This document shows, piece after piece, positions 1 through 64,000 of a DNA stretch of 64,000 nucleotides. The position numbers and the translations under genes were made by a program. The first letter of the stretch is position 1. The number at the start of each line of letters is the position of its first letter. This stretch comes from a virus. Taxonomy: Duplodnaviria > Caudoviricetes. The DNA is taken from the IMG/VR virus record IMGVR_UViG_3300029288_000005, positions 29,024-93,023 of that record; one strand, 5' to 3'. The notes under the pieces were generated by a model. The model was not told the DNA's origin, did no database searches, and saw only the letters and a list, made by a program, of their open reading frames with translations.

Positions 1-186
1 CTTGCGATCTTTGTGGTAAAAAGTACAAGGAAGACAGAATAAAGCTTGTGGGTACAAGTTACATCTGTCTAAAGTGCTATGGGGGTAAGAAAAGACCACT
101 GAGAGCAATAAAGAACCAGCCGAGAAATTCTCTTTGTCAATGTGGCAGTGGAATGAAGTACAAGAACTGCTGTTTGAGGAAGCAAC

Positions 187-876
187 ATGGCTTGGCGAAC
201 ATCCAAAACTAATGCCAGACTTGCTGCTATGCAGCGGCGAGAAAATATAAGAGAGGATATCCTAAATGGACTTTCCAACCAGATAGCGTTAGCTGTACGA
301 CATGGTGTGAACCAGCAGACAGTGTCCCGGGACATCGCTATTATATTGGATGAGATGCGTGAGGAAGACAAGCAGATGGCCAAGGCCGAGTTGCTTGTTG
401 CTCTAAATAGGATTGAAGACAACTACAAAGAAGCTTCAAACGCGTGGCAGAGAAGTAAGAAGAACAAAGAGGAAATCACTACTGACTACTATAAGAAAAC
501 ATGCAAAGAGTGCAAAGGCACTGGTATGCTGGATGGTGATGCGGATACAAAAGAGTGGTGCCCAGTGTGTCAAGGGGATGGTTTTATACTACAAGAAAAA
601 GTCACCAGGAAGATAACAGGGCAAGCCGGAGATCCCACTTTTCTTAGGGAGCGTCGAGAACTAATTAAGTTTCGCTGTTTCCTACTGGGAATTGGTGCAC
701 CAAAAGAACCACAAGAACCGATCGTTCAGAACAATACGATCGTAAATCTGAATATGTCAAAAGTAAGCAGGGAAAAAGTAGTCCAGGCATTGAGAGCCAT
801 AGATCAGCTAAAAGAAGAGAAGCTCAAGGCGGAGGTTCTCAATGTCGAATCGGAAGCAGTGGGAGAACTCAGATAA
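187..876 (+). CDS. terS: Terminase small subunit (N-terminal HTH, inserted DnaJ-type Zn finger)
   Basis: Directly upstream of and overlapping TerL; HTH-like NQIALAVRHGVNQQTVSRDI; CKECKGTG...CPVCQGDG; GQAGDPTFL tail typical of this TerS type. Confidence 0.7.
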   Translation: MAWRTSKTNARLAAMQRRENIREDILNGLSNQIALAVRHGVNQQTVSRDIAIILDEMREEDKQMAKAELLVALNRIEDNYKEASNAWQRSKKNKEEITTDYYKKTCKECKGTGMLDGDADTKEWCPVCQGDGFILQEKVTRKITGQAGDPTFLRERRELIKFRCFLLGIGAPKEPQEPIVQNNTIVNLNMSKVSREKVVQALRAIDQLKEEKLKAEVLNVESEAVGELR

Positions 877-2428
877 TAATGAGTTGGCTCTTAGCGAAGA
901 AGAAATTCAGCAGATATATGAAGAGAAGTCAAAAACTGACTTCCTACTCTTTCTACAGGGATTGATAATCCCCAGTGCTACTGGTCCACAGAGGTTTGTC
1001 AGTTGTATGGCAGGCTTCCAGATGGATTTCTTTAATGCAGTAGCACCTTCTTTTGTTTCTGTACGAAATGGAACAGAGCCCACTTGTAAGAGGTTCTGGT
1101 TAGAGAGGACAAAGAAGTCCTCAAAAGACTCGGACATCGCAGCGTGCTTAATGTGGTTAATGGCGTTTCCCAGAAGACCTGTTAAGTGTCAGGTTGTTGC
1201 GTCAAACAGCAAACAAGCGAGGATTATAGAAGATAGGGCAGTCGAACTATTACACTATAATCCCTGGTTGAACAAGTATGTGGAAATAGTACAATCTCAG
1301 ATTAGAAACAAGAAAACACCTAAAGAAGTATGGGTGAGAATTGAAGCAACTTCAAGTGCAGGAAGTGCCCAAGGACAAACACCAGATCTGTTGATTCTAA
1401 ACGAATTGGTACACGTTGATAAATGGGCAGTGATGCAAGCCCATATGAACAACGCTGCTGGTGTTCCACGCAGTGTTGTAATTATATCTACAAATGCCGG
1501 TATTAAAGGAACACCTGCTGATGGTTGGAGAAATACAGCAATCAACAGCAAGCGTTGGAAAGTCTTTATCTGGAACAAACTGGCACCTTGGATTTCTCCA
1601 GAAGATATAAAAGAGGCAAAAGCACAAGATCCTATTGGGATGGAGTATGCTCGTCTCTGGGAGGGCAGGTGGATTAGTGGTGTTGGTAGTGCCCTAGATG
1701 AAGAAACCCTTGAAAGACGGTTTGTGTTGAAAGGTCCGCAGAGAAAACCACTAGAAGGCACAATGTATTATGGTGGACTGGACTTGGGCATTAGCCACGA
1801 CCACTGTGGTATTGTCATATTGGGAGCCTCTCCTGTGGAAAACAAAGTGCGTGTGGCTTATTTCCAGGCATACAAACCCTCGATTATGGTGGGAAAGAAA
1901 CTGGAGGTAGATCTAATTGAAGTGGAAGAGGCTTGCAAGCGGTTAGCAACCATCTACAATGTAGGGTGGTTTGGATATGATCCTGCTGCTGGTGGCTCGT
2001 TTATGGCACAACGACTGCGAACCTTCGGTGTGCCTATGATGGAGTATACTTTCTCTTCCCAGGTAAACAGGACAGAGATGGCAACAACATTCGTACAGTC
2101 GATGCAGGATGGAAAGTTGGATTGTTATGACAGAGACAGTATGTTGCACCGGGACTTTGGCAAATTCAACATCGAACACAAACCCCCCTCTGGTTATAGA
2201 CTCACAGCAGTTAGTGATGAGTTCGGACACGCTGATGTAGGCACAGCTCTGGTTATTGCATTGACGGAAGCAGTAAAGGGTTTGGGATGCTACTTTTTGG
2301 GTGGGAATGATCCAATGTCATATGATGAGCCCCCGCTGACAGAGAAGCAGATAAAACAGCTACCCAGAGAGTATAAAGAGTTGTGGGATATGATGGAGAA
2401 TCGCAGGCAGGATACCTATATGGACTAG
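842..2428 (+). CDS. terL: Terminase large subunit
   Basis: Walker A-like ERTKKSSKDS, VVASNSKQA, Walker B-like LLILNE, IISTNAG coupling motif, RNase H nuclease YYGGLDLG...HAD. Confidence 0.9.
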   Translation: MSNRKQWENSDNNELALSEEEIQQIYEEKSKTDFLLFLQGLIIPSATGPQRFVSCMAGFQMDFFNAVAPSFVSVRNGTEPTCKRFWLERTKKSSKDSDIAACLMWLMAFPRRPVKCQVVASNSKQARIIEDRAVELLHYNPWLNKYVEIVQSQIRNKKTPKEVWVRIEATSSAGSAQGQTPDLLILNELVHVDKWAVMQAHMNNAAGVPRSVVIISTNAGIKGTPADGWRNTAINSKRWKVFIWNKLAPWISPEDIKEAKAQDPIGMEYARLWEGRWISGVGSALDEETLERRFVLKGPQRKPLEGTMYYGGLDLGISHDHCGIVILGASPVENKVRVAYFQAYKPSIMVGKKLEVDLIEVEEACKRLATIYNVGWFGYDPAAGGSFMAQRLRTFGVPMMEYTFSSQVNRTEMATTFVQSMQDGKLDCYDRDSMLHRDFGKFNIEHKPPSGYRLTAVSDEFGHADVGTALVIALTEAVKGLGCYFLGGNDPMSYDEPPLTEKQIKQLPREYKELWDMMENRRQDTYMD

Positions 2429-2458
2429 AGATGGATTTCTATAAAATGGAATGTATGA

Positions 2459-2761
2459 ATGAACGAGACAGAAAAATTAAGAGTGGCAGTACATACGATC
2501 AACAACGAGCGGTCGATGTTTCCCGGAATGTTTGTCGATGCAATTCGACAAGCGTTGGAAGAAAATATCTCGGTAGAACAGCTGACTGCTATTATACTGT
2601 TGAGTGTGGGTGTGATGCGAACCAGGGATTTGGATGTTACTGATCTAATTAAGAGAGCTAGACAAGTATCAGACACACTGGTTAATTTTGAGAAGCATGA
2701 AGCAATCTATGAGAGAAAACGAAGGGAATTCGAAGAAAGTTTTTGCAAAGGAGATCTATAA
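2459..2761 (+). CDS. Hypothetical protein
   Basis: 100-aa ORF abutting the next gene. Confidence 0.6.
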   Translation: MNETEKLRVAVHTINNERSMFPGMFVDAIRQALEENISVEQLTAIILLSVGVMRTRDLDVTDLIKRARQVSDTLVNFEKHEAIYERKRREFEESFCKGDL

Positions 2762-3153
2762 TGGGAGTCAATTTTTTAACACTTCTGCAGTGGGTTCGTA
2801 AAGCGGTGGCTTTACTGCCACTACCTGAATGGACCAGTGCTGAGTCTGCCCGTGTTTGGGTACTACAGAAGTTGGTGCCTCTGTTGGAAGAAGTGGCCGA
2901 AACTACATCCAGTGATGTAGATAACAAACTGGTGGCTGGGTTGCAAACTCTTGCGTCCAATGTTGATACTTGGACAACATTCTATGAACTCGTCATAGAT
3001 TTTGTAACCCTGGTAGACGCTGGAGCCACTGTGGATGCAAAACATCCGATGGTACAAAAGCTATCAGACGATACCAAGATCGACCCATCAGTAATTATAA
3101 TGCTGATTCAATTGGCCATTCAAGTTATTGAGTGGTGGAAGAACCGTAAATAA
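2761..3153 (+). CDS. Hypothetical membrane-associated protein (holin-like candidate)
   Basis: AAGGAG before ATG 2761; C-terminal hydrophobic helix IDPSVIIMLIQLAIQVIEWW followed by basic KNRK. Confidence 0.5.
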   Translation: MGVNFLTLLQWVRKAVALLPLPEWTSAESARVWVLQKLVPLLEEVAETTSSDVDNKLVAGLQTLASNVDTWTTFYELVIDFVTLVDAGATVDAKHPMVQKLSDDTKIDPSVIIMLIQLAIQVIEWWKNRK

Positions 3154-3210
3154 GTGACCCAGAGTTGCAAGGGGCAATTACCTATGTTTACTTTTTCAGG
3201 AGATTAAGAA

Positions 3211-3672
3211 ATGCGATTTATAGTGTGTTTACTGGTTTGTTTTTTCTTGGCTGCCAATGTTGTGGCTAAGGAATGGACGGCATGTGAAAACTGTCCTAAC
3301 AAAGCTGCTTGTGCTGCCCCGCTGCCTGCAAAAAATGTTCTGGATAACAGAATACTAAAGCTGATACCTGACAAGAAAAAGGTTGAGGTGACTACGGAGG
3401 GTGGTGTCTATATTTTTGAGAAGGTGAATGGTGGTTGGACCACATCTACGAAGACGTGTGAAGGGGGCACTTGTATCACTCGTCAGTGGAGATTGTTCCC
3501 CTTGAAACCAAAAGTAGAACCCCAACCCACTGTAGCTCCTGCTAAGAAAGTTACCAAGGTCATTTCTGTTGAGAAACGCAAGACTTGGCGAAATAGAGCA
3601 GGTCGGCGGGGCTGGTTCCGTTTTTGGGGAAGGGTTCAGATAAGACGACGATCAGCCAGTTACTGTCAATAG
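3211..3672 (+). CDS. Secreted Cys-containing protein
   Basis: AGGAG RBS; signal peptide MRFIVCLLVCFFLAANVVA; Cys pairs; Arg-rich C-terminus. Confidence 0.6.
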   Translation: MRFIVCLLVCFFLAANVVAKEWTACENCPNKAACAAPLPAKNVLDNRILKLIPDKKKVEVTTEGGVYIFEKVNGGWTTSTKTCEGGTCITRQWRLFPLKPKVEPQPTVAPAKKVTKVISVEKRKTWRNRAGRRGWFRFWGRVQIRRRSASYCQ

Positions 3673-4014
3673 ATACCAAACTGCAGTAGGATTATCCAGA
3701 TGATATCGCGTAGCTGGAAAGAAGCAGCAGAGCATCGCAAGGTCAGTCCAAGCATGTGTCAGATACATAGTGTAAATGAGTTTGTTGGTGCTCTGCTGTC
3801 TGGAATGAGTATATTTATACAGGAGAAGGGCATTATTACGCGACAGAATTTCAGGAATGCCAAAGAGTTATCACAGAGGTGTGACAATGAGTCGTTATAG
3901 AATCACTGTCATAGATGTACTTGCTGCCATGTATCTTGTTTGTTGGGCAATCTGGCATGGTGGCATACATCTGTGCAAGGAACTGTGGTGGAAGATATTT
4001 CCCAGGAGTAAGAA

Positions 4015-4773
4015 ATGAAACAAAGAACTAGACTATATTTTGGTTTGGCTGTTGCTGTTTGTCTTCTGTATTCATGCTCACAGACTACACAAGCAGCCGA
4101 TACACCAGTTCCACAACCTGCGATAAAGATTGTTGGACCAACCCTAGTAGCTGTAGGTGACCTGGCCATTCTCAATGCAGAAGCACCAGAGGGAGCAGAT
4201 CTTAATTGGGCTGTATATCCTGCTGATAAAGCAAAGATATACGTCGACACCAACAAAAGAGCAGTGGTATTTGCCAGCCGATTAAAAGGCACTTACGTAT
4301 TTGCCTTGGCAGTATCTAATGAAGGTAAAGCAACTATCCTACTGCATGAGTTGGTCAACGGAGATGCTCCTGATCCCCCGGATCCCCCTGACCCTCCCGA
4401 TCCACCTGTACCTACTGGAAAATACCAGATTATGTTCTTCAGGGAATCTGATGACTTGGACAACTACAACAACGCTCAACGCGAGATGGTAAGTGGTCGG
4501 GCATTCCGGGAATTACTCGCCGCCCGAGGTCATATTTGGTTAGGCGCTTACGACCCCGATTCTATCGTAGAAGCTGTAACTCAATGTGATTCAACAACAG
4601 GGCGATGTCAGACAGTGAAAGTAGTTGCTCCTAATCTGAGACCTTGGTGGGAAACAGTGCAAAACAAAAAGCTGCCGAGGGTATGTATAGCCAAGCGAGA
4701 GGGTGATACAACAATCCATGATTACCCCATGCCTGAGACCATTGAAGATTTTATGAAGCTAATAGGAGAGTGA
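4015..4773 (+). CDS. Secreted/lipoprotein with Ig-like domain and (PDP)n linker
   Basis: Signal peptide with LLYSC; beta-rich domain; PDPPDPPDPPDPPVP linker. Confidence 0.65.
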   Translation: MKQRTRLYFGLAVAVCLLYSCSQTTQAADTPVPQPAIKIVGPTLVAVGDLAILNAEAPEGADLNWAVYPADKAKIYVDTNKRAVVFASRLKGTYVFALAVSNEGKATILLHELVNGDAPDPPDPPDPPDPPVPTGKYQIMFFRESDDLDNYNNAQREMVSGRAFRELLAARGHIWLGAYDPDSIVEAVTQCDSTTGRCQTVKVVAPNLRPWWETVQNKKLPRVCIAKREGDTTIHDYPMPETIEDFMKLIGE

Positions 4774-5582
4774 CAATGATAAAGCGATTCGATTGCGACC
4801 GGCAGTGGACAGATCTTCGGTTGGATATGGGCTCAAGGGGTGAAGATGGTTTGTTTGGGGCCATTCCCAGAAAGTCAGTCTATGGTTCTGCTCCTGGATT
4901 GATACCGTTTGGTGAGGCTTATCCTGACAAGCTAGTTGACCCTAAAGACTACAAAGAGGTTATACAGTTCTGTCATGACCAGAAGATATTTCCTATGTAC
5001 CATCAGAAAGCAACCTGGGGGCCAGATGGATTCAGATGGAATCAGAATGGACTAGGTTACTGCTGGACGTGGAGTGGTACGGGCGACGTGATGAATTGCC
5101 GAGCTTTGGAAGGCAAGCCCTCCGTGCTATTGTCTCCCGTTTCTATGGGATGGTTGGTAGGCTGGCGTAACCGGGGCAATTACCTCGAATCGTTTATCAA
5201 TGGAGTAATGGAGCGAGGAATCGCCCCGATGGAGTACACACCAGATCAACACTCCCTCAACTACAAGAAGTTCAAAGAAGGTTGGGAGGATGCCGCTCTC
5301 AACTACCGTATTCAAGAGGCTTGGGATTCCGATGCTCGAAAGATGATCCAACATGCAATCAGCATTCTGCGTTGTGGTGTGTCTGGGTATATTGCCTACA
5401 ATTGGTGGGGACATGCTTTGAGCTTGGTGGGTGTTCGTTGGGATGAGTCTGTGCTGAACAATATCGTGTGGATTATTCGCAACTCACATGATGAAGATGA
5501 CTTCATTGAGTTGACAGGAAGTCGTGGAGTGCCTGACGAGTTATATGGAATCAGATCAACAAGAACTCTATTAGCAGCATAA
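4770..5582 (+). CDS. Papain-like (C1A) cysteine peptidase, possible lysin
   Basis: WNQNGLGYCW (oxyanion Gln, catalytic Cys), WWGHAL (His), IIRNSH (Asn). Confidence 0.85.
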   Translation: MTMIKRFDCDRQWTDLRLDMGSRGEDGLFGAIPRKSVYGSAPGLIPFGEAYPDKLVDPKDYKEVIQFCHDQKIFPMYHQKATWGPDGFRWNQNGLGYCWTWSGTGDVMNCRALEGKPSVLLSPVSMGWLVGWRNRGNYLESFINGVMERGIAPMEYTPDQHSLNYKKFKEGWEDAALNYRIQEAWDSDARKMIQHAISILRCGVSGYIAYNWWGHALSLVGVRWDESVLNNIVWIIRNSHDEDDFIELTGSRGVPDELYGIRSTRTLLAA

Positions 5583-5659
5583 CAAGTTGTTCTTTCATTT
5601 TGTAGATTCACGGAGGAGGAAGTATATGACACAGTCTTGGTTTGCAGAGGGGACGTATT

Positions 5660-5926
5660 ATGGAAGATGAATTGCAAGTTAAGTTACCACTAACCGAATT
5701 TGTCAAAAACGTAGCCCGCGAAGCCGCATTAACGGTAATCAAGGAGCATATTGAATCATGCCCGGTTGCCAAAGAAGTTGTTGATCTTAAAAGCAACCAG
5801 AAAGAAACAATCAAAGATGTGAACAAGTTGAAGATTAAAACGGCAACGATGCTTGGCATTATCGTAGGTGCAGGTGGTGTTGGTGGACTTGCTGGTGGTG
5901 GGCTTGTGAGTTTATTGGGTGGATAA
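5660..5926 (+). CDS. Coiled-coil protein with C-terminal transmembrane helix (holin-like)
   Basis: Coiled coil followed by MLGIIVGAGGVGGLAGGGLVSLLGG. Confidence 0.5.
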   Translation: MEDELQVKLPLTEFVKNVAREAALTVIKEHIESCPVAKEVVDLKSNQKETIKDVNKLKIKTATMLGIIVGAGGVGGLAGGGLVSLLGG

Positions 5927-5935
5927 GGACTAAGG

Positions 5936-7054
5936 ATGGCCGCACCAAACGATTATTACATACACGCGACGGAGGGCAGCGATGCCACGGGCGATGGCTC
6001 GATTGGCAATCCGTTTGCTACACATATCGGAGCGTTGGCTGTCGTTACGCAAGATAGTACCGATGGCGACCGATTTAATATCACCGGAGACGTAACGGCA
6101 ACGGCAACAATAGCCGACAGTCTAGGCACATATGGTGTGCCCACCGCCAAAGCACCATTGATTTTTAACAGACTAACGGATGGCGGAATCAACGGTAATG
6201 GGACATATTCAATTAGTGGTGCCCCAACTAGTTTTGTCAACTATATTGGTTTGAAATTACACAACTGCGGATCGCAGATGATAATACAATTGCGATCCGC
6301 CAGTTGCATAAACTGCGAAGTATACGATGGGTCGTATGCTGGGGTGTATTCTCACTCTTATGGGAATGTGATTGGCTGCTATTTCCATAACGTGGGTGGA
6401 TCAGCATGGGATGCGCAGCCAATCAGACTTTACGTGCAGAGCAATGCTTACGGCAATTATGTCGTTCGCGGGCCGACTAATAATTTTGCCGGGAATGGCG
6501 GCATTTATGCACAAGAGTATAACAATGCGGTAATCAGCAACATTGTCGATTGCACGAACAGTACGGGTACCATTCGTGGCATTTATGCTCCAGGTGATAA
6601 TGCGATGGTCCTCAACAATTCCGTTATTGGCAATGGCAGTACGTCTGATGGCATAATGATTTATGCGTTTAACGCGAATCAAATGTTATTGAACAATCTC
6701 GTGGAAGGTTTCAATGGCGTTGGTGGTGTGGGGGTAAGGCTGTTGACGCATGCAAATACTGAATCGCAGGCAATCGTGGGGCACAATGCGGTTTATAATT
6801 GTGAGACTGCCTACAATTACGGTGATGATATTATTTACAACGCTGGTTTTGATGAAACGCTGACCGCTTCGCCATTCGCCAAAAAGGGCAGCAATACTTT
6901 TGCCAACCGCTTCGAATACTTCCGTCCCCTTAACGTGGGCAACGTTGTTCGTGGAGGATATCCGGCGGATAGTCGGATGTTTAAGGGTGCCGTGCCACCG
7001 AAAATTGCCGTTGTCATGCCACAAATAATACAAGCCGGAATAGGAGTGCTATAG
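5936..7054 (+). CDS. Parallel beta-helix (pectin-lyase-like) virion protein
   Basis: YYIHATEGSDATGDGSIGNPFAT start typical of beta-helix proteins; repeated N/G/I-rich beta-coil units. Confidence 0.75.
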   Translation: MAAPNDYYIHATEGSDATGDGSIGNPFATHIGALAVVTQDSTDGDRFNITGDVTATATIADSLGTYGVPTAKAPLIFNRLTDGGINGNGTYSISGAPTSFVNYIGLKLHNCGSQMIIQLRSASCINCEVYDGSYAGVYSHSYGNVIGCYFHNVGGSAWDAQPIRLYVQSNAYGNYVVRGPTNNFAGNGGIYAQEYNNAVISNIVDCTNSTGTIRGIYAPGDNAMVLNNSVIGNGSTSDGIMIYAFNANQMLLNNLVEGFNGVGGVGVRLLTHANTESQAIVGHNAVYNCETAYNYGDDIIYNAGFDETLTASPFAKKGSNTFANRFEYFRPLNVGNVVRGGYPADSRMFKGAVPPKIAVVMPQIIQAGIGVL

Positions 7055-8308
7055 ATGGCCGCAACTGATGCTAGACCGGTTCCGCGTAAGGGCGTTGCCT
7101 ATCGTCATTATTTTTCTATTCGCAATACAGCGGGCGAGCTAATCACAAGCTGGACTGGACAGGATAGTGAGGCGTCGTTAGACGGTGCGGCGTATGCAGA
7201 TTGTACGAACGAAGCTACGGAGATTGGAACGTCGGGGACAGGCTATATCGACCTAACCACGACCGAAATGAACGTGGATTGTTTGCTGTTAAAAATAACA
7301 GTGACAAACACTGATGCAGTGTTGCCGATATTTGCGATTTACCCAGAAGAGGCCGGGGACTATCGTGTCAGTGACTCACAGAAGGTTGATGTCAATACCA
7401 TCAAGACACAGTCTGTTACTTGTGCCGCAGCAGTAACAATCCATCCCGCCGTGGGCAGCGATTATAAGTTGGGAGTGGAGAATGATGGGGACTTGACCAA
7501 GGTAAATACCGTTGATGGAATCAGTGCTGCAAACTTTGGCAAGTTGGAAGACCTACTGGATGGCACTGGTGCTGTAGCTACTTTTAGTGGAGTAGAAGTC
7601 ATAGCCAGTGATGAGTATGCTGCGGCTTTTAGTATTGTAAACTTGGCTGGAGATGCAGTTTCCATCCAAGGACAACATGGATCAGGAATAGTCATTGAAT
7701 CTACAGAGAGCGACGGTTCCCATGCTTTGTGGATTAGAGTAGCTACAGGGAATCCAAGTGATGCCGTCAAACTGAATGCAACAACAGGTAGTGCTTATGT
7801 GCCTATCAATGTCGCTGCCATATGGCAAGCTCTGACCAGCGGATTAACAACCGTTGGAAGCATTGGTAAGAAGCTAGCAGATTGGGTATTGGGGACTGAT
7901 AATCTGGTCAAGGTATCTGCTGATGTACACACCTCTGGTCAAACTGTAAAGGCAATGACAGATGGGGTAGATTTGATAAAAATCGGGGGCAGTACTGATA
8001 GTTTAGCCAGTTTCAAAGCTAGTGTAGATGCTCTTACTGTAGCTCAGGTAGTTGCTGATGTTGGGAATACCGAAAGTGCTTTCCTTACAGATTTACCAGT
8101 AAAGAGTGTTTACTACTATGGTAGCTCCGATGGGGGTATGGTATTGGTATTTGTTTCTGGGACAACCAATGCTTTCCAGTCAAGGAGAGTGATAGCAAGT
8201 ATTACAAGTGATACTTCTACTTTGATAACTTTGGAAGAAGCTCTCGATAGTGTTCCCGCAGAGGGTGATACGTTTATAATTCTTGGTCGTATCACGGAGC
8301 TTAGCTAG
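7055..8308 (+). CDS. Virion structural protein
   Basis: T/S/G/D-rich beta composition; C-terminal ...VPAEGDTFIILG domain; structural context. Confidence 0.55.
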   Translation: MAATDARPVPRKGVAYRHYFSIRNTAGELITSWTGQDSEASLDGAAYADCTNEATEIGTSGTGYIDLTTTEMNVDCLLLKITVTNTDAVLPIFAIYPEEAGDYRVSDSQKVDVNTIKTQSVTCAAAVTIHPAVGSDYKLGVENDGDLTKVNTVDGISAANFGKLEDLLDGTGAVATFSGVEVIASDEYAAAFSIVNLAGDAVSIQGQHGSGIVIESTESDGSHALWIRVATGNPSDAVKLNATTGSAYVPINVAAIWQALTSGLTTVGSIGKKLADWVLGTDNLVKVSADVHTSGQTVKAMTDGVDLIKIGGSTDSLASFKASVDALTVAQVVADVGNTESAFLTDLPVKSVYYYGSSDGGMVLVFVSGTTNAFQSRRVIASITSDTSTLITLEEALDSVPAEGDTFIILGRITELS

Positions 8309-8309
8309 T

Positions 8310-8585
8310 GTGGTTGGTTTTTGGCAGTATTATTTTCAGAATGTTTATGTCACAGAGTCTTCAGGATCCTCTGTCAGTTCAACCAGTGCATCTAGTCTAT
8401 CAAGCATTTCAACAAGCTCTGCCAGTTCGATTAGTTCTTCTCAATCCACAGGAGTTATTGATTTTCCAGTAGGCAAAACAATAACAAATGTAGGACCAAG
8501 AAGTTCTACAATCAGTTCTCCATACACATTCCGAAAAACAATAACAAATGTAGGACCAAGAAGTTCTACAATCAGTTCTCCATAG
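8310..8585 (+). CDS. Small Ser-rich protein with duplicated C-terminal motif
   Basis: GTG start after GGAG; SSGSSVSSTSASSLSS tract; KTITNVGPRSSTISSP twice. Confidence 0.5.
   Translation: MVGFWQYYFQNVYVTESSGSSVSSTSASSLSSISTSSASSISSSQSTGVIDFPVGKTITNVGPRSSTISSPYTFRKTITNVGPRSSTISSP
8475..8584 (+). repeat. Perfect 50-bp direct repeat, 60-bp period
   Basis: aaaacaataacaaatgtaggaccaagaagttctacaatcagttctccata at 8475-8524 and 8535-8584. Confidence 0.95.
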
Positions 8586-8595
8586 GGTAATAGAC

Positions 8596-8934
8596 ATGAC
8601 ATTGATTTACGGTTATAAAGGCAGAGGTATTACGAAAGACATTGTAATACTTGATTCGAATGGAGACACAGTTACTCCTGGAGCAAATGACCTTGTAAGA
8701 GTTTCAATAGGCAGGGTTGAAGAAACTATGTTATTTACAGTTACCAGCGGAACAGTCTCAGTCAATGGGAGTTCAATTACGAAGGGGGCAACTAACAGAC
8801 TGCGGATTGATGCTTCTGATTTGGAGGAATTGCATCCCGGTACTTATACACTATTCGTCGATTATTTCGACAATGCAGATACACAAGAATGGAAGACAGT
8901 TGATCGCCAGGTATTTGTTCTGGAAGGTGGGTAA
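8596..8934 (+). CDS. Small Ig-like/BppU-like virion protein
   Basis: All-beta pattern with LRIDASDLEELHPGTYTLFVDY. Confidence 0.5.
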   Translation: MTLIYGYKGRGITKDIVILDSNGDTVTPGANDLVRVSIGRVEETMLFTVTSGTVSVNGSSITKGATNRLRIDASDLEELHPGTYTLFVDYFDNADTQEWKTVDRQVFVLEGG

Positions 8935-8936
8935 AG

Positions 8937-9095
8937 ATGAAAAAACAAACACTTATCACTGTACTAAAAGAAACAGCAGAAACTTTGAGGGGAATTAAGT
9001 TTAATCCTTACCACGACTCAGAAGGCAGGTTCTCTACTGGAGGCTCAGGTGGTCCTAAACTTGCTCCTGATACAGGTGGTGGTACAGGTGGAGGG
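8937..9095 (+). repeat. Dispersed leader cassette, copy 1 (full)
   Basis: High DNA and protein identity to the copies at 10976, 15145 and 32957. Confidence 0.95.
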
Positions 9096-9482
9096 GGTAA
9101 GTTGGGTGGATCCCCGGGAGATAAGGAGAGCTACAATGACAGAATTGAGGGTACACAGAAAGAAGCAGATAGGGAAGTAAAGAGGGCGGAAAAAGTAGTG
9201 GCTACAGTGAAAGCTGCTTTGAGCAAGTTAGAAGCAAAAACATCTAAAAAACAGGTTGCTACACTAAAGGCAAAGCACGAAGAATGTGTTAGTAAAATAT
9301 CAGAATTGAAGAAACAAAAAGAAGCAACTATGAAGCGGATAGAAGCGTTAAAAGCACAGTTAAAGAAATCAGTTCAGAAAGAACTAAATAAAGAAATACT
9401 CACACTGAAGGACATAATCAATAAGTTCAGAGTTGTTACGAAAGAACTCTATACATTGATGGACGAGGTATCAAAACTATGA
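8937..9482 (+). CDS. Leader-cassette protein 1: coiled-coil cargo
   Basis: Starts MKKQTLITVLKETAETLRGIKFNPYHDSEGRF...APDTGGGTGGG, then K/E-rich heptads. Confidence 0.85.
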   Translation: MKKQTLITVLKETAETLRGIKFNPYHDSEGRFSTGGSGGPKLAPDTGGGTGGGGKLGGSPGDKESYNDRIEGTQKEADREVKRAEKVVATVKAALSKLEAKTSKKQVATLKAKHEECVSKISELKKQKEATMKRIEALKAQLKKSVQKELNKEILTLKDIINKFRVVTKELYTLMDEVSKL

Positions 9483-10276
9483 GTATGGTAGATATTAGTG
9501 AAGTCCTGTTAGATTTGGGTCTCTCAGACTCAGTTACAGATGAGGAGCGGGCTATTGTTTCGACTTCTATCAGAAGAGCTGAAGCGGCTATTAAAAGGTT
9601 CCTGGGGTATGATCCATATTGGAAGACCAGGACTGAATACTATCCACAACGAGACTTCTCTATGAGTTATGGTGCCTATGTATGGGAGGTCAACGATACA
9701 CAAGCCTATCAAAGGCACTTATCTGAAGCTGTATCCGATGTACTGATAGTGCAGCACTTGCCTATAAGAAGCATCACTTCCCTATACATTGATTATGATG
9801 GTCGAGCAGGAGCGAGAACAGGATCGTTTTCAGAGGAATCGAAAAAGACTGAAGGTGTTGATTACTGGCCAGACTACAATATGGTGGACGATGATGGAAA
9901 TAATATGTGCTTAAGTGGTATGATAAGGAGTGAGGGGATGTGGCCCTCCAAGCCAGGAACCGTGAAGATCGTTTATACTTCAGGATATACAGCTAAGGAA
10001 TTGAGAGGGCAGTGTTCAGTGGTGGATACTACTGTATTACTGGAGGCAACTGTGGACGAGGCTGTTCGCAGAGCCAAGAAAGTCTTTCTGACAAAGAAAC
10101 AAACTGGTAGGGGATTCATTGCAGGAACCATGACCAGTGAGAGTTTGGGTGATTACAGTTATAGTATAGAGGGATCCTCAGCAGCCAGTCAGTTTGGTGG
10201 TCAGTATGATCTATTGGGATCAACCATGGAGAAACTCAATGACTTTGTGAATTGGGGATATAGAATTGCCGGTTGA
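9479..10276 (+). CDS. Head-tail connector/adaptor (gp6/gp15-like)
   Basis: AEAAIKRFLGY, PIRSITSL, VKIVYTSGY and SESLGDYSYS motifs. Confidence 0.75.
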   Translation: MSMVDISEVLLDLGLSDSVTDEERAIVSTSIRRAEAAIKRFLGYDPYWKTRTEYYPQRDFSMSYGAYVWEVNDTQAYQRHLSEAVSDVLIVQHLPIRSITSLYIDYDGRAGARTGSFSEESKKTEGVDYWPDYNMVDDDGNNMCLSGMIRSEGMWPSKPGTVKIVYTSGYTAKELRGQCSVVDTTVLLEATVDEAVRRAKKVFLTKKQTGRGFIAGTMTSESLGDYSYSIEGSSAASQFGGQYDLLGSTMEKLNDFVNWGYRIAG

Positions 10277-10979
10277 AATAAGATTTGGTATTGTTTTGAC
10301 GTATAAGTGCAACATGGCTTGCAAGGGCTGTAATAGGTTCTTGGATGTAAGGCCATGGGAAGACTCTGATATTACGTTGGATGGATTGGTTGAGGGATAT
10401 AATAGGGTACAGGCAACTGGATTGGTTATCCACAAGTGCCGGGTCTCGGGAGGGGAGCCTCTGCTACATCCCAGATTTGTTGATTGCATGACTATTATAC
10501 AATCAATGTGGAACCAGAACTATGGTGGGCGTACTTGTGTATTTACAAATGGAAAACTCAACAGACCAGAGCCAGCGGGATGGCGTTACAATGTGTCAAC
10601 CAGTGATGGGAAAAGTTACTACTTCCACCCTCCTATGATATCGCCGTATGATCTTGGTATGGAACCACTACAAGGTATGACAATAGCTTGTAGAAGGCAG
10701 TTGGGGTGTGGGAGATTGTTTGATGCCTTTGGTTTCTCTTTCTGCGTGTTTGCTGGAGCCATTGGTAGATTGTTGGGAGTAGATCCTTACAGTCCCACAC
10801 CAGTTGTAGAAGGCATATACGATATCTGTAAGCACTGCGTTTTCTCTCAGGGAATTAAGAAGGCGTTTGTGCTGTTTGATGCAGCAAACAATGGGGAAAT
10901 AGAGTATCCCACAAAGTCTTACCAGTCGGCACTGGAGAAAAAGCAAAATTTTCAGTTAAAGAGGTTTTTTGAAAGATGA
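10266..10979 (+). CDS. Radical SAM protein
   Basis: CNMACKGC (CxxxCxxC), SGGEPLLHP, FTNG, extra C-terminal Cys. Confidence 0.9.
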   Translation: MPVEIRFGIVLTYKCNMACKGCNRFLDVRPWEDSDITLDGLVEGYNRVQATGLVIHKCRVSGGEPLLHPRFVDCMTIIQSMWNQNYGGRTCVFTNGKLNRPEPAGWRYNVSTSDGKSYYFHPPMISPYDLGMEPLQGMTIACRRQLGCGRLFDAFGFSFCVFAGAIGRLLGVDPYSPTPVVEGIYDICKHCVFSQGIKKAFVLFDAANNGEIEYPTKSYQSALEKKQNFQLKRFFER

Positions 10980-11128
10980 AAAAACAAACACTCATTACTG
11001 TACTCAAAGAAACAGCAGAAACTTTAAGAGGAATAAAGTTTAATCCTTACCATGACTCCCTAGGACGTTTTGGAACTGGTGGAGGTGGTCCTAAGTTGGC
11101 TCCTGATACAGGAGGAGGTACTGGAGGT
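10976..11128 (+). repeat. Dispersed leader cassette, copy 2 (full)
   Basis: MKKQTLITVLKETAETLRGIKFNPYHDSLGRFGTGGGGPKLAPDTGGGTGG. Confidence 0.95.
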
Positions 11129-11799
11129 ACACGTTCAAATATAGTTGAATTGGAGCAAAAACAAATATCAGATGAACTTGAAGATCAAACTGATGAATGG
11201 GAGGAAATGCTTTTTGAAGATGCAAGAAAGGCCAATTTGAAACATGGTGTTCCTACTATGGCGGAATCGATAAATAAATGGGTGGGTATAGTAGAGCTTT
11301 TAGAAAACATATAGCCGAAGAGAATTTTGACGACGAAATAGGGGAGGAGGCAAAGCTATTTATGAAAGCCCTGAAGTTGGCCCCTGACTATAAAGGTGAG
11401 GTGTATAGAGGATTGAAAGCTGATTCTAACCAAGCAAACACTATATTGAAAGCCATAAAGTCTAAAGCTGAGTATTGGCAGGAGAAAGCTCCTATGTCTT
11501 GCTCTTTGGATCCTGAAATTGCAATAAAGTTTGCTGGTGCTCGCAAGGATAAACCGTCTGAGTATGAAGTTCTGCTCAAAATCAAAACTAAATCAGGCAA
11601 GTACCTGGGTTCTTTGAATGAAGGGGGGGAGGAAGAAATCATCGCTATGCCCAAAAAGTACAAAATCAAATCCGCGCTTAGGCAACAGGAGGCCAATATA
11701 CATGTTAGATCGGTTTATGGGGACGAAGAGGGAATTGAAAAACCTATTTTGAAGACAAAAGTAACTTTTGATTACATTATTGAACTGGAGGAAGTCTAA
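10976..11799 (+). pseudogene. Leader-cassette protein 2: ADP-ribosyltransferase, split by a -1 frameshift near 11280 (ORFs 10976-11314 and 11278-11799)
   Basis: Full leader; the second frame carries VYRGL, MSCSLD and GGEEEII (R-S-E ART motifs); the frames join at tgggtgggtat. Confidence 0.7.
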
Positions 11800-11942
11800 T
11801 GTCAAAGCAAAAACACAGAATGGACTTGACCATGGAGGAGGCCCTAGATACCGTAGAGCTACTTGACGAGGATGGCAACGTCATTGACTTGGGCACTGCC
11901 CAAGAGAAGACAGAGGAAACTAAGAAAACAGATGAAGAGTAA
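11799..11942 (+). CDS. 47-aa acidic peptide downstream of ART (putative inhibitor)
   Basis: TAATG overlap with the ART stop, GGAGG upstream; MSKQKHRMDLTMEEALDTVELLDEDGNVIDLG...; below the ORF-track length cutoff. Confidence 0.6.
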   Translation: MSKQKHRMDLTMEEALDTVELLDEDGNVIDLGTAQEKTEETKKTDEE

Positions 11943-11992
11943 TTGTGATGAAAAACAAACGCTCAGTGTTAGCAAACTAACAAAGGATGAGA

Positions 11993-12334
11993 ATGAGCAT
12001 ATTAGAAAACCTTCCACATAAATGTTCTGCCTATCTGAAGACCTGTACACAAGGATCTATGGGCGGGGGAAAGGATGCTCTATCTTTGGTCTTCTCGGAT
12101 CGAGACTGTTGGAGACAGCCTGCTGGGGACAGTGAACAGGAGTTGGCGTTAAAAAAGGGAATAGATATTACACACAAGGTGTATTTTGTTGAAAATCCAT
12201 CGTTGGACAACCGACATGTACTGGTATTTTCCGATGGGACGTACGATGTAACAAGCAGACCATTTCCTGATGCTACCCTAGGTCTTAGTATTGTGTGGAA
12301 GGTAATGGTCAACCACAACTCTGCAAAGGATTGA
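11993..12334 (+). CDS. Head closure/stopper protein (SPP1 gp16-like)
   Basis: About 113 aa beta-barrel pattern, GSMGG loop, ITHKVYF, GTYDV. Confidence 0.6.
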   Translation: MSILENLPHKCSAYLKTCTQGSMGGGKDALSLVFSDRDCWRQPAGDSEQELALKKGIDITHKVYFVENPSLDNRHVLVFSDGTYDVTSRPFPDATLGLSIVWKVMVNHNSAKD

Positions 12335-12339
12335 TTATT

Positions 12340-12693
12340 ATGAAAGTTGTCTGTAAAAATCTTGAAGCTTTTAAGAAGAACCTCACTAGTGCAAGAGATC
12401 TTATAGAAGACTCAATCTTTAACTCTACTGTATGGGTAGATACTAGTGAGGTTCTGCAAGGAGAGTTTGGGCAATCTGTCAAATACCTTATAATCTTACA
12501 AATGGGGGCAATAAAGATCTTCCCAAACGGAGGAGAGGCTTTGGTAGAATGTGGAATAGAGTGTGGTTATGACTTCAGAGACGCCACGCAAGATTATGAG
12601 GGAACTGAGAAGGCAGAAGACCTGAAGAAAGAGCTAACTGTATTCTGTGAAGAACAAGGCTTTACGTTGAAGCCTGGTATGTTGTATGAGTAA
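12340..12693 (+). CDS. Hypothetical protein
   Basis: ORF with AAGGA RBS. Confidence 0.6.
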   Translation: MKVVCKNLEAFKKNLTSARDLIEDSIFNSTVWVDTSEVLQGEFGQSVKYLIILQMGAIKIFPNGGEALVECGIECGYDFRDATQDYEGTEKAEDLKKELTVFCEEQGFTLKPGMLYE

Positions 12694-12713
12694 CCTAAAA
12701 GGAGAACCGAAAG

Positions 12714-13190
12714 ATGTTAGAACATCAAGACAAGAAACAAGCCACCACTCATTTTATTTCTGAGTTCAAAAAAAAGACTGAGAAGTGTGATGGTTTTTTA
12801 GGTTTCGTAGTTGTGCGAAACCAAGACAAGTTGGAGTTGTGTGTTCGAACAACTCACAACTTTATGCGAAACGACTTCGTTGCAGTGATTGCACTTCTTG
12901 CTGAGAATTTGCAATCTGAGTTGGTTGAGACTAGGGGCATTGGCATGGGTGTGCCCGGTGGGGAAACTCCACAGCCACCCAAACCTCTACCTAGAGTAGA
13001 TAGAGAAGAGCTTCTAAAGTCAATCTTTCCCACCCAACGTTTGCAGGAGAACGAGGCGCCTGGGTTCAACAAGAAACCTTTTGATATCCACGAGGGACCA
13101 ACAAGACTCCCTCAGCAGATTGACAATCCCTTTAACCAGCAGGAAGATAATACCCCTAAGCAAGAAGACAAACCGGGGGAAGTGCAATGA
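12714..13190 (+). CDS. Hypothetical protein
   Basis: AAGGAG RBS; Pro/Gln-rich disordered C-terminal half. Confidence 0.65.
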   Translation: MLEHQDKKQATTHFISEFKKKTEKCDGFLGFVVVRNQDKLELCVRTTHNFMRNDFVAVIALLAENLQSELVETRGIGMGVPGGETPQPPKPLPRVDREELLKSIFPTQRLQENEAPGFNKKPFDIHEGPTRLPQQIDNPFNQQEDNTPKQEDKPGEVQ

Positions 13191-13564
13191 AGTGGTTGGA
13201 ATATCTAGGAATACGTTTCAAGTTGCATAGAATCTCTAAAGCTCGACAGATGGCAGAAGCCTGGCAGAAAGAAGCAAAGTGTCTGCTAAGAAACTTAGAG
13301 AAAAAAGAAGAATTGTTGTTACTAGAGTCCTCAACTCTCAAACGTTTGGTTGAAGACGTAGAGAACAACATTCGAGAAATTAAGTCGTTAAGTGCCAAGT
13401 ATGAAGTGTCTCTGGAAGCGTTGAGGAATGAGAATAAGGTAATGGCTGAGGTGACCATACCAGCTCTAACTTCAGCGTGTCAACTGGGACTTGAGCGATG
13501 GAATGCGGAGACAGCAATACAAGTGAGAAGGCAAATACTGCCCGAGTCAAAAAGTAAGGAGTAG
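13187..13564 (+). CDS. Coiled-coil protein
   Basis: ATGA overlap; heptad pattern. Confidence 0.6.
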   Translation: MKWLEYLGIRFKLHRISKARQMAEAWQKEAKCLLRNLEKKEELLLLESSTLKRLVEDVENNIREIKSLSAKYEVSLEALRNENKVMAEVTIPALTSACQLGLERWNAETAIQVRRQILPESKSKE

Positions 13565-13569
13565 TGTGT

Positions 13570-15144
13570 ATGAACGCTCTAGTAGAATCACTCAACACAA
13601 GAAAAGCTTTTATTTCAACTGTAAGAAATCAAGCAATTGAAATGAAGGCTTCTGGTATTACACTAGATATTGGTGGGGAGGGTACCCTCAGTTCACTGAA
13701 CGAGTGGCAAAGCAGATCAAAGTACTCCCAACGATATGCTCTGTGTCGAGGCATTGTCTACTCAGCGGTAAATGCACTCGCTTCCGAAGGGGCTTCACAG
13801 CCCATAGAAGTAAAGCAACACACTAAGAAAAAGAAGCTACGTGGTACGAAGGCTGCTAAAGATGAGTTGGAAGTGTTGACTGAGCATGTACTAATAGACT
13901 GCTTTGAACGACCCAACCCTATACAGAACAAGTGGCAGTTCTTGTATTCGTTTATTGCAAATCTGGCACTCACTGGTTGGGCGTATATCATAGGAGAGGT
14001 AGACGAAGAGGACAAACCAGTCTTCTACAGCATCCCCACAACGTGGATAACACCAGACCATACAAAAGGACCGTTCGAATCTTTCAAACTACAAAATCCA
14101 CACAAGCCCGGATCTGCTTCAGAGATGTTGGATAAGCGGAACGTGGGATTTGCTTACTTGCCTGATCCGTCGGACATTATGGGAGCACTTTCTCCTGCTT
14201 CTACGCAGTTGCCCGCTATCCAGTCCAACGATAACATCTGGCAGAGTAGGTTGCAGTTTTTTAAGAACGGTATTTTTCCGGGATCTTTGGTTACAGTTGG
14301 ATCTAATCCACACCCGGGAGTTCCTGCTGGTATACGACCAAGGTTAACAGGTGTGCAGAGGCAACAAGTATACAGCATGGTTAAGAAGTTAATGTCTGGA
14401 ATTGCAAACTACGGGGATCCAGCAATACTTGATGGGTTGATTGAAAAGATTGAACCGTTATCGATGAATAGCAAGGAGATGGGTTGGGAGAAGTCAGAAC
14501 CAGCAACCAAGGCAGCAATCCTCAGTGCTTTTTGTGTACATCCCTACATATTGGGAGAAGCAGTGAGCGTGGGAGGTTATGCTCAAGTAGCAAACATAGA
14601 GAAGAGGTTCTATAAGAGGGTCAATACATACTTGTCGATGTTTGATACATTGATGACTTGGTTTGTGCAAGATCTACTAGAGGACACTTCGTTAAAAGTG
14701 TGTGTGAAAGAATGTAACGCTAGTGACCCCACGTTGGATTGGGCTAACTGGAAGTATGCTCGAAGTAATGGTGATATTACACAGAATGAACTTCGAGAAA
14801 AGTTGGGCTTGCCCCCTGATGAAGATGATAATCAGAGCGCCATTGCACCACAACTATTAACACCAATCGTACAACTGTTGGCACAGAAGGCATCTGGTGC
14901 TATTACTGTTGAGCAGATAGAGAATATATTGGTGGGTCTGGGTCTACCAACCGACCTAGCCAAGAAGGTGGCTGGAAAGGACATGCCTCCTCAACAACCT
15001 GTAGAAGGTATGGAAAAACCTGGGAAATCCCCAGAAGAGAAACCTACTGAAACAGAGTTACTCAAAGAAGCAGTAAATCAGTTTAAGAGTTTGCCCGATA
15101 AAGAGATGGGTCGGTTAAAGTCTTTGTTGGAGATAATTGCATAG
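13570..15144 (+). CDS. Portal protein (HK97 family)
   Basis: VYSAVNALA, ERPNPIQ, LALTGWAY, FFKNGIFPG, ILSAFCVHPYILG, ITQNELREKLGLPP. Confidence 0.92.
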   Translation: MNALVESLNTRKAFISTVRNQAIEMKASGITLDIGGEGTLSSLNEWQSRSKYSQRYALCRGIVYSAVNALASEGASQPIEVKQHTKKKKLRGTKAAKDELEVLTEHVLIDCFERPNPIQNKWQFLYSFIANLALTGWAYIIGEVDEEDKPVFYSIPTTWITPDHTKGPFESFKLQNPHKPGSASEMLDKRNVGFAYLPDPSDIMGALSPASTQLPAIQSNDNIWQSRLQFFKNGIFPGSLVTVGSNPHPGVPAGIRPRLTGVQRQQVYSMVKKLMSGIANYGDPAILDGLIEKIEPLSMNSKEMGWEKSEPATKAAILSAFCVHPYILGEAVSVGGYAQVANIEKRFYKRVNTYLSMFDTLMTWFVQDLLEDTSLKVCVKECNASDPTLDWANWKYARSNGDITQNELREKLGLPPDEDDNQSAIAPQLLTPIVQLLAQKASGAITVEQIENILVGLGLPTDLAKKVAGKDMPPQQPVEGMEKPGKSPEEKPTETELLKEAVNQFKSLPDKEMGRLKSLLEIIA

Positions 15145-15303
15145 ATGAAAAAACAAACACTTATCACTGTACTCAAAGAAACAGCAGAAACTTTGAGGGG
15201 AATAAAGTTCAACCCTTACCACGACTCAGAAGGTAGATTCTCTACAGGCTCGGGATCTGGTGCCCACATGGCTCCTGATACAGGAGGAGGCACTGGTGGT
15301 GGA
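15145..15303 (+). repeat. Dispersed leader cassette, copy 3 (full)
   Basis: MKKQTLITVLKETAETLRGIKFNPYHDSEGRFSTGSGSGAHMAPDTGGGTGGG. Confidence 0.95.
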
Positions 15304-16362
15304 AGTAAGTTGGAAGAAAGAAAATTCTCTGATGAACATGTTAATAAACTTGCAAAAGCATGGAAGAATCTGAGCAAGAAAAAGTCAGAGGCTGAATTGG
15401 CTAAGTTGGGGGAGGCTGATAGATTAGAGTTAGCAAAAAAAATCTCATGGGATTTTCATAGGTACAAACCAGAAAGAAAAGAAGAGGTGTGGAAAACTCT
15501 AGGTGATTTAGAAAAGAGTGAGATTATAAAAACACAATCTGCTTTTTGGAATGATCTTAGTGATGCAAAAAAATCAGAGCTACTGGGTGTAATGAACAAT
15601 AAAGAAAAAGAGGAGTTGATAAGTGGTGGAAAGCGTGTTAAAGAGGAGATGGAGAAGTTTAATCAAAAGATTCAAAATAAGGTGGATGTAATACATTCTC
15701 AGGAAGCACAACGAATTAAAGAATCAGAAGATAAATTGATGCCTAGTAAATCAGATTTACTAGATAGACAGAAGGCGAGGGTTCGAATAGATCCTGAAGA
15801 AGGCAGTTTTGATACGTTGGCGGTTTTGCAGAAAAGAAATTACACTAAGAATGTTAGTGATGCTGCTAAAAGTGGATTTACTGAATATTCAAGGAGTGAA
15901 CAAAGTAGAAAAATAAATGGTGCTCTGCGAAAGGGAAAATCTGTAGAAGAAATAAGTCCTGAGATTGCAGAGTTGCAAAAAGCATGTAAATCCCCACTAG
16001 AATCACCCATGATTGTTTATCGAGGAATTGATTCTAAGTTTGCGAGTGAAAATTTTAAGAAAAACACTGTGTATGAAGCCAAAGGATTTGTCTCAACATC
16101 AATGAATCTGGGACAAGCTGTTCGATTTGGAATGGAAGGACTAGCTAAAGAACCTGTAGGAAGCCAAAAAGCTGTTGCAGTCATGGAAATAAAAGCAAAG
16201 AGTGGGTTTTTGGCTGCTCCGGGAGCAGGTGTGCACTCTGGGGAATATGAGGTTTTACAGGCACATAATACACAATACAAGTTAATAGGCATTGATAATA
16301 GTGTTCCTTTACACAGGGGAAGCAGTGAAAATTTAGTAGTTTATATGTTCGAGGAGGTATAA
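15145..16362 (+). CDS. Leader-cassette protein 3: VIP2/Alt-like ADP-ribosyltransferase
   Basis: Full leader; INGALRKG, IVYRGID, FVSTSMN, GEYEVL (R-STS-ExE). Confidence 0.88.
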   Translation: MKKQTLITVLKETAETLRGIKFNPYHDSEGRFSTGSGSGAHMAPDTGGGTGGGSKLEERKFSDEHVNKLAKAWKNLSKKKSEAELAKLGEADRLELAKKISWDFHRYKPERKEEVWKTLGDLEKSEIIKTQSAFWNDLSDAKKSELLGVMNNKEKEELISGGKRVKEEMEKFNQKIQNKVDVIHSQEAQRIKESEDKLMPSKSDLLDRQKARVRIDPEEGSFDTLAVLQKRNYTKNVSDAAKSGFTEYSRSEQSRKINGALRKGKSVEEISPEIAELQKACKSPLESPMIVYRGIDSKFASENFKKNTVYEAKGFVSTSMNLGQAVRFGMEGLAKEPVGSQKAVAVMEIKAKSGFLAAPGAGVHSGEYEVLQAHNTQYKLIGIDNSVPLHRGSSENLVVYMFEEV

Positions 16363-16364
16363 AG

Positions 16365-16502
16365 ATGAAAAAAGACGAGAAAAAACCAGAGAATAACGAA
16401 GACAGGAAAGTGCGAGCAGAGAGGTTCTACGAAGACGAACCTGATGCGTTTGTTATAGTGAAGCCAAAGAAACAAGATGACAAGCAAAGAAACAAAAAGT
16501 AA
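16365..16502 (+). CDS. 45-aa charged peptide downstream of ART (putative inhibitor)
   Basis: GAGGAGG RBS; MKKDEKKPENNEDRKVRAERFYEDEPDAFVIVKPKK...; below the ORF-track length cutoff. Confidence 0.6.
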   Translation: MKKDEKKPENNEDRKVRAERFYEDEPDAFVIVKPKKQDDKQRNKK

Positions 16503-17514
16503 AATAGTTTCTACGTTAGTTGAAACTACTACTCTAGCATTGAAACTAAAGACCAACCTCCTGCAAAAACAGATACGCAGGAAGGTTACAGATAAGGTTC
16601 ACAAGTTACAGGTTGCTAAGGTGGAGAACAAGCTAGCGAAAGCCCTAGAACCAGTGTTCAAACAAGAGCTGCTAAAGTCTGCTGATAGGTTACGGGAGAT
16701 TGTACCACAAGAGAAAGCAAAAGCCAATCCCGTAGCAGAAGCCATAACAGCACAGGTTCTGTCCCATGACCAGGAATTGAAGAATAAGGTAGTCGATGCT
16801 GCTGTTCCCATTCTGGCAGTAGAGATGCTAAAGTCCATGAAGATGGTATTTGTGGAGAATGGTAGAAAAGACATCAGAAACATCCAACAGAAGTTCAACC
16901 CCCATCATGACTCTCTAGGTCGTTTTGCTACTGGTTCAGGCTCAGGCGCCCACATGGCTCCTGATACCGGCGGTGGTACGGGTGGAGGTTCCCTCTTGGT
17001 AGGATCCAGTCAAAGAAACAAAGACGAGCTGTATAAGGAATATCGGGAAGTTTATAAAGAGAAAAAGGGAACAGATCCTAAAAATAATGAAAATTTGGTA
17101 AAAATTGCAGGTGTGAAAATAGTTTGTCCTGGGAATATAAAAAGCACCGCAGAAAGAATGTTGGCCCATGTTATTGCAGACAGCAAAACTTTGATGGATG
17201 GGTTATCGGGAGTGACTGTAACTGTAAAAAACATGGGCCAGCTTTATGGCCAGAGCAAGGGAAACAATCTTTTTGTAGATGAGAAGGTGGTAAAGGAAAA
17301 GGGAGCTGGATTTGGAGCTTCAATTGTAAGGCATGAATTGGAGCATACTTTTCTTACAAGAAAAAAGGTACCATCAGGAAAACAAGAGCCCAGAGTACGT
17401 GCAGTAACAGGCATGTTTGCTGTTGCAAAGTATAGTAGTATGGCAAAAACAAATCCTGCTGATGCAGAAGGGTTTTTGGCAGCAGCAAAAGCTTCTGGAG
17501 TTAAGATAAGATGA
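16477..17514 (+). CDS. MuF-like N-terminal helical region + cassette + HExxH metallopeptidase cargo
   Basis: Helical ENKLAKALEPVFKQE region; internal KFNPHHDSLGRF...GGGTGGG at 16891-16989; C-terminal SIVRHELEHTFL...QE. Confidence 0.7.
   Translation: MTSKETKSKIVSTLVETTTLALKLKTNLLQKQIRRKVTDKVHKLQVAKVENKLAKALEPVFKQELLKSADRLREIVPQEKAKANPVAEAITAQVLSHDQELKNKVVDAAVPILAVEMLKSMKMVFVENGRKDIRNIQQKFNPHHDSLGRFATGSGSGAHMAPDTGGGTGGGSLLVGSSQRNKDELYKEYREVYKEKKGTDPKNNENLVKIAGVKIVCPGNIKSTAERMLAHVIADSKTLMDGLSGVTVTVKNMGQLYGQSKGNNLFVDEKVVKEKGAGFGASIVRHELEHTFLTRKKVPSGKQEPRVRAVTGMFAVAKYSSMAKTNPADAEGFLAAAKASGVKIR
16891..16989 (+). repeat. Dispersed cassette, copy 4 (internal, from K-FNP)
   Basis: KFNPHHDSLGRFATGSGSGAHMAPDTGGGTGGG. 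Confidence 0.95.
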
Positions 17515-18365
17515 GTTATAGTTGGCCTTGTTTATTTGCAGATCTTGATAAAGATTCCATCGAGTTACCAAATGGATGGAAGCCATTGAAACCGCTTGAT
17601 AAAGAGGGCGGTTCTATGTATACAAGAGCAGAAGAAAATGAAAAACAAACACTACTAAAAGCACTCAAAGAAACAGCTGAAACTCTGAGAACTATCAAGT
17701 TCAATCCTTACCACGATTCTTTAGGTAGATTCGCTACAGGTGGGTCGGGAGGAGCTGGTAGGAACTTACAACTATCTCGTGATATATTGGAGCAAACACA
17801 GAAGGATCTTAGGGAACGGAGTTTTCTAGTAGATCGAGATGGAAAAGTTGTATCTGATGTTAGTATTGGGGAAAAAGAAGAGAACGTACTAGAGTCAGGG
17901 GTGGATAGACCATATACAGAGAGTAACAATACCGAGGGGGCGGACTTAAATCTGATACATACACATCCCATTCATACTGATGAAGAAAACCCATATACGG
18001 GATTGGGTGTGGGGGATGTTCTGAGTCTCAAGAATTCTCCTGGTATAAACAGCATTACAGCCATTGATTTAGATGGTCGTGTTCATTCCATAACAAGGGC
18101 CAGTGATGATAAGGAGTTTTTGAAAAAGTACTGGCTTAGATCGGGGGAAATTGAATCGGATCTGCGGTCTAAGATAATCGACGAATTTATTGAGAACAAG
18201 ATAACAAAAGAAGAAGCCAATAGAAAGAAACGACTAATACCCAAAGATTTGATAAAGCAGCTTCTTAAAGAGGGTTTGTTATCAAAGGAAGAGGAATGGG
18301 ATTTGTTGGATGGGAATAAATCTTACAGTCTGAAGTTTAATAACAGTGGAACAGTAAATGCCTAG
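17511..18365 (+). CDS. Short N-terminal peptide fused to leader cassette + JAB/MPN-like cargo
   Basis: KQTLLKALKETAETLRTIKFNPYHDSLGRF at 17643; RERSFLV...LIHTHP...GLGVGD (E, HxH, D; the usual Ser is Gly). Confidence 0.6.
   Translation: MSYSWPCLFADLDKDSIELPNGWKPLKPLDKEGGSMYTRAEENEKQTLLKALKETAETLRTIKFNPYHDSLGRFATGGSGGAGRNLQLSRDILEQTQKDLRERSFLVDRDGKVVSDVSIGEKEENVLESGVDRPYTESNNTEGADLNLIHTHPIHTDEENPYTGLGVGDVLSLKNSPGINSITAIDLDGRVHSITRASDDKEFLKKYWLRSGEIESDLRSKIIDEFIENKITKEEANRKKRLIPKDLIKQLLKEGLLSKEEEWDLLDGNKSYSLKFNNSGTVNA
17643..17753 (+). repeat. Dispersed leader cassette, copy 5 (divergent)
   Basis: KQTLLKALKETAETLRTIKFNPYHDSLGRFATGGSGG. Confidence 0.9.
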
Positions 18366-19974
18366 TACAGCATCCGAGTGGTTGGCAAGTAACCCGAACC
18401 AAGTGGCAGAACTACGAGAAGTTCTGATTGCCAATGGTGTCTCTGTTGACTTTTTGACTGAGTATCCCGACTGGATGTTGGAAAACATAGCACAGCAGTT
18501 GACAGACACTTTCTCCCAAAGCTACTGGGACGACATCGAGAAGAGTTATGGAAACGACGTGAACGAGTTACTAAGAGCTGGTATTCGTAATGGAAAGTCA
18601 ATGGGTGACATCGCTCAAGAGATGACCGACCTCAGCGACGAGTATGCAGAGTCCCGGGCCATGAACATAGCCCGTACGGAATCAGGCCATGCACTGAACG
18701 GTGCCAGAAAAGCCTCTATGGATGAGATAGTAAATGATCCACAGCTAGTGGGCACATTACGGCCTACGTGGCAATCGGCCCTAGGAACCACCACCAGGGA
18801 TTCGCACGCAATACTGGACGGTGTACCGGCTGATAAAGAGGGAATGTGGACACTGTCAGGCTACAAGATTCCATGGCCTGCTCATTATAGTCTTCCACCA
18901 GGTGAGCGTTGCAACTGTCAGTGCACCATAGTCATAGAGTATGGGTTGCAGGACCTAGAAGCTCGGGATATGATAGAGCAATACAATCAGCGAGTGGAAG
19001 AATATAATAAGGATGTAAGGTTAAGGGAGAAATTCAATCCTTACCACGACTCTCTAGGTAGATTTTCTACTGGTTCAGGCTCTGGTGCTCATATGGCCCC
19101 AGACACTGGTGGGGGTACTGGTGGAGGTTCGTCAGATGGTGGAAAGATGCAAGAGGTGACATATGATAAGGACAGCAAGAAATGGTTATTAGGTAATGGA
19201 AAAGAACTACCTGACAACGTGCCCAGAATACCTCCCGCATGGACTGGTGTACGGGTAAACACCAGCAAGAATGCGGATCTGGTAGTAGTGGGTGTGGATG
19301 CCAAGGGAAGAAAACAGAGCATATACAGTGAAGCACATTGGACTAAGGCTGCGGAGGTTAAGTTTGCAAGGGTTAATGAGTTGCGGTCCAAAGTCAAGAA
19401 CATCGAAAAAGAAATCAAAGGGGACTTAAAAGTTCCTGAGCGTAAGGAACAAGCAGCCTGCTTGAGGTTGGTTCTGGAAACAGGTATTAGACCAGGCAGT
19501 GACTCAGATACGGGAGCCGCTAAAAAAGCATACGGGGCCACTACATTAGAAGGCAGACATGTAAAGGTGGTCAATGGTGAAGTTAGACTGCAGTTTGTTG
19601 GTAAGAAGGGTGTTGACATTGATATACCCGTAACAAACAAGGCGCTGGTGGCAGACCTGTTAAAGCGAAAGAAGAAGAGTGGTGATAGTGGTAAGTTATT
19701 TAACACAAGCAATAGAAAGCTGCTCCAATATACACACACTAAAGATGGTGGCTCTTTCAAAACAAAGGACTTCCGCACTGCCAAAGCCACAACCATGGCC
19801 ATTAAGTTGGTTAGTTCCATGTCCAAACCCAAAAACCCGAAAGAGTACAAAAAGTCGGTGAAAGAAGTAGCCACGGTTGTGTCACAGTCGTTGGGTAACA
19901 CACCCACCATTGCACTACAATCGTACATACACTCAGCAGTGTTTACCAAGTGGCGTGCCTCAGCAGGAGTATAG
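18358..19974 (+). CDS. MuF (SPP1 gp7-like) head morphogenesis domain fused via the cassette to type IB topoisomerase
   Basis: MuF: RAMNIARTE, W...TTRDSH, ERCNCQCT. TopIB: RIPPAWT, DAKGRKQSIY, GIRPG, FVGKKG, KDFRT, LGNT...SY (R-K-R-N-Y pentad). Confidence 0.92.
   Translation: MPSTASEWLASNPNQVAELREVLIANGVSVDFLTEYPDWMLENIAQQLTDTFSQSYWDDIEKSYGNDVNELLRAGIRNGKSMGDIAQEMTDLSDEYAESRAMNIARTESGHALNGARKASMDEIVNDPQLVGTLRPTWQSALGTTTRDSHAILDGVPADKEGMWTLSGYKIPWPAHYSLPPGERCNCQCTIVIEYGLQDLEARDMIEQYNQRVEEYNKDVRLREKFNPYHDSLGRFSTGSGSGAHMAPDTGGGTGGGSSDGGKMQEVTYDKDSKKWLLGNGKELPDNVPRIPPAWTGVRVNTSKNADLVVVGVDAKGRKQSIYSEAHWTKAAEVKFARVNELRSKVKNIEKEIKGDLKVPERKEQAACLRLVLETGIRPGSDSDTGAAKKAYGATTLEGRHVKVVNGEVRLQFVGKKGVDIDIPVTNKALVADLLKRKKKSGDSGKLFNTSNRKLLQYTHTKDGGSFKTKDFRTAKATTMAIKLVSSMSKPKNPKEYKKSVKEVATVVSQSLGNTPTIALQSYIHSAVFTKWRASAGV
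19030..19128 (+). repeat. Dispersed cassette, copy 6 (between MuF and TopIB)
   Basis: KFNPYHDSLGRFSTGSGSGAHMAPDTGGGTGGG. Confidence 0.95.
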
Positions 19975-19977
19975 ACT

Positions 19978-20154
19978 ATGGTAGAGATATTCGGAGACGA
20001 CCAGGACGTCAACTTTGGTGGGGTTGACAAGCCCGCTGTTGATTGGAGAAGCAATAACCAAGACGACGGGGACCCTGATGATGAGTTGTTGAGACCCACA
20101 CCATTGGATGTGATAGCAATTCTAGGTTTTGATCCACTGGAACTGGAAGAATGA
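19978..20154 (+). CDS. 58-aa highly acidic peptide downstream of TopIB (putative inhibitor/DNA mimic)
   Basis: AGGAG RBS; MVEIFGDDQDVNFGG...DDGDPDDELLRPTPLDVIAILGFDPLELEE; ATGA overlap with the next gene. Confidence 0.7.
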   Translation: MVEIFGDDQDVNFGGVDKPAVDWRSNNQDDGDPDDELLRPTPLDVIAILGFDPLELEE

Positions 20155-20465
20155 TACACCCCGACATACAACAAGCAGTTTTAGAATGTAAAGGCAAGAT
20201 GTCGCAGCAGGCAATATCTGCCAGGTTTCACATATCACGTCAAACCGTTAGGAGTATACTAAGACGTGGTTATGTAAAGTATCAACCACTTGGTTGTACT
20301 GAGTACGATATTGCTGAAAACAAAGAGTCAAAGGAATACACACTGAAAGCAGGATGGACGGGAGCAGTTGAACGTTGCCACAAGTGTGGTAGATTGGTAC
20401 AGTTACCTTGCTTGGCGTGTAGGATTGAAGAAATGGCAAAAAGGAAACGCGGTGTGTTAGTATGA
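20151..20465 (+). CDS. HTH + Zn-ribbon protein
   Basis: MSQQAISARFHISRQTVRSIL; CHKCG...CLAC. Confidence 0.7.
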   Translation: MIHPDIQQAVLECKGKMSQQAISARFHISRQTVRSILRRGYVKYQPLGCTEYDIAENKESKEYTLKAGWTGAVERCHKCGRLVQLPCLACRIEEMAKRKRGVLV

Positions 20466-20648
20466 TAAGGGTGAAAATAAGTGAGGACATCGCTGTACTA
20501 CATGAAGGAAAGTGGAAGTGCCCAAACAAACGGTTGGAATGGTTGTTAAATGAGTTGACCATAGCAGGTGAGTCTCAGAAAAGTTGTTCCTCCCGGTTAG
20601 CAGAGTTGTTTGAAGGCGAGATTCTAAACACATAAGAAAGAAGATCAA

Positions 20649-20963
20649 GTGAGTAAGTTCATACATAGAAACGTATTGATAAAGAGCTCTATTGATACGA
20701 TACAGCTAGGCCATGCTGTAGAAGTGAGGTTTGTGGAACTGACGGGAAGTTGGTTGCGAATAATGGGAGTAGAGCTTGTCCCACCACAAGACTTGGACAA
20801 GGACATGTTGTTGTGGAGGACCATGTCCTTGCGACACAAGAAAGCCGACTTCCGAAACTCATTGGAGGAGTTGCAAGCAACAAGGCGAATTGCACAGTGG
20901 ACAGTGAATATGAACTGTCAGTTGAGAAACCAGCCTATCAAGCAGGTAGAGTGGAGTCGGTAA
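20649..20963 (+). CDS. Hypothetical protein
   Basis: ORF in operon context. Confidence 0.5.
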   Translation: MSKFIHRNVLIKSSIDTIQLGHAVEVRFVELTGSWLRIMGVELVPPQDLDKDMLLWRTMSLRHKKADFRNSLEELQATRRIAQWTVNMNCQLRNQPIKQVEWSR

Positions 20964-20984
20964 ACATATAATAGGGAAGAACAG

Positions 20985-21587
20985 ATGTGGGTCACAAACA
21001 AAGAAGTTCTAAAGCAGATTGTAGAGCTGGGTTCTCTAGTTCAAAGGAAATCCGCTTTAGTTGAGGAAGCTCTAGTACAGCAGTATAAAAAACTACAGGA
21101 GTTGGAATCTGCTGTGAAGGGATTATCCTTTCGGCTAAGTATGGCCGAGAGAATGACAGTTAAAGTACTTCAACAAAAGGAGGAAGTAGTTATGGGGAGA
21201 GTTGTGAACGTGTTCACGTATCAAGTGAACTTGGCCGCAGTTCCTGAAGGTAATGATGCTGTAAAGCAGCATCTGACGTGTGATGGGTTGTTTCAAGATG
21301 CGAGCAACCCCAGTGTGGAAATGACTTATGAGTTTGGGAAGGAACCCCAAGTCATACAGATCAAGGCAGTTGAAGAGGAATTGGTTTCGTTGGCGTTGTC
21401 GTATGAAGACAAGAATGGCAACAAGCAGATTCCACGTGTGACCGAGTTTGTTTGCGTGGACAAAGTGGCACCAGATGTGCCCATCGACGCCTTGCAAGTT
21501 CAACAGCTACCCATCCAGGAAACCGTCGAGTTGGAAGATGAGGATCCTGTTTCTGAGGAAGAGGAAGCAGAAGATCCTGAAGAGTAA
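20985..21587 (+). CDS. Coiled-coil + beta-sandwich protein with acidic tail (possible internal start at 21192)
   Basis: AAGGAGG precedes the internal ATG 21192; DKVAPDVP motif. Confidence 0.55.
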   Translation: MWVTNKEVLKQIVELGSLVQRKSALVEEALVQQYKKLQELESAVKGLSFRLSMAERMTVKVLQQKEEVVMGRVVNVFTYQVNLAAVPEGNDAVKQHLTCDGLFQDASNPSVEMTYEFGKEPQVIQIKAVEEELVSLALSYEDKNGNKQIPRVTEFVCVDKVAPDVPIDALQVQQLPIQETVELEDEDPVSEEEEAEDPEE

Positions 21588-21676
21588 ACGTCTCCGTTGG
21601 AGGGGTGTGGTGGACTTGGTTTGTAAGAGTGACGAAGGCAGCCACACTCCTCTACTTTTTATAGAAAGAAATCGAA

Positions 21677-21904
21677 ATGGATGATTTTCAAAAGGCCAAT
21701 ATCAGAAGACAACAGCAGATGGATCAGCATGAAGAAGCCATACTGGAAACCCTGCCCAGGTTGTTGTATCGGCTGTATACGAAATTGCAAGAGCAGGGGT
21801 TCACGGAAGAACGTGCGTTTATCTTAATCAATACGTACATGTCGTCTGCTCTGGCCTCTGCAGCAATGTCTCGTGGGTTGGATAAGGACTCAAACGATGG
21901 ATAG
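21677..21904 (+). CDS. Hypothetical protein
   Basis: LYTKLQEQGFTEERAFIL small helical phage-type protein. Confidence 0.6.
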   Translation: MDDFQKANIRRQQQMDQHEEAILETLPRLLYRLYTKLQEQGFTEERAFILINTYMSSALASAAMSRGLDKDSNDG

Positions 21905-22325
21905 AATGCCCAGACTGGCAGACATAAACTGTACCAGGATACAGTTTCAACCAGGTGATAGGATCTTGGTTAGAACAAACTTCATGCCCACATCGGAGCA
22001 AGAAAAAAAGTTAAGAACACAGCTAAACAAGTGGGCGGGTGTAGAAGTAGAAGTCTTAATCTACTGCGGTCTAGCCATGGATATAAAGGTTGAGCAGAGC
22101 AATGAAGGAAGAACTATTCTGCCGAGACTGCCATCGGGCGATAGCAAGGTCTGACGCTATATTTCTTGACGAGTGCAACTGTAAAACAAAGTTGCCCATC
22201 TGTAGAGACTGCTATGAGCGGTTGGTCCGAAGAGCTGGATACAACTCTTATAATATAAATACGATCGAACATTTTACGGGTCGTAATTTTGACAGACGCA
22301 AGCAGTTTATTGGCGGAAAAAGAAA

Positions 22326-22949
22326 ATGAATGATTCTGAATTCTCTGAGGTGATAAGTGAGTTGAACTACTCTGAAGATGAGTTAAGAGAGCTGAGTTGG
22401 TTTATAGAGGCACAACCACGAGATGATATAGTGGGCGAAATGGATTATGCTAAAGATGAGTTGTTGATACGGGAATTGAATGAATCTGTACAGGCACGAG
22501 CACGAGCATATGCTATCGAAATGTACAGAATGTGTGATTATCCCGGAGGTGCTGCTTTCTCTACAGCTATGAGCATGGCTATATCAAACTCAAACAAGTA
22601 TCCAAACGTTGACAGCAAAAACGTAACTGAGCTAAAAGAAGACCTTGCCCAGATGAGAGAATATCTGGAGAATAAACTGGGAGTTCGAAAACCAAGCATC
22701 TACAAGACCTGTGAAGATTGTAAGTGTTCCATGCAAAACATAAGGGCTTACTCTCTGGAGATTAGAGGGTGTGTTATACGAAAGTGTGTTTGTTTCACTT
22801 GTTACGAGAAACTAGTGAAGGACATCATCGAGGGACTTCTGGATAAAACGATGGGTAACGTGGATAATAACACGAAGCGGTTGTTGGAGAAAGCCAGTGG
22901 TAAGAGAAAGAGCAAGCGGGCATTCGACTTCTCCCAAGAAAGGGAGTAG
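22326..22949 (+). CDS. Hypothetical Zn-finger protein
   Basis: CEDC...CFTC. Confidence 0.55.
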   Translation: MNDSEFSEVISELNYSEDELRELSWFIEAQPRDDIVGEMDYAKDELLIRELNESVQARARAYAIEMYRMCDYPGGAAFSTAMSMAISNSNKYPNVDSKNVTELKEDLAQMREYLENKLGVRKPSIYKTCEDCKCSMQNIRAYSLEIRGCVIRKCVCFTCYEKLVKDIIEGLLDKTMGNVDNNTKRLLEKASGKRKSKRAFDFSQERE

Positions 22950-22995
22950 TAAGGTATATAATAGGTATGAACAGCATATAAGGAGAGAAGAACAT

Positions 22996-23232
22996 ATGCC
23001 AAGACCCATAGCCATTGCAACAGACCGAGATGGTAGATTACTCAAAGTCTGCGTGCCCAAAAAGTGGTCTGACAAGAAAATAGTCGATTGGTGCAACAAA
23101 GAAAAACCGTCGGGAACTTCCCATGGATGGTCCGTTTGTAAAGAGGGCCATCCAACTCTTAACGACTATCCTGAGCGTGTACAATGTGAAGAGTACGAGA
23201 ACTTTGTTCATTTGGTTCTGGAGGCTTTATGA
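22996..23232 (+). CDS. Hypothetical protein
   Basis: AGGAG RBS; VCVPKKWSD...PSGTSHGW...RVQCEE. Confidence 0.6.
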   Translation: MPRPIAIATDRDGRLLKVCVPKKWSDKKIVDWCNKEKPSGTSHGWSVCKEGHPTLNDYPERVQCEEYENFVHLVLEAL

Positions 23233-23528
23233 GAACTGTAGAAGTACAAGGTGTTTATTTCGATTGCTATGATGGGAATCCCAGGGTCGTTGATATTTTA
23301 CTGGAGCTTGATTATAACAGTTCTGGTGATGTTGTAAGAGTAATCAAAGGAGGAATAACAGGATTCGAGGCATTCTGTGTTTCCCAAGTGGACCAGGATA
23401 AGTTGTTTAGAAAAGGCTGGTGGGCAAACGCGGGAACTCCTGGTGCATACCCAAGTCTATATATTCATGGACTGCAGATGAGGATGGCATTCGAGAAACT
23501 GGAAATACTGGAGTGTGAGAAGAGATGA
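23229..23528 (+). CDS. Hypothetical protein
   Basis: ATGA-coupled ORF. Confidence 0.55.
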   Translation: MRTVEVQGVYFDCYDGNPRVVDILLELDYNSSGDVVRVIKGGITGFEAFCVSQVDQDKLFRKGWWANAGTPGAYPSLYIHGLQMRMAFEKLEILECEKR

Positions 23529-24052
23529 AAAAGCGAAGAGTGGTTAGTAAATACGTCGTATCAGAAAATGGATGCTTTCTCCAAAACGGATTCCCATATG
23601 CTTGCATGGGTGGAATTAGAGCAGGAAATTTTCCTCCCGGAGCAGAAGTTGAGATTGCTGTTTATGAGGAGGTTGAAGAGTCTGAATTAGAACGCGAACT
23701 TGTGATACCTGATGATGCCTTTTGGATTACAAGCAAAGTAGAAACCCATAAGCATCAGCTAATTGTGCAGTCTGTTGTGGTTGCTCTTGTTGATGATGGC
23801 TATCAACCAGCATATAAAATCAGTGATGGAGTATGGCAAAATGCTGACGAATTTGATACTGCCAAGCGAGCTTGTTATATAGCATTGGCCAATGCTGATA
23901 AGGATGGCTTTGGTTGGAAAGAGAAAGAACCAACCAAACCAAAATGCTCGAGGTGCAATGGTTTTGGAGTTGTCTTGCAGCCATCTCAAACAACGTCAGG
24001 TACAGTACCTGCTACGTGTCCTGAGTGTAATGGAACATGTAAAGGAGAATAA
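23525..24052 (+). CDS. Hypothetical protein with C-terminal DnaJ-type Zn finger
   Basis: CSRCNGFG...CPECNGT. Confidence 0.6.
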   Translation: MKKRRVVSKYVVSENGCFLQNGFPYACMGGIRAGNFPPGAEVEIAVYEEVEESELERELVIPDDAFWITSKVETHKHQLIVQSVVVALVDDGYQPAYKISDGVWQNADEFDTAKRACYIALANADKDGFGWKEKEPTKPKCSRCNGFGVVLQPSQTTSGTVPATCPECNGTCKGE

Positions 24053-24056
24053 ACCT

Positions 24057-24413
24057 ATGAAACCATTTACAATCGAAACGCCAGTGATGCGATTGGGTAC
24101 AATTACAAAGTGGTCTCAACCATATTATCAATACCGACAATGCTGCGTCTGCCATGCCGTGCTGGCCAAAATGTTCAAGATAGATCGCCCGTCACTAATA
24201 TCACTTAAACTCTCAACTCGCCCGTCACGCGAGGCACAACAGGTAAAACTTTATTTAGTAAACGGATTTTTTGAGATTGAGAGCAAACCATTTGATAATA
24301 CTACTTGGTTACGTGGTCTCAGCACTGATGAGTGGCTTAGAAAAAATACCCCACTCGGCCAATTAAGACCCGGCGAATCGGCAACCGTTTATGTCACGCT
24401 TTTTGTACATTAG
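24057..24413 (+). CDS. Hypothetical protein, paralog of 25938-26324
   Basis: Shared MKxFxxETP, S(T/S)RP(S/T) and TL(F/Y)(V/I)H motifs. Confidence 0.6.
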   Translation: MKPFTIETPVMRLGTITKWSQPYYQYRQCCVCHAVLAKMFKIDRPSLISLKLSTRPSREAQQVKLYLVNGFFEIESKPFDNTTWLRGLSTDEWLRKNTPLGQLRPGESATVYVTLFVH

Positions 24414-24651
24414 GAGCGAGTGATGAGTGATAATTTATCAAAACCAAAGACTCCATATGTCCCACCAATATGTGACGTTTGTGGAAAACCGCGTGGAGAT
24501 TGCGAAGTGTGGGTATTTTATTCTGATGGATTCAAAGCACATGCAAAATGTGATGAAACGGTTAGCAGTAAATTTCAATCTCTGAATATGCGGTTGGATT
24601 TAGTTCTTACTGATGATTAACAGCTGCCGAAGCTGTGAAGAAAGATAATAA

Positions 24652-24951
24652 TTGGCGAGCGAAAGTTTTGAAAAGGATTCTGCAATGATAACAGACCTTC
24701 CCAACCAACTCCGGGACGTTGCTCGTGCGCTTAGAATTCAATGGAATCCCCCTGATAACTCAGAGAGTATATGCCGTCGGGCGGCGGATGAGATTGAGAC
24801 TTTGCGTGATGCTCTACGGCTTGCGGTTGGCGTGTCGTGTGGCATATCGTGGAAAGATGTAGATGTAGACGATCCTGGTGGATATGTTTCAAAAATAAAG
24901 AAACTGAAAAAAGCAGAAGCTGAAGCGGCGTGGGAGAAAAGTAATGACTAG
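24652..24951 (+). CDS. Small accessory protein (AADEIE type)
   Basis: RRAADEIETLR; ends AEAAWEKSND. Confidence 0.55.
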   Translation: MASESFEKDSAMITDLPNQLRDVARALRIQWNPPDNSESICRRAADEIETLRDALRLAVGVSCGISWKDVDVDDPGGYVSKIKKLKKAEAEAAWEKSND

Positions 24952-25309
24952 GAGTTTACACTGCAACACTGGTGATGAATGGCTGGACGGACATGTCAGC
25001 CGACCACAAGTTGAAGATTCAATAGCTGACAAAGTGATAACTTTACGGGCAGAAAACCAGCGGTTGCGTGAGGAAGTCGAACGGTTGCAAGTCGAAAACG
25101 AAGAACTAAAAAAACCGTCGTTCTATACGGATGAATACGGGGATATCCCGAAGGACACACTTGACGATTTGGTTATTTGCTACGCCGTGGGAACAATTAA
25201 CGAAGTTCATCCAGCACATGCTCTGCCAAAATTTTATGTGCTCATTACTGAGGATGGTTTTAACGAATTCGACACTTATGAAGCCGCAGAAGAAGCAAGT
25301 GAGAAATAA
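24944..25309 (+). CDS. Small accessory protein, paralog of 62001-62402
   Basis: Colinear with 62001: LQxEN...P..Y...P..Y....F(D/E)T.(E/A)AAE. Confidence 0.65.
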   Translation: MTRSLHCNTGDEWLDGHVSRPQVEDSIADKVITLRAENQRLREEVERLQVENEELKKPSFYTDEYGDIPKDTLDDLVICYAVGTINEVHPAHALPKFYVLITEDGFNEFDTYEAAEEASEK

Positions 25310-25315
25310 AACCTG

Positions 25316-25702
25316 ATGTTTACTTTAGCAGTTGATTTTGATGGTACTTGTGTAGAGCATGTATACCCAGAGACAGGACAGGATGTACCCGGTGCTGTGG
25401 AGTGCTTGAGAAAGTTGGATAGGGCTGGTGTACAGATAATACTGTGGACAATGCGAAGTGGCCAAGAACTGGAAAAAGCAGTAAATTGGTTCACAGAAAA
25501 AGGTATAAAGCTCTTCGGTGTAAACAGTAATCCAACTCAACAAGTTTGGACAAGCTCCCCGAAAGTATATGCTCATTACTATGTTGATGATGCTGCCATT
25601 GGCTGTCCACTTGCTAACAATCCATCTGGTGGTCGCCCTTGGGTTGACTGGAATAAGGTTGAGACAATTCTAGCACACAAAATAAATAATGAGTACCTAT
25701 GA
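25316..25702 (+). CDS. HAD-superfamily phosphatase (BT0820-like)
   Basis: AVDFDGT, ILWTMR, SPKVYAHYYVDD. Confidence 0.88.
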   Translation: MFTLAVDFDGTCVEHVYPETGQDVPGAVECLRKLDRAGVQIILWTMRSGQELEKAVNWFTEKGIKLFGVNSNPTQQVWTSSPKVYAHYYVDDAAIGCPLANNPSGGRPWVDWNKVETILAHKINNEYL

Positions 25703-25941
25703 GTGAAAAACCTTCATATAAAGATGTAATCAACAACGAAGAATCACTGGCTATTTTTCTGAGAGCCATGAAGAAGTTTGATTCTAGCTTCTGTGACGTT
25801 ATGGTTACAGGTGTTGACTTCAATCTGAAGATAGAGATTCATGGAAATAAAGGGGAGTTAATACACTGTCGAGTGTACAACGACTCTTTTGAAAGACCAA
25901 AGAAGTATCAAGGTAAAGAGATAAAGAGGAGACCAGAATGA
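25699..25941 (+). CDS. Hypothetical protein
   Basis: ATGA-coupled ORF. Confidence 0.6.
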   Translation: MSEKPSYKDVINNEESLAIFLRAMKKFDSSFCDVMVTGVDFNLKIEIHGNKGELIHCRVYNDSFERPKKYQGKEIKRRPE

Positions 25942-26324
25942 AGAACTTCAGATATGAAACCCCCATACTTTACAGAATAAAAAATACCAACTTATACCAG
26001 AATCATAAAGGAGAGTTGGTTATATCGGATTGGCAGTTGTTTTCTGTTTTCGAATTCGAAGAGATACTAGAGATTCCCAAGAGAATATCATTCTCAATTT
26101 CCAGCAGACCTACCAAACAGTCAATTCCTATTAAAATTAGGAGGGTTTGTGATAGTTTTTCCTGCGATGGTTTTTCTTTTGATGTAACTATTGGAAGAAG
26201 CAGAAATTCTTACAAAATTTATAGTGGGTTTAGATGGTTCTTGATGCAACATGAACCATTCAAGAGCGTTAGGTGTATGAAAGCAATTAAGGCACACCTA
26301 ACACTATACATACACTCCAAATAA
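25938..26324 (+). CDS. Hypothetical protein, paralog of 24057-24413
   Basis: See paralog motifs. Confidence 0.6.
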   Translation: MKNFRYETPILYRIKNTNLYQNHKGELVISDWQLFSVFEFEEILEIPKRISFSISSRPTKQSIPIKIRRVCDSFSCDGFSFDVTIGRSRNSYKIYSGFRWFLMQHEPFKSVRCMKAIKAHLTLYIHSK

Positions 26325-26340
26325 AATTACAAGATACCTA

Positions 26341-26369
26341 TTGTGACGAGATAACCGATTTCCTATATT
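26341..26369 (+). promoter_or_regulatory. Possible sigma70-type promoter for the head/tail operon
   Basis: TTGTGA-17 bp-TATATT in one of the few intergenic gaps. Confidence 0.35.
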
Positions 26370-26413
26370 TAGAAGTGTAAGGAATCGAGTACATCTAGGC
26401 GTTCGGTATCAAG

Positions 26414-26454
26414 AAGCTGCGATGGATAGATTTTCAGTCCATGGCAGCTTTTTT
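26414..26454 (+). terminator. Intrinsic terminator-like hairpin
   Basis: aagctgcgatgga / tccatggcagctt stem (1 mismatch), 11-nt loop, then T run. Confidence 0.6.
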
Positions 26455-26468
26455 ATTTGGAGAAACAA

Positions 26469-27197
26469 ATGTCAAAAAACGTTACGTTTGGTTTAGGCAT
26501 CGCAGTGGGATTGGCGACAAGACAGTTGACCATTACCCGCATGATGAAAGCGGGGGATGATACTGTTCCTACTGCAACACACGATGCTGATGCCGGAGCA
26601 ACATCGACTAGTGTGGTTGTGAATCTGGCAGACAATACCATATGGCAAGCAAAGCTGGTGGATACCAAGTCCACTGGTGAGGTATCAACACCCGACTACC
26701 TAAACTTCCATACTGGTTCGTTACAGTTTCCTGGTCCGTGTTCTGGGGACCGCTTGTGTATACTATCCATGGAGGATCTGTCAAGCAGCAGCTCCAGTAG
26801 TAGCTCCAGTGTTTCTAGCGCTTCCAGTGTTTCTAGCAGTAGCTCCAGTGCCTCCAGTGTTTCGAGTGGATCCAGTAGCAGTACCAGTAGTGCTAGTTCT
26901 TCTAGTTCTTCTAGCAGTTCCACTTCTTCCTCGCTCAGCTCCAGCAGTGCTTCAAGTACTAGCTCTAGCAGTGTATCGAGTGTTAGTAGTGCATCCAGCA
27001 TTTCCACTAGCACCTCGTCTACTAGTTCTGTTAGTAGTATTTCTACCAGCAGTAGCAGCCAAAGCAGTGTCAGCAGTTCCAGTTGGAGCAGTTTGTCAAC
27101 ATCTACTTCCAGTCAATCTGTTAGTAGTGTTAGTTCGATATCTACCAGCAGTGAGAGCAGTAGCCACAGCAGTTCCAGTGCGTCGTCACCTTGGTAA
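26469..27197 (+). CDS. Fn3/Ig-like virion protein with a poly-Ser tail of about 135 aa
   Basis: GGAG RBS; beta domain, then an almost pure Ser/Thr/Val/Ala tract ending SPW. Confidence 0.75.
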   Translation: MSKNVTFGLGIAVGLATRQLTITRMMKAGDDTVPTATHDADAGATSTSVVVNLADNTIWQAKLVDTKSTGEVSTPDYLNFHTGSLQFPGPCSGDRLCILSMEDLSSSSSSSSSSVSSASSVSSSSSSASSVSSGSSSSTSSASSSSSSSSSTSSSLSSSSASSTSSSSVSSVSSASSISTSTSSTSSVSSISTSSSSQSSVSSSSWSSLSTSTSSQSVSSVSSISTSSESSSHSSSSASSPW

Positions 27198-27215
27198 TTT
27201 GAAAGGACAAAAGAG

Positions 27216-27497
27216 ATGGAATTACCCAAGAACCAGTTCAACAATGTCATTAGGGTGTTGAAGACAGCCCCTATTGATAGAGTTAGACAAATACGTACAA
27301 TGACTTTCAAGACCATGAAAAGATTGGGAGTTGAAAGAGATTTTCTCTATGGTATTAGCAAAACACCGAAGGGAAGTGACCAGGTTGATGTTGGTGCCAT
27401 CGTTACTTGGTTGAATAAGATTCAGCCCAGTGACGAGGCAGCTATTCGACAACTACTTAGCATAGACGCGACTGCTTGCAAAAGGATTAACGAGTAA
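27216..27497 (+). CDS. Hypothetical protein
   Basis: AAGGA RBS. Confidence 0.6.
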   Translation: MELPKNQFNNVIRVLKTAPIDRVRQIRTMTFKTMKRLGVERDFLYGISKTPKGSDQVDVGAIVTWLNKIQPSDEAAIRQLLSIDATACKRINE

Positions 27498-27784
27498 TGT
27501 TTATAGGGTTTGAGCAAGTATCTGCGACCAACGCTGTCAAAACTGCCGACAGTTTGACAATTCCTGCAAATGCCACGGCAGTGGAGATACAATCTGATAC
27601 GCAGAATGTGCGATACACTATGGACAACGAAACGGATCCTACACAATCTGCGGGCATGTTGTTTTTGACAACTGATTGTCCTAAGGTGTTTGGTATTGAT
27701 GATCTTCTTAGAATCAAGTTCACCAGAGGGGCAGGAAGTGATGGAAATCTAAACTTTCACTACTCAGCAGGAAGGGATATCTAA
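27497..27784 (+). CDS. Small jelly-roll-like virion protein
   Basis: VRYTMDNETDPTQSAGM motif, all-beta pattern. Confidence 0.55.
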   Translation: MFIGFEQVSATNAVKTADSLTIPANATAVEIQSDTQNVRYTMDNETDPTQSAGMLFLTTDCPKVFGIDDLLRIKFTRGAGSDGNLNFHYSAGRDI

Positions 27785-29620
27785 GTGCCAATACCCAAGC
27801 CCAATACTGGTGAGAAGAAAGACGATTTTATAGCTCGTTGTATGTCGAACAGTATAATGAACGAAGATTATCCTGACAACAAACAACGAGCAGCAGTTTG
27901 TTATACCCAGTGGAAGGAGAAGTCGGTTAGCATGGACAACAATTGGCTGTTAAGTCAGATCCGAAACCGGAAAGAAAAGCTCACTAGTTTTGGTCGAGGA
28001 ATTACAACAGCAGACGCTTACGTAAAGACCCTTGCTGACGTGGCTGGTTTGGATGTTTGCTATAAGAGGCTCTCAACCAGAACTGTGAGTTTTGATGACA
28101 TACTTCAGAAAGCAGCTAAAACTCTGGTATACTCCAACGACCAGATGGATTTGGAAGCTAAAGCAGATTCTACTTACAAATACAAGGATCTGCTCAAAGG
28201 TCTCAAAGACGTAAAAATACCGAAAAACACCCTCATACTCTTTCGTCACAAGTTGACAACTTCTATAGAGGATCGGGACAAAGACATTCTTCACTCCGAA
28301 GGCATGGAACTCGACCCGAAAATGCTCCTCCTCTGGCAACACGTACACACCATGCCTATCGGTAAGTACGTACACACTGTTTCACAGGACGACAAGAGTG
28401 TGAGGGTTATTTCTGCTATTGTGGATATAAACGAGACATCCCATGATGCGGCTGTGATGATCGACAGTGGAATGGGGCGTTTCAGTCATGGTTTCAAAGC
28501 CACTGAGTTCCAAAAACGAAAGTCTCACAGTGGTAAGGAAACTGGTGGCTTTGAGATCCACCGTGCTGAGATCATGGAGGAGTCGTTGGTTTCCGTTCCT
28601 GCAAACCCGGGTGCTGAAACTGAGGAAATCATTCTCTCACTGGTTGAAGGGGGTAAGTTAACTTCTCCTGTAATGAAGTCAGTGGGTAGATCCATTCGAG
28701 AAAAACGACCTCTGCAGATGCAAGGCATTACCTATAGAGAAACAGTGGGGGATTCCACAAAAGAGCTCACATGCCAGTCTTTTGAGGATTTGAAGAAGCT
28801 GGCCGACCATGGTGTAATTGGTACTAAAAAGGAGAAAGAAGATGAGAACTTGTCAGGAACTGAACAAGATGAGGAAGGAAGAGAAGGCGCCGCATCAGAA
28901 GAAACCAATGACGATGCAGACAAAGCAGCAAATAACAAAACGAAAAACACCAGTGACTCACAAGTAGAGTCAGACAAGAGTGCAAAGATCACAACAAAAA
29001 ACATGCCTGAAGTTTCTAGCAAAGCCTATATTGACTTGCCCAATAGCTATGAAGTAGTAACCTCTTGTTTGTCCAAGTTAATCAATGAGAAGTTTGGTCA
29101 AAGTGCTTGGTTAATTGCTACTTTTACTGGTCGTGCTGTATTTGAAGACTTCAGAGCTGGTCAGAAGAAGTATTACAGTATCGAGTGGGAGAATGTTGAT
29201 GGGAAGATCAAACTCAAGGAAGTGGAGAAAGAAGTTGAGCTAAAAGTTGATGTCGTACAGAAATCAATGAAATTGTTCAATACACTCAACTCGCAAAAAC
29301 AAGGAAGAACACTATCCCGAGCAAATGAAACCAAAATACAGGACGCTAGAGATGATATAAAAGAAGCTTCCAAGATGGAAGGTCTTAGTAGAAGTTGTTT
29401 GGCCTTGTTAAGCAAGGCGTTTAACAGTCTGGGACAGGTGCTCAAGTCACTGGGATCAGAGCCGGAACCCGAAAAGGAAATTACTATCGAGGAAGCAAAG
29501 GTTGTTTTCTTGAAGAATTCAACAGTAGAAGACAGGCAGCAAATGGAAACCCTCCTAAGTGCTATGTCAACTGTGGACAGACGAGCGGAAACCACAAAGT
29601 GGTTCAAGTCTCTAAAATGA
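27785..29620 (+). CDS. Prohead maturation protease (HK97 gp4/S78-like) with N- and C-terminal extensions
   Basis: DRDKDI, LLWQHVHTMPIG (His), FSHGF (Ser), EESLVSVPANP; KQGRTLSRAN C-terminal motif. Confidence 0.9.
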   Translation: MPIPKPNTGEKKDDFIARCMSNSIMNEDYPDNKQRAAVCYTQWKEKSVSMDNNWLLSQIRNRKEKLTSFGRGITTADAYVKTLADVAGLDVCYKRLSTRTVSFDDILQKAAKTLVYSNDQMDLEAKADSTYKYKDLLKGLKDVKIPKNTLILFRHKLTTSIEDRDKDILHSEGMELDPKMLLLWQHVHTMPIGKYVHTVSQDDKSVRVISAIVDINETSHDAAVMIDSGMGRFSHGFKATEFQKRKSHSGKETGGFEIHRAEIMEESLVSVPANPGAETEEIILSLVEGGKLTSPVMKSVGRSIREKRPLQMQGITYRETVGDSTKELTCQSFEDLKKLADHGVIGTKKEKEDENLSGTEQDEEGREGAASEETNDDADKAANNKTKNTSDSQVESDKSAKITTKNMPEVSSKAYIDLPNSYEVVTSCLSKLINEKFGQSAWLIATFTGRAVFEDFRAGQKKYYSIEWENVDGKIKLKEVEKEVELKVDVVQKSMKLFNTLNSQKQGRTLSRANETKIQDARDDIKEASKMEGLSRSCLALLSKAFNSLGQVLKSLGSEPEPEKEITIEEAKVVFLKNSTVEDRQQMETLLSAMSTVDRRAETTKWFKSLK

Positions 29621-29641
29621 ACTGTGAAAGGAACATTTACT

Positions 29642-31282
29642 ATGTTAATCACAAAGAAACTCAAGAAGTGGGCACAAGCCAACTTGGATGTTGCCGCTGA
29701 CGCTGAAGATACTGTTATCAAAGCGGCCATTAGCAAAGCACTTGTCGAAGGTGAGCTTACTGCCAACAAGTATGTCGAACTCACAAAGAGTGAGGAAGAC
29801 GAAGAGGTTGAAGGCATTGCCAAGCAGTTTGGTCGCCTAGCAGACAACCTGGAGAAGGCCATCGAGGCGATTTCGAAGGAAGAGGGTACTGGGGAAACCA
29901 AAGAAACCAAGAAAGAAACCAAGGAAGAGCCTCTTCAAACCAAAGAAACCAAGACTGAAACAAAGGAAACCAAAAAGGAAACCAAGGAAACCAAAGTACT
30001 TTCCAAAATGGCGAAGATGATGGTTGAGTTGGGCGGTGTTTCCGAGGTCAATGAGGAAGAAAAGGCTATTGACATTCGTGTCAAGGAAGCAGTCGAATCC
30101 TATGACCGAACTCGAAAATCCCTCACTTATCCGCAGTTCACCAAAAACATGAAGCCCCATGTCCTTGCTGGTCAGGTTGTGGAGAATCTTGGGCGCCCGA
30201 TGAACGGGCCCAGTGCTTGCGATAAGGCACTGGCAGGAGTTTGGGCTAAGTTCCAGCTCTTGTCTGTCACACCTCGATTGGCAGGATCTCCTATTCGTGC
30301 GTGGGAACGCTTGTCCGAACACGAGAAATCCCTCTTGGCCCACTTGGCTGAGAAAGAAGATTGGGATGACTCGGTTGGTGGAAAGACAAAGACCTGCCAA
30401 GGTTATCCTGGAGGTATCAAAGCCCTCATCGACGATGCCACCAGTGGTGGAACAGAAGCGGCTCCTATCGTGTTTGACGATCAGGTGATCCAAGCCCCGT
30501 TGCTCAACGGTGAGTTGTACCCCTTGGTTACCGTCAAACCCTTGGATCGCGGTCGTCGGGTTGAAGGTGTGGCTACCGGAACGGTAACTAGCAGTTGGGG
30601 TGGTGTTGATGACACCGCTATCAGCCTGTTTGATACTACTTCCTACATTACTGCTTTCGACACCACGATCTTCAGGTGGGAAGGTTCGATTCGCCTCGGA
30701 CTGGATTTCCTCAGTGACACACCGATTGACTTCGGTGCTCATATCACTGCCCAGTACGGTGAGAGATTGCTGGAAGATCTGGATGATGTTATTGCTACAG
30801 GCAATGGCACCACCCAACCCGAAGGCATAATGAACAAGACAGGTGCCACTAGCGTTGCTTGGGGCGGCGCTACCAGCATAGGTAATTATGAATCACTGAG
30901 ATTCGGTGTTGCCAAAGCCGAGCACGGAGCTGCCGTCAAGTCTTCAGCAGTCTTCTGTGGTAACGAAACTTCCTATGCGAGGGCAAGAGCTTTGGCAGTG
31001 GGAACCACCGATGCTCGTAGACTGTTTGGTATGGACTATGACTCTTATTCTCTTATGGAACGACCCTATAAGATCAATGAGAGCATGGATAATACCTATG
31101 CGTTCTACGCAATCATGGCCCGCTACCGCATGTATCGTCGTAAGGGACTTACCGTTCGAACCAGCACCGAAGGCGATACACTTATGCGTCGTAATGAGAT
31201 GCTCATTATCGCCATGGCTCGTTATGGTGGTCAAATGGAACGGGGTGCCTGTGTTGCTTATACAACCTCAGCACCGGCCTAA
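29642..31282 (+). CDS. Major capsid protein (HK97 fold) with long N-terminal scaffold/delta region
   Basis: K-ALIDDATSGG..AAP, GNGTTQPEGI, ARYGG; follows the protease. Confidence 0.92.
   Translation: MLITKKLKKWAQANLDVAADAEDTVIKAAISKALVEGELTANKYVELTKSEEDEEVEGIAKQFGRLADNLEKAIEAISKEEGTGETKETKKETKEEPLQTKETKTETKETKKETKETKVLSKMAKMMVELGGVSEVNEEEKAIDIRVKEAVESYDRTRKSLTYPQFTKNMKPHVLAGQVVENLGRPMNGPSACDKALAGVWAKFQLLSVTPRLAGSPIRAWERLSEHEKSLLAHLAEKEDWDDSVGGKTKTCQGYPGGIKALIDDATSGGTEAAPIVFDDQVIQAPLLNGELYPLVTVKPLDRGRRVEGVATGTVTSSWGGVDDTAISLFDTTSYITAFDTTIFRWEGSIRLGLDFLSDTPIDFGAHITAQYGERLLEDLDDVIATGNGTTQPEGIMNKTGATSVAWGGATSIGNYESLRFGVAKAEHGAAVKSSAVFCGNETSYARARALAVGTTDARRLFGMDYDSYSLMERPYKINESMDNTYAFYAIMARYRMYRRKGLTVRTSTEGDTLMRRNEMLIIAMARYGGQMERGACVAYTTSAPA
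29893..29996 (+). repeat. Imperfect (K)ETK low-complexity repeat in the capsid scaffold region
   Basis: ETKETKKETKEEPLQTKETKTETKETKKETKETK. Confidence 0.8.
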
Positions 31283-31324
31283 GCAAAAGTTGTTTCGGTG
31301 AGCAATGGTGCTCATCATCGCAAA

Positions 31325-31361
31325 CCATCTTGGGAGGTCCGTTCTTCGCCTCCCAAGATGG
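31325..31361 (+). terminator. Stem-loop after the capsid gene (terminator or mRNA stabiliser)
   Basis: Perfect 13-bp stem ccatcttgggagg/cctcccaagatgg; weak U tract. Confidence 0.55.
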
Positions 31362-31403
31362 ATATTTACAAGGAAGAACAAACTCAATTAGGAGAACATA
31401 AAA

Positions 31404-32003
31404 ATGCCAGCAGTAAAAGAAATCGTTATTGCACCTTTCACCGTCGAAGCAGATCACCCACGTAACAGTGATCTGTTGTTACAGGCCATACCCAATTGTC
31501 GGTTGCGGTCGGCAATCACGGCTAGTCGAACAACAATCGTAAACAACCAGAGTCAAAACAACGAGCCGGTCATACCCAAGGATCAGGCTCGCCATTTGGG
31601 AGCATTGCCCCCTATCCCCGGCATGCGTTTGACAGTGAATCCCTCAAACCTTACGTATGAGGTTTCGGATCCTCTGCACGCAGATGAGGATATGTGCCGA
31701 CGAGTAGAAAGTGCACTCAAGTCAGATGATCGTCCCCTTGTGTTTGACAAGATCCGTGGTGTTCCCCCACGAAAAGGAGAGTTGGATGTTCATCGAATGA
31801 AGACGCTGTGCCGCGAAATCGTTTGGCTATTGAAAGAAAAGCATGTAAAGATGGTTAGTGGCCCAGAAATCAGTCTTGAGGACGTTGATGAACTCCCAGG
31901 CAAGTTCCTTTTGAATCCGGGTAGTCGGGTTCCCAATACTCAACCACACTTCGAAGAGGATGTTCCTGAGTATATCAATAATCTTCGAAAGACAGGTGGT
32001 TGA
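31404..32003 (+). CDS. Hypothetical protein
   Basis: AGGAG RBS; position after MCP. Confidence 0.7.
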   Translation: MPAVKEIVIAPFTVEADHPRNSDLLLQAIPNCRLRSAITASRTTIVNNQSQNNEPVIPKDQARHLGALPPIPGMRLTVNPSNLTYEVSDPLHADEDMCRRVESALKSDDRPLVFDKIRGVPPRKGELDVHRMKTLCREIVWLLKEKHVKMVSGPEISLEDVDELPGKFLLNPGSRVPNTQPHFEEDVPEYINNLRKTGG

Positions 32004-32472
32004 TAGTTTGGGCCCATTTTCCCCGCAAGTACAAGCTGCTTACGAACGAAGACGAAGAAATCAAGCAGCTAGTGGAGCTAGATTAGAATGGTTTATCAGC
32101 GAAGTCATGGAAAAGACAAGAATGACCCTGCGAAAGCGGGTCAATGTAGCAACACAGTACTTGCGGGATAAAGTGGTTAGAAACATAAGTGTTCCAGTTG
32201 TTAAAGAACAAATAAGAGGAAAAACAAGGGTTACAGAACGATCCAAAAAAGGAGAGTTCCCCAGAACCGATACAACACTGTTGAGAAAGACCATATTCTC
32301 CGAAGTGCGTGGAATTGGTGACATAGTGGATGGTTACATTGGAACTCCTTTGAAGTACGGATTGATTCTGGAAACAAGCAAGTTACTGGATCGCTCATAC
32401 TTGTTGAGGACTCTAAACGAAGAGCGACTTACAATCAGCAGGATGATTGACGGCCCAATAGTACGGGAGTAG
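31960..32472 (+). CDS. Tail completion/neck protein (HK97 gp10-like); true start probably further downstream
   Basis: SKKGEFPRTDTTLLRKTI, GTPLKYGLILE, RSYL. Confidence 0.7.
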   Translation: MFLSISIIFERQVVDSLGPFSPQVQAAYERRRRNQAASGARLEWFISEVMEKTRMTLRKRVNVATQYLRDKVVRNISVPVVKEQIRGKTRVTERSKKGEFPRTDTTLLRKTIFSEVRGIGDIVDGYIGTPLKYGLILETSKLLDRSYLLRTLNEERLTISRMIDGPIVRE

Positions 32473-32474
32473 AA

Positions 32475-32954
32475 GTGGTAGTAGCATCAGCAGACTTTCA
32501 GACAGCAATAGTAGAAGCCTGGAATGGTAGCGTGCTGAATGATGTCTTTGCTGCGCTAGGAGGAGAGACACCTTTGTTATGGGAAGGCATTGCTCCTCCG
32601 GGACAACCATTTCCTTACTGTGTAATGGAAGTTGCAGATAACAGTAGGGTTGCAAGGATGTCAGCTTCTTCGGGAACCCGAGAAGTCAGGAATGTTACAC
32701 ACAAGTTTAGTGTACTGGCAAAAGAAGTTGTTGGAGATAGTCGAACAGCAAAAGAGATAGCAGTATATTTGGCGGAAGAAATAATGAAGGTTTTTGGTGG
32801 ACACCCCACCCAAGCGCCATCAGAAATCACTTTGGACAATGGGAATCTTGTGACTGTTGACTTTGAAAATGACTTTGGGGTAAAAGTAGACGAACAGATT
32901 TACCAATGGGATATAAACTATATCTTCATGGTTGACGTCCCAGTAGCAGGGTAA
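32475..32954 (+). CDS. Tail terminator (DUF3168/gp17-like)
   Basis: APPGQPFPYCV motif; position before tail tube. Confidence 0.7.
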   Translation: MVVASADFQTAIVEAWNGSVLNDVFAALGGETPLLWEGIAPPGQPFPYCVMEVADNSRVARMSASSGTREVRNVTHKFSVLAKEVVGDSRTAKEIAVYLAEEIMKVFGGHPTQAPSEITLDNGNLVTVDFENDFGVKVDEQIYQWDINYIFMVDVPVAG

Positions 32955-32956
32955 AA

Positions 32957-33118
32957 ATGAATATGAAACAAACACTTATCACTGTCCTCAAAGAAACAGC
33001 AGAAACTTTGAGGGGAATAAAGTTCAACCCTTACCACGACTCCTCTGGTAGATTCTCTACAGGAGGCTCGGGTGGTCCTAAGTTAGCACCCGATACAGGG
33101 GGAGGCACTGGAGGTGGA
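32957..33118 (+). repeat. Dispersed leader cassette, copy 7 (full)
   Basis: MKQTLITVLKETAETLRGIKFNPYHDSSGRFSTGGSGGPKLAPDTGGGTGGG. Confidence 0.95.
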
Positions 33119-33571
33119 GGAAAACCTGCAAAAAAACCACCCAAGTTGATGGATATTGATGAGGACACTGGTTTGGTGGTTAAGCCTTCCAGTTCACCTC
33201 CCAAGTTTAACGCACCAACTGAGAGGGGAAGAACCTTACAGAAAAGTAGCTACTATTCTTCTAAATCCGCTATGGATTTAAGTTCAAAAACAAATAATAG
33301 TAGGGCGGTACAGTTATCAAACAAAGCTATGGAAGCCTCTACAAAAGCAGCTTCTTCTGGCAATAACCCCAAAATTGCCAGCAAATATCATAACAAGGCT
33401 GCTGAATTACATGAGCAAGCAGAGATGATACACGTGGAAGAGTATCCCGCAGCAAAGAATTCCAAGAAAAAACTGGCACACGCAAAAGCTGAGTCCGCTC
33501 ATAAAAAAGCGGCTGATCTACACAGACAAGCAGCAACTGCTTTGAGTAATACCATTGAGTACTTTGAATAA
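32957..33571 (+). CDS. Leader-cassette protein 7: His/Ala-rich helical cargo
   Basis: Full leader; HNKAAELH, HAKAESAH, HKKAADLH repeats. Confidence 0.85.
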   Translation: MNMKQTLITVLKETAETLRGIKFNPYHDSSGRFSTGGSGGPKLAPDTGGGTGGGGKPAKKPPKLMDIDEDTGLVVKPSSSPPKFNAPTERGRTLQKSSYYSSKSAMDLSSKTNNSRAVQLSNKAMEASTKAASSGNNPKIASKYHNKAAELHEQAEMIHVEEYPAAKNSKKKLAHAKAESAHKKAADLHRQAATALSNTIEYFE

Positions 33572-33585
33572 AATGGGTATATAAA

Positions 33586-34479
33586 ATGACACGAAGCGTA
33601 TCAGGACCAAAGATCAATGTCAAACTCTCAGGTACTTATCAGAATGCCCTAAATGATGCTGCCATTGTTTCAATCACACAGCCCACTCTAAACTATACCA
33701 AGACCTTAACGAACGGGGTTAGTGCAAGTCAGATCAATCGTATCTGGGAGAGTCGCAACAGGGTATTGGCTAATGCCACACAAGAAATAATTGATCTCTT
33801 CCACTTTACTGGTGTTGACATAGGAGCCGGTGATGGAAAAGATGCTTTGGGACTTGATTTAGAGATAGAAGAGATAGTAGCCATTGCTATCGTAAATGAG
33901 AATCTTGTTACTGATTCTGGACAGTTGGAAATACTCCCATCTAACTCAAGGGGTTGGCAAGGAATTGGGACACACACAGTGGCCACAGGAGGAGCTCTGC
34001 ATGGGCAAGGGTGTCTATTCAAGTCAGATGTTAGTGAAGCTGGTTTTGATATTGAAGGAATCAATAGTAGAATTACACTAAGAGCCAGTGGTGGTTCTGT
34101 AACATACTCAATTTATGTTATGGGCAGAAGTGATGATGAGGAATCCTCCTCATCCAGCAGTTCCACTTCTTCAATGAGTACATCTTCCACAAGTGGTAGC
34201 AGCTCATCGTCGTCTAGTGTATCTAGTATATCCACCAGTTCGGAAAGCTCTTCAAGTAGTAGTATATCTACCAGTAGTATATCTACTAGTAGTGCATCTA
34301 CCAGCATTTCTTCTCTTAGTAGCAAGTCGTCGAAGAGTTCTTCTAGCAGTAGTTTGTCAGGCAGTAGTTTGTCTTCAAGTAGTACTAGTAGCAAGTCGTC
34401 TGCCAGTTCATTGTCGGCAAGCTCTAATAGTAGTTCGTCACAGAGCGAATCCTCCAGCAGCATTTCATTAGGTATATGA
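33586..34479 (+). CDS. Virion protein with a poly-Ser tail of about 105 aa
   Basis: Beta-rich domain, then Ser tract from about 34144. Confidence 0.75.
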   Translation: MTRSVSGPKINVKLSGTYQNALNDAAIVSITQPTLNYTKTLTNGVSASQINRIWESRNRVLANATQEIIDLFHFTGVDIGAGDGKDALGLDLEIEEIVAIAIVNENLVTDSGQLEILPSNSRGWQGIGTHTVATGGALHGQGCLFKSDVSEAGFDIEGINSRITLRASGGSVTYSIYVMGRSDDEESSSSSSSTSSMSTSSTSGSSSSSSSVSSISTSSESSSSSSISTSSISTSSASTSISSLSSKSSKSSSSSSLSGSSLSSSSTSSKSSASSLSASSNSSSSQSESSSSISLGI

Positions 34480-34503
34480 AATTAGAAGGAAAGGAAATAC
34501 ACA

Positions 34504-34935
34504 ATGTCAGGTGAAAACACTCTATCAGGAAAAACTGGAAAGTTTGTAGTAGGTACTACACAAGTAGCCAGAACCACACAATGGGCGGTTAGCGAGAAGT
34601 TGGCTTCCACAAGTGAGTGGGGAGACAGTGACTCGGAAGGTTACACCAACCGATTGGGTGGTAGAAAAGACGCAACATTTACAACAGAAGGCAAGTTCGA
34701 TACCAATGATGAGGTATACGATCTGTTTGATATTGATGATATTGCGATTGCTGTGTTGTGGTTGAACGCCTCCGCACTATACTGGGACTTCCCTCGTGCG
34801 ATCTGTACCGACTTCGGTCTAACAGTAAACGTTGATACAGGTGAAGTAATTGGATGGACATCAAGTTGGGGAGCTGATGGCAAGTTCTATCACCCCGGAC
34901 AATCAGGTGCTACATCCCGTACATTGCCTTCGTAA
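34504..34935 (+). CDS. Major tail (tube) protein
   Basis: SGKTGKFVVG, GGRKDATFTTEG, TVNVDTGEVIGW; directly before the chaperone and tape measure. Confidence 0.8.
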   Translation: MSGENTLSGKTGKFVVGTTQVARTTQWAVSEKLASTSEWGDSDSEGYTNRLGGRKDATFTTEGKFDTNDEVYDLFDIDDIAIAVLWLNASALYWDFPRAICTDFGLTVNVDTGEVIGWTSSWGADGKFYHPGQSGATSRTLPS

Positions 34936-34974
34936 CTCACTTAATATCACCACCTGACTAAAAGGAGAAGAACT

Positions 34975-35610
34975 ATGTCAGAAGATACAGCTAGGGCGTT
35001 GAAAGCGCCTAGCCCACTAACGATTAAGTTTGGCAAAAAAGAATGCTCCGTTCGACCCCTGTCACTTGTAGAACTGGCAGAGGCTGAACGGATTTGCATT
35101 AACCAGTACCGACAAGACTACCTGAGGGTATGGCGAGAACAAACAAAAGATCTGCCTAACGGTATACACATATACTTGGACAAGGTGGAGATGGCTGCCA
35201 AGTGGGACGTCAGCGATCTTCCTCCAAAACAAGCGTTTGATGCAACATCGGTTAAGGTTACAGATGAGCTAAAGAGATATTTGGCTGAGGCATTTTCGCT
35301 AGACCAATCAGCTCTAATGGATGCCCGGGCGAGAGCATTGACTGTAACTTTACTGGACCAGAAGAATCTGACAGTGGAGCAGTACAAGAAACTAACAGGG
35401 CGATCCATTCAACCATTGAAGATTCCTTATGTGGGTTGGTGGGCGACTGGATCGTTTGATGGCTCAATTAGTTTTGTGTGGTTGTGTTTCCGTAAGTATG
35501 GAGTTACCAAGGAAGAAGTCATGCAGAAGATGTCAGAAGATCCCGCTTTGCTAGCAGAAGTTAGTAGGGAACTTGAAAGGATTAGCTCACCCGACTTAAA
35601 AAATGGATAG
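34975..35610 (+). CDS. Tail assembly chaperone (G-like)
   Basis: Between tail tube and tape measure; slippery site at its 3' end. Confidence 0.75.
   Translation: MSEDTARALKAPSPLTIKFGKKECSVRPLSLVELAEAERICINQYRQDYLRVWREQTKDLPNGIHIYLDKVEMAAKWDVSDLPPKQAFDATSVKVTDELKRYLAEAFSLDQSALMDARARALTVTLLDQKNLTVEQYKKLTGRSIQPLKIPYVGWWATGSFDGSISFVWLCFRKYGVTKEEVMQKMSEDPALLAEVSRELERISSPDLKNG
35598..35604 (+). other. Programmed -1 frameshift slippery heptamer A AAA AAT
   Basis: In frame just before the stop; the -1 frame is open from here through ORF 35664-36023. Confidence 0.75.
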
Positions 35611-36023
35611 GGCTCACCACACCAGAAGAAGAGGATGGTGAGCCTAGAGAACTGCCCATCGGTTTGCTTTACGGCATAGGTCCGAGAGAGATTCAAATAC
35701 TGTGCGACGATCCTTGGTATGGAGGGAAAGGAAAGAGCCTAGAAGAAGTATCTGCAATGTCTCTGGATCAAGTCTTTATGTTGTTGACCGACAGGAAAAA
35801 TCTTAGAGGGATACGTGGTAGAGTTAGAACAGACTCTCCAGTAGGCGTGTCCACAATGGCCAACCACAATGGTTTTATTTCAGGTATTGCGGCAGACGGT
35901 ACAAAGATGAAGGCAAAGATAGTGGGTAAGTCTTTGGCCAGCAGATTGAGGGAAGAGCAGGAGCAAAAGGAAAAGGAAAAGCGAGAAAAGAAGGGTGGAA
36001 GGAGACGCAGACATGGGTCTTGA
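35598..36023 (+). CDS. Tail assembly chaperone extension (T-like, made by frameshift)
   Basis: -1 frame KKWIGLTTPEEEDGEPRELPIGLLYGIGPREI...MSLDQV. Confidence 0.7.
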   Translation, partial: KKWIGLTTPEEEDGEPRELPIGLLYGIGPREIQILCDDPWYGGKGKSLEEVSAMSLDQVFMLLTDRKNLRGIRGRVRTDSPVGVSTMANHNGFISGIAADGTKMKAKIVGKSLASRLREEQEQKEKEKREKKGGRRRRHGS

Positions 36024-38277
36024 ACTTGGTAGAGCTTGGATACGTGTGCGTGGCGATTGTACGGGATTAAGAACCGATTTGAACGAGGGTCGGCGGGAAA
36101 CTGAGCAAGCAGTAGATGCTATGTCTTACTCAGTGAGTTCTTTGATTGCCCCGTTCGCAGCAGCAGCGGCTTCATTAGTTACACTGCGAAAGGCCCTGAT
36201 GGCAGCCGGCCAGTTTGAACAAACTACCATTGCTTTTGACACAATGTTGGGAAGTGCCAAAGCAACTAAAGAAACACTTGCAGATCTTACTGACTTCGCA
36301 GCAAAAACGCCATTTGAAATGCCTGAAATTCTCCAAGCTGCAAGAGGATTGATACAGTTTGGAGAGCGTGGTGATGATTTGATGGATTCTTTGAATCTCT
36401 TGGGTAATGCTGCTTCTGGTACAAGCACACCCTTTGGTTTTCTTGCTCTGGTATTCAACCAAGTTCGTGGTGTTGGTAAGCTACTCACTCAAGACTTTAG
36501 ACAGTTGAGTACTCGGGGTGTCTTGTCGTTACAAGATCTCGCCAAGTATTATGGTGTAACTACACAAGCAGCGCAAGAAATGCTTTCCAAGGGGAAAGTT
36601 TCTTTTGAGGATTTGAAAAACATTTTAAGAATGCTCAGCAGTGAAGGGGGTAGATTTGCCAACTTAATGGAAAAGCAATCCCAGTCCTTGTTGGGATTGT
36701 GGAGCACTTGGAAGGATGCTTTGGGAATTATTGTTCGGTACATGGGGGAGACTGTTGCTCCAGCTGCCAAGTCTGTGGTAGCTGTAATGATACAAGGGGC
36801 GGAGTTTCTTCGTGGATTCATCGAAGAGCACAAGGAATTGGTGGGTAATGTATTCCTTGCTGTCTCTGTTGTAACAGCATTAGGTGTAGCTTGGAAGGGT
36901 GTTGCTGTTGCTGCCTCCATGGCTGCAGCTGCTGAGGAAGCCGCTGCGACTGCAAGGGCACAGTCTGCACTGGGGCAAGGTTTGGGGGCATCTTCGGGTG
37001 CAGGAATTGGTGTTGGTATTCGTGCATTGCTGGTAGGGGGAGCCGCTGCCGCTGCCAAGTTCCTGGTAGTATTGGCTTTGATTACAGCAGCCATATGGGG
37101 AATTAAAAAAGTATGGGATTTTATGCAAGGGTCCACCAATGAAGAAAATAATGCTCTGGAGAAACAAAAAACGCAGTTAGATGATTTGATACTCAAAAGA
37201 AACGAGTTGAGGACATTAAAAGAAGAGGAAACAAAAACAGAAAAGCAGCAAACACAAGAACAATTCCAAATACTGCAACTAGACAAAGAGATTTCTAGAC
37301 TAAAGAGAATAAAGGAATTGGAAGAAGAAATAGCCAAAGAGATGGCCAGTAGGGAGAGTAGCAAGAAAACAGAATCTATGGTGGATTACAAGTATGTAGG
37401 TAAGGAACGGGATGCTATTTTTGAGCAGTTAAAACAACTAGAGAGGAGGAGAACAGAGGAACCTGCCAATGCTGCTGCTTATACCAGATTGATGGAGGTT
37501 GAGTATGCCAAGCTACGGATGACCACAGCATCTGAAGTGGCACTACAAATACAACGAACACAACAGTTGGAAAACCAGTTAAAACTATTGAGAGAAGGCA
37601 CTGCTCAACAACAAAAAGTCCAAGAGATGCAGCAAGCATACCGTGATAAATCAGCAAGAGAGTTTGCTTCAATGCGGAAAACATCATATGAGCATAGTGA
37701 TCAGTACTACAAGACACAGCAATTAACACCATTATTTGGTGAAAAGAATCCTTTCGGCGAAGCACGTAAGTTCATCTATGACATTACTGATTCTCCACTT
37801 AGGCAGTTCAACGAATTGGTAGCAAAGATACAAGCATGTACAAGGGCTGGTTTAGGGTTTGCTGATGCAAGCAGAATAATCAAAGAGGAATGGGAGAAGT
37901 CGCCCATGTATGCACCAACTAAACAACTGGAAGGGTTGAGACAAACGCTATGGGATCTACAGAATGGTACAAAGGACTGGGAAAAGCAAGTACGAGAGTT
38001 CAGCAAACAGCCCTTCGTTACCCAGGCGGATATTGAGGAGTTTTCTTCTTTATCAAAACAGGTTGCAGATTTCAAAGAAAAGGCAAAAGCCAAAAAACCA
38101 GAGAGTCTCATTTCTGCTGGTCGCTATGGTTTTTCAGACTTTTTTGGACAGATACAAGATGCTTTACTGAAGAAAGATGATCCTCAGAAGAAGCTGGTAG
38201 AACAAAGCAAGGCAACCAATAATTTGTTGACCTCGATCGAGAAAAACACACGGATGCAGATAGGAGCTCTGAAGTGA
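36013..38277 (+). CDS. Tape measure protein
   Basis: ELGRAWIRVRGD start; tape-measure domain FAAKTPFEMPEI...GLWSTWKD; long helical region. Confidence 0.9.
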   Translation: MGLELGRAWIRVRGDCTGLRTDLNEGRRETEQAVDAMSYSVSSLIAPFAAAAASLVTLRKALMAAGQFEQTTIAFDTMLGSAKATKETLADLTDFAAKTPFEMPEILQAARGLIQFGERGDDLMDSLNLLGNAASGTSTPFGFLALVFNQVRGVGKLLTQDFRQLSTRGVLSLQDLAKYYGVTTQAAQEMLSKGKVSFEDLKNILRMLSSEGGRFANLMEKQSQSLLGLWSTWKDALGIIVRYMGETVAPAAKSVVAVMIQGAEFLRGFIEEHKELVGNVFLAVSVVTALGVAWKGVAVAASMAAAAEEAAATARAQSALGQGLGASSGAGIGVGIRALLVGGAAAAAKFLVVLALITAAIWGIKKVWDFMQGSTNEENNALEKQKTQLDDLILKRNELRTLKEEETKTEKQQTQEQFQILQLDKEISRLKRIKELEEEIAKEMASRESSKKTESMVDYKYVGKERDAIFEQLKQLERRRTEEPANAAAYTRLMEVEYAKLRMTTASEVALQIQRTQQLENQLKLLREGTAQQQKVQEMQQAYRDKSAREFASMRKTSYEHSDQYYKTQQLTPLFGEKNPFGEARKFIYDITDSPLRQFNELVAKIQACTRAGLGFADASRIIKEEWEKSPMYAPTKQLEGLRQTLWDLQNGTKDWEKQVREFSKQPFVTQADIEEFSSLSKQVADFKEKAKAKKPESLISAGRYGFSDFFGQIQDALLKKDDPQKKLVEQSKATNNLLTSIEKNTRMQIGALK

Positions 38278-39248
38278 TAGACAAGTCTAGGTGGAGACTA
38301 TCAACAGCAGGTGGTATTAAAGTTAAGTTGCTGAAACGCTATGGCTCTGTTTCTCGGGAATCAGCAAGTGCTACAGAAGAGTATCTAATAGCGGCAGAAG
38401 ACCTGACTGATTTTATCAACGAGTTCTTGCCCAAGCCTGTTGCTGCACTTGGGGGTGTTCAGTATTTGTCGCGGGTCAACTTCACAGGGGTTCCCTCGCT
38501 TATTGTGGATGATATTAGGTTTGAATCTTTTACTGATACAAAGCCGATCGACCCATTCTCTCATGACCCGTCGGCACCTGACGGTACTTATGAGGTATAT
38601 CTAAAAGCCATTGTGAGTTACAAGCCCCGGTCCAAAACGAAAAACTCACAAGATTCGGATCCTAACGATCCCCGAACCTTCCTGGAGATTTCCAGCGACA
38701 TTAGTGGTGAGTATGTTTGTGACAACCTCGTGGGTAGATACTACTGGTACGATAACACTTACAATGCAAGTCTTGACAAGTGGGTAACAACAGAAGCTGC
38801 AACAGAAATAGACTCACCAGATACAACACAAACCATCGTCTCCCCAGTGAAAGAATGGTCAGTTACATGGCCACAAATTCCATACGAATACTTCTACAAT
38901 ACACTGGCTCCCAAGTTAGATGCTACTATTGGGTGTATCAATAGTAAGTCGGTTGATATCTTCCATGGGACCAAACTGCCCAGAACACTGTTGTTGGAAG
39001 GATACTCAACAAGAGAAGAGTTTACGTATGACACGGAAGATGTGAGATATCCTCTACTTTCTCTTACTATGAAGATTAAGGAGAAGGGATTTTGGTCAAC
39101 CAATACAGATGGAGCAGTGTTTGTCACCTGGAACCACTGTTATGTGAAGGGAAAAGGCTGGAGGGCAGTTTGCACTGGGAATCCATTGGTATCTGAGAGG
39201 GGAAAGTTACTGGTAGAGGAAGTGGATTTCAATAACATCTGGAGTTGA
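38274..39248 (+). CDS. Tail tip/distal tail protein
   Basis: Immediately after tape measure; beta-rich. Confidence 0.55.
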   Translation: MIDKSRWRLSTAGGIKVKLLKRYGSVSRESASATEEYLIAAEDLTDFINEFLPKPVAALGGVQYLSRVNFTGVPSLIVDDIRFESFTDTKPIDPFSHDPSAPDGTYEVYLKAIVSYKPRSKTKNSQDSDPNDPRTFLEISSDISGEYVCDNLVGRYYWYDNTYNASLDKWVTTEAATEIDSPDTTQTIVSPVKEWSVTWPQIPYEYFYNTLAPKLDATIGCINSKSVDIFHGTKLPRTLLLEGYSTREEFTYDTEDVRYPLLSLTMKIKEKGFWSTNTDGAVFVTWNHCYVKGKGWRAVCTGNPLVSERGKLLVEEVDFNNIWS

Positions 39249-39251
39249 GAT

Positions 39252-39914
39252 ATGGAACCAAAAGATCTGCCAGTGAAGAAACCTGGAGACTTTCTTGAGG
39301 CAGCACATGTGAATGTGCTTTCTGAGGCCGCCAAGCTCTCGGGTATAGTGATGTCTGGTGCTGGTCAAGCTGGCATGAAGATGGGAGGTAATTACCATAT
39401 CTCAAATATACCCTCTGTGCCCAGTGAGACGTTTCGGGTAACTCAGAGCTTGGGGGGAAGTCTCTACAAAGGGCATAGATTGTGGTACTCACAGGATGAT
39501 GAGGAATGGAAGCCAACGCTAAATGCTTGGTTGAATGGAGAGGTCAATAACTCAACTGATAAAGAGTGGACGATCGATGCTACTGGTATAAACATCTCTC
39601 TAGCAATTGGTTCTTATGTACATGTATCGTTCAACTCTCAGCGTGGTGCATACATTCCTGTGATGACAAACTTCCGTGAGTTTGTACTGGCCAATCTTCA
39701 AGAGTCTCTACAATCAGGAAGTTCAGCATTGGCCGTTGCTTACACAGGTTGGAGTGAAAGTCTTGGTCCAATTGCAGGAACATTAGCTGATAGATTTATG
39801 GTGTACGATTTTTTCCATAGAAGTTCCAGATTACATCTATCAGCCTATACTGATATACTAGCTATGTACTATATGCCCTTCAATCGCTATGTACTCATAA
39901 ATGCAGGGCCATAA
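39252..39914 (+). CDS. Tail tip protein
   Basis: KPGDFLEAAHVNVL motif; context. Confidence 0.5.
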   Translation: MEPKDLPVKKPGDFLEAAHVNVLSEAAKLSGIVMSGAGQAGMKMGGNYHISNIPSVPSETFRVTQSLGGSLYKGHRLWYSQDDEEWKPTLNAWLNGEVNNSTDKEWTIDATGINISLAIGSYVHVSFNSQRGAYIPVMTNFREFVLANLQESLQSGSSALAVAYTGWSESLGPIAGTLADRFMVYDFFHRSSRLHLSAYTDILAMYYMPFNRYVLINAGP

Positions 39915-39916
39915 GT

Positions 39917-42900
39917 ATGACTAGTCAACCTGATTGGTTTCTCAATCCTCCCGGAAAAAGAAGTTCTGGGGATACAGGAATTGTATTCTACGATGCTTTT
40001 TCAAACTACGATCCCGAGCAGAACTTTTCTTTTGGTACAAGCGCATGGGATCCTGGTCAGAAATGGGAAGTGGTTTCTGGTAATTGGAGATTGGTGGAAG
40101 CTTACCCAGGGGAAGTCTACTATACCAAGCAAGAGTATGTCTGGGGCACGCAATCACAAGCCCTTGTGGGTGGAGGTGGGTATAATATCGGACCACGTTG
40201 GTGGGACGTAAATTCTTACACTTACTTTGCGAAGGTTGTTAGTTGGGAAGTTTCTGCTGAGCCTCTACACTACTTTTTTAATAGATATAATGAGACAAGT
40301 TATACCCCAGAGAGTGCTATACTTGTAACACTTGATATGGGCACTGAAAACCATTTTTTGAGAAAAGGTGAGATACTACACACAAACTACCAGGACATCG
40401 AAGAACACAGTCAGATGACTTATTGGGGATCTGAGTACTCCCGCATATGGTCGGTCGATGGTCAATTTGTTACGATACTCTTACCTGATTACTTCTATTA
40501 CGAAACTTACTACTATTACAGATTATTAGTAACTTCGTACTATGGATATAATCCTAATCGTATTGGTGGTTTTGAATTAAAACCGGACAGATACTTGTCC
40601 AAAGGAAAGATAAGAAATATACACCCAGACAACTCAGTAGATATAGCACTAGAAGATGGTCATTATGTGCAGAGAAGAGGTAAGATATGGAAAGAGTACC
40701 CGGAGAAGAATTGGGTCAATGTAGGATTTCCATGGAAAGTAAACAAAAGCAATGAAACAAGACTACTTTCTAACTACAGTTGGTTTGTAGAGATAGAAAG
40801 GGATGTAGATCAGAATGATGGGACTTTCAAGGATGAGATCCATGTAGAGTGTCCTCCCACTTGGTATGAAACTGATTCTGAGTGGCACTTTTGGCCACCT
40901 GTTGGGTCTGAAGTATATGTTAGTTGCAGATTCTCGCCAGTTCCTGGAACGACTACCAAGTTGACTTTAACCAACTACAAAACATTCACAGTGTTACAGT
41001 TTCAGTGGCCCTATGGCTGGTTGTCATGTGATGGACATGATTTTGAAGTTGGTGAGATTCTCACAGTTGCCTTTACTGACCAAAGTATTTCGGGGTTGTG
41101 CAAAGTTGTTTCTGTTAGTGGCAACAATCTGGTAGTAGATGTAAGTGTAAATGATTTCTACATAGCTCCCACTTACTATGGAGAGTATTGGCATTGGGGA
41201 CACCACCAATCAAATTTCAATTTTCTACAGAGGGCCATTTATTCAAACAATAATTTTCAGGATGAGGAGACTAAACACTATTACAGAAAACCACTGTGGT
41301 TGTACTATGTTATTTCTGACTACAGAAATTTAGAAATACCCGCAAGTAGAAACACCTCTTTTACAACTTCTCACACACGACCCAATAATTTTCCACAAAT
41401 AGAGGGCACTTATGAAGGGCAACGGCTATTAAATCCTACTAGAAAACACAAGTTTTTAAGTGGAACAGGTGTAATCAAAGTCAAAACACCTGTTCTTGAC
41501 GAGAACATCAAAATTACAGTGGTTCTCCCCAGGGATAAGCAGCAGAATACAGTACATTTATATTTTGGATGTACTGAGAATATAAGTACGGGGTACTGTT
41601 TGGAGTATGAACCTTATCCCACTGGTGATTCTTTTTCTTATACAGGTGTTATTTCGAAAGTATCTATGGGAACAGATCCAGGTTATCCAGCTTTCTATGG
41701 CTTGATACTGGGTTATGAGATAACATTCGGTTTTCAACTGAGGACATACTATGAGAGTTTGGTAGATATCTCTTGGGAAGGGGGGATAAGAAGAGATATC
41801 TATATGCACCGATTTATTCCTGATCCCTGTGGGTCCACAACAACGATCTGGACTAATACAGACTACCATGGAATAGCGCCTTCTTTGGGTTGGGGAGATC
41901 CATTGCCTCCACTGGGTACAACAGTGACCGTAACCTCCAAACCCTGGGGATACATGCGATTATATGGTCCCAGTGGTTTGTGCGACCAAGTAGTCAGACA
42001 TTCTGGGGACACTCTGTCTTTGAACTTGTGGCGTGATGGTTCTGGAAATTTAATTGCAACAGCCTTCCGGGGAAATACAACTTCTTTTCTCACTTCCACA
42101 GACTATGGTTATTTGTCAACAAGTTCTGTTCCCTATGCCATCGAAGCATGTCTTGGTGATAGTAGTTATCACTTGCCTGGTAATTATATCGCTCTAGGAG
42201 GAGATGGGGTCAATATAGATGTAATTACAGTAGAGAAAATTGATGCTGAAGATTGTATAAAGCTGTCGGCGTTACGAAAAGGATATTATTCTTATGGAGC
42301 CATAGGAGTCACGTCAACCGCAGCTGACCAAGTATTTCTTCCTGGAACACTACCCAACTGTCTCAAGGTAGAAATAACAGGAAACCACGCAGATGGCTTG
42401 AACTACGGGGAGCCTGAGGTATATCCATGGAAGTTCTCTGACAGACTTGGTACTTTTTATCTACCACTGAGAAAGACAGGGGCAACCGGGGATGATCTAA
42501 CAGTAGGTGGTCCTTACTATGACAGAAGTTCAGCTTGGATCCTAGACAAGTCTGGTGGCCCCATCTGCACTCCCATAGCTGTTATACTAGCAGCAAAGTA
42601 TGAGAATACGCAAGAGTGTTTGTGGGGAATAACCGGATTAAATAATACTATGGGACCAGGAAACTATGATTATTCAGCCAATATATCTGGCTCCTGTAGA
42701 TCTTTTGATTTCTACTATACACCTGTTACAGAATGGTCTTCTAGCAGTGTGAGCTCTGAAAGTCAAACAAGTACATCAAAGAGTAGTAGATTATCTAGTT
42801 CTAGTTTGGAGCACAGCTATTCATCTCAAAGTAGTAGTTCCAGTGTATCCAGCCATTCCAGCTCAAGTTCAAAGTCAGAATCTTCTTCTGTAACTTCTGA

Positions 42901-44230
42901 ATCTGAAAAATCCAGCAGTTCTAAATCAAGTTCATCATCTTATAGTTCTTTGTCTTCAGAATCTTCCAGTTCAAACAGTTCATCTAGTGTTCTACTAGAC
43001 AATTTAATAGACGGTCGTAACTTCACAGTAGTAATCTCCTATGAGTACAGCTACTACACCAATGAGATAAATCCAAACTGTGGGTTCTGTCGGTGGGTAT
43101 GGGAAGACACTTGGATTGAGTATTCTGATGGTTCAACACTATATCTTCCTCCCATCTGGACTTTTCACCCAGAAATGTCTGAGTGTTCTACAGGTATTAT
43201 GGGATATGGCTTTGTGGGGCCTTGTGCGTGTACAGTAACAACACCCCCGTTTGATGGCTCTTACGTGGGACAGCAAGTTGAGTTCCCTTGTGTACAAACA
43301 TACTGGCCGGGGGAGGCCACTTCATTTATTGAGACTTGGACCATCACCCCAGCACACAACCACGCCCCCACTATAATAGATGATGCATGCTTCTGTGATG
43401 ACCAACCGTTGGAGAGTTCCAACTCGATGTCCTATAGTAGTATATCGGTTTCCAGTAAGTCAAGCAAATCAAGCAAATCCAGTGTATCTAGCAAGTCCAG
43501 TAAGAGTAGTTCAAGTGTTAGTGCCTTGAGTACTTCTAGTATGTCGAGTAGTGTTTCTGAAAGTAGTATATCTTTGTCAAGTGCAAGCAGTATATCTTTG
43601 TCAAGTGCAAGCAGTCAGAGTGTATCAAGTGCAAGCAGTATATCTTTGTCAAGTGCAAGCAGTCAGAGTGTATCAAGTGCAAGCAGTATATCTTTGTCAA
43701 GTGCAAGCAGTCAGAGTGTATCAAGTGCAAGCAGTATATCTTTGTCAAGTGCAAGCAGTCAGAGTGTATCAAGTGTTAGTTATACAAGTACTTCTAGCGG
43801 AGAATTGTTTCCACCTTGCAATAAATACATATACGTTACTTTTTCAGGTTGGACTACTTGTGTGGGAGGCACACCTTCAGATTGTTCTCTAGTAAATGGT
43901 ACCTACTACCCTTATTTTCATGATAAAACAGCATGCGACTATGTAAACGGAGGAGAGACCTGGGAGTATTGGTATAAATTTCAACTCTCAGTGGGATCGA
44001 CATTCTGTGGTGTGCCTGGAGGTGTTTTGTACTTTGATGTTATTATCACAGGAGATTGCACTCCAGGGGATGTGGAAACAAGTGATAATATGCATGCTCA
44101 AGTGTATTGTGTTACTTTAGGTCGTTGGGAAGCAGATGTGGTTTGTGGGGAGAACACTCTAACAATAAGTTGGAATGCTGGTACTTGTGATCCTTCAGGT
44201 GTGGTTTGTAAAATCTTCCTAAATGGGTAG
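39917..44230 (+). CDS. Large tail fibre/receptor-binding protein with two poly-Ser tracts and Cys-rich modules
   Basis: 1437 aa, Y/W-rich beta domains; Ser tracts at about 42736-42988 and 43414-43797. Confidence 0.7.
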   Translation: MTSQPDWFLNPPGKRSSGDTGIVFYDAFSNYDPEQNFSFGTSAWDPGQKWEVVSGNWRLVEAYPGEVYYTKQEYVWGTQSQALVGGGGYNIGPRWWDVNSYTYFAKVVSWEVSAEPLHYFFNRYNETSYTPESAILVTLDMGTENHFLRKGEILHTNYQDIEEHSQMTYWGSEYSRIWSVDGQFVTILLPDYFYYETYYYYRLLVTSYYGYNPNRIGGFELKPDRYLSKGKIRNIHPDNSVDIALEDGHYVQRRGKIWKEYPEKNWVNVGFPWKVNKSNETRLLSNYSWFVEIERDVDQNDGTFKDEIHVECPPTWYETDSEWHFWPPVGSEVYVSCRFSPVPGTTTKLTLTNYKTFTVLQFQWPYGWLSCDGHDFEVGEILTVAFTDQSISGLCKVVSVSGNNLVVDVSVNDFYIAPTYYGEYWHWGHHQSNFNFLQRAIYSNNNFQDEETKHYYRKPLWLYYVISDYRNLEIPASRNTSFTTSHTRPNNFPQIEGTYEGQRLLNPTRKHKFLSGTGVIKVKTPVLDENIKITVVLPRDKQQNTVHLYFGCTENISTGYCLEYEPYPTGDSFSYTGVISKVSMGTDPGYPAFYGLILGYEITFGFQLRTYYESLVDISWEGGIRRDIYMHRFIPDPCGSTTTIWTNTDYHGIAPSLGWGDPLPPLGTTVTVTSKPWGYMRLYGPSGLCDQVVRHSGDTLSLNLWRDGSGNLIATAFRGNTTSFLTSTDYGYLSTSSVPYAIEACLGDSSYHLPGNYIALGGDGVNIDVITVEKIDAEDCIKLSALRKGYYSYGAIGVTSTAADQVFLPGTLPNCLKVEITGNHADGLNYGEPEVYPWKFSDRLGTFYLPLRKTGATGDDLTVGGPYYDRSSAWILDKSGGPICTPIAVILAAKYENTQECLWGITGLNNTMGPGNYDYSANISGSCRSFDFYYTPVTEWSSSSVSSESQTSTSKSSRLSSSSLEHSYSSQSSSSSVSSHSSSSSKSESSSVTSESEKSSSSKSSSSSYSSLSSESSSSNSSSSVLLDNLIDGRNFTVVISYEYSYYTNEINPNCGFCRWVWEDTWIEYSDGSTLYLPPIWTFHPEMSECSTGIMGYGFVGPCACTVTTPPFDGSYVGQQVEFPCVQTYWPGEATSFIETWTITPAHNHAPTIIDDACFCDDQPLESSNSMSYSSISVSSKSSKSSKSSVSSKSSKSSSSVSALSTSSMSSSVSESSISLSSASSISLSSASSQSVSSASSISLSSASSQSVSSASSISLSSASSQSVSSASSISLSSASSQSVSSVSYTSTSSGELFPPCNKYIYVTFSGWTTCVGGTPSDCSLVNGTYYPYFHDKTACDYVNGGETWEYWYKFQLSVGSTFCGVPGGVLYFDVIITGDCTPGDVETSDNMHAQVYCVTLGRWEADVVCGENTLTISWNAGTCDPSGVVCKIFLNG
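43565..43780 (+). repeat. 24-bp tandem repeat (units A=SISLSSAS, B=SQSVSSAS; order AABABABAB)
   Basis: agtatatctttgtcaagtgcaagc / agtcagagtgtatcaagtgcaagc; last unit imperfect. Confidence 0.92.
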
Positions 44231-44239
44231 ATATTGTAA

Positions 44240-44665
44240 ATGTTACTTTGTGATTTTCAGAAACAGAAAGGGATATGTAAGTGTGTGCGGTGCGGGTTTC
44301 TGGATATAAGTGGAAGTGATATTTGTACTGATCTGTGGAGAAAGTGTGACGTGCAAGACACAACTTTTACTTCAAATAACAACACTAGTCCCAATATAGA
44401 GTTAGTAGAAGAAGCGGCAGAAAAATTAGGGATAATATGGCAAGATGCTGTTCATTACACAGCTGCTTTAATCGGATGGTCGTTGGCAGGTTTTCCCACA
44501 CGTGACAAAGATATTACTAAGCATATTGAAGAACAAATTTGCAAAACGTGTACAGAGTATTTGAAAGGGCGTTGCAAGGCTTGCCGTTGTAGAGTGAATA
44601 AAAGTATTGCGTTGGTGAACAAAATACGAATGGCTACAGAGAAATGTCCGAAGGATAAATGGTAG
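44240..44665 (+). CDS. Cys-rich protein (paralog A)
   Basis: CxxC...CxxCxC...NKIRMATEKCPKDKW. Confidence 0.75.
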   Translation: MLLCDFQKQKGICKCVRCGFLDISGSDICTDLWRKCDVQDTTFTSNNNTSPNIELVEEAAEKLGIIWQDAVHYTAALIGWSLAGFPTRDKDITKHIEEQICKTCTEYLKGRCKACRCRVNKSIALVNKIRMATEKCPKDKW

Positions 44666-44669
44666 AGAT

Positions 44670-45149
44670 ATGAGCAAGTGTAAGTGGCATAAAATACAAG
44701 AGGAAACATTACCCAGTCTACTAGCATGGCAGTGCTCAGTGTGTGGGCGGAAAATAGGGTTGACCAAGCAACAACTAATAGACGTGTTTGGTGACAGTGT
44801 AGAAAAGTTGTTTGAAAAGCAACCCGATTGCTTGGGACTGCAAGCTAAAAAAGAGCATGAAGAAAAGTATAAGGTACAAGAGCCTTGTGATGAAAGCAAG
44901 GAAGATGGTATCACCTGGGAGAAAACCAAACAGTGGCTTGATGCTGTGAAGAGGTGGACTCTTGCAGGTTTTCCTGCTAGATCTATGGAAGAAGTTGAGG
45001 AGATATACAATAACAAGTGTAGTGTCTGTGATGGTATGCTACCTACCGGTTCCTGTAGGTTTTGTGGTTGCAAGATCAACAAGAGCAAAATTGCGTTGCT
45101 TAACAAGATACGTATGAAAACCGAAAAATGTCCAAAGGATAAATGGTAG
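44670..45149 (+). CDS. Cys-rich protein (paralog B)
   Basis: LAGFP...CxxC...CRFCGC...NKIRMKTEKCPKDKW. Confidence 0.75.
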   Translation: MSKCKWHKIQEETLPSLLAWQCSVCGRKIGLTKQQLIDVFGDSVEKLFEKQPDCLGLQAKKEHEEKYKVQEPCDESKEDGITWEKTKQWLDAVKRWTLAGFPARSMEEVEEIYNNKCSVCDGMLPTGSCRFCGCKINKSKIALLNKIRMKTEKCPKDKW

Positions 45150-45153
45150 AGAT

Positions 45154-46227
45154 ATGAGCAATTGTGTGTACCAAGGAGAGGGTACTGGGGAGTTTGTTGC
45201 AGAGTGCTACCTAAAGAAAACCTGTAACAAAAAAGAAGAGCAAAAGTGTGGTGGGCGATTAGAGATGGAAGACCCGCAGTTTTTGACAAAGTGGGAAGAT
45301 CCTCTACTAATACTAGATCGCAAAAAGAACCCCACCACAGCCCTTCGTGGCTTGTTGGCTGGTGGGATAGGGTTTCTAGTGGGAGGGGGCCCCTCTACCA
45401 AAGCACAACCACTAGAATTGCTCAATAACCGGGGAATCTTTACATTGTCTGTAAATAACTCAGCCGCACACCCGAGATTTCGTTCATCTGCGTTTGTTTG
45501 CTCTGATCCACCACTAAAGTTCTCAAACTCCATATGGTTTGACCCCCACGTGATGAAATTCGTTCCCTCTCCCAAGATGTCAGGTAATAGGGAACGACTG
45601 CGGGAGAAGAGAAATGGTGTTTTTACTAGGTCAGAGCGGAAAGTAACCGATTGTCCAAACATCTGGGGATTCAAACGACTCAGTTGGTTATGGCCAGATG
45701 AGAGGTTTTTCTTAAGTGATGGTGCCTGCTGGGGAAACCACGATGTAGGAGTGCAAAAGACCAAAGAGCAGAAAACAGTATGTACCATGCTACTGGGTTT
45801 ACGGATACTCTATTATATGGGAGCGAGGACTATTTTCCTTGTTGGAGTGGACTTCTTTATGACACCATCGGGTGTATACTCATTCAACCAGAGCAAGAGT
45901 GAGGGGGGTTGTAATTCAAACAACAGACAGTTTGAGGTGGTAAATGGGTGGCTGTGTCGAATGCAAGAGAATGGTATATTTGACAAGTTTGGTGTGAAGT
46001 TGTTTAACTGTTGTGAGAATAGTGGTCTTCGCGCATTTCCACACGTATCATTCGAAACAGCAATCGAGTTGGCTACTGCGGATGTGGAGCAGGTTCCGGA
46101 CTTGTGTGGTTGGTATGAGAAAGGCCAGTGTGATGCTTGCAAATCGGAGCACTTACGTTGGGATGGCATTACCGCAATGTGCTTGGATTGTGGGGAGTCG
46201 ATACAAATAAGAAAAGTCATAGACTGA
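45154..46227 (+). CDS. Maf/DUF115-like (sialyltransferase-fold) glycosyltransferase
   Basis: FLVGGGPS, LSVNNS, YMGARTIFLVGVDF, LFNC...SGLRAF. Confidence 0.65.
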   Translation: MSNCVYQGEGTGEFVAECYLKKTCNKKEEQKCGGRLEMEDPQFLTKWEDPLLILDRKKNPTTALRGLLAGGIGFLVGGGPSTKAQPLELLNNRGIFTLSVNNSAAHPRFRSSAFVCSDPPLKFSNSIWFDPHVMKFVPSPKMSGNRERLREKRNGVFTRSERKVTDCPNIWGFKRLSWLWPDERFFLSDGACWGNHDVGVQKTKEQKTVCTMLLGLRILYYMGARTIFLVGVDFFMTPSGVYSFNQSKSEGGCNSNNRQFEVVNGWLCRMQENGIFDKFGVKLFNCCENSGLRAFPHVSFETAIELATADVEQVPDLCGWYEKGQCDACKSEHLRWDGITAMCLDCGESIQIRKVID

Positions 46228-46229
46228 TC

Positions 46230-46258
46230 TTGTAAGATAAAATGGTACATTATAAAAT
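46230..46258 (+). promoter_or_regulatory. Possible sigma70 promoter
   Basis: TTGTAA-17 bp-TAAAAT in an intergenic gap. Confidence 0.4.
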
Positions 46259-46300
46259 AAGGTAACAAGTTAACAAAACCCTATTTACAAGGAAGTAAAG

Positions 46301-46723
46301 ATGAAAACGGATTTTCAACCCTTCGTTAGCAATTGGATCAACTGTAAAGAAGAGTTACCCCCTCTTAATCTTGTTGTGTTCTTTACCAACGGCAAGTGTG
46401 TATGGATGGGAAAGATACTACAGGACGAGTATGGGGATCCTGTGTGGTACAGAAGTGAGTCATGCCCAATCTGGAACGTGGAAGAAAAGAAATGGGTATC
46501 TGACAATGTTCCTTGTATGAAAGAGCCTACACACTGGTGTATGATGCCTGTATCCCCAGTTGCCAAGAAAGCAAGAACGGCATTTCAAATCTTATTTCTC
46601 TCATTTCTCTTTTATGGATTTACTACACTCATTCTGCAGTACAATATGGGGGTGATCCAGGTGTTTCCTCTGATATCATTAGTTGTTAGTTCTTTCTTCT
46701 GTGGACACTTAGTAGATAAATAA
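46301..46723 (+). CDS. DUF551-like domain with C-terminal TM helices
   Basis: WINCKEELP...PTHWCMMP. Confidence 0.6.
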   Translation: MKTDFQPFVSNWINCKEELPPLNLVVFFTNGKCVWMGKILQDEYGDPVWYRSESCPIWNVEEKKWVSDNVPCMKEPTHWCMMPVSPVAKKARTAFQILFLSFLFYGFTTLILQYNMGVIQVFPLISLVVSSFFCGHLVDK

Positions 46724-46724
46724 A

Positions 46725-47105
46725 ATGCTCCCTACTTATAACATACCACCTATTGGACCCAGACAAGGAAAAATCTGGGGAAAGACTCAGTTGGTATTTG
46801 CACACAATTCAACTGAGACCCATATAATAGAAGCGAAGAGAGGTTTTAGGTGTAGCTGTCATAGTCATAGGTACAAGTGGAATCGTTTTGTTGTGATTTC
46901 TGGTAAACTTGAAGTGCGAGTATATCAGGATGACAAAGTAGTTGATGTTACCACTCTGGGACCATGGCAGGTGACAGATGTTCCCCCGGGAACCAGACAT
47001 GAGTTTGCTGCTGTGGAAGACACAACAGCAGTTGAACTTTACTGGGTTACACTTGATGCCCAAGACATTGATAGACATGGTACTATAGGAGGAAAAATAG
47101 AATGA
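46725..47105 (+). CDS. Cupin-domain protein (possible sugar isomerase)
   Basis: CSCHSHRYK..F.VISG, VPPGTRHEF. Confidence 0.8.
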   Translation: MLPTYNIPPIGPRQGKIWGKTQLVFAHNSTETHIIEAKRGFRCSCHSHRYKWNRFVVISGKLEVRVYQDDKVVDVTTLGPWQVTDVPPGTRHEFAAVEDTTAVELYWVTLDAQDIDRHGTIGGKIE

Positions 47106-47350
47106 ACACTAGGGAGGCCTTCCTCAAATTTTATAATTACGAAAAAGAAGTAAAAGAAGGACTACGAAAGATAGTAAGTACATCCCGTTTTGGGTTAAGT
47201 GCAGTGGTTGAAGTCTATGATCAAGTAAAAGACTTGAAATTGGTACAGGAAATAATCAAAACAGCGGATGAAAAAAACCTACCACCCATAAATGTCGTTT
47301 GTATGGGTTTAACTAGTGAGGAGAATAAATGTGAATGCCAAAGAAGCTAG
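47102..47350 (+). CDS. Hypothetical protein
   Basis: ATGA-coupled ORF. Confidence 0.55.
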   Translation: MNTREAFLKFYNYEKEVKEGLRKIVSTSRFGLSAVVEVYDQVKDLKLVQEIIKTADEKNLPPINVVCMGLTSEENKCECQRS

Positions 47351-47624
47351 AGAGATTACCATAAAGTGCTCAGAGCAACAGAGAAAAGAGCTTCAATTAC
47401 GGGCAAGAGAAATCTTAGCAGAAGCACAGAAAGAAATAGAGAAAGCAGCTGGAAAAGGTTTTTGTGCTACAACGTTAACAAATTGCTTTTTGATTGGAAC
47501 CTTTCCTTGTCAACAATTATCTGAGATGGTAATGGAGAAACTCAAAGAAGATGGTTTTATTTGTTGTCTCATGGAAGGGAATAATTCACTGGGCATTACT
47601 TGGTAATTTGAAAGGAGTAAATAG

Positions 47625-48191
47625 ATGCTATTTGACTATCAACCCAGTATACAGACACATACGGGCAGGATATTTCGACCTTTTGCTGATGAATGGTACG
47701 ATATCGACATACGTGACATTGCTCACTCACTATCCAACCTCTGTAGATTCAATGGTCATTGCAAGCAGTTCTACTCGATTGCACAACACTCTGTACTAGT
47801 GTCAAATCTGTTGGGGGATGGTAAAGAGTATTGTGATAAACAGTGCAAGCTACTGGCACAGTGGGGTTTGCTACATGATGCCCCAGAGGCTTACATGGGC
47901 GACATTCCCAGTCCCATAAAATCAGGAGAGCACCTGTTTCTGGAGTTGAGAATGCTGGAGGCAATTGGGCAGAAACTTGGTCTTCGTAAACTACGGGAGA
48001 TAGAGAAAAAGACAGTTTTAGTAGCTGATAAACAACTCCTAGCAACAGAAAAACGAGATCTGATGGAAGTAAACATACCATGGCCAGGACTAACAGGAAT
48101 CAAAGCACTTGGTTATACAATCGAACCTCTGCTATCTGATAGAGCCGAAGATTTGTTCTTGAAGCGCTATAGTGAGTTGTTTGGGGATTGA
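47625..48191 (+). CDS. HD-domain nucleotide phosphohydrolase (YfbR/DatZ-like)
   Basis: DIAHSLSNLCRFNGH, YSIAQHS, LLHDAPEAYMGD. Confidence 0.9.
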   Translation: MLFDYQPSIQTHTGRIFRPFADEWYDIDIRDIAHSLSNLCRFNGHCKQFYSIAQHSVLVSNLLGDGKEYCDKQCKLLAQWGLLHDAPEAYMGDIPSPIKSGEHLFLELRMLEAIGQKLGLRKLREIEKKTVLVADKQLLATEKRDLMEVNIPWPGLTGIKALGYTIEPLLSDRAEDLFLKRYSELFGD

Positions 48192-48193
48192 GC

Positions 48194-48973
48194 ATGCCTG
48201 TATTTACCGACTATACCCTTGTGTGCGGGGTGGATAGAAAACACCTAAACCAACTAAGGCTCACCTACCCAACATGGATCAAAACAAAGCCCTCATTATT
48301 GAAACAACCAATGCTGTTGTTCTATGATTGTAACCAGCTAACTCACTCTGAAGTTAGTCGCACCATCAACCACCCAGATATTACAATCACACCGTGGCCA
48401 CCTGCTGGTGTTACGTATGAAGGTGACAACAGCAAGTGGTATGATGCTCAAAGATATAAGATGCTGGCTGGATTTGTTCATATACCTGGTCAGCATGTAA
48501 AGACAAGTTACTGGTTGAAACTAGACACTGATGTAGTTGCCACTGGACAGGATGATTGGATAGATCCAAGTTGGTTTGATGACAGTCCTCTTATTGTATC
48601 ACACCCATGGTCGTTTACCAAGCCCGCCGACCAGATGATGATTCTGGATGAATGGTCTCGGAGGGATGAAGTTCTAAAAAACCACCCACCACTAAATCTG
48701 ATACCAAAACCTGGTGCGGATAGACTTGGACACAGGCGAATTATAAGTTGGTGTGCCTTTTTTGCCACTACCTTTACCGCCTTTTGTTCTGTTTGTACAG
48801 AAGACTCAAAACTGCCAGTGCCGTCGCAGGATGGCTATATGTGGTATTTAGCAACTCTATTGGGAGGTGTTGTAAAGAGGGTGCAAATGAAGACCAGAGG
48901 ATGGGAGCACTGGTGCACAGACAACAACATCAGATTGGCAGTAGAAAGAGTTATGGAACAGCAACGTGCATAG
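48194..48973 (+). CDS. GT-A fold glycosyltransferase
   Basis: YWLKLDTD (DxD), SQD motif. Confidence 0.65.
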   Translation: MPVFTDYTLVCGVDRKHLNQLRLTYPTWIKTKPSLLKQPMLLFYDCNQLTHSEVSRTINHPDITITPWPPAGVTYEGDNSKWYDAQRYKMLAGFVHIPGQHVKTSYWLKLDTDVVATGQDDWIDPSWFDDSPLIVSHPWSFTKPADQMMILDEWSRRDEVLKNHPPLNLIPKPGADRLGHRRIISWCAFFATTFTAFCSVCTEDSKLPVPSQDGYMWYLATLLGGVVKRVQMKTRGWEHWCTDNNIRLAVERVMEQQRA

Positions 48974-49634
48974 AAGTATTCTTGTACACATTCCCAGAAC
49001 TGGTGGTATGTCAGTTAGAACGTATATGGAGTCTAGGTATACTAGTTTTAACCTGGTATTCGAAAACAGAGACACTGTACTAACAATTCCCAAAGATGTG
49101 GAGTTTATTTCAACCAACCATGCAGCAATGAGAAAAGTTTTTGCTCGAGGTTTGATGAATAAAAGAGTATGGGACAACTCGTTCAAGTTCTGCTTCGTTC
49201 GAAATCCCTGGGATAGATTGGTTTCTGTTTACAAATACTACTGTGGTTTTCGTAGAAAGAAAAATTACAAGTCTAACTGTTTATTGGAAACATTTGATAT
49301 CTTTGTAAGTAGGGTTATCGGAAATGGTGAGTATTTAACAGGATTAAAAGTCAGGAATTCCCAACCCCACTTTAATCATGCTCTTCCCCAGACAAGTTGG
49401 ATAGAGGAAGGCGTAAACTACATTGGCAGATTCGAAAGGCTGGGAGAGGACTGGAAAGAGGTTTGTGATTTGATGTGTATAAAGTACGAGCCTTTGCCCG
49501 TAGTAAACAGATCGCAACATTTCCATTATAGCAGATACTATACAGCAGAATCTAAGAGGGTGGTTTCAAAGTTTTACGAGCAGGAAATTGAATTGTTTAA
49601 GTACAGATTTGAGGATAGTAGAAATGGCAAGTAA
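48966..49634 (+). CDS. Sulfotransferase (family 2)
   Basis: HIPRTGGMS (5'-PSB loop), FVRNPWDRLVSVY (3'-PB), IGRFERL. Confidence 0.9.
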   Translation: MHRSILVHIPRTGGMSVRTYMESRYTSFNLVFENRDTVLTIPKDVEFISTNHAAMRKVFARGLMNKRVWDNSFKFCFVRNPWDRLVSVYKYYCGFRRKKNYKSNCLLETFDIFVSRVIGNGEYLTGLKVRNSQPHFNHALPQTSWIEEGVNYIGRFERLGEDWKEVCDLMCIKYEPLPVVNRSQHFHYSRYYTAESKRVVSKFYEQEIELFKYRFEDSRNGK

Positions 49635-50364
49635 GTTCCTACGTAGATCGGGAATAGCTGTTGGTCTGATGATGGAGCAACTCAACTGGGTACCCGAACT
49701 AGTTGTGCAAGTGGGCATTGGTTTCTTCCATGAAGAGGTGTATGCCCTGCGTGACGAGTTTGAAATTATCTTGGGTGAAAAGTCCCGTTTGATGAAGCGG
49801 GAGTGGCCAAACACCACATTCTTGGGTTTTGAAGCACACCCAGATTCTGCTAAGAAAATCAAGGACTATCCAGGAGAGATTCGAAACAAGGCCATAAGCG
49901 ACAGAAGTGGAACTGTCAAGTTGTTCTCAAAAAGACGACACAAGGACGGATCATCATTGGAAATCTTTAATGCGGACATAGAGGATGTCCAGGAACTTGA
50001 AGTGGCTTGTAGTACGTTGGACAAAGAGGTAGAGTATGAGGGTAACAATGCTCTACTGTGGTTGGACTGTGAAGGCTCCGAATTGAAAGCCATGCAAGGA
50101 GGTTTGGATTTCCTCAAGCGGGTCAAGGTGATAAATATAGAGATGACACCCAACCCACCTTCTTCATGCTGGCCTTCTACAGTGGACTTGCATGAGTTTA
50201 TCTCGCAGCAAGGTTTCTATCGTCAGTGGATTCACACTTTACGAAATGGCCAGTATGACGCAATATACGTTAGACCAGATATATTCAAGGCCTCTTGCTG
50301 TTGTTGTCCTTATACTATTTTGGAATTCATGGGTGTTAAGAAAGGATATTTTGATGCGAAGTGA
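49624..50364 (+). CDS. FkbM-family methyltransferase
   Basis: VVQVGIG, GFEAHP, TLD, LWLDCEGSELKAMQG. Confidence 0.85.
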   Translation: MASKFLRRSGIAVGLMMEQLNWVPELVVQVGIGFFHEEVYALRDEFEIILGEKSRLMKREWPNTTFLGFEAHPDSAKKIKDYPGEIRNKAISDRSGTVKLFSKRRHKDGSSLEIFNADIEDVQELEVACSTLDKEVEYEGNNALLWLDCEGSELKAMQGGLDFLKRVKVINIEMTPNPPSSCWPSTVDLHEFISQQGFYRQWIHTLRNGQYDAIYVRPDIFKASCCCCPYTILEFMGVKKGYFDAK

Positions 50365-51265
50365 AAGAATTTTCTACTTGATGTCAGGTGCTGCACACCT
50401 TCCTTACTTGGTTTGTTCACTCTATACACTACGTGACCACTACGATGGTCCTGTATTTGTGTATGCTTGGTCTGAGTCGATCGATATTGTGGAAGAGATT
50501 GCAAAAGATCCAAGATTAAGAATTGAACCTCGTTATAGAGAACCTGCCCATAAGTCCAAGAATGCCCAATTTATGGACAAGATCCAGTTAGCACAAGATC
50601 AACAAGGAGCTGTGGATAAAGTTCTCTACTTAGATGCTGATACAACGATACACGGAAAACTTGACAAGTTGTTTGTTGCTGCTAAGAAGAAGGGTTTTGT
50701 GGCAACGCAGTTCTGTGATTGGAAAAGCAATCAGGGCATTCCTTCCAAGAGGATTGACAAGCTCAAGCAGTACCCAGAGATAAACCAGCAGGCGGTGGAC
50801 AGTTGTCTCAACAGCCCTTGGCCTAGTGTGAATGGTGGGGTCTGGGCGGCTAGGACGAATACAGCAATCTTACCATTCTGGTACAAATATACGAAGATAG
50901 CACAGAATGAGTTTATTGCAGATGAAGTTGTTTTACACACTCTGCTGCCTATTTTCTACTCTGCTGATGATTTAGTAGACAAAGATGGTCTAACTGTGAT
51001 AGAGGAGAAGGGCCGTTTCAATAATAGTGCCATAAAGAAGTTCCAGTGTAAGGATTTACGGGACGAAGACGTTGTGGTTATGCACTACCATGGAGACAGC
51101 AATGTACGTCCTGATAAGAGTGTGCGTGGATTTGAACTCTGGTGGCCACTGTTTCAGCATTGTGTGGAAGCAAACGTTGGTCGTATTGCTAACTGGATTG
51201 ATAAGATTGATAACAATTGGATGAAAAAAGTCCAACAGAACTTGGAAAAGGAGATTGAAAAATGA
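50354..51265 (+). CDS. GT8-like glycosyltransferase
   Basis: VLYLDADT, VNGGVW, ADEVVL, MHYHG. Confidence 0.8.
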   Translation: MRSERIFYLMSGAAHLPYLVCSLYTLRDHYDGPVFVYAWSESIDIVEEIAKDPRLRIEPRYREPAHKSKNAQFMDKIQLAQDQQGAVDKVLYLDADTTIHGKLDKLFVAAKKKGFVATQFCDWKSNQGIPSKRIDKLKQYPEINQQAVDSCLNSPWPSVNGGVWAARTNTAILPFWYKYTKIAQNEFIADEVVLHTLLPIFYSADDLVDKDGLTVIEEKGRFNNSAIKKFQCKDLRDEDVVVMHYHGDSNVRPDKSVRGFELWWPLFQHCVEANVGRIANWIDKIDNNWMKKVQQNLEKEIEK

Positions 51266-51921
51266 GAGAAAAAGATATCAAAAACAGAGAGAAATACCAA
51301 TTTACTCGAAACTGGTTCCTTAACAGGAACCTGGATACTTTTAGGAACTTTGTACTTCCTACATGGGAAAACAAACCAATTACTTACTTAGAAATTGGTG
51401 TGTTTGAAGGCATGTCCTTAACCTGGATGTTACAGTATGTACTTACACATCCAGATGCACGGGCGGTAGGTATTGATCCATGGTTGGTTACCACCAAACT
51501 CTCTGGGGATATTATGGAACAGGTCATGTCTAGGGCTTTATACAACGTAAGTACAGCTGGAAAAGCATGGGCCAGCCTGCCTGGAATAGAACATGTTGTC
51601 TACAAGGGTTCTCTGGTACGTGGCAACAGTGCTGAGGTATTGCGAATTATGAACTCCCGGGGTTTGTTGGGAATATCAAGAAACTCAGTAGACCTCTGTA
51701 TGATTGACGGAAACCACAACGACTATGCTGCATATGACGATGCTGAGCAATGTCTGCCATTGGTTAAACCTGGCGGATGGTTGTTGTTTGATGACGTGGA
51801 AAATCAGGTAACAAAGAAAAGACACGTCAAGCAGGGATTGGAAATGTTCGTCAAGGACTATAGGGACAAGGTCAATTTTATCTGGAAAGACAGATACATG
51901 GAGTGCTTTGAAGTACTATGA
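51262..51921 (+). CDS. Class I SAM methyltransferase (Methyltransf_24-like)
   Basis: YLEIGVFEG, IDPW, IDGNH, LVKPGGWLLFDD. Confidence 0.88.
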   Translation: MREKDIKNREKYQFTRNWFLNRNLDTFRNFVLPTWENKPITYLEIGVFEGMSLTWMLQYVLTHPDARAVGIDPWLVTTKLSGDIMEQVMSRALYNVSTAGKAWASLPGIEHVVYKGSLVRGNSAEVLRIMNSRGLLGISRNSVDLCMIDGNHNDYAAYDDAEQCLPLVKPGGWLLFDDVENQVTKKRHVKQGLEMFVKDYRDKVNFIWKDRYMECFEVL

Positions 51922-52985
51922 GTAGACGTGAGAAAACAAACTTACTAGTAGGTGATTTGATACAGAAGATAAACAGAAGATACCTGGTAGGCTGTGAAGT
52001 GGGGGTTTGCGAAGGTTGTCTTTCTTCTTACTTATTACAACGATTTCCCAAGTTGTTTCTCTATATGGTCGATTCCTATGAGGATAAGAATATCTGGGGA
52101 CGAGTGACCGCTGAGAAAGCCATACACACAGCGTACAAATCCACTTGTGCGTTTGTCAATCGTCGCTCAATAGTGGTATCACGGTCAGAACAGGCTGTAC
52201 AGAACATAGCAGACCAATCATTGGATTTTGTTTACATAGATGCAGATCATACTTACAAGCAAGTAAAGAATGATCTTTACTTATGGATGCCCAAAGTCAA
52301 GGATGGTGGCATTCTAATGGGGCATGACTACGACAGCCGAATGGAAAAGAAAGGTTTGTATATGGGTGTGAAGCGGGCAGTGGATGAATTCGCAAAACAC
52401 AATGGACTTTTAGTGCAGTCTGCTGGTATGTTGATCTGGTGTTGTTCAATTTACAACAAAACCGGTAGTTATGAGTCCTTGGCTTCCCAACTGCGGTCTT
52501 TTCGCTTTGACGAGAAGAAATACAAAGCTATAACATCTATAATAGGTGTAGAAGAGCCAATAATAGACCTGGGTGCGGGCATAGGCAAGTACGTAGCCAA
52601 GTTACGGTCGGATGGATGGTCTTGTGTAAACGGTATTGATGGTGCTGCTGACGTAGAGGAATTTACCAATGGCTTGATTAAACGACTCGACCTGACAACT
52701 CCAAACCTAAAAAACAAACTCAGAAAAGAATACGATTGGGCACTGTTTTTTGAAGTTGGGGAACACATATCTAGAAAGTATGAGCAAGTGCTGATTGACA
52801 ACGTTTGCTCAATTCCTCGTAAGGGAATTATCATGTCCTGGGGACTTCCCGGACAAAAGGGTTACAGGCATGTCAACTGCCAAAGCAGAAGTTATATAAT
52901 AAGACAGTTTCAAGCAAGGGGTTTTGCTCAAATTGAAATCAACACCGAGAGTAAAAACATTCTGGTGTTTAGGAGAAAACCATGA
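51918..52985 (+). CDS. Tandem double methyltransferase
   Basis: EVGVCEG...DFVYIDADH...GGILMGHDY, then IDLGAGIG...EVGEHI...GQKGYRHVNCQ. Confidence 0.85.
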   Translation: MSRREKTNLLVGDLIQKINRRYLVGCEVGVCEGCLSSYLLQRFPKLFLYMVDSYEDKNIWGRVTAEKAIHTAYKSTCAFVNRRSIVVSRSEQAVQNIADQSLDFVYIDADHTYKQVKNDLYLWMPKVKDGGILMGHDYDSRMEKKGLYMGVKRAVDEFAKHNGLLVQSAGMLIWCCSIYNKTGSYESLASQLRSFRFDEKKYKAITSIIGVEEPIIDLGAGIGKYVAKLRSDGWSCVNGIDGAADVEEFTNGLIKRLDLTTPNLKNKLRKEYDWALFFEVGEHISRKYEQVLIDNVCSIPRKGIIMSWGLPGQKGYRHVNCQSRSYIIRQFQARGFAQIEINTESKNILVFRRKP

Positions 52986-53470
52986 TTGACGTTGGGCCTT
53001 TTCAATTTGGTTGCTGCCCCTATACCAATACTGATTGGTATCTAGGTGCTCTAAGAATGGCAGGATTCGAATTTCCAGCAACAGTTACTGAAGAAGTTCC
53101 CAAACCAGAAGCTATTCCCGGTAAGTTGAAAGTGACTCTGATAAGCAACCCATTTAGAATGGCCTATCTATATTGGACACAGAACACATGCCAAGAGTAT
53201 TTTCGTTTTGTAGATTTTCTCGAGTGGTTGCCTGACAAAAAACCGGGTCTCTTTACAAGTATGGTCAATACTTTTCAAGCGGATGTTGTTCATCGAAGTG
53301 AAGATTGCCCATGGTGTCTCCTGGAGTTGTTGGCCTCTTTTGATATAAGACTAAACCTGGCAAGGTGTCTAAAAGGGCCTGTTGTGGTATTGCCCAGTCT
53401 TCCTGAGTGGGTTAAGAACAAGTTTAAGATGAGTGAGAAGGAGTTATTTGATAGATATGATTACTGGTAA
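52982..53470 (+). CDS. Degenerate sulfotransferase-like protein
   Basis: Weak echoes (PYTNTDW, ISNPF, RSED, ELFDRYDY) of the neighbouring sulfotransferases. Confidence 0.35.
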   Translation: MIDVGPFQFGCCPYTNTDWYLGALRMAGFEFPATVTEEVPKPEAIPGKLKVTLISNPFRMAYLYWTQNTCQEYFRFVDFLEWLPDKKPGLFTSMVNTFQADVVHRSEDCPWCLLELLASFDIRLNLARCLKGPVVVLPSLPEWVKNKFKMSEKELFDRYDYW

Positions 53471-54215
53471 GGTGGAGTTTGTTACTCACTGCTATGCAAC
53501 AAAATTGACCCACTTCGCAACTGCCCTATACTTGCAGTTGTCGTCGTTGGCTAATGCCGCGAATACGAGCAACAACAACATTAAGGTAACAGTATTCTAC
53601 AACCAAGAAGATTTACAAACAGCACACGTATTAAATCTGTTTGAGGATGACAAACGGCGAAAGAATCTAGAGTTGGTCAAGCAACATCTACCAGTAGATC
53701 AATTGGGCAGGCGTTCGATAGGTAGAAACATGGCTGCTAAGAACACTGATGCAGATATTGTGTGGTTCGCCGATGTTGACTATTGGTTTGGGGCTACTGT
53801 GACCAATGATCTACTGTCAATAGAGTGGAACAACAACACCACCATGGTATTTCCCGGAAAAATACAAATAAGTAAAAGCCATGAAGTGGGCGATAAGACC
53901 CTAAAATACTACTCCAGTATACTCACACCAGATCCATTGAACCGCCCCCCATTCACTCCACATATGCAAGTGAGGGATTACGACGAGAAGATTTATTACA
54001 AAGCAATTGGGGGTGTACAAATAGTCAGAGGTGATTTTGCTCGGGAGCATGGTTATGTTCCAAACAGTAAATGGCAGAAACCAGTGAAAATACCGTTTGG
54101 TGACTTCAGGGATGACATAGCATATAGAAGTTTCTGCCGCTCAGTGGGAACCATTTTACCGGTGGATTTAGATGGTGTTTTTAGAATAAGACACTCGGAG
54201 ACAAGTTATCAATAA
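53457..54215 (+). CDS. GT2-like glycosyltransferase
   Basis: RSIGRNMAAKNTDADIVWFADVD. Confidence 0.8.
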   Translation: MITGKVEFVTHCYATKLTHFATALYLQLSSLANAANTSNNNIKVTVFYNQEDLQTAHVLNLFEDDKRRKNLELVKQHLPVDQLGRRSIGRNMAAKNTDADIVWFADVDYWFGATVTNDLLSIEWNNNTTMVFPGKIQISKSHEVGDKTLKYYSSILTPDPLNRPPFTPHMQVRDYDEKIYYKAIGGVQIVRGDFAREHGYVPNSKWQKPVKIPFGDFRDDIAYRSFCRSVGTILPVDLDGVFRIRHSETSYQ

Positions 54216-54895
54216 TGGTGCGATTCCTTGTAGAGAAAAAAGCGTTGATGCTGCACATACCCAGGACTGGTGGCACCTGGTTTGAGAGGGCGTTGGATAA
54301 GACTGAAATACGGAGCAGTAGGTGGGTAAAAAAACAACCTGAGTTCTATCCAAAGAAACACTGTCTGTTATCCCACATGAGCAGAAAGGACATGGCCAAG
54401 GTTAACTTTGTCTTTGCCTTTGTTCGACATCCAATTGCATATTACGAGTCGGTGTGGAAGTGGATGAGTCGAAAGAATTACTCCCGATTGATAAGGAAGC
54501 GTTGGAGATGGCATCCCCACAGAACCGCTGTTATGCAGTATAGGCGGGCCAGTGGTTTTAACGACTGGGTGTGCAGAATGTTGAAAAACAGACCATGTTG
54601 GTATACTAGGTTGGTAGAACAATATGTGGGTCCAGAGGGGGGTGAATTCTGTGATTTCATTGGAAGAACAGAGACTCTAATTGAAGACTTTATGCTCCTA
54701 CTAAATGAGTTGGGTTATAATGAGCAAGTGCCCCCAGAGAATGAGCTCAGGTGTATGGAGAGGCACAACTCAATTGACATGCGAATTGTCTGGGACAGAA
54801 AATTACAGGCACAAGTGCTACAACAAGAAGTGTTAGTCTTGAACAGATTCTATGAAGGTACAAACTTAGAGCGCAGGTGGTACAACAATGTATAG
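54215..54895 (+). CDS. Sulfotransferase (family 2)
   Basis: LHIPRTGGTW, FVRHPIAYYES, IGRTETL. Confidence 0.88.
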   Translation: MVRFLVEKKALMLHIPRTGGTWFERALDKTEIRSSRWVKKQPEFYPKKHCLLSHMSRKDMAKVNFVFAFVRHPIAYYESVWKWMSRKNYSRLIRKRWRWHPHRTAVMQYRRASGFNDWVCRMLKNRPCWYTRLVEQYVGPEGGEFCDFIGRTETLIEDFMLLLNELGYNEQVPPENELRCMERHNSIDMRIVWDRKLQAQVLQQEVLVLNRFYEGTNLERRWYNNV

Positions 54896-55145
54896 GTTAC
54901 ACTCAATTCTTCTCAATTTTGAGGACTTCAAGAAACACTTTGGGCCAAGACTAGCCGCTGCTCGAAAAAATCGTGGATTTACACAAGAGGTGTTAGCCAA
55001 CAAATTGCATACTACACAAGAAACAATCTCATTCTATGAAACAGGAAAGTTATTGCCCGGTCGCAAAACCCTTGATCGAATAGCTTCTGTGTTGCAAATC
55101 GATCGTTTCTACTTCGAATCCGTTCAAACCACTAAGTGGTTCTAA
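54888..55145 (+). CDS. XRE-family HTH regulator
   Basis: RLAAARKNRGFTQEVLA...ISFYETGK. Confidence 0.9.
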   Translation: MYRLHSILLNFEDFKKHFGPRLAAARKNRGFTQEVLANKLHTTQETISFYETGKLLPGRKTLDRIASVLQIDRFYFESVQTTKWF

Positions 55146-55195
55146 AAATACTTCGAAAAGTTTCGTGTTTTCCTACTAGTTTCACATTTTCCCTA

Positions 55196-55223
55196 TTGAC
55201 AATATAGACAAAAACCCTATAAT
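55196..55223 (+). promoter_or_regulatory. sigma70 consensus promoter (early)
   Basis: TTGACA-16 bp-TATAAT, with AT-rich upstream sequence. Confidence 0.75.
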
Positions 55224-55472
55224 ATAATGTAGGGCAGGGGGAAATGGACCTAATAAGGAAACAAAATATCTGAAAGCGGCCATTGCAGTCTGGCCAAGAG
55301 TCAAAAACAGGTAGCATAACGCCCCTCAAAACAAGTCCTGTCACTCCCGTAGGCCAGTGAGTGATAGATTGGTTAGTCACCGTCCAAACACGTCTTCTCT
55401 TGCTATTGTAGCTTGAGAGGATGTGCCTGCATGGTGCAGAAAACAAACAATACTAAACAAGGAGAACTGAGA

Positions 55473-55826
55473 ATGATCGTCAAAATTGAAAACCATACTA
55501 ATTCTGGCAGACGTTCTGGTTGGACCAAACTGGTCACTGGGTGTGATCTGTCGAAGTCAAATGGGTTTGCTTTCGAAGGAAGATTTCTAAACGATGGCGA
55601 ACAAGAACTACAACCAGGTGATATACTGGTGCAGAAGAATCCAGAAGGAAGTGTGAAGAACCCCTGGAGTTCTGGTGTTTGCTTACGTGTATCAGATACA
55701 GGTGAGTTGATTAGAGTACAAGAAAGCACCTTTGTTTGGGAGAGGGAATTCTTGTCGTTTCGTAACTTAGTGGCTGCTGAATTACAGAAACAGAATCTAC
55801 GACGAAGAAATTGTCGAGGAGTTTAA
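55473..55826 (+). CDS. Hypothetical early protein
   Basis: AAGGAG RBS; SNGFAFEGRFL. Confidence 0.7.
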   Translation: MIVKIENHTNSGRRSGWTKLVTGCDLSKSNGFAFEGRFLNDGEQELQPGDILVQKNPEGSVKNPWSSGVCLRVSDTGELIRVQESTFVWEREFLSFRNLVAAELQKQNLRRRNCRGV

Positions 55827-55890
55827 GCGTAGGGGCTTACGTTAGTTTTACTGTTTTACTGTTCAATTGATTCCAGAAAGGAACTATACA

Positions 55891-56508
55891 ATGAACGCTT
55901 TAGATGTTATTCAGTTACCCATCAGTCGTGCCGATGTTTGTAAGCTACTCAGTAGTAGCTTTGTTCTCACTCCCCGGCAAGTATCCAAGATACGGGCCTC
56001 TATCAGATATGGGAAGTATCATGCAATGTTGGAGGAGTTGCGTGGTTTTCAGTGGAAGGGAGAGCAATTCACACTCAATCGGATGATGGATGAGAGGGAT
56101 ACTTATTTGCAGGAGAATCTGCTACGACAGATAGTCGGCCGTGCTTACTACGAATGGAGGGGGTTGGTGGACCTGGAGAGATCAACCAGCTTCGTTCTAG
56201 AAGGTGAGGTCACAGAGGAGATACTCAGTGTTTGGGATGTTGCCAAGAGGATGGATTGGTTGAAGATGTTTGCCTTGGAGAAGGCCGTTGCTGAGAAGGC
56301 AACAGATTTAAGAATCGCGATTCTTAACTACCAGTCCTACACAGGGAAGACATATTGGCTCCCCGATGAGTGGAAACATTACAACTCTATCGTGGGTAAG
56401 TCCACTGGGGGCACAGCAAAGAAGTCCAAGCACAAGAAAGGCAGTGATGATCTTGTGGGCCACCACAAGCCTTCCAAGCAACAGCTTTTGGAAGCGGCCA
56501 GCAAGTAA
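55891..56508 (+). CDS. Hypothetical early protein
   Basis: AAAGGA RBS. Confidence 0.65.
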   Translation: MNALDVIQLPISRADVCKLLSSSFVLTPRQVSKIRASIRYGKYHAMLEELRGFQWKGEQFTLNRMMDERDTYLQENLLRQIVGRAYYEWRGLVDLERSTSFVLEGEVTEEILSVWDVAKRMDWLKMFALEKAVAEKATDLRIAILNYQSYTGKTYWLPDEWKHYNSIVGKSTGGTAKKSKHKKGSDDLVGHHKPSKQQLLEAASK

Positions 56509-56519
56509 ACACCAAACGT

Positions 56520-56554
56520 TCCAAGCTTCTGGGTATGGTGCTCAGAAGCTTGGA
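56520..56554 (+). terminator. Intergenic stem-loop
   Basis: 16-bp stem tccaagcttctgggta/tgctcagaagcttgga with two G-U pairs. Confidence 0.55.
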
Positions 56555-56576
56555 CATCTTTCAAAGGAGAAATAAA

Positions 56577-56885
56577 ATGCCTTGCTACGAGGAAAGAATC
56601 ATTAGCGTCGAGTTCAAAGCCGGTAACTCGGCAGTGCTACTCAAAGCGATTGATTCCCTTGGCTACAATCATACAGTGCAAGGGAACACAGTCAGTATCA
56701 ACCAGGGAAGCATAGTAATCGACCTTGCCAAGGGCACAGCAGTATTCGCAGATTACTACCAAGCTTCAGTCAACAAACTCAAACAAGCCTACAGCCGTGA
56801 GGCCATCAAAGTAGCGGCAAAGAAGTTCGCCTGGACAACCAAAACCCAAGGCAACAACATCACAGTCAACAAGGTAAAGTGGTAA
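56577..56885 (+). CDS. Ycf35/DUF1257-like protein
   Basis: LLKAIDSLGY, KLKQAYSREAIK..AKK..W; linked to DUF2997- and Ycf46-like genes. Confidence 0.55.
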   Translation: MPCYEERIISVEFKAGNSAVLLKAIDSLGYNHTVQGNTVSINQGSIVIDLAKGTAVFADYYQASVNKLKQAYSREAIKVAAKKFAWTTKTQGNNITVNKVKW

Positions 56886-56886
56886 C

Positions 56887-57102
56887 ATGCCAAAGAACGC
56901 ATTCGATATAAAAATTCTCGAGGATGGAACCCTCAGTATCAACACAGACGACTTCAGCCCAGAAGTCCACAAGCAAGCGGACGACTTTATCAAGTACCTG
57001 GGCGAGATCATGGGTGGCGAAGTGGCTGTAAAAGAAAAGCACAGCCATGCCAAGCACCACCAACACTCGCACGACCACGGTAAAACCTTCCATACACACT
57101 AA
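56887..57102 (+). CDS. DUF2997-like protein with His-rich tail
   Basis: IKILEDGTLSI...LGEIMGG; HSHAKHHQHSHDH. Confidence 0.55.
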   Translation: MPKNAFDIKILEDGTLSINTDDFSPEVHKQADDFIKYLGEIMGGEVAVKEKHSHAKHHQHSHDHGKTFHTH

Positions 57103-57120
57103 ACACTAAGGAGAAATGAA

Positions 57121-57348
57121 ATGAATACATACAGAGTATGGTTTACAGATGGAAATGCCGTTCTTGTTAACGCACTGAGTCAGGATGAAGCTATGGCAGT
57201 TGCTTCAGCAGAAGCTTCCTTCTTAACCGGCAACAAGCGTTTCAAGAAAGTGAGCAAGGTGGAAAACCTTACTACAAGAATCAACAGTCAGAAAAATATA
57301 GTAAACGATCTTCCCAGTATGTTTATACCAGAGGTAAAGGAGAACTAA
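57121..57348 (+). CDS. Hypothetical protein
   Basis: AAGGAG RBS. Confidence 0.6.
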   Translation: MNTYRVWFTDGNAVLVNALSQDEAMAVASAEASFLTGNKRFKKVSKVENLTTRINSQKNIVNDLPSMFIPEVKEN

Positions 57349-57349
57349 A

Positions 57350-57988
57350 ATGGTAAGCTTTAATACCGAGGATGGCAAGAATCCTCAAACACAGACATAT
57401 AAGCAAGCCCAAGAAAAGTACAAGAAGTCTGTACGAAATCTAATAGAAAAAGCAAACAAGTTCAAGGGTAACAAAACGGAGATTCAGGATGCTTTAGAAG
57501 TGGGTTGTTATGTAAGTGCTTCAGTTTTCACCAACCCAGTTATTTCATTAGAAGAAATTGAGAGACTACGAGATTTGTTTGTTATTTGCTATGAAGCTGG
57601 GTTTACCTCAGGAGTGGAATCGAAGTTAAGTGAAGATGAGATTGCCACTGCAAACAACAAAGAAAGAATCCACAAAGAAATAGTCGCAAGCATGCACTCT
57701 ATTGGAAACAAATTATTTGAAATGCTCTCCAGTGGGGAAGTGTGGCATGCTTTGTCTGAGTCACAGATATTGCAGTTGGAATCCATAAACGAGCAACTCA
57801 CAAAAAAGGGAAGGACGTTTCCAATCTGGTACCTTTCTGGAGACCCAGCTGTGGTCCAACTGAGTAACATGGGTGTGTATCCAAAAGGGGATGAATTTGA
57901 TGCTCTTTACTTACCGGACTACCACCCTAAAGCAGCAAGGGTGGCAAAAGGAGGAGGAGCAATAGTACATCCCTGGGAGTGTGTATAG
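57350..57988 (+). CDS. Hypothetical protein
   Basis: AAGGAG RBS. Confidence 0.65.
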   Translation: MVSFNTEDGKNPQTQTYKQAQEKYKKSVRNLIEKANKFKGNKTEIQDALEVGCYVSASVFTNPVISLEEIERLRDLFVICYEAGFTSGVESKLSEDEIATANNKERIHKEIVASMHSIGNKLFEMLSSGEVWHALSESQILQLESINEQLTKKGRTFPIWYLSGDPAVVQLSNMGVYPKGDEFDALYLPDYHPKAARVAKGGGAIVHPWECV

Positions 57989-58018
57989 AAAATACAGCAC
58001 ATTTTATGTGTTTTGATA

Positions 58019-58048
58019 TTGACAGGTTATGGAGTAATACTATATAAT
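58019..58048 (+). promoter_or_regulatory. sigma70 consensus promoter
   Basis: TTGACA-18 bp-TATAAT upstream of the AAA ATPase. Confidence 0.7.
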
Positions 58049-58093
58049 TGATGTTATCGGGGAAACATCTACAAACCAAACGGAGAACAAGTA

Positions 58094-59599
58094 ATGAAAC
58101 TTATCGAGAGACTTAAACACGTGCGTCGGGCAGCGGTGCCTCTAGTTTCTATTGGTACACCAGATGCGGCGGCCACTATTCGATCTGTTGTAAGTGACAT
58201 TAACAGTTGCCCCATTGTGGTTTGGGACGTACAGAGAGGTGCTCGTCCGGCAAACGAGAAAGGGCAAGAAGCCCTCTCCCAAATTAACTCAGACGATACA
58301 ATTGGTAATCCTCTTGGTCTTCTGGACGAAGCACCTAAACTGCCTGAGAAGACTATTCTCTTTGTAATGAACGCTAACAAAGTGGCTGAAGCGGCAGGTC
58401 TGCCCTGGATTCAGGGTGTCTGGAACCTCCGAGATGAATACAAAACAGATGGTAGAACTCTCATTCTCTTGGCGAGGAATTCGACTGTGCCTCCCGAGTT
58501 GGAAGGCGACATCGTCTGCCTCGAGGAAGAACTTCCCAGTAATGAGGAACTTTTCGATATCGTACAGTCACTGGATACAGATGCTACTCTATCTGCAGGG
58601 GAGGACAAACGAAAACCCACCCCCAACTCAACAATTCAAAAAGCAGTAGACGCAGTTTCCGGACTCTCTGCTTTTGCTGCGGAGCAAGCAGTGTCCATGG
58701 CCATCAGAGCAAAGGGAATCGACCTCGATCTTCTCTGGGACATCAAACGCTCGATGATCGAAGAAACGCCTGGTTTGAGCTGCTGGCGGGGAGGTGAGTC
58801 ATTCGATGATATCGGGGGACTCAGCAACGTCAAAAACTACTGTCAATCACTTATCAACGGTCGCAAAAAGTATGGGGCGGTCGTCTTCATCGACGAAATC
58901 GAGAAGCTGCTAGCTGGGGCAACAGAAGGAACTGGAGATAGCTCTGGTGTTAGTCAAGGGTTTCTCCAAGTTCTACTCACATACATGCAAGACCATAACG
59001 TCTCTGGAATGATCTTCATTGGACATCCAGGAGCCGGTAAATCAATGGTCGCAAAGAGTATCGGAGCTGAGGTTGGAATCCCCACCATTGCTCTGGACGT
59101 TAACGCAATGAAGAGTTCCCTAGTGGGTTCGTCCGAGCAGCGCATCCGTGAGGCGATGAAAGTCGTTACAGCAGTCAGCAACGACAAACCGCTATTCGTT
59201 GCCACCTGTAACAAAATAGCCAACCTGCCCCCTGAGTTGCGACGACGTTTCACAGCGGGCACATTCTTTTTTGATCTGCCCGACGGCGAGGAACGAGAAG
59301 TAATCTGGAACTATTACCTCTCAAAACTGCTTCCCGATACAAACGATAAACTTCCCGACCATCGTGGTTGGACAGGGGCTGAGATACGAGCCTGCTGCCA
59401 AGGCGCTTGGGAACGGGGAGTCAGCCTCAAAGAAGCAGCTAAGTTCATCGTACCTGTAGCAAAAGCGGATCCTACTCGAATCGAGAAACTGCAAAGGGAA
59501 GCCTCGGGACGCTACATATCAGCATCCAGCGAGGGCATGTACAAACTCCCGGTCGAAACCGGCAAAACAAAGCGGGCCGTCAGCAGCAACCTCAACTAA
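58094..59599 (+). CDS. Ycf46-like AAA+ ATPase with rearranged motif order
   Basis: FDDIGGL, VFIDEIEK, GHPGAGKS, SLVGSSE, VATCN, LPPEL, WTGAEI. Confidence 0.88.
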   Translation: MKLIERLKHVRRAAVPLVSIGTPDAAATIRSVVSDINSCPIVVWDVQRGARPANEKGQEALSQINSDDTIGNPLGLLDEAPKLPEKTILFVMNANKVAEAAGLPWIQGVWNLRDEYKTDGRTLILLARNSTVPPELEGDIVCLEEELPSNEELFDIVQSLDTDATLSAGEDKRKPTPNSTIQKAVDAVSGLSAFAAEQAVSMAIRAKGIDLDLLWDIKRSMIEETPGLSCWRGGESFDDIGGLSNVKNYCQSLINGRKKYGAVVFIDEIEKLLAGATEGTGDSSGVSQGFLQVLLTYMQDHNVSGMIFIGHPGAGKSMVAKSIGAEVGIPTIALDVNAMKSSLVGSSEQRIREAMKVVTAVSNDKPLFVATCNKIANLPPELRRRFTAGTFFFDLPDGEEREVIWNYYLSKLLPDTNDKLPDHRGWTGAEIRACCQGAWERGVSLKEAAKFIVPVAKADPTRIEKLQREASGRYISASSEGMYKLPVETGKTKRAVSSNLN

Positions 59600-59639
59600 A
59601 TTTACACAACTTTTAACAACGTTAACAAGGAGAATCGAA

Positions 59640-60482
59640 ATGAGTAAGTTATTTGAAAAGACAGTTTGTCTGAGCGTCACCTTCCACATGGCTGGAGACT
59701 CTCGTATCGGGGACATCAATGAGATTGAGACGGACGCAAATCGTGGCCGGCTGAACCTTAGTAAGAAGATCTTCCGATCAGAGAACTACAAGGCCATGCA
59801 ACAGATCCAATGGAAAACCAAGGAATGGGTCCAAAAGAGAGCCCTGCCTTCGCCCCTGCGTCATGGTACGTTCTTGCTACCGAAGTCCATGATCGATGAG
59901 GTGATTTTGAAGCTGGACCAGCAAACTGAAGCGTATAACAAACTGGCTGATGCTTTCGTCGCTGAGTATCCTACTCTCATAAGTGAGTCGAAGAAACAAC
60001 TCAAGTCTCAGTTCAATGAAGCCAACTACCCAACTGCAAAAGAGATGCGGTCCCGTTTCTGGGTTTCCCGTATGTTTGTTAAGTTTGGAAACGTCTCTGG
60101 TGTTGACCAATCAAAAGAGATTCAAAGCGCCATCGATGACATCCAGTCAACTTTGAGAATGGGCATGCTTGAATTGGTTGACAAACTTCAAATCATGCTT
60201 GGGGAACGCAAAGATGGTCGAAAGGCTGCTGTTCGCAAGGATACGCTCGATGCGTTCAACGAGTGGTTGGAAATGCTGCCCAAAAAGAACATCCTCGAGG
60301 ATACTGAACTCGAGGAGTTGGCTAACAAAGCACGTCTGCTGCTTAAGGGAAACAAACAGAGCGACCTGCGGGATATTGACTCTGTCAGGTCCAAAGTCAA
60401 GAAGGAAATGAGTGTAATCAGCGACAAACTCAAATCGATGATCGTTGCCTGCCCCCGTCGCTCCTTCGATTTTGAGGAGTAG
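59640..60482 (+). CDS. DUF3150-like protein
   Basis: LSKKIF, GTFLLP, FVAEYP, QFNEANYP, RFW pattern. Confidence 0.55.
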   Translation: MSKLFEKTVCLSVTFHMAGDSRIGDINEIETDANRGRLNLSKKIFRSENYKAMQQIQWKTKEWVQKRALPSPLRHGTFLLPKSMIDEVILKLDQQTEAYNKLADAFVAEYPTLISESKKQLKSQFNEANYPTAKEMRSRFWVSRMFVKFGNVSGVDQSKEIQSAIDDIQSTLRMGMLELVDKLQIMLGERKDGRKAAVRKDTLDAFNEWLEMLPKKNILEDTELEELANKARLLLKGNKQSDLRDIDSVRSKVKKEMSVISDKLKSMIVACPRRSFDFEE

Positions 60483-60670
60483 ATTATAACAATGGAACGG
60501 GAGTGTGTCCTATCCCTTTTACTTTTTCACAGGAGTTAAAAAGATGTACGACGATTTGTTTGAACCGAAGAAGTTTCTAGCAATGACAATCGCCACTAGT
60601 GTACTGGCTTTTGTGGTGTTTGTATTGCCCAATCTCATTGAGAAGTTAATTGCCTTGCTTTGATAATACC

Positions 60671-60699
60671 TTGACCAAATCAAAGCAAGACATTATAAT
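60671..60699 (+). promoter_or_regulatory. sigma70 promoter
   Basis: TTGACC-17 bp-TATAAT. Confidence 0.65.
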
Positions 60700-60726
60700 G
60701 TCTCAATTCTAGGAAAGGAATTCCAT

Positions 60727-60909
60727 ATGAAATCTCTATTCTCTGCATCAGTGGTGGTCTACAAAACGGGCAAAACCACTGATGCAGATTCTACCGTCAA
60801 AATGAGGGTCATGGCTCATTCTGAGTCACAAGCCAGGAGGATTCTTATCAACAGAATTCTAGAGAAGGGATCCCTCGTTCGAAGATTCAAGTACTTATTA
60901 AAGAGTTAG
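60727..60909 (+). CDS. Hypothetical protein
   Basis: AAAGGA RBS after promoter. Confidence 0.55.
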   Translation: MKSLFSASVVVYKTGKTTDADSTVKMRVMAHSESQARRILINRILEKGSLVRRFKYLLKS

Positions 60910-60918
60910 GAGAACAAA

Positions 60919-61425
60919 ATGTGTACAGCTGTTGCTAAAGAAGATACCTACAGAGAAGTAGAGCGAATGCTCTACAAGATGTCATGGTCGTTTTGCAAAC
61001 GATATGGAGGGGAGTGGGAAGATTACATGGGTGCTGCTAATGAGGGGTTTGTGGATGCCTATGAAACGTACAACCCTAAGGAGATAGCTTCCTTTAGTAC
61101 ATGGGTGTATTGGTCTGCATTGGGCCGTCTCACAAGACTTGTGAGTGCAAAGATTTGTAGTAACAAATACACAACAGCTATTGATTTATCCATCTTTGAA
61201 TCGAAACCTCAATTTGAACTTGACCGTTTTCTGTTTGAGGTTTCGAAAGACGCAAAACAATTACTTAGTATCTTGTGGGATCTCAATGTAATTGAAGAAA
61301 CACTCAGTACAGAGATGATTGATTGCATCAAAAGTGGTTTGGTGTGCAAACTGAAAGAGTCTGGTTGGACTGTTGCACGAATAGTTGATACATTCTCTGA
61401 AATCAAAGAGGTATTACAATGCTGA
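60919..61425 (+). CDS. Sigma70 region-2-like protein (phage sigma-like factor)
   Basis: EDYMGAANEGFVDAYETYNP...SFSTWVYW matches sigma region 2. Confidence 0.75.
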   Translation: MCTAVAKEDTYREVERMLYKMSWSFCKRYGGEWEDYMGAANEGFVDAYETYNPKEIASFSTWVYWSALGRLTRLVSAKICSNKYTTAIDLSIFESKPQFELDRFLFEVSKDAKQLLSILWDLNVIEETLSTEMIDCIKSGLVCKLKESGWTVARIVDTFSEIKEVLQC

Positions 61426-61602
61426 CAGTAAAGAAGTTGGGAAAGCGTTGGTGGATATTGGGACTCATGGATGGTGACGAGGAATATGGTCCAGTGGGCC
61501 CATATAATAGTAGGAAAGAGGCGAACGAAAGCAGACACAATCTTATTGAGTTTGATAAGAAAAAAGACATACCAGGATTTCTAACTTCCGAGAAAATAGG
61601 AT

Positions 61603-62001
61603 ATGACTGAACAACAAAAAACAATGGTTTTGAAATCGTTACTGCATGGCTCTCTAAATGATGGCATTACCAAAGCAGAGTGCACCGATCTTCTACAGCA
61701 GATACTAAAGAGCCAAGATGCAACAAAACCCCCACTAACAGATGCCTATAACAGAAGGTGTGGGGTTTGTAACGTATCACCCATACATAAGAACAACAGT
61801 AGTGGAATATGCACTGACTGTGCTGTTTTTGCCCGAGCACAAGGGACTTACAGTGAATTGGTAATTAAAATGAGACGGCACAATCAATGGGCTGGAGACA
61901 TTAAGCCAACATGCTCACGCTGCGATGATCGCTGTATTGTCAACAACGGGCATGGTATGGAACCATGCCCAGTATGTGTAGGAAATGGGAGGAAAGCGTG
62001 A
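61603..62001 (+). CDS. Zn-finger protein
   Basis: CGVC, CTDC, CSRC, CPVC. Confidence 0.6.
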   Translation: MTEQQKTMVLKSLLHGSLNDGITKAECTDLLQQILKSQDATKPPLTDAYNRRCGVCNVSPIHKNNSSGICTDCAVFARAQGTYSELVIKMRRHNQWAGDIKPTCSRCDDRCIVNNGHGMEPCPVCVGNGRKA

Positions 62002-62402
62002 TGAGTGATAACAATCTTCCAGAAAAATTGCTAAATTCAATCGGGCGTCTTTTCCACCTAATTGACCTTTCAAATTCTGCTACTTACAGACAGGAAATCA
62101 TATCAACCGCGGCACAAACATGCCGAGAATCGGCGGCTAAGATGGAGCAGTTGCAAGCCGAAAATGTTTTGCTGGCGAACGAGATTGAGCGGCTGCAAAG
62201 ACCAACACATTACGTCGAACCCGAATCCGGCGAAACAGCAGAGACCATCGAAGAGTTGGCTGCAATGTGTTGTCTTGGTGAAGTAGTGGAACTAATACCA
62301 ATGCGTAAGTTTCCTGCAATTTACATTATTGTTTCTAAAGAAGACAAAGAGGTAAAAATTTTTGAAACCCAAGCAGCCGCCGAAGCGGCGAGGAGTAAGT
62401 GA
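62001..62402 (+). CDS. Small accessory protein, paralog of 24944-25309
   Basis: LANEIERLQ; ends AAAEAARSK. Confidence 0.65.
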   Translation: MSDNNLPEKLLNSIGRLFHLIDLSNSATYRQEIISTAAQTCRESAAKMEQLQAENVLLANEIERLQRPTHYVEPESGETAETIEELAAMCCLGEVVELIPMRKFPAIYIIVSKEDKEVKIFETQAAAEAARSK

Positions 62403-62424
62403 TGAAACTTAACGAAAAGCTATT

Positions 62425-62619
62425 ATGGCTAAAAACCAAGGATGTTTTCCGAGCATATATTTGCGAGGAGACGTGTGGCGTGCCCACGTCAATGCTAGTG
62501 GTTGCTACTGGGAAGAATCTGACACCCCACTAAAAGCACTTACATTGGCAATTGACACATGGGTGGCTGCTGGCAGACCCATGGATGGAATGGCCTCCGA
62601 AGTGGCAAAGGAGAAGTGA
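62425..62619 (+). CDS. Hypothetical protein
   Basis: Short ORF in array. Confidence 0.5.
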   Translation: MAKNQGCFPSIYLRGDVWRAHVNASGCYWEESDTPLKALTLAIDTWVAAGRPMDGMASEVAKEK

Positions 62620-62873
62620 TGAACTACACTAAACCAAAAACATTTGTTATCCACAAAAATGATGCTGGGACTGATGCTTTTCGAGATGAGTATGTACATG
62701 CTCTAGAAGCCGAGATTGAGAGATTGTGGACAATCGTGAACAAGTTGCCAAAGGCAGCAATTGAACCACTCAGTAAAGAATCATGTGTTAAAGCACATTT
62801 AGTGGCGCTTACATTCGCAGATGACAAAGAAGCTGCTGAGGCGGCGTGGGAGGAAAGTGATGAAAACAACTGA
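62619..62873 (+). CDS. Small accessory protein
   Basis: EAEIERL; ends AAEAAWEESD. Confidence 0.6.
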   Translation: MNYTKPKTFVIHKNDAGTDAFRDEYVHALEAEIERLWTIVNKLPKAAIEPLSKESCVKAHLVALTFADDKEAAEAAWEESDENN

Positions 62874-63471
62874 CATAATCAATAAACTGCGCAAATGTGC
62901 CAATGACCAAACACATGCAGCTCAGGCAAACATTATGTTTGCTGCGGCGAACGAAATCGAACGGCTGCAAGATTCGCTCGATTGGTGGTCCATCATCGAA
63001 CGCTTTCTACAAGCCGCCGGAATTGAACCGCTATCACCCAGCGAGACTGTACCAGAGCAAATTGAGCGGGGTATTCTTCGCGTGAGTGAAATGCGAAAGA
63101 TGGAGGAAAAATCATCTGATACATTGTCTCCCTCTAGTTTTTGTGGCAAAGTTAAATCGAAAGAGAAAGAGACGTCACGGGAGGACTATGCCGATTTAAC
63201 GCAGTCGATGGAAAATTACCGGGTGGCTTTCGCCAAGCTGCTCGACATGGCCGAGAACATAAAAAGCTCAATCTCCGCGAACGTCCAAATGGTTGAGAAC
63301 ATCAAAAGCGTTATTGCTGCGAATGAGGCGGACGAGAAGCCGTCTTACGGCTATATTGTTATGCTCGTGGAGGCTTTGAAGTCGCATAAAGATTACTTCG
63401 ATTCTCATGCAAAATTTCTACTACAGAATCAGAAAGAATTAACAGTTGCCGAAGCAGTGAGGAGAGAGTGA
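62860..63471 (+). CDS. Accessory protein (AANEIERL type)
   Basis: GGAGG RBS; ends TVAEAVRRE. Confidence 0.6.
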   Translation: MKTTDIINKLRKCANDQTHAAQANIMFAAANEIERLQDSLDWWSIIERFLQAAGIEPLSPSETVPEQIERGILRVSEMRKMEEKSSDTLSPSSFCGKVKSKEKETSREDYADLTQSMENYRVAFAKLLDMAENIKSSISANVQMVENIKSVIAANEADEKPSYGYIVMLVEALKSHKDYFDSHAKFLLQNQKELTVAEAVRRE

Positions 63472-63534
63472 TGTTGATCCAGCAATAACAAGCCAAACAG
63501 AAGGCTACTACAACCTCATCAAAGGAAAATCAAA

Positions 63535-63726
63535 ATGACAATTAACGAATTTATCGACAAAGTTAATGCAATGGAACAGGCGCATGGAAACATGACCATG
63601 AGGGTTCAGGCATTCGGTGGTTTGACAGGATATCCTACAGTTGTAGATGTTTGCTTGGGGTTTGATTGGAATACAAACTCTGTTGTTCTTATTCCCAGTT
63701 TCAACCTAACTTTGAAAACAAAATGA
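63535..63726 (+). CDS. Hypothetical protein
   Basis: AAGGA RBS; GFDW motif. Confidence 0.55.
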   Translation: MTINEFIDKVNAMEQAHGNMTMRVQAFGGLTGYPTVVDVCLGFDWNTNSVVLIPSFNLTLKTK

Positions 63727-64000
63727 AGTAGTGAGTGATATAGCAAAGGGATAAAATGGGAATTCCTGAAAACGTAGCGGCAAGAAAATCTGCAAAACTC
63801 TGCATGTCGTTGGTTGTTGAGGAGTCAGTAAAGCACCCAGAAGCACTAATGGTATTTTGGAAAGAGATATACACACAGATACCATCAAAGATAGTCTCAA
63901 AATTTGCGATATCCACACCAGAAATAAAACCATTTACTGATATAGAGGCCAAGCGTTTTGAAACACAAACATTTCCATATGGCCAGTACAACGGAGTAAA

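Follow-up and report, generated by a model that had tools for sequence, protein, structure and literature searches.

The stretch of DNA analysed here (64,000 nucleotides, referred to as the window; all positions refer to it and all features described lie on the plus strand) belongs to a complete 93-kb genome of an uncultured phage, which carries a gene for an AAA-type ATPase with the Walker B motif ahead of Walker A. The gene (P0001; 58094–59599) codes for a classical AAA ATPase of 501 residues with two domains, D1 and D2, of which D2 is permuted. A ribosome-binding site (GGAG, 58083–58086) is found in the sequence, and a promoter-like site of the sigma-70 type (TTGACA-18-TATAAT, 58019–58048) lies 45 nucleotides 5' of the start codon. 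The latter matches the consensus at 12 of 12 positions and is the sole perfect one between 55800 and 61000; it rests on pattern matching only, without expression data. No second copy of the ATPase gene was found within the phage genome.

The gene that follows (59640–60482; 280 residues) codes for a DUF3150-family protein (Pfam PF11348, 29.2 bits; cut-off 24.9). The model of this protein has a pLDDT of 92.5; Foldseek gave no PDB match at E ≤ 0.001, VIA-align found generic helical-bundle matches only (Z ≤ 9.6), and all clusters retrieved from the ESM Atlas were either further DUF3150 clusters or viral ones without a name. On the other side of the ATPase gene, a DUF1257-like gene of the 'MPC' type (56577–56885; 102 residues, with an invariant N-terminal Met-Pro-Cys in a cluster of 19 loci) lies directly 5' of a DUF2997-like gene (56887–57102; 71 residues), as DUF1257 does in other loci. 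The 71-residue protein is of a divergent type, with a His-rich tail and without the Cys pair. Neither small protein has a direct Pfam match. In profile alignments (hhalign) the MPC-type protein matched DUF1257 (Ycf35) with a probability of 90% (E 1.7e-6), the match being confined to the 30 C-terminal columns, and the 71-residue protein matched DUF2997 with a probability of 92.7% (E 4.4e-7) over 46 columns. Two lineage-specific ORFs of 75 and 212 residues (57121–57988), which separate the small partner genes from the ATPase gene, have no Pfam or PHROG match; the 212-residue ORF clusters with one other locus and the 75-residue ORF with none, and both fall outside the conserved module.

The partner genes recur next to homologous ATPases, irrespective of whether these have the swapped or the normal order of motifs. 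Among 136 swapped and 29 normal-order loci, a DUF3150-like gene is present near the ATPase in 126 and 19, a DUF2997-like gene in 119 and 26, and a DUF1257-like gene in 86 and 25, respectively. The same partners thus accompany both forms, which indicates one module common to the two. No function of DUF1257, DUF2997 or DUF3150 was found in the literature searched.

Domain layout of the ATPase

D1 (residues 1–230; 58094–58783) is AAA-like and of normal order but degenerate, as both the Walker A lysine and the Walker B acids are missing; GTPDAAAT occupies the place of the P-loop and LFVMNAN that of Walker B. The motifs of D2, read from the ORF translation, start with FDDIGGL (residues 237–243; 58802–58822). 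Block X, the moved unit, comprises 42 residues (261–302; 58874–58999) and contains β3 with Walker B (D267 and E268), pore loop 2 and α3. Its motifs are VVFIDEIEK (Walker B; residues 263–271; 58880–58906), DSSGVS (pore loop 2; residues 282–287; 58937–58954) and LLTYMQD (residues 294–300; 58973–58993), so that α3 ends in the MQD motif. Block Y comprises 62 residues (303–364; 59000–59185) and contains β1 with Walker A (GHPGAGKS, K316), α1, β2, pore loop 1 and α2. Here the translation reads GMIFIGHPGAGKS (Walker A; residues 305–317; 59006–59044), LVGSSE (pore loop 1; residues 343–348; 59120–59137) and AMKVVTAV (residues 354–361; 59153–59176); the pore loop 1 residues proper are L343-V344-G345, between β2 and α2, which fit the hydrophobic-x-Gly pattern. 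The next elements are in their normal position (59186–59251): β4 with sensor 1 (N373, in LFVATCN; residues 367–373; 59192–59212) and α4 with the arginine fingers (R384 and R385, in LPPELRRRF; residues 378–386; 59225–59251), for which the AlphaFold2 model gives a strand at 366–372 and a helix at 380–385. The helical lid subdomain with its WTGAEI motif (residues 397–470; 59282–59503) has model helices at 398–412, 428–441 and 460–470. No second Walker B is present 3' of Walker A, where α2 passes directly into the sensor-1 strand.

The Walker A pattern GxxGxGK[ST] is met by GHPGAGKS (residues 310–317), the Walker B pattern hhhhDE by VVFIDE (residues 263–268), and what is expected of sensor 1, the arginine fingers and pore loop 1 in a classical AAA domain is all found in D2. 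D2 departs from the usual linear order of Walker A, Walker B and sensor 1 in that Walker B (263–271) precedes Walker A (310–317). The ATPase thus consists of a degenerate D1 and a D2 with all catalytic motifs; this is shown for the motifs, and ATPase activity is inferred from their conservation. A preliminary description, made from sequence alone, had claimed Walker B before Walker A, an exchange of two adjacent internal blocks with the flanks in place, and intact motifs in an open frame. All of this held, and the motifs proved to be conserved across the family. The exchange can be described more precisely as a circular permutation restricted to the internal X-Y segment, with the flanks in place and the breakpoints in loops just ahead of three neighbouring strands, not within motifs. 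The further suggestion that the protein is functional is still an inference from conservation.

Block order across the family

The order of the chain was assessed by comparison with normal-order proteins. A phmmer search of PDB sequences gave out-of-order matches, as the preliminary description had predicted, in this case to VAT: residues 304–358 of the query match VAT 321–375, and residues 261–311 match VAT 380–429. In a BLASTP alignment with gp60 of Rhodobacter phage RcTiptonus, which has the normal order, block X stands opposite one of two reciprocal gaps of ∼43 residues each, the signature of a moved block. Block X itself is 40–55% identical to block X of the normal-order relatives from Planctomycetota. 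When the blocks were re-ordered in silico, the scores of global alignments with six relatives of normal order rose by 106–164; at most 4 gap columns remained at the junctions for five of the six, and for the sixth (Javan368) there were 9 at the N|Y junction. With tblastn, 84–95% of the query is covered in HJ05 and Javan368, both of normal order.

All three junctions are covered, without a joint or indel, by contigs assembled in two further studies. A groundwater contig spans 58600–59467 with zero differences; a third study contributed a landfill contig spanning 58600–59220. The same order in material from other studies argues against an assembly error, which had been named as a possible refutation.

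At least 1882 homologues of the ATPase were found, and profile hits number 18710. The best 120 are collinear with the query (45–81% identity; coverage 71–100%, for most 96–100%, the lowest values being due to fragments), and so are the best 150 cluster representatives, apart from five exceptions with inteins; the inteins in family members are located at the P-loop and the sensor-1 strand. Hundreds of homologues at 36–81% identity, in viral contigs, bacterial genomes and a cultured phage, have the swapped order. Using HMMs of both blocks, the order X-Y was assigned to 266 proteins and Y-X to 121 normal-order relatives; among the proteins typed in this way (266 and 121), XYX, YXY or any other order was not seen. 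In an alignment of 322 family sequences, K316 and G313 are kept in all (322/322), as are E268 and N373 (100% each); D267 and G345 are conserved in 99.4%, R385 in 99.7% and R384 in 96%, and position 343 of pore loop 1 is L, I, F or H. The best BFVD matches bear the name 'AAA domain-containing protein ycf46'. Overall, the data most likely reflect a natural internal permutation of D2 that extends throughout a family of Ycf46-like phage ATPases.

Two groups of matches were set aside. The 616 plasmid matches (Klebsiella, Escherichia and others) mostly reach residues 290–435 only, which is a generic AAA match and not the swapped family. IetA (PADLOC) and IteA, CdvC and others (NCBIfam) gave weak partial matches to the P-loop half only.

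The closest systems for comparison are the normal-order members of the Ycf46-like module: the Planctomycetota copies (loci L142–L166), a copy on the Candidatus Manganitrophus plasmid CP114562 (WDT82709.1) and, among phages, Aeromonas phage HJ05 gp65 (WEV89366.1), Rhodobacter phage RcTiptonus gp60 (QXN72530.1) and Agrobacterium phage JP1 (XLQ31056.1). They likewise combine a degenerate D1 with an active D2, have the same partner genes and are similar in the wording of the motifs (FIDEIEK..AG, DSSG, MQD/MQE, LVGxSE, T(C/A)N and LPPEL). Identity to the ATPase is 28–31% for the Planctomycetota and Manganitrophus proteins and 22–24% for the phage proteins. They differ in having Walker A and then Walker B, whereas in the family of the window the 42-residue Walker B unit lies ahead of the 62-residue Walker A unit. 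The swapped order is also found in a cultured phage, Tunturiibacter phage Tunturi_3 (gp103, XOB77284.1, in PP885686; 35% identity at 97% query coverage), whose partners, DUF1257-, DUF2997- and DUF3150-like genes, are of the ordinary MSH/Cys type and lie downstream of the ATPase gene. Its record carries the annotation 'ATPase' only and leaves the order unremarked.

In two trees the swapped sequences form one side of a single branch (SH-aLRT 100), and the swapped clade groups with the Planctomycetota normal-order clade (support 99). The trees are unrooted and come from a quick search with uneven sampling of the normal-order relatives; the direction of change rests on the normal order in other AAA+ proteins. 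With this reservation, we infer that the swapped order probably arose once, and that its ancestor would be placed near the normal-order clade that Planctomycetota genomes carry today. As a conjecture, for which no intermediate was found, the Y-X segment may first have been duplicated in tandem and then have shed its leading Y and trailing X.

Predicted fold of the permuted domain

The AlphaFold2 model of the ATPase (pLDDT 94.5, pTM 0.88) finds its best whole-model structural matches in the D1-D2 tandems of type II AAA unfoldases (p97/VCP, Cdc48, Rix7/NVL and Drg1); for p97/Cdc48 D1-D2, Z is 18–19 over ∼395 residues at an rmsd of 4.7 Å. D2 alone (residues 226–474) fits p97 D2 (3cf0_A) with a Z of 16.5 and an rmsd of 2.5 Å over 203 of ∼255 residues, at 24% identity, and overall ∼200 residues superpose at 2.5–2.7 Å. 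An aligned length of 203 out of ∼255 is as expected of a sequential aligner if no more than the block of 42 residues is out of order. The unfoldases resemble the ATPase in having pore loops, sensor 1 and arginine fingers; they differ in their normal order, their active or nucleotide-binding D1 and their N-terminal adaptor-binding domains. The likeness is taken, by analogy, to concern the working principle and implies no orthology.

Coevolution was analysed by mean-field DCA (zero-sum gauge, Neff 262, 30876 pairs). Coupled strand pairs are Walker A-β5 (rank 21), Walker B-sensor 1 (rank 35; residues 261–267 with 365–372) and Walker A-sensor 1 (rank 47); uncoupled pairs are Walker B-Walker A (rank 918), β2-sensor 1 (rank 1364) and sensor 1-β5 (rank 743), and the β3-β2 coupling is weak (rank 283). 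The top coupling of all is A262-S362, which corresponds to the ancestral α2-to-β3 junction, and the helix of block X co-varies with α2 and α4 of D2. The model, as called for in the preliminary description, is consistent with a normal sheet. We consider it likely that the order of strands in D2 is β5-1-4-3-2, as usual, and that re-routing is confined to three loops on the bottom side of the sheet; the order of strands is predicted from the model, its fit to p97 D2 and coevolution, which supports β5-β1-β4-β3, without an experimental structure. AlphaFold2 and DCA draw on the same alignment signal and are not independent, and the strand ladder rests on DCA and the aligned length, not on model coordinates. 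A three-layer α/β fold with a helical lid, as expected of the class, is present at the level of prediction only.

Alternative readings and proposed mode of action

The order could in principle be an artefact: a chimeric contig, a local misjoin or another assembly or sequencing error. The genome does come from a metagenome assembly, and the best-matching run may be the genome's own source; however, the junctions read the same in the contigs of both further studies and hundreds of homologues have the same order, and this reading can be regarded as practically ruled out. The Walker B-like block might also be a leftover of D1 or an insert in the linker, with D2 binding ATP without hydrolysing it, as a switch or pseudo-enzyme. 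In its favour, the Pfam AAA model matches D2 in parts only and activity data are lacking. Against it, D1 is complete without block X and aligns to p97 D1, block X comes after FDDIGGL and α0, the start of D2, D267 and E268 are 99–100% conserved, the strand co-varies with the sensor-1 strand and the helix with α2 and α4 of D2, and its identity to the genuine Walker B block in the normal-order relatives compared is 40–55% for the block as a whole. We regard it as very unlikely. The corresponding refutation offered beforehand, that Walker B belongs to D1 and that a second one follows Walker A, likewise failed: D1 is complete, no second Walker B exists and the strand co-varies with that of sensor 1 in D2.

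A third possibility is a different sheet, in which each strand is placed by the element preceding it and the active site acquires a new geometry. Each junction strand does resemble two ancestral strands by context, and the coordinates of the model were not inspected. Yet the couplings expected for such a sheet are weak (rank 235 for Walker B-β5, in addition to 918 for Walker B-Walker A and 1364 for β2-sensor 1, against 21–47 for canonical neighbours), and the ∼200 D2 residues superpose on p97 D2 at 2.5–2.7 Å, which makes this highly improbable. That the gene is a decaying or neutral relic is suggested by no more than the lack of a known function and the absence of a listed RNA run with the gene. 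It is most unlikely, as hundreds of diverged copies retain an open frame with near-invariant catalytic residues, conservation extends to the partner genes, the gene is preceded by a ribosome-binding site and a promoter-like site of perfect match, and homing inteins are maintained in the gene in family members.

We thus return to the preferred reading, an internal permutation within an otherwise usual D2. The chain of the relatives runs from α0 through Y (β1/Walker A, α1, β2, α2) and X (β3/Walker B, α3) to β4/sensor 1, and that of the swapped family from α0 through X and Y to β4. The junction strands β3, β1 and β4 would be neighbours in the sheet, so that a re-routed loop would need to cross to a strand no more than one or two positions away. 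The position of each strand would still be dictated by the motif coming after it, and the nucleotide site would be built as usual. The protein is predicted to form a ring with an inactive D1 tier atop an ATP-hydrolysing D2 tier, both ATPase activity and ring formation being predictions only; the D2 tier may pull a protein substrate via pore loops 1 and 2. The ATPase would work with its DUF1257-, DUF2997- and DUF3150-like partners, as the normal-order relatives are inferred to do.

Re-ordered P-loop proteins that remain active have a precedent in the circularly permuted GTPases (YlqF/RbgA and RsgA/YjeQ). These belong to the TRAFAC class; their permutation is truly circular, takes in the entire domain and creates new termini, whereas in an internal block swap the termini stay fixed. 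Pfam and NCBIfam scans of the ATPase gave no GTPase family, all matches being of the AAA type, and the order G4-G5-G1-G2-G3 is not met; the GTPases are relevant as an analogy only. In AAA+ and related P-loop ATPases the order of Walker A, Walker B and sensor 1 is treated as fixed, and the annotation of motifs relies on it. No description of a permuted AAA+ core was found in the literature searched, nor of a permuted order in the Ycf46 literature searched; most subscription journals were outside the scope and a prior description is not excluded. The bolder reading, that this is the first natural permuted AAA+ (ASCE P-loop) core that is still active as a ring motor, is one towards which the evidence leans by a narrow margin. 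If true, pore loop 2, α3 and MQD, by analogy of position an inter-subunit signalling motif, would be covalently tied to the P-loop strand and not to the sensor-1 strand, and the rewiring might possibly alter the coupling of the nucleotide state to the pulling of substrate.

The ATPase matched Pfam PF00004 with 60.4 bits (cut-off 21.2) in two partial stretches, the best of which covers profile positions 1–53 only; standard profiles catch only fragments of the swapped proteins, whose public names include 'hypothetical', 'adenylate kinase family enzyme' and 'THEP1'. The four-gene module is widespread in phages and prophages and its function is unknown; Tunturiibacter phage Tunturi_3 and the chromosomal copy of Nitrospira moscoviensis offer cultured systems for its study. 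The existence of a large, conserved and apparently working family implies that the core tolerates the re-routing of three loops, and provides a natural test case for the relation of topology to folding pathway and allosteric coupling in ring motors.

Motif order and authenticity of the block swap

The ATPase is encoded by an uninterrupted frame of 501 codons on the plus strand (window 58094-59599). Its translation gives the motif order FDDIGGL (residues 237-243), Walker B VVFIDEIEK (263-271), DSSGVS (282-287), LLTYMQD (294-300), Walker A GHPGAGKS (310-317), pore loop LVGSSE (343-348), sensor-1 strand LFVATCN (367-373) and LPPELRRRF (378-386), which reproduces both the motif order and the coordinates of the preliminary description, where Walker B was placed ahead of Walker A in an AAA+ ATPase. 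The out-of-order matches expected from that reading were obtained by phmmer against PDB sequences: residues 304-358 matched positions 321-375 of VAT (an archaeal VCP-like ATPase), and residues 261-311 matched positions 380-429. BLASTP against the normal-order gp60 of Rhodobacter phage RcTiptonus gave two reciprocal gaps, residues 261-303 lying opposite one and the RcTiptonus Walker B block opposite the other, after residue 362. We then re-ordered the protein in silico, with X taken as residues 261-302 (Walker B), Y as residues 303-364 (Walker A) and the flanks N and C left in place, to give N+Y+X+C. The global alignment score against six normal-order relatives rose by 106–164 BLOSUM62 units. 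Gaps at the junctions did not exceed 4 columns in any of the six but Javan368, where the N|Y junction had 9. Identity of the re-ordered protein to three Planctomycetota relatives was 42–48% in Y, 40–55% in X and 48% in the C-terminal part. Since re-ordering lifts the scores with few junction gaps, two beta-alpha units have been exchanged cleanly, and the breakpoints fall in the loops that immediately precede strands beta3, beta1 and beta4. The claim of an internal swap with flanks in place thus held by reciprocal gaps, re-ordering scores and HMMs of the two blocks (see below).

Two other explanations had been envisaged, namely a misassembly and a Walker B block that belongs to a degenerate first AAA domain. 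For the former, Logan contigs from four runs were compared over window 58600-59500. A groundwater contig from a separate study covered 58600-59467 with zero differences, and one from landfill, in a third study, covered 58600-59220; no same-organism joints, indels or loose ends were seen at the swap junctions in these runs, and misassembly is thus refuted. As for the latter, residues 1-230 already form a separate degenerate AAA-like domain (D1) of normal order, without the P-loop lysine or the Walker B acids, and the model of the whole ATPase aligns with p97/Cdc48 D1-D2 (Z 18–19). The Walker B block therefore cannot be assigned to D1, and the block swap within the second domain (D2) remains as the reading of the sequence.

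The gene is present as a single copy in a complete tailed-phage genome of 93,023 bp with direct terminal repeats. At least 1882 relatives were found in a large protein collection; the best 120 were collinear over 71–100% of the query (mostly 96–100%, the lowest values being fragments) at 45–81% identity, and the order was identical in all. When 1.84 billion cluster representatives were searched with a profile, 18710 matches were obtained, normal-order relatives included, of which 3350 had E ≤ 1e-30; the best 150 were single collinear matches, except for five long intein-split proteins. Typing of 388 proteins with HMMs of the two blocks gave 266 with X before Y and 121 with Y before X. None was XYX or YXY by these HMMs, and the lone 'XYY' was due to an intein-interrupted block Y. 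Overall, the swap is a real, conserved feature, neither an artefact nor a one-off.

The Pfam AAA model scored 60.4 bits on the ATPase, above threshold, but in fragments only, and no NCBIfam, PADLOC or PHROGs model with a named function spans its arrangement. Public names of swapped members are 'adenylate kinase family enzyme', 'nucleoside-triphosphatase THEP1' and 'hypothetical protein'; profile annotation appears to pick up only the P-loop half. We found no description of an AAA+ domain in which Walker B precedes Walker A in the literature searched, the coverage of which was incomplete.

Fold and constraint of the rearranged domain

An AlphaFold2 model (113-sequence alignment; pLDDT 94.5, pTM 0.88) predicts strands at residues 262-266, 304-310, 331-334, 366-372 and 390-393 (followed by the lid) and helices at 286-300, 316-327, 344-361 and 380-385. 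The D2 model superimposes on p97 D2 (3cf0_A) with Z 16.5 and an rmsd of 2.5 Å over 203 of about 255 residues, a shortfall that would be expected if the moved 42-residue unit alone resisted sequential alignment. Strand order was also inferred, without model coordinates, by mean-field DCA of 322 swapped sequences (Neff 262; 30876 pairs ranked). The best coupling ranks were 21 for the Walker-A strand with beta5, 35 for the Walker-B with the sensor-1 strand, 47 for the Walker-A with the sensor-1 strand, 283 for the Walker-B strand with beta2, 743 for the sensor-1 strand with beta5, 918 for the Walker-B with the Walker-A strand and 1364 for beta2 with the sensor-1 strand. These couplings favour a predicted sheet order of beta5-beta1-beta4-beta3(-beta2), each strand being positioned by the motif after it. 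The top coupling overall, A262-S362, pairs the beginning of the Walker B strand with the last part of alpha2; it is the ancestral covalent junction, now retained as a contact. Further couplings are as in ordinary AAA domains (alpha3 with alpha2 and alpha4; alpha0 with alpha1). All crossovers retain their direction, so the helices are inferred to stay on the usual face of the sheet. The AlphaFold2 and DCA results share one alignment and are thus not independent evidence.

Conservation in the 322 sequences was 100% for K316, E268 and N373, 99.7% for R385, 99.4% for D267 and G345, 97.5% for D282 and 96% for R384. The topology had been suggested to be functional on the strength of its intact motifs and open frame; this was borne out in part, the motifs being intact and near-invariant, with activity inferred only from conservation. 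The ATPase is best regarded as an AAA+ domain with permuted connectivity, its function and activity being inferences at this stage. In some proteins of the swapped family, homing inteins (Intein_splicing with LAGLIDADG or HNH) are inserted near profile position 366 at the sensor-1 strand (proteins P0123, P0227 and P0196) or 308-311 in the Walker A P-loop (P0193 and P0221). Both are typical intein sites in ATPase motifs that are conserved and essential. An intein was also seen in P0273, a normal-order relative of HJ05 gp65.

Relatives and origin of the swapped order

Among cultured phages, gp103 of Tunturiibacter phage Tunturi_3 is swapped. Normal order was found in RcTiptonus gp60, Aeromonas phage HJ05 gp65, Rhizobium phage L338C, Agrobacterium phage JP1 and the Streptococcus satellite Javan368. 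Related loci numbered at least 508 in a survey of 185,579 species genomes. The best 80 included 53 that were swapped (36–73% identity), from Acidobacteriota, Nitrospirota (including the Nitrospira moscoviensis NSP M-1 chromosome), Myxococcota, Chthonomonadales, Dormiibacterota, Dehalococcoidia and one Planctomycetaceae MAG; 24 were of normal order (28–31%), every one from Planctomycetota. A Candidatus Manganitrophus plasmid copy is of normal order (28.6%), and the Planctomycetota and Manganitrophus copies are the nearest normal-order comparators. In the cultured nitrite oxidiser N. moscoviensis (NZ_CP011801.1 1452457-1461911), the swapped copy (43% identity) is followed on the same strand by Met-Pro-Cys DUF1257-like, His-tail DUF2997-like and DUF3150-like genes, presumably inside an integrated element. 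The Planctomycetaceae copy (CALALR010000004.1) is the most divergent swapped one seen (36%), with an altered context around the P-loop and TAN in place of TCN at sensor 1. No other swapped copy came from the phylum of the nearest normal-order clade, and this one sits on a long branch nested within the swapped clade.

Two unrooted maximum-likelihood trees were made by quick searches on block-re-ordered alignments. In both, a branch with SH-aLRT 100 had all swapped rows (31 and 36, respectively) on one side; in the second, the Planctomycetota normal-order clade and the swapped clade grouped at 99, apart from the other normal-order clades. Normal order is taken here as the ancestral state, as is established for AAA+ proteins. 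On that assumption, and because the swapped rows lie on one side of a branch, a single change would most likely suffice, within the limits of such trees. The textbook route to a permutation is tandem duplication followed by loss of the outer copies; here, Y-X would have become Y-X-Y-X and then X-Y. This route could explain the swap but is an inference, as the intermediate was not seen among the 388 typed proteins.

Gene neighbourhood and proposed working

A DUF3150 gene (Pfam; 59640-60482) lies directly downstream of the ATPase. Upstream are a DUF1257-like gene (56577-56885; 102 aa, invariant Met-Pro-Cys start; profile-profile 90%, C-terminal 30 columns only) and a DUF2997-like gene (56887-57102; 71 aa, His-rich tail; 92.7%, 46 columns). 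Custom HMMs run on 136 swapped and 29 normal-order loci detected DUF3150-like genes in 126 and 19, DUF2997-like genes in 119 and 26, and DUF1257-like genes in 86 and 25, respectively. Since the same partner genes adjoin both forms, the swapped ATPase is likely, from neighbourhood, to operate within the same module as its normal-order relatives. The variant Met-Pro-Cys and His-tail partners occurred at 45/136 swapped versus 0/29 normal-order loci, the latter a small sample. The variant DUF1257-like protein starts with an invariant Met-Pro-Cys, versus Met-Ser-His in ordinary DUF1257, and the variant DUF2997-like protein lacks the Cys pair but carries an invariant His along with its His-rich tail; judging by their His/Cys pattern and conserved ends, the two might share a metal site.

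A perfect sigma-70 consensus (TTGACA-18-TATAAT, 58019-58048), the sole 12/12 match in 5.2 kb, precedes the ATPase start by 45 nt, and a GGAG is also found just upstream of the gene. A second, 11/12 site lies past the DUF3150 gene (60671-60699). Further downstream, two genes beyond the module, a 168-aa protein (60919-61425) matches Sigma70_r2 (29.2 bits, cut-off 24) and has a relative in 8 viral loci. In 14 module-bearing viral loci, a family of 85–110 aa with the signature 'RRASHVEP ... W.ADL.P..GP' (cluster 6; loci named L018, L031, L041, L048, L052, L065, L070, L073, L075, L077, L078 and L083) follows the DUF2997 gene directly; it is absent from the window and matches no assignable family.

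Searching for folds similar to the DUF3150 model gave no functional lead, and the literature searched, with incomplete coverage, held no function for the DUF1257, DUF2997 or DUF3150 partners and no lead on the substrate or infection role of the ATPase. The swapped ATPase most resembles type II unfoldases, and it retains both pore loops. For these reasons its most likely working is that of a ring-shaped remodeller or threader, with ring, hydrolysis and activity inferred and the substrate unidentified: a structural D1 tier and an ATP-hydrolysing D2 tier would, together with the three partners, remodel or thread a protein substrate.
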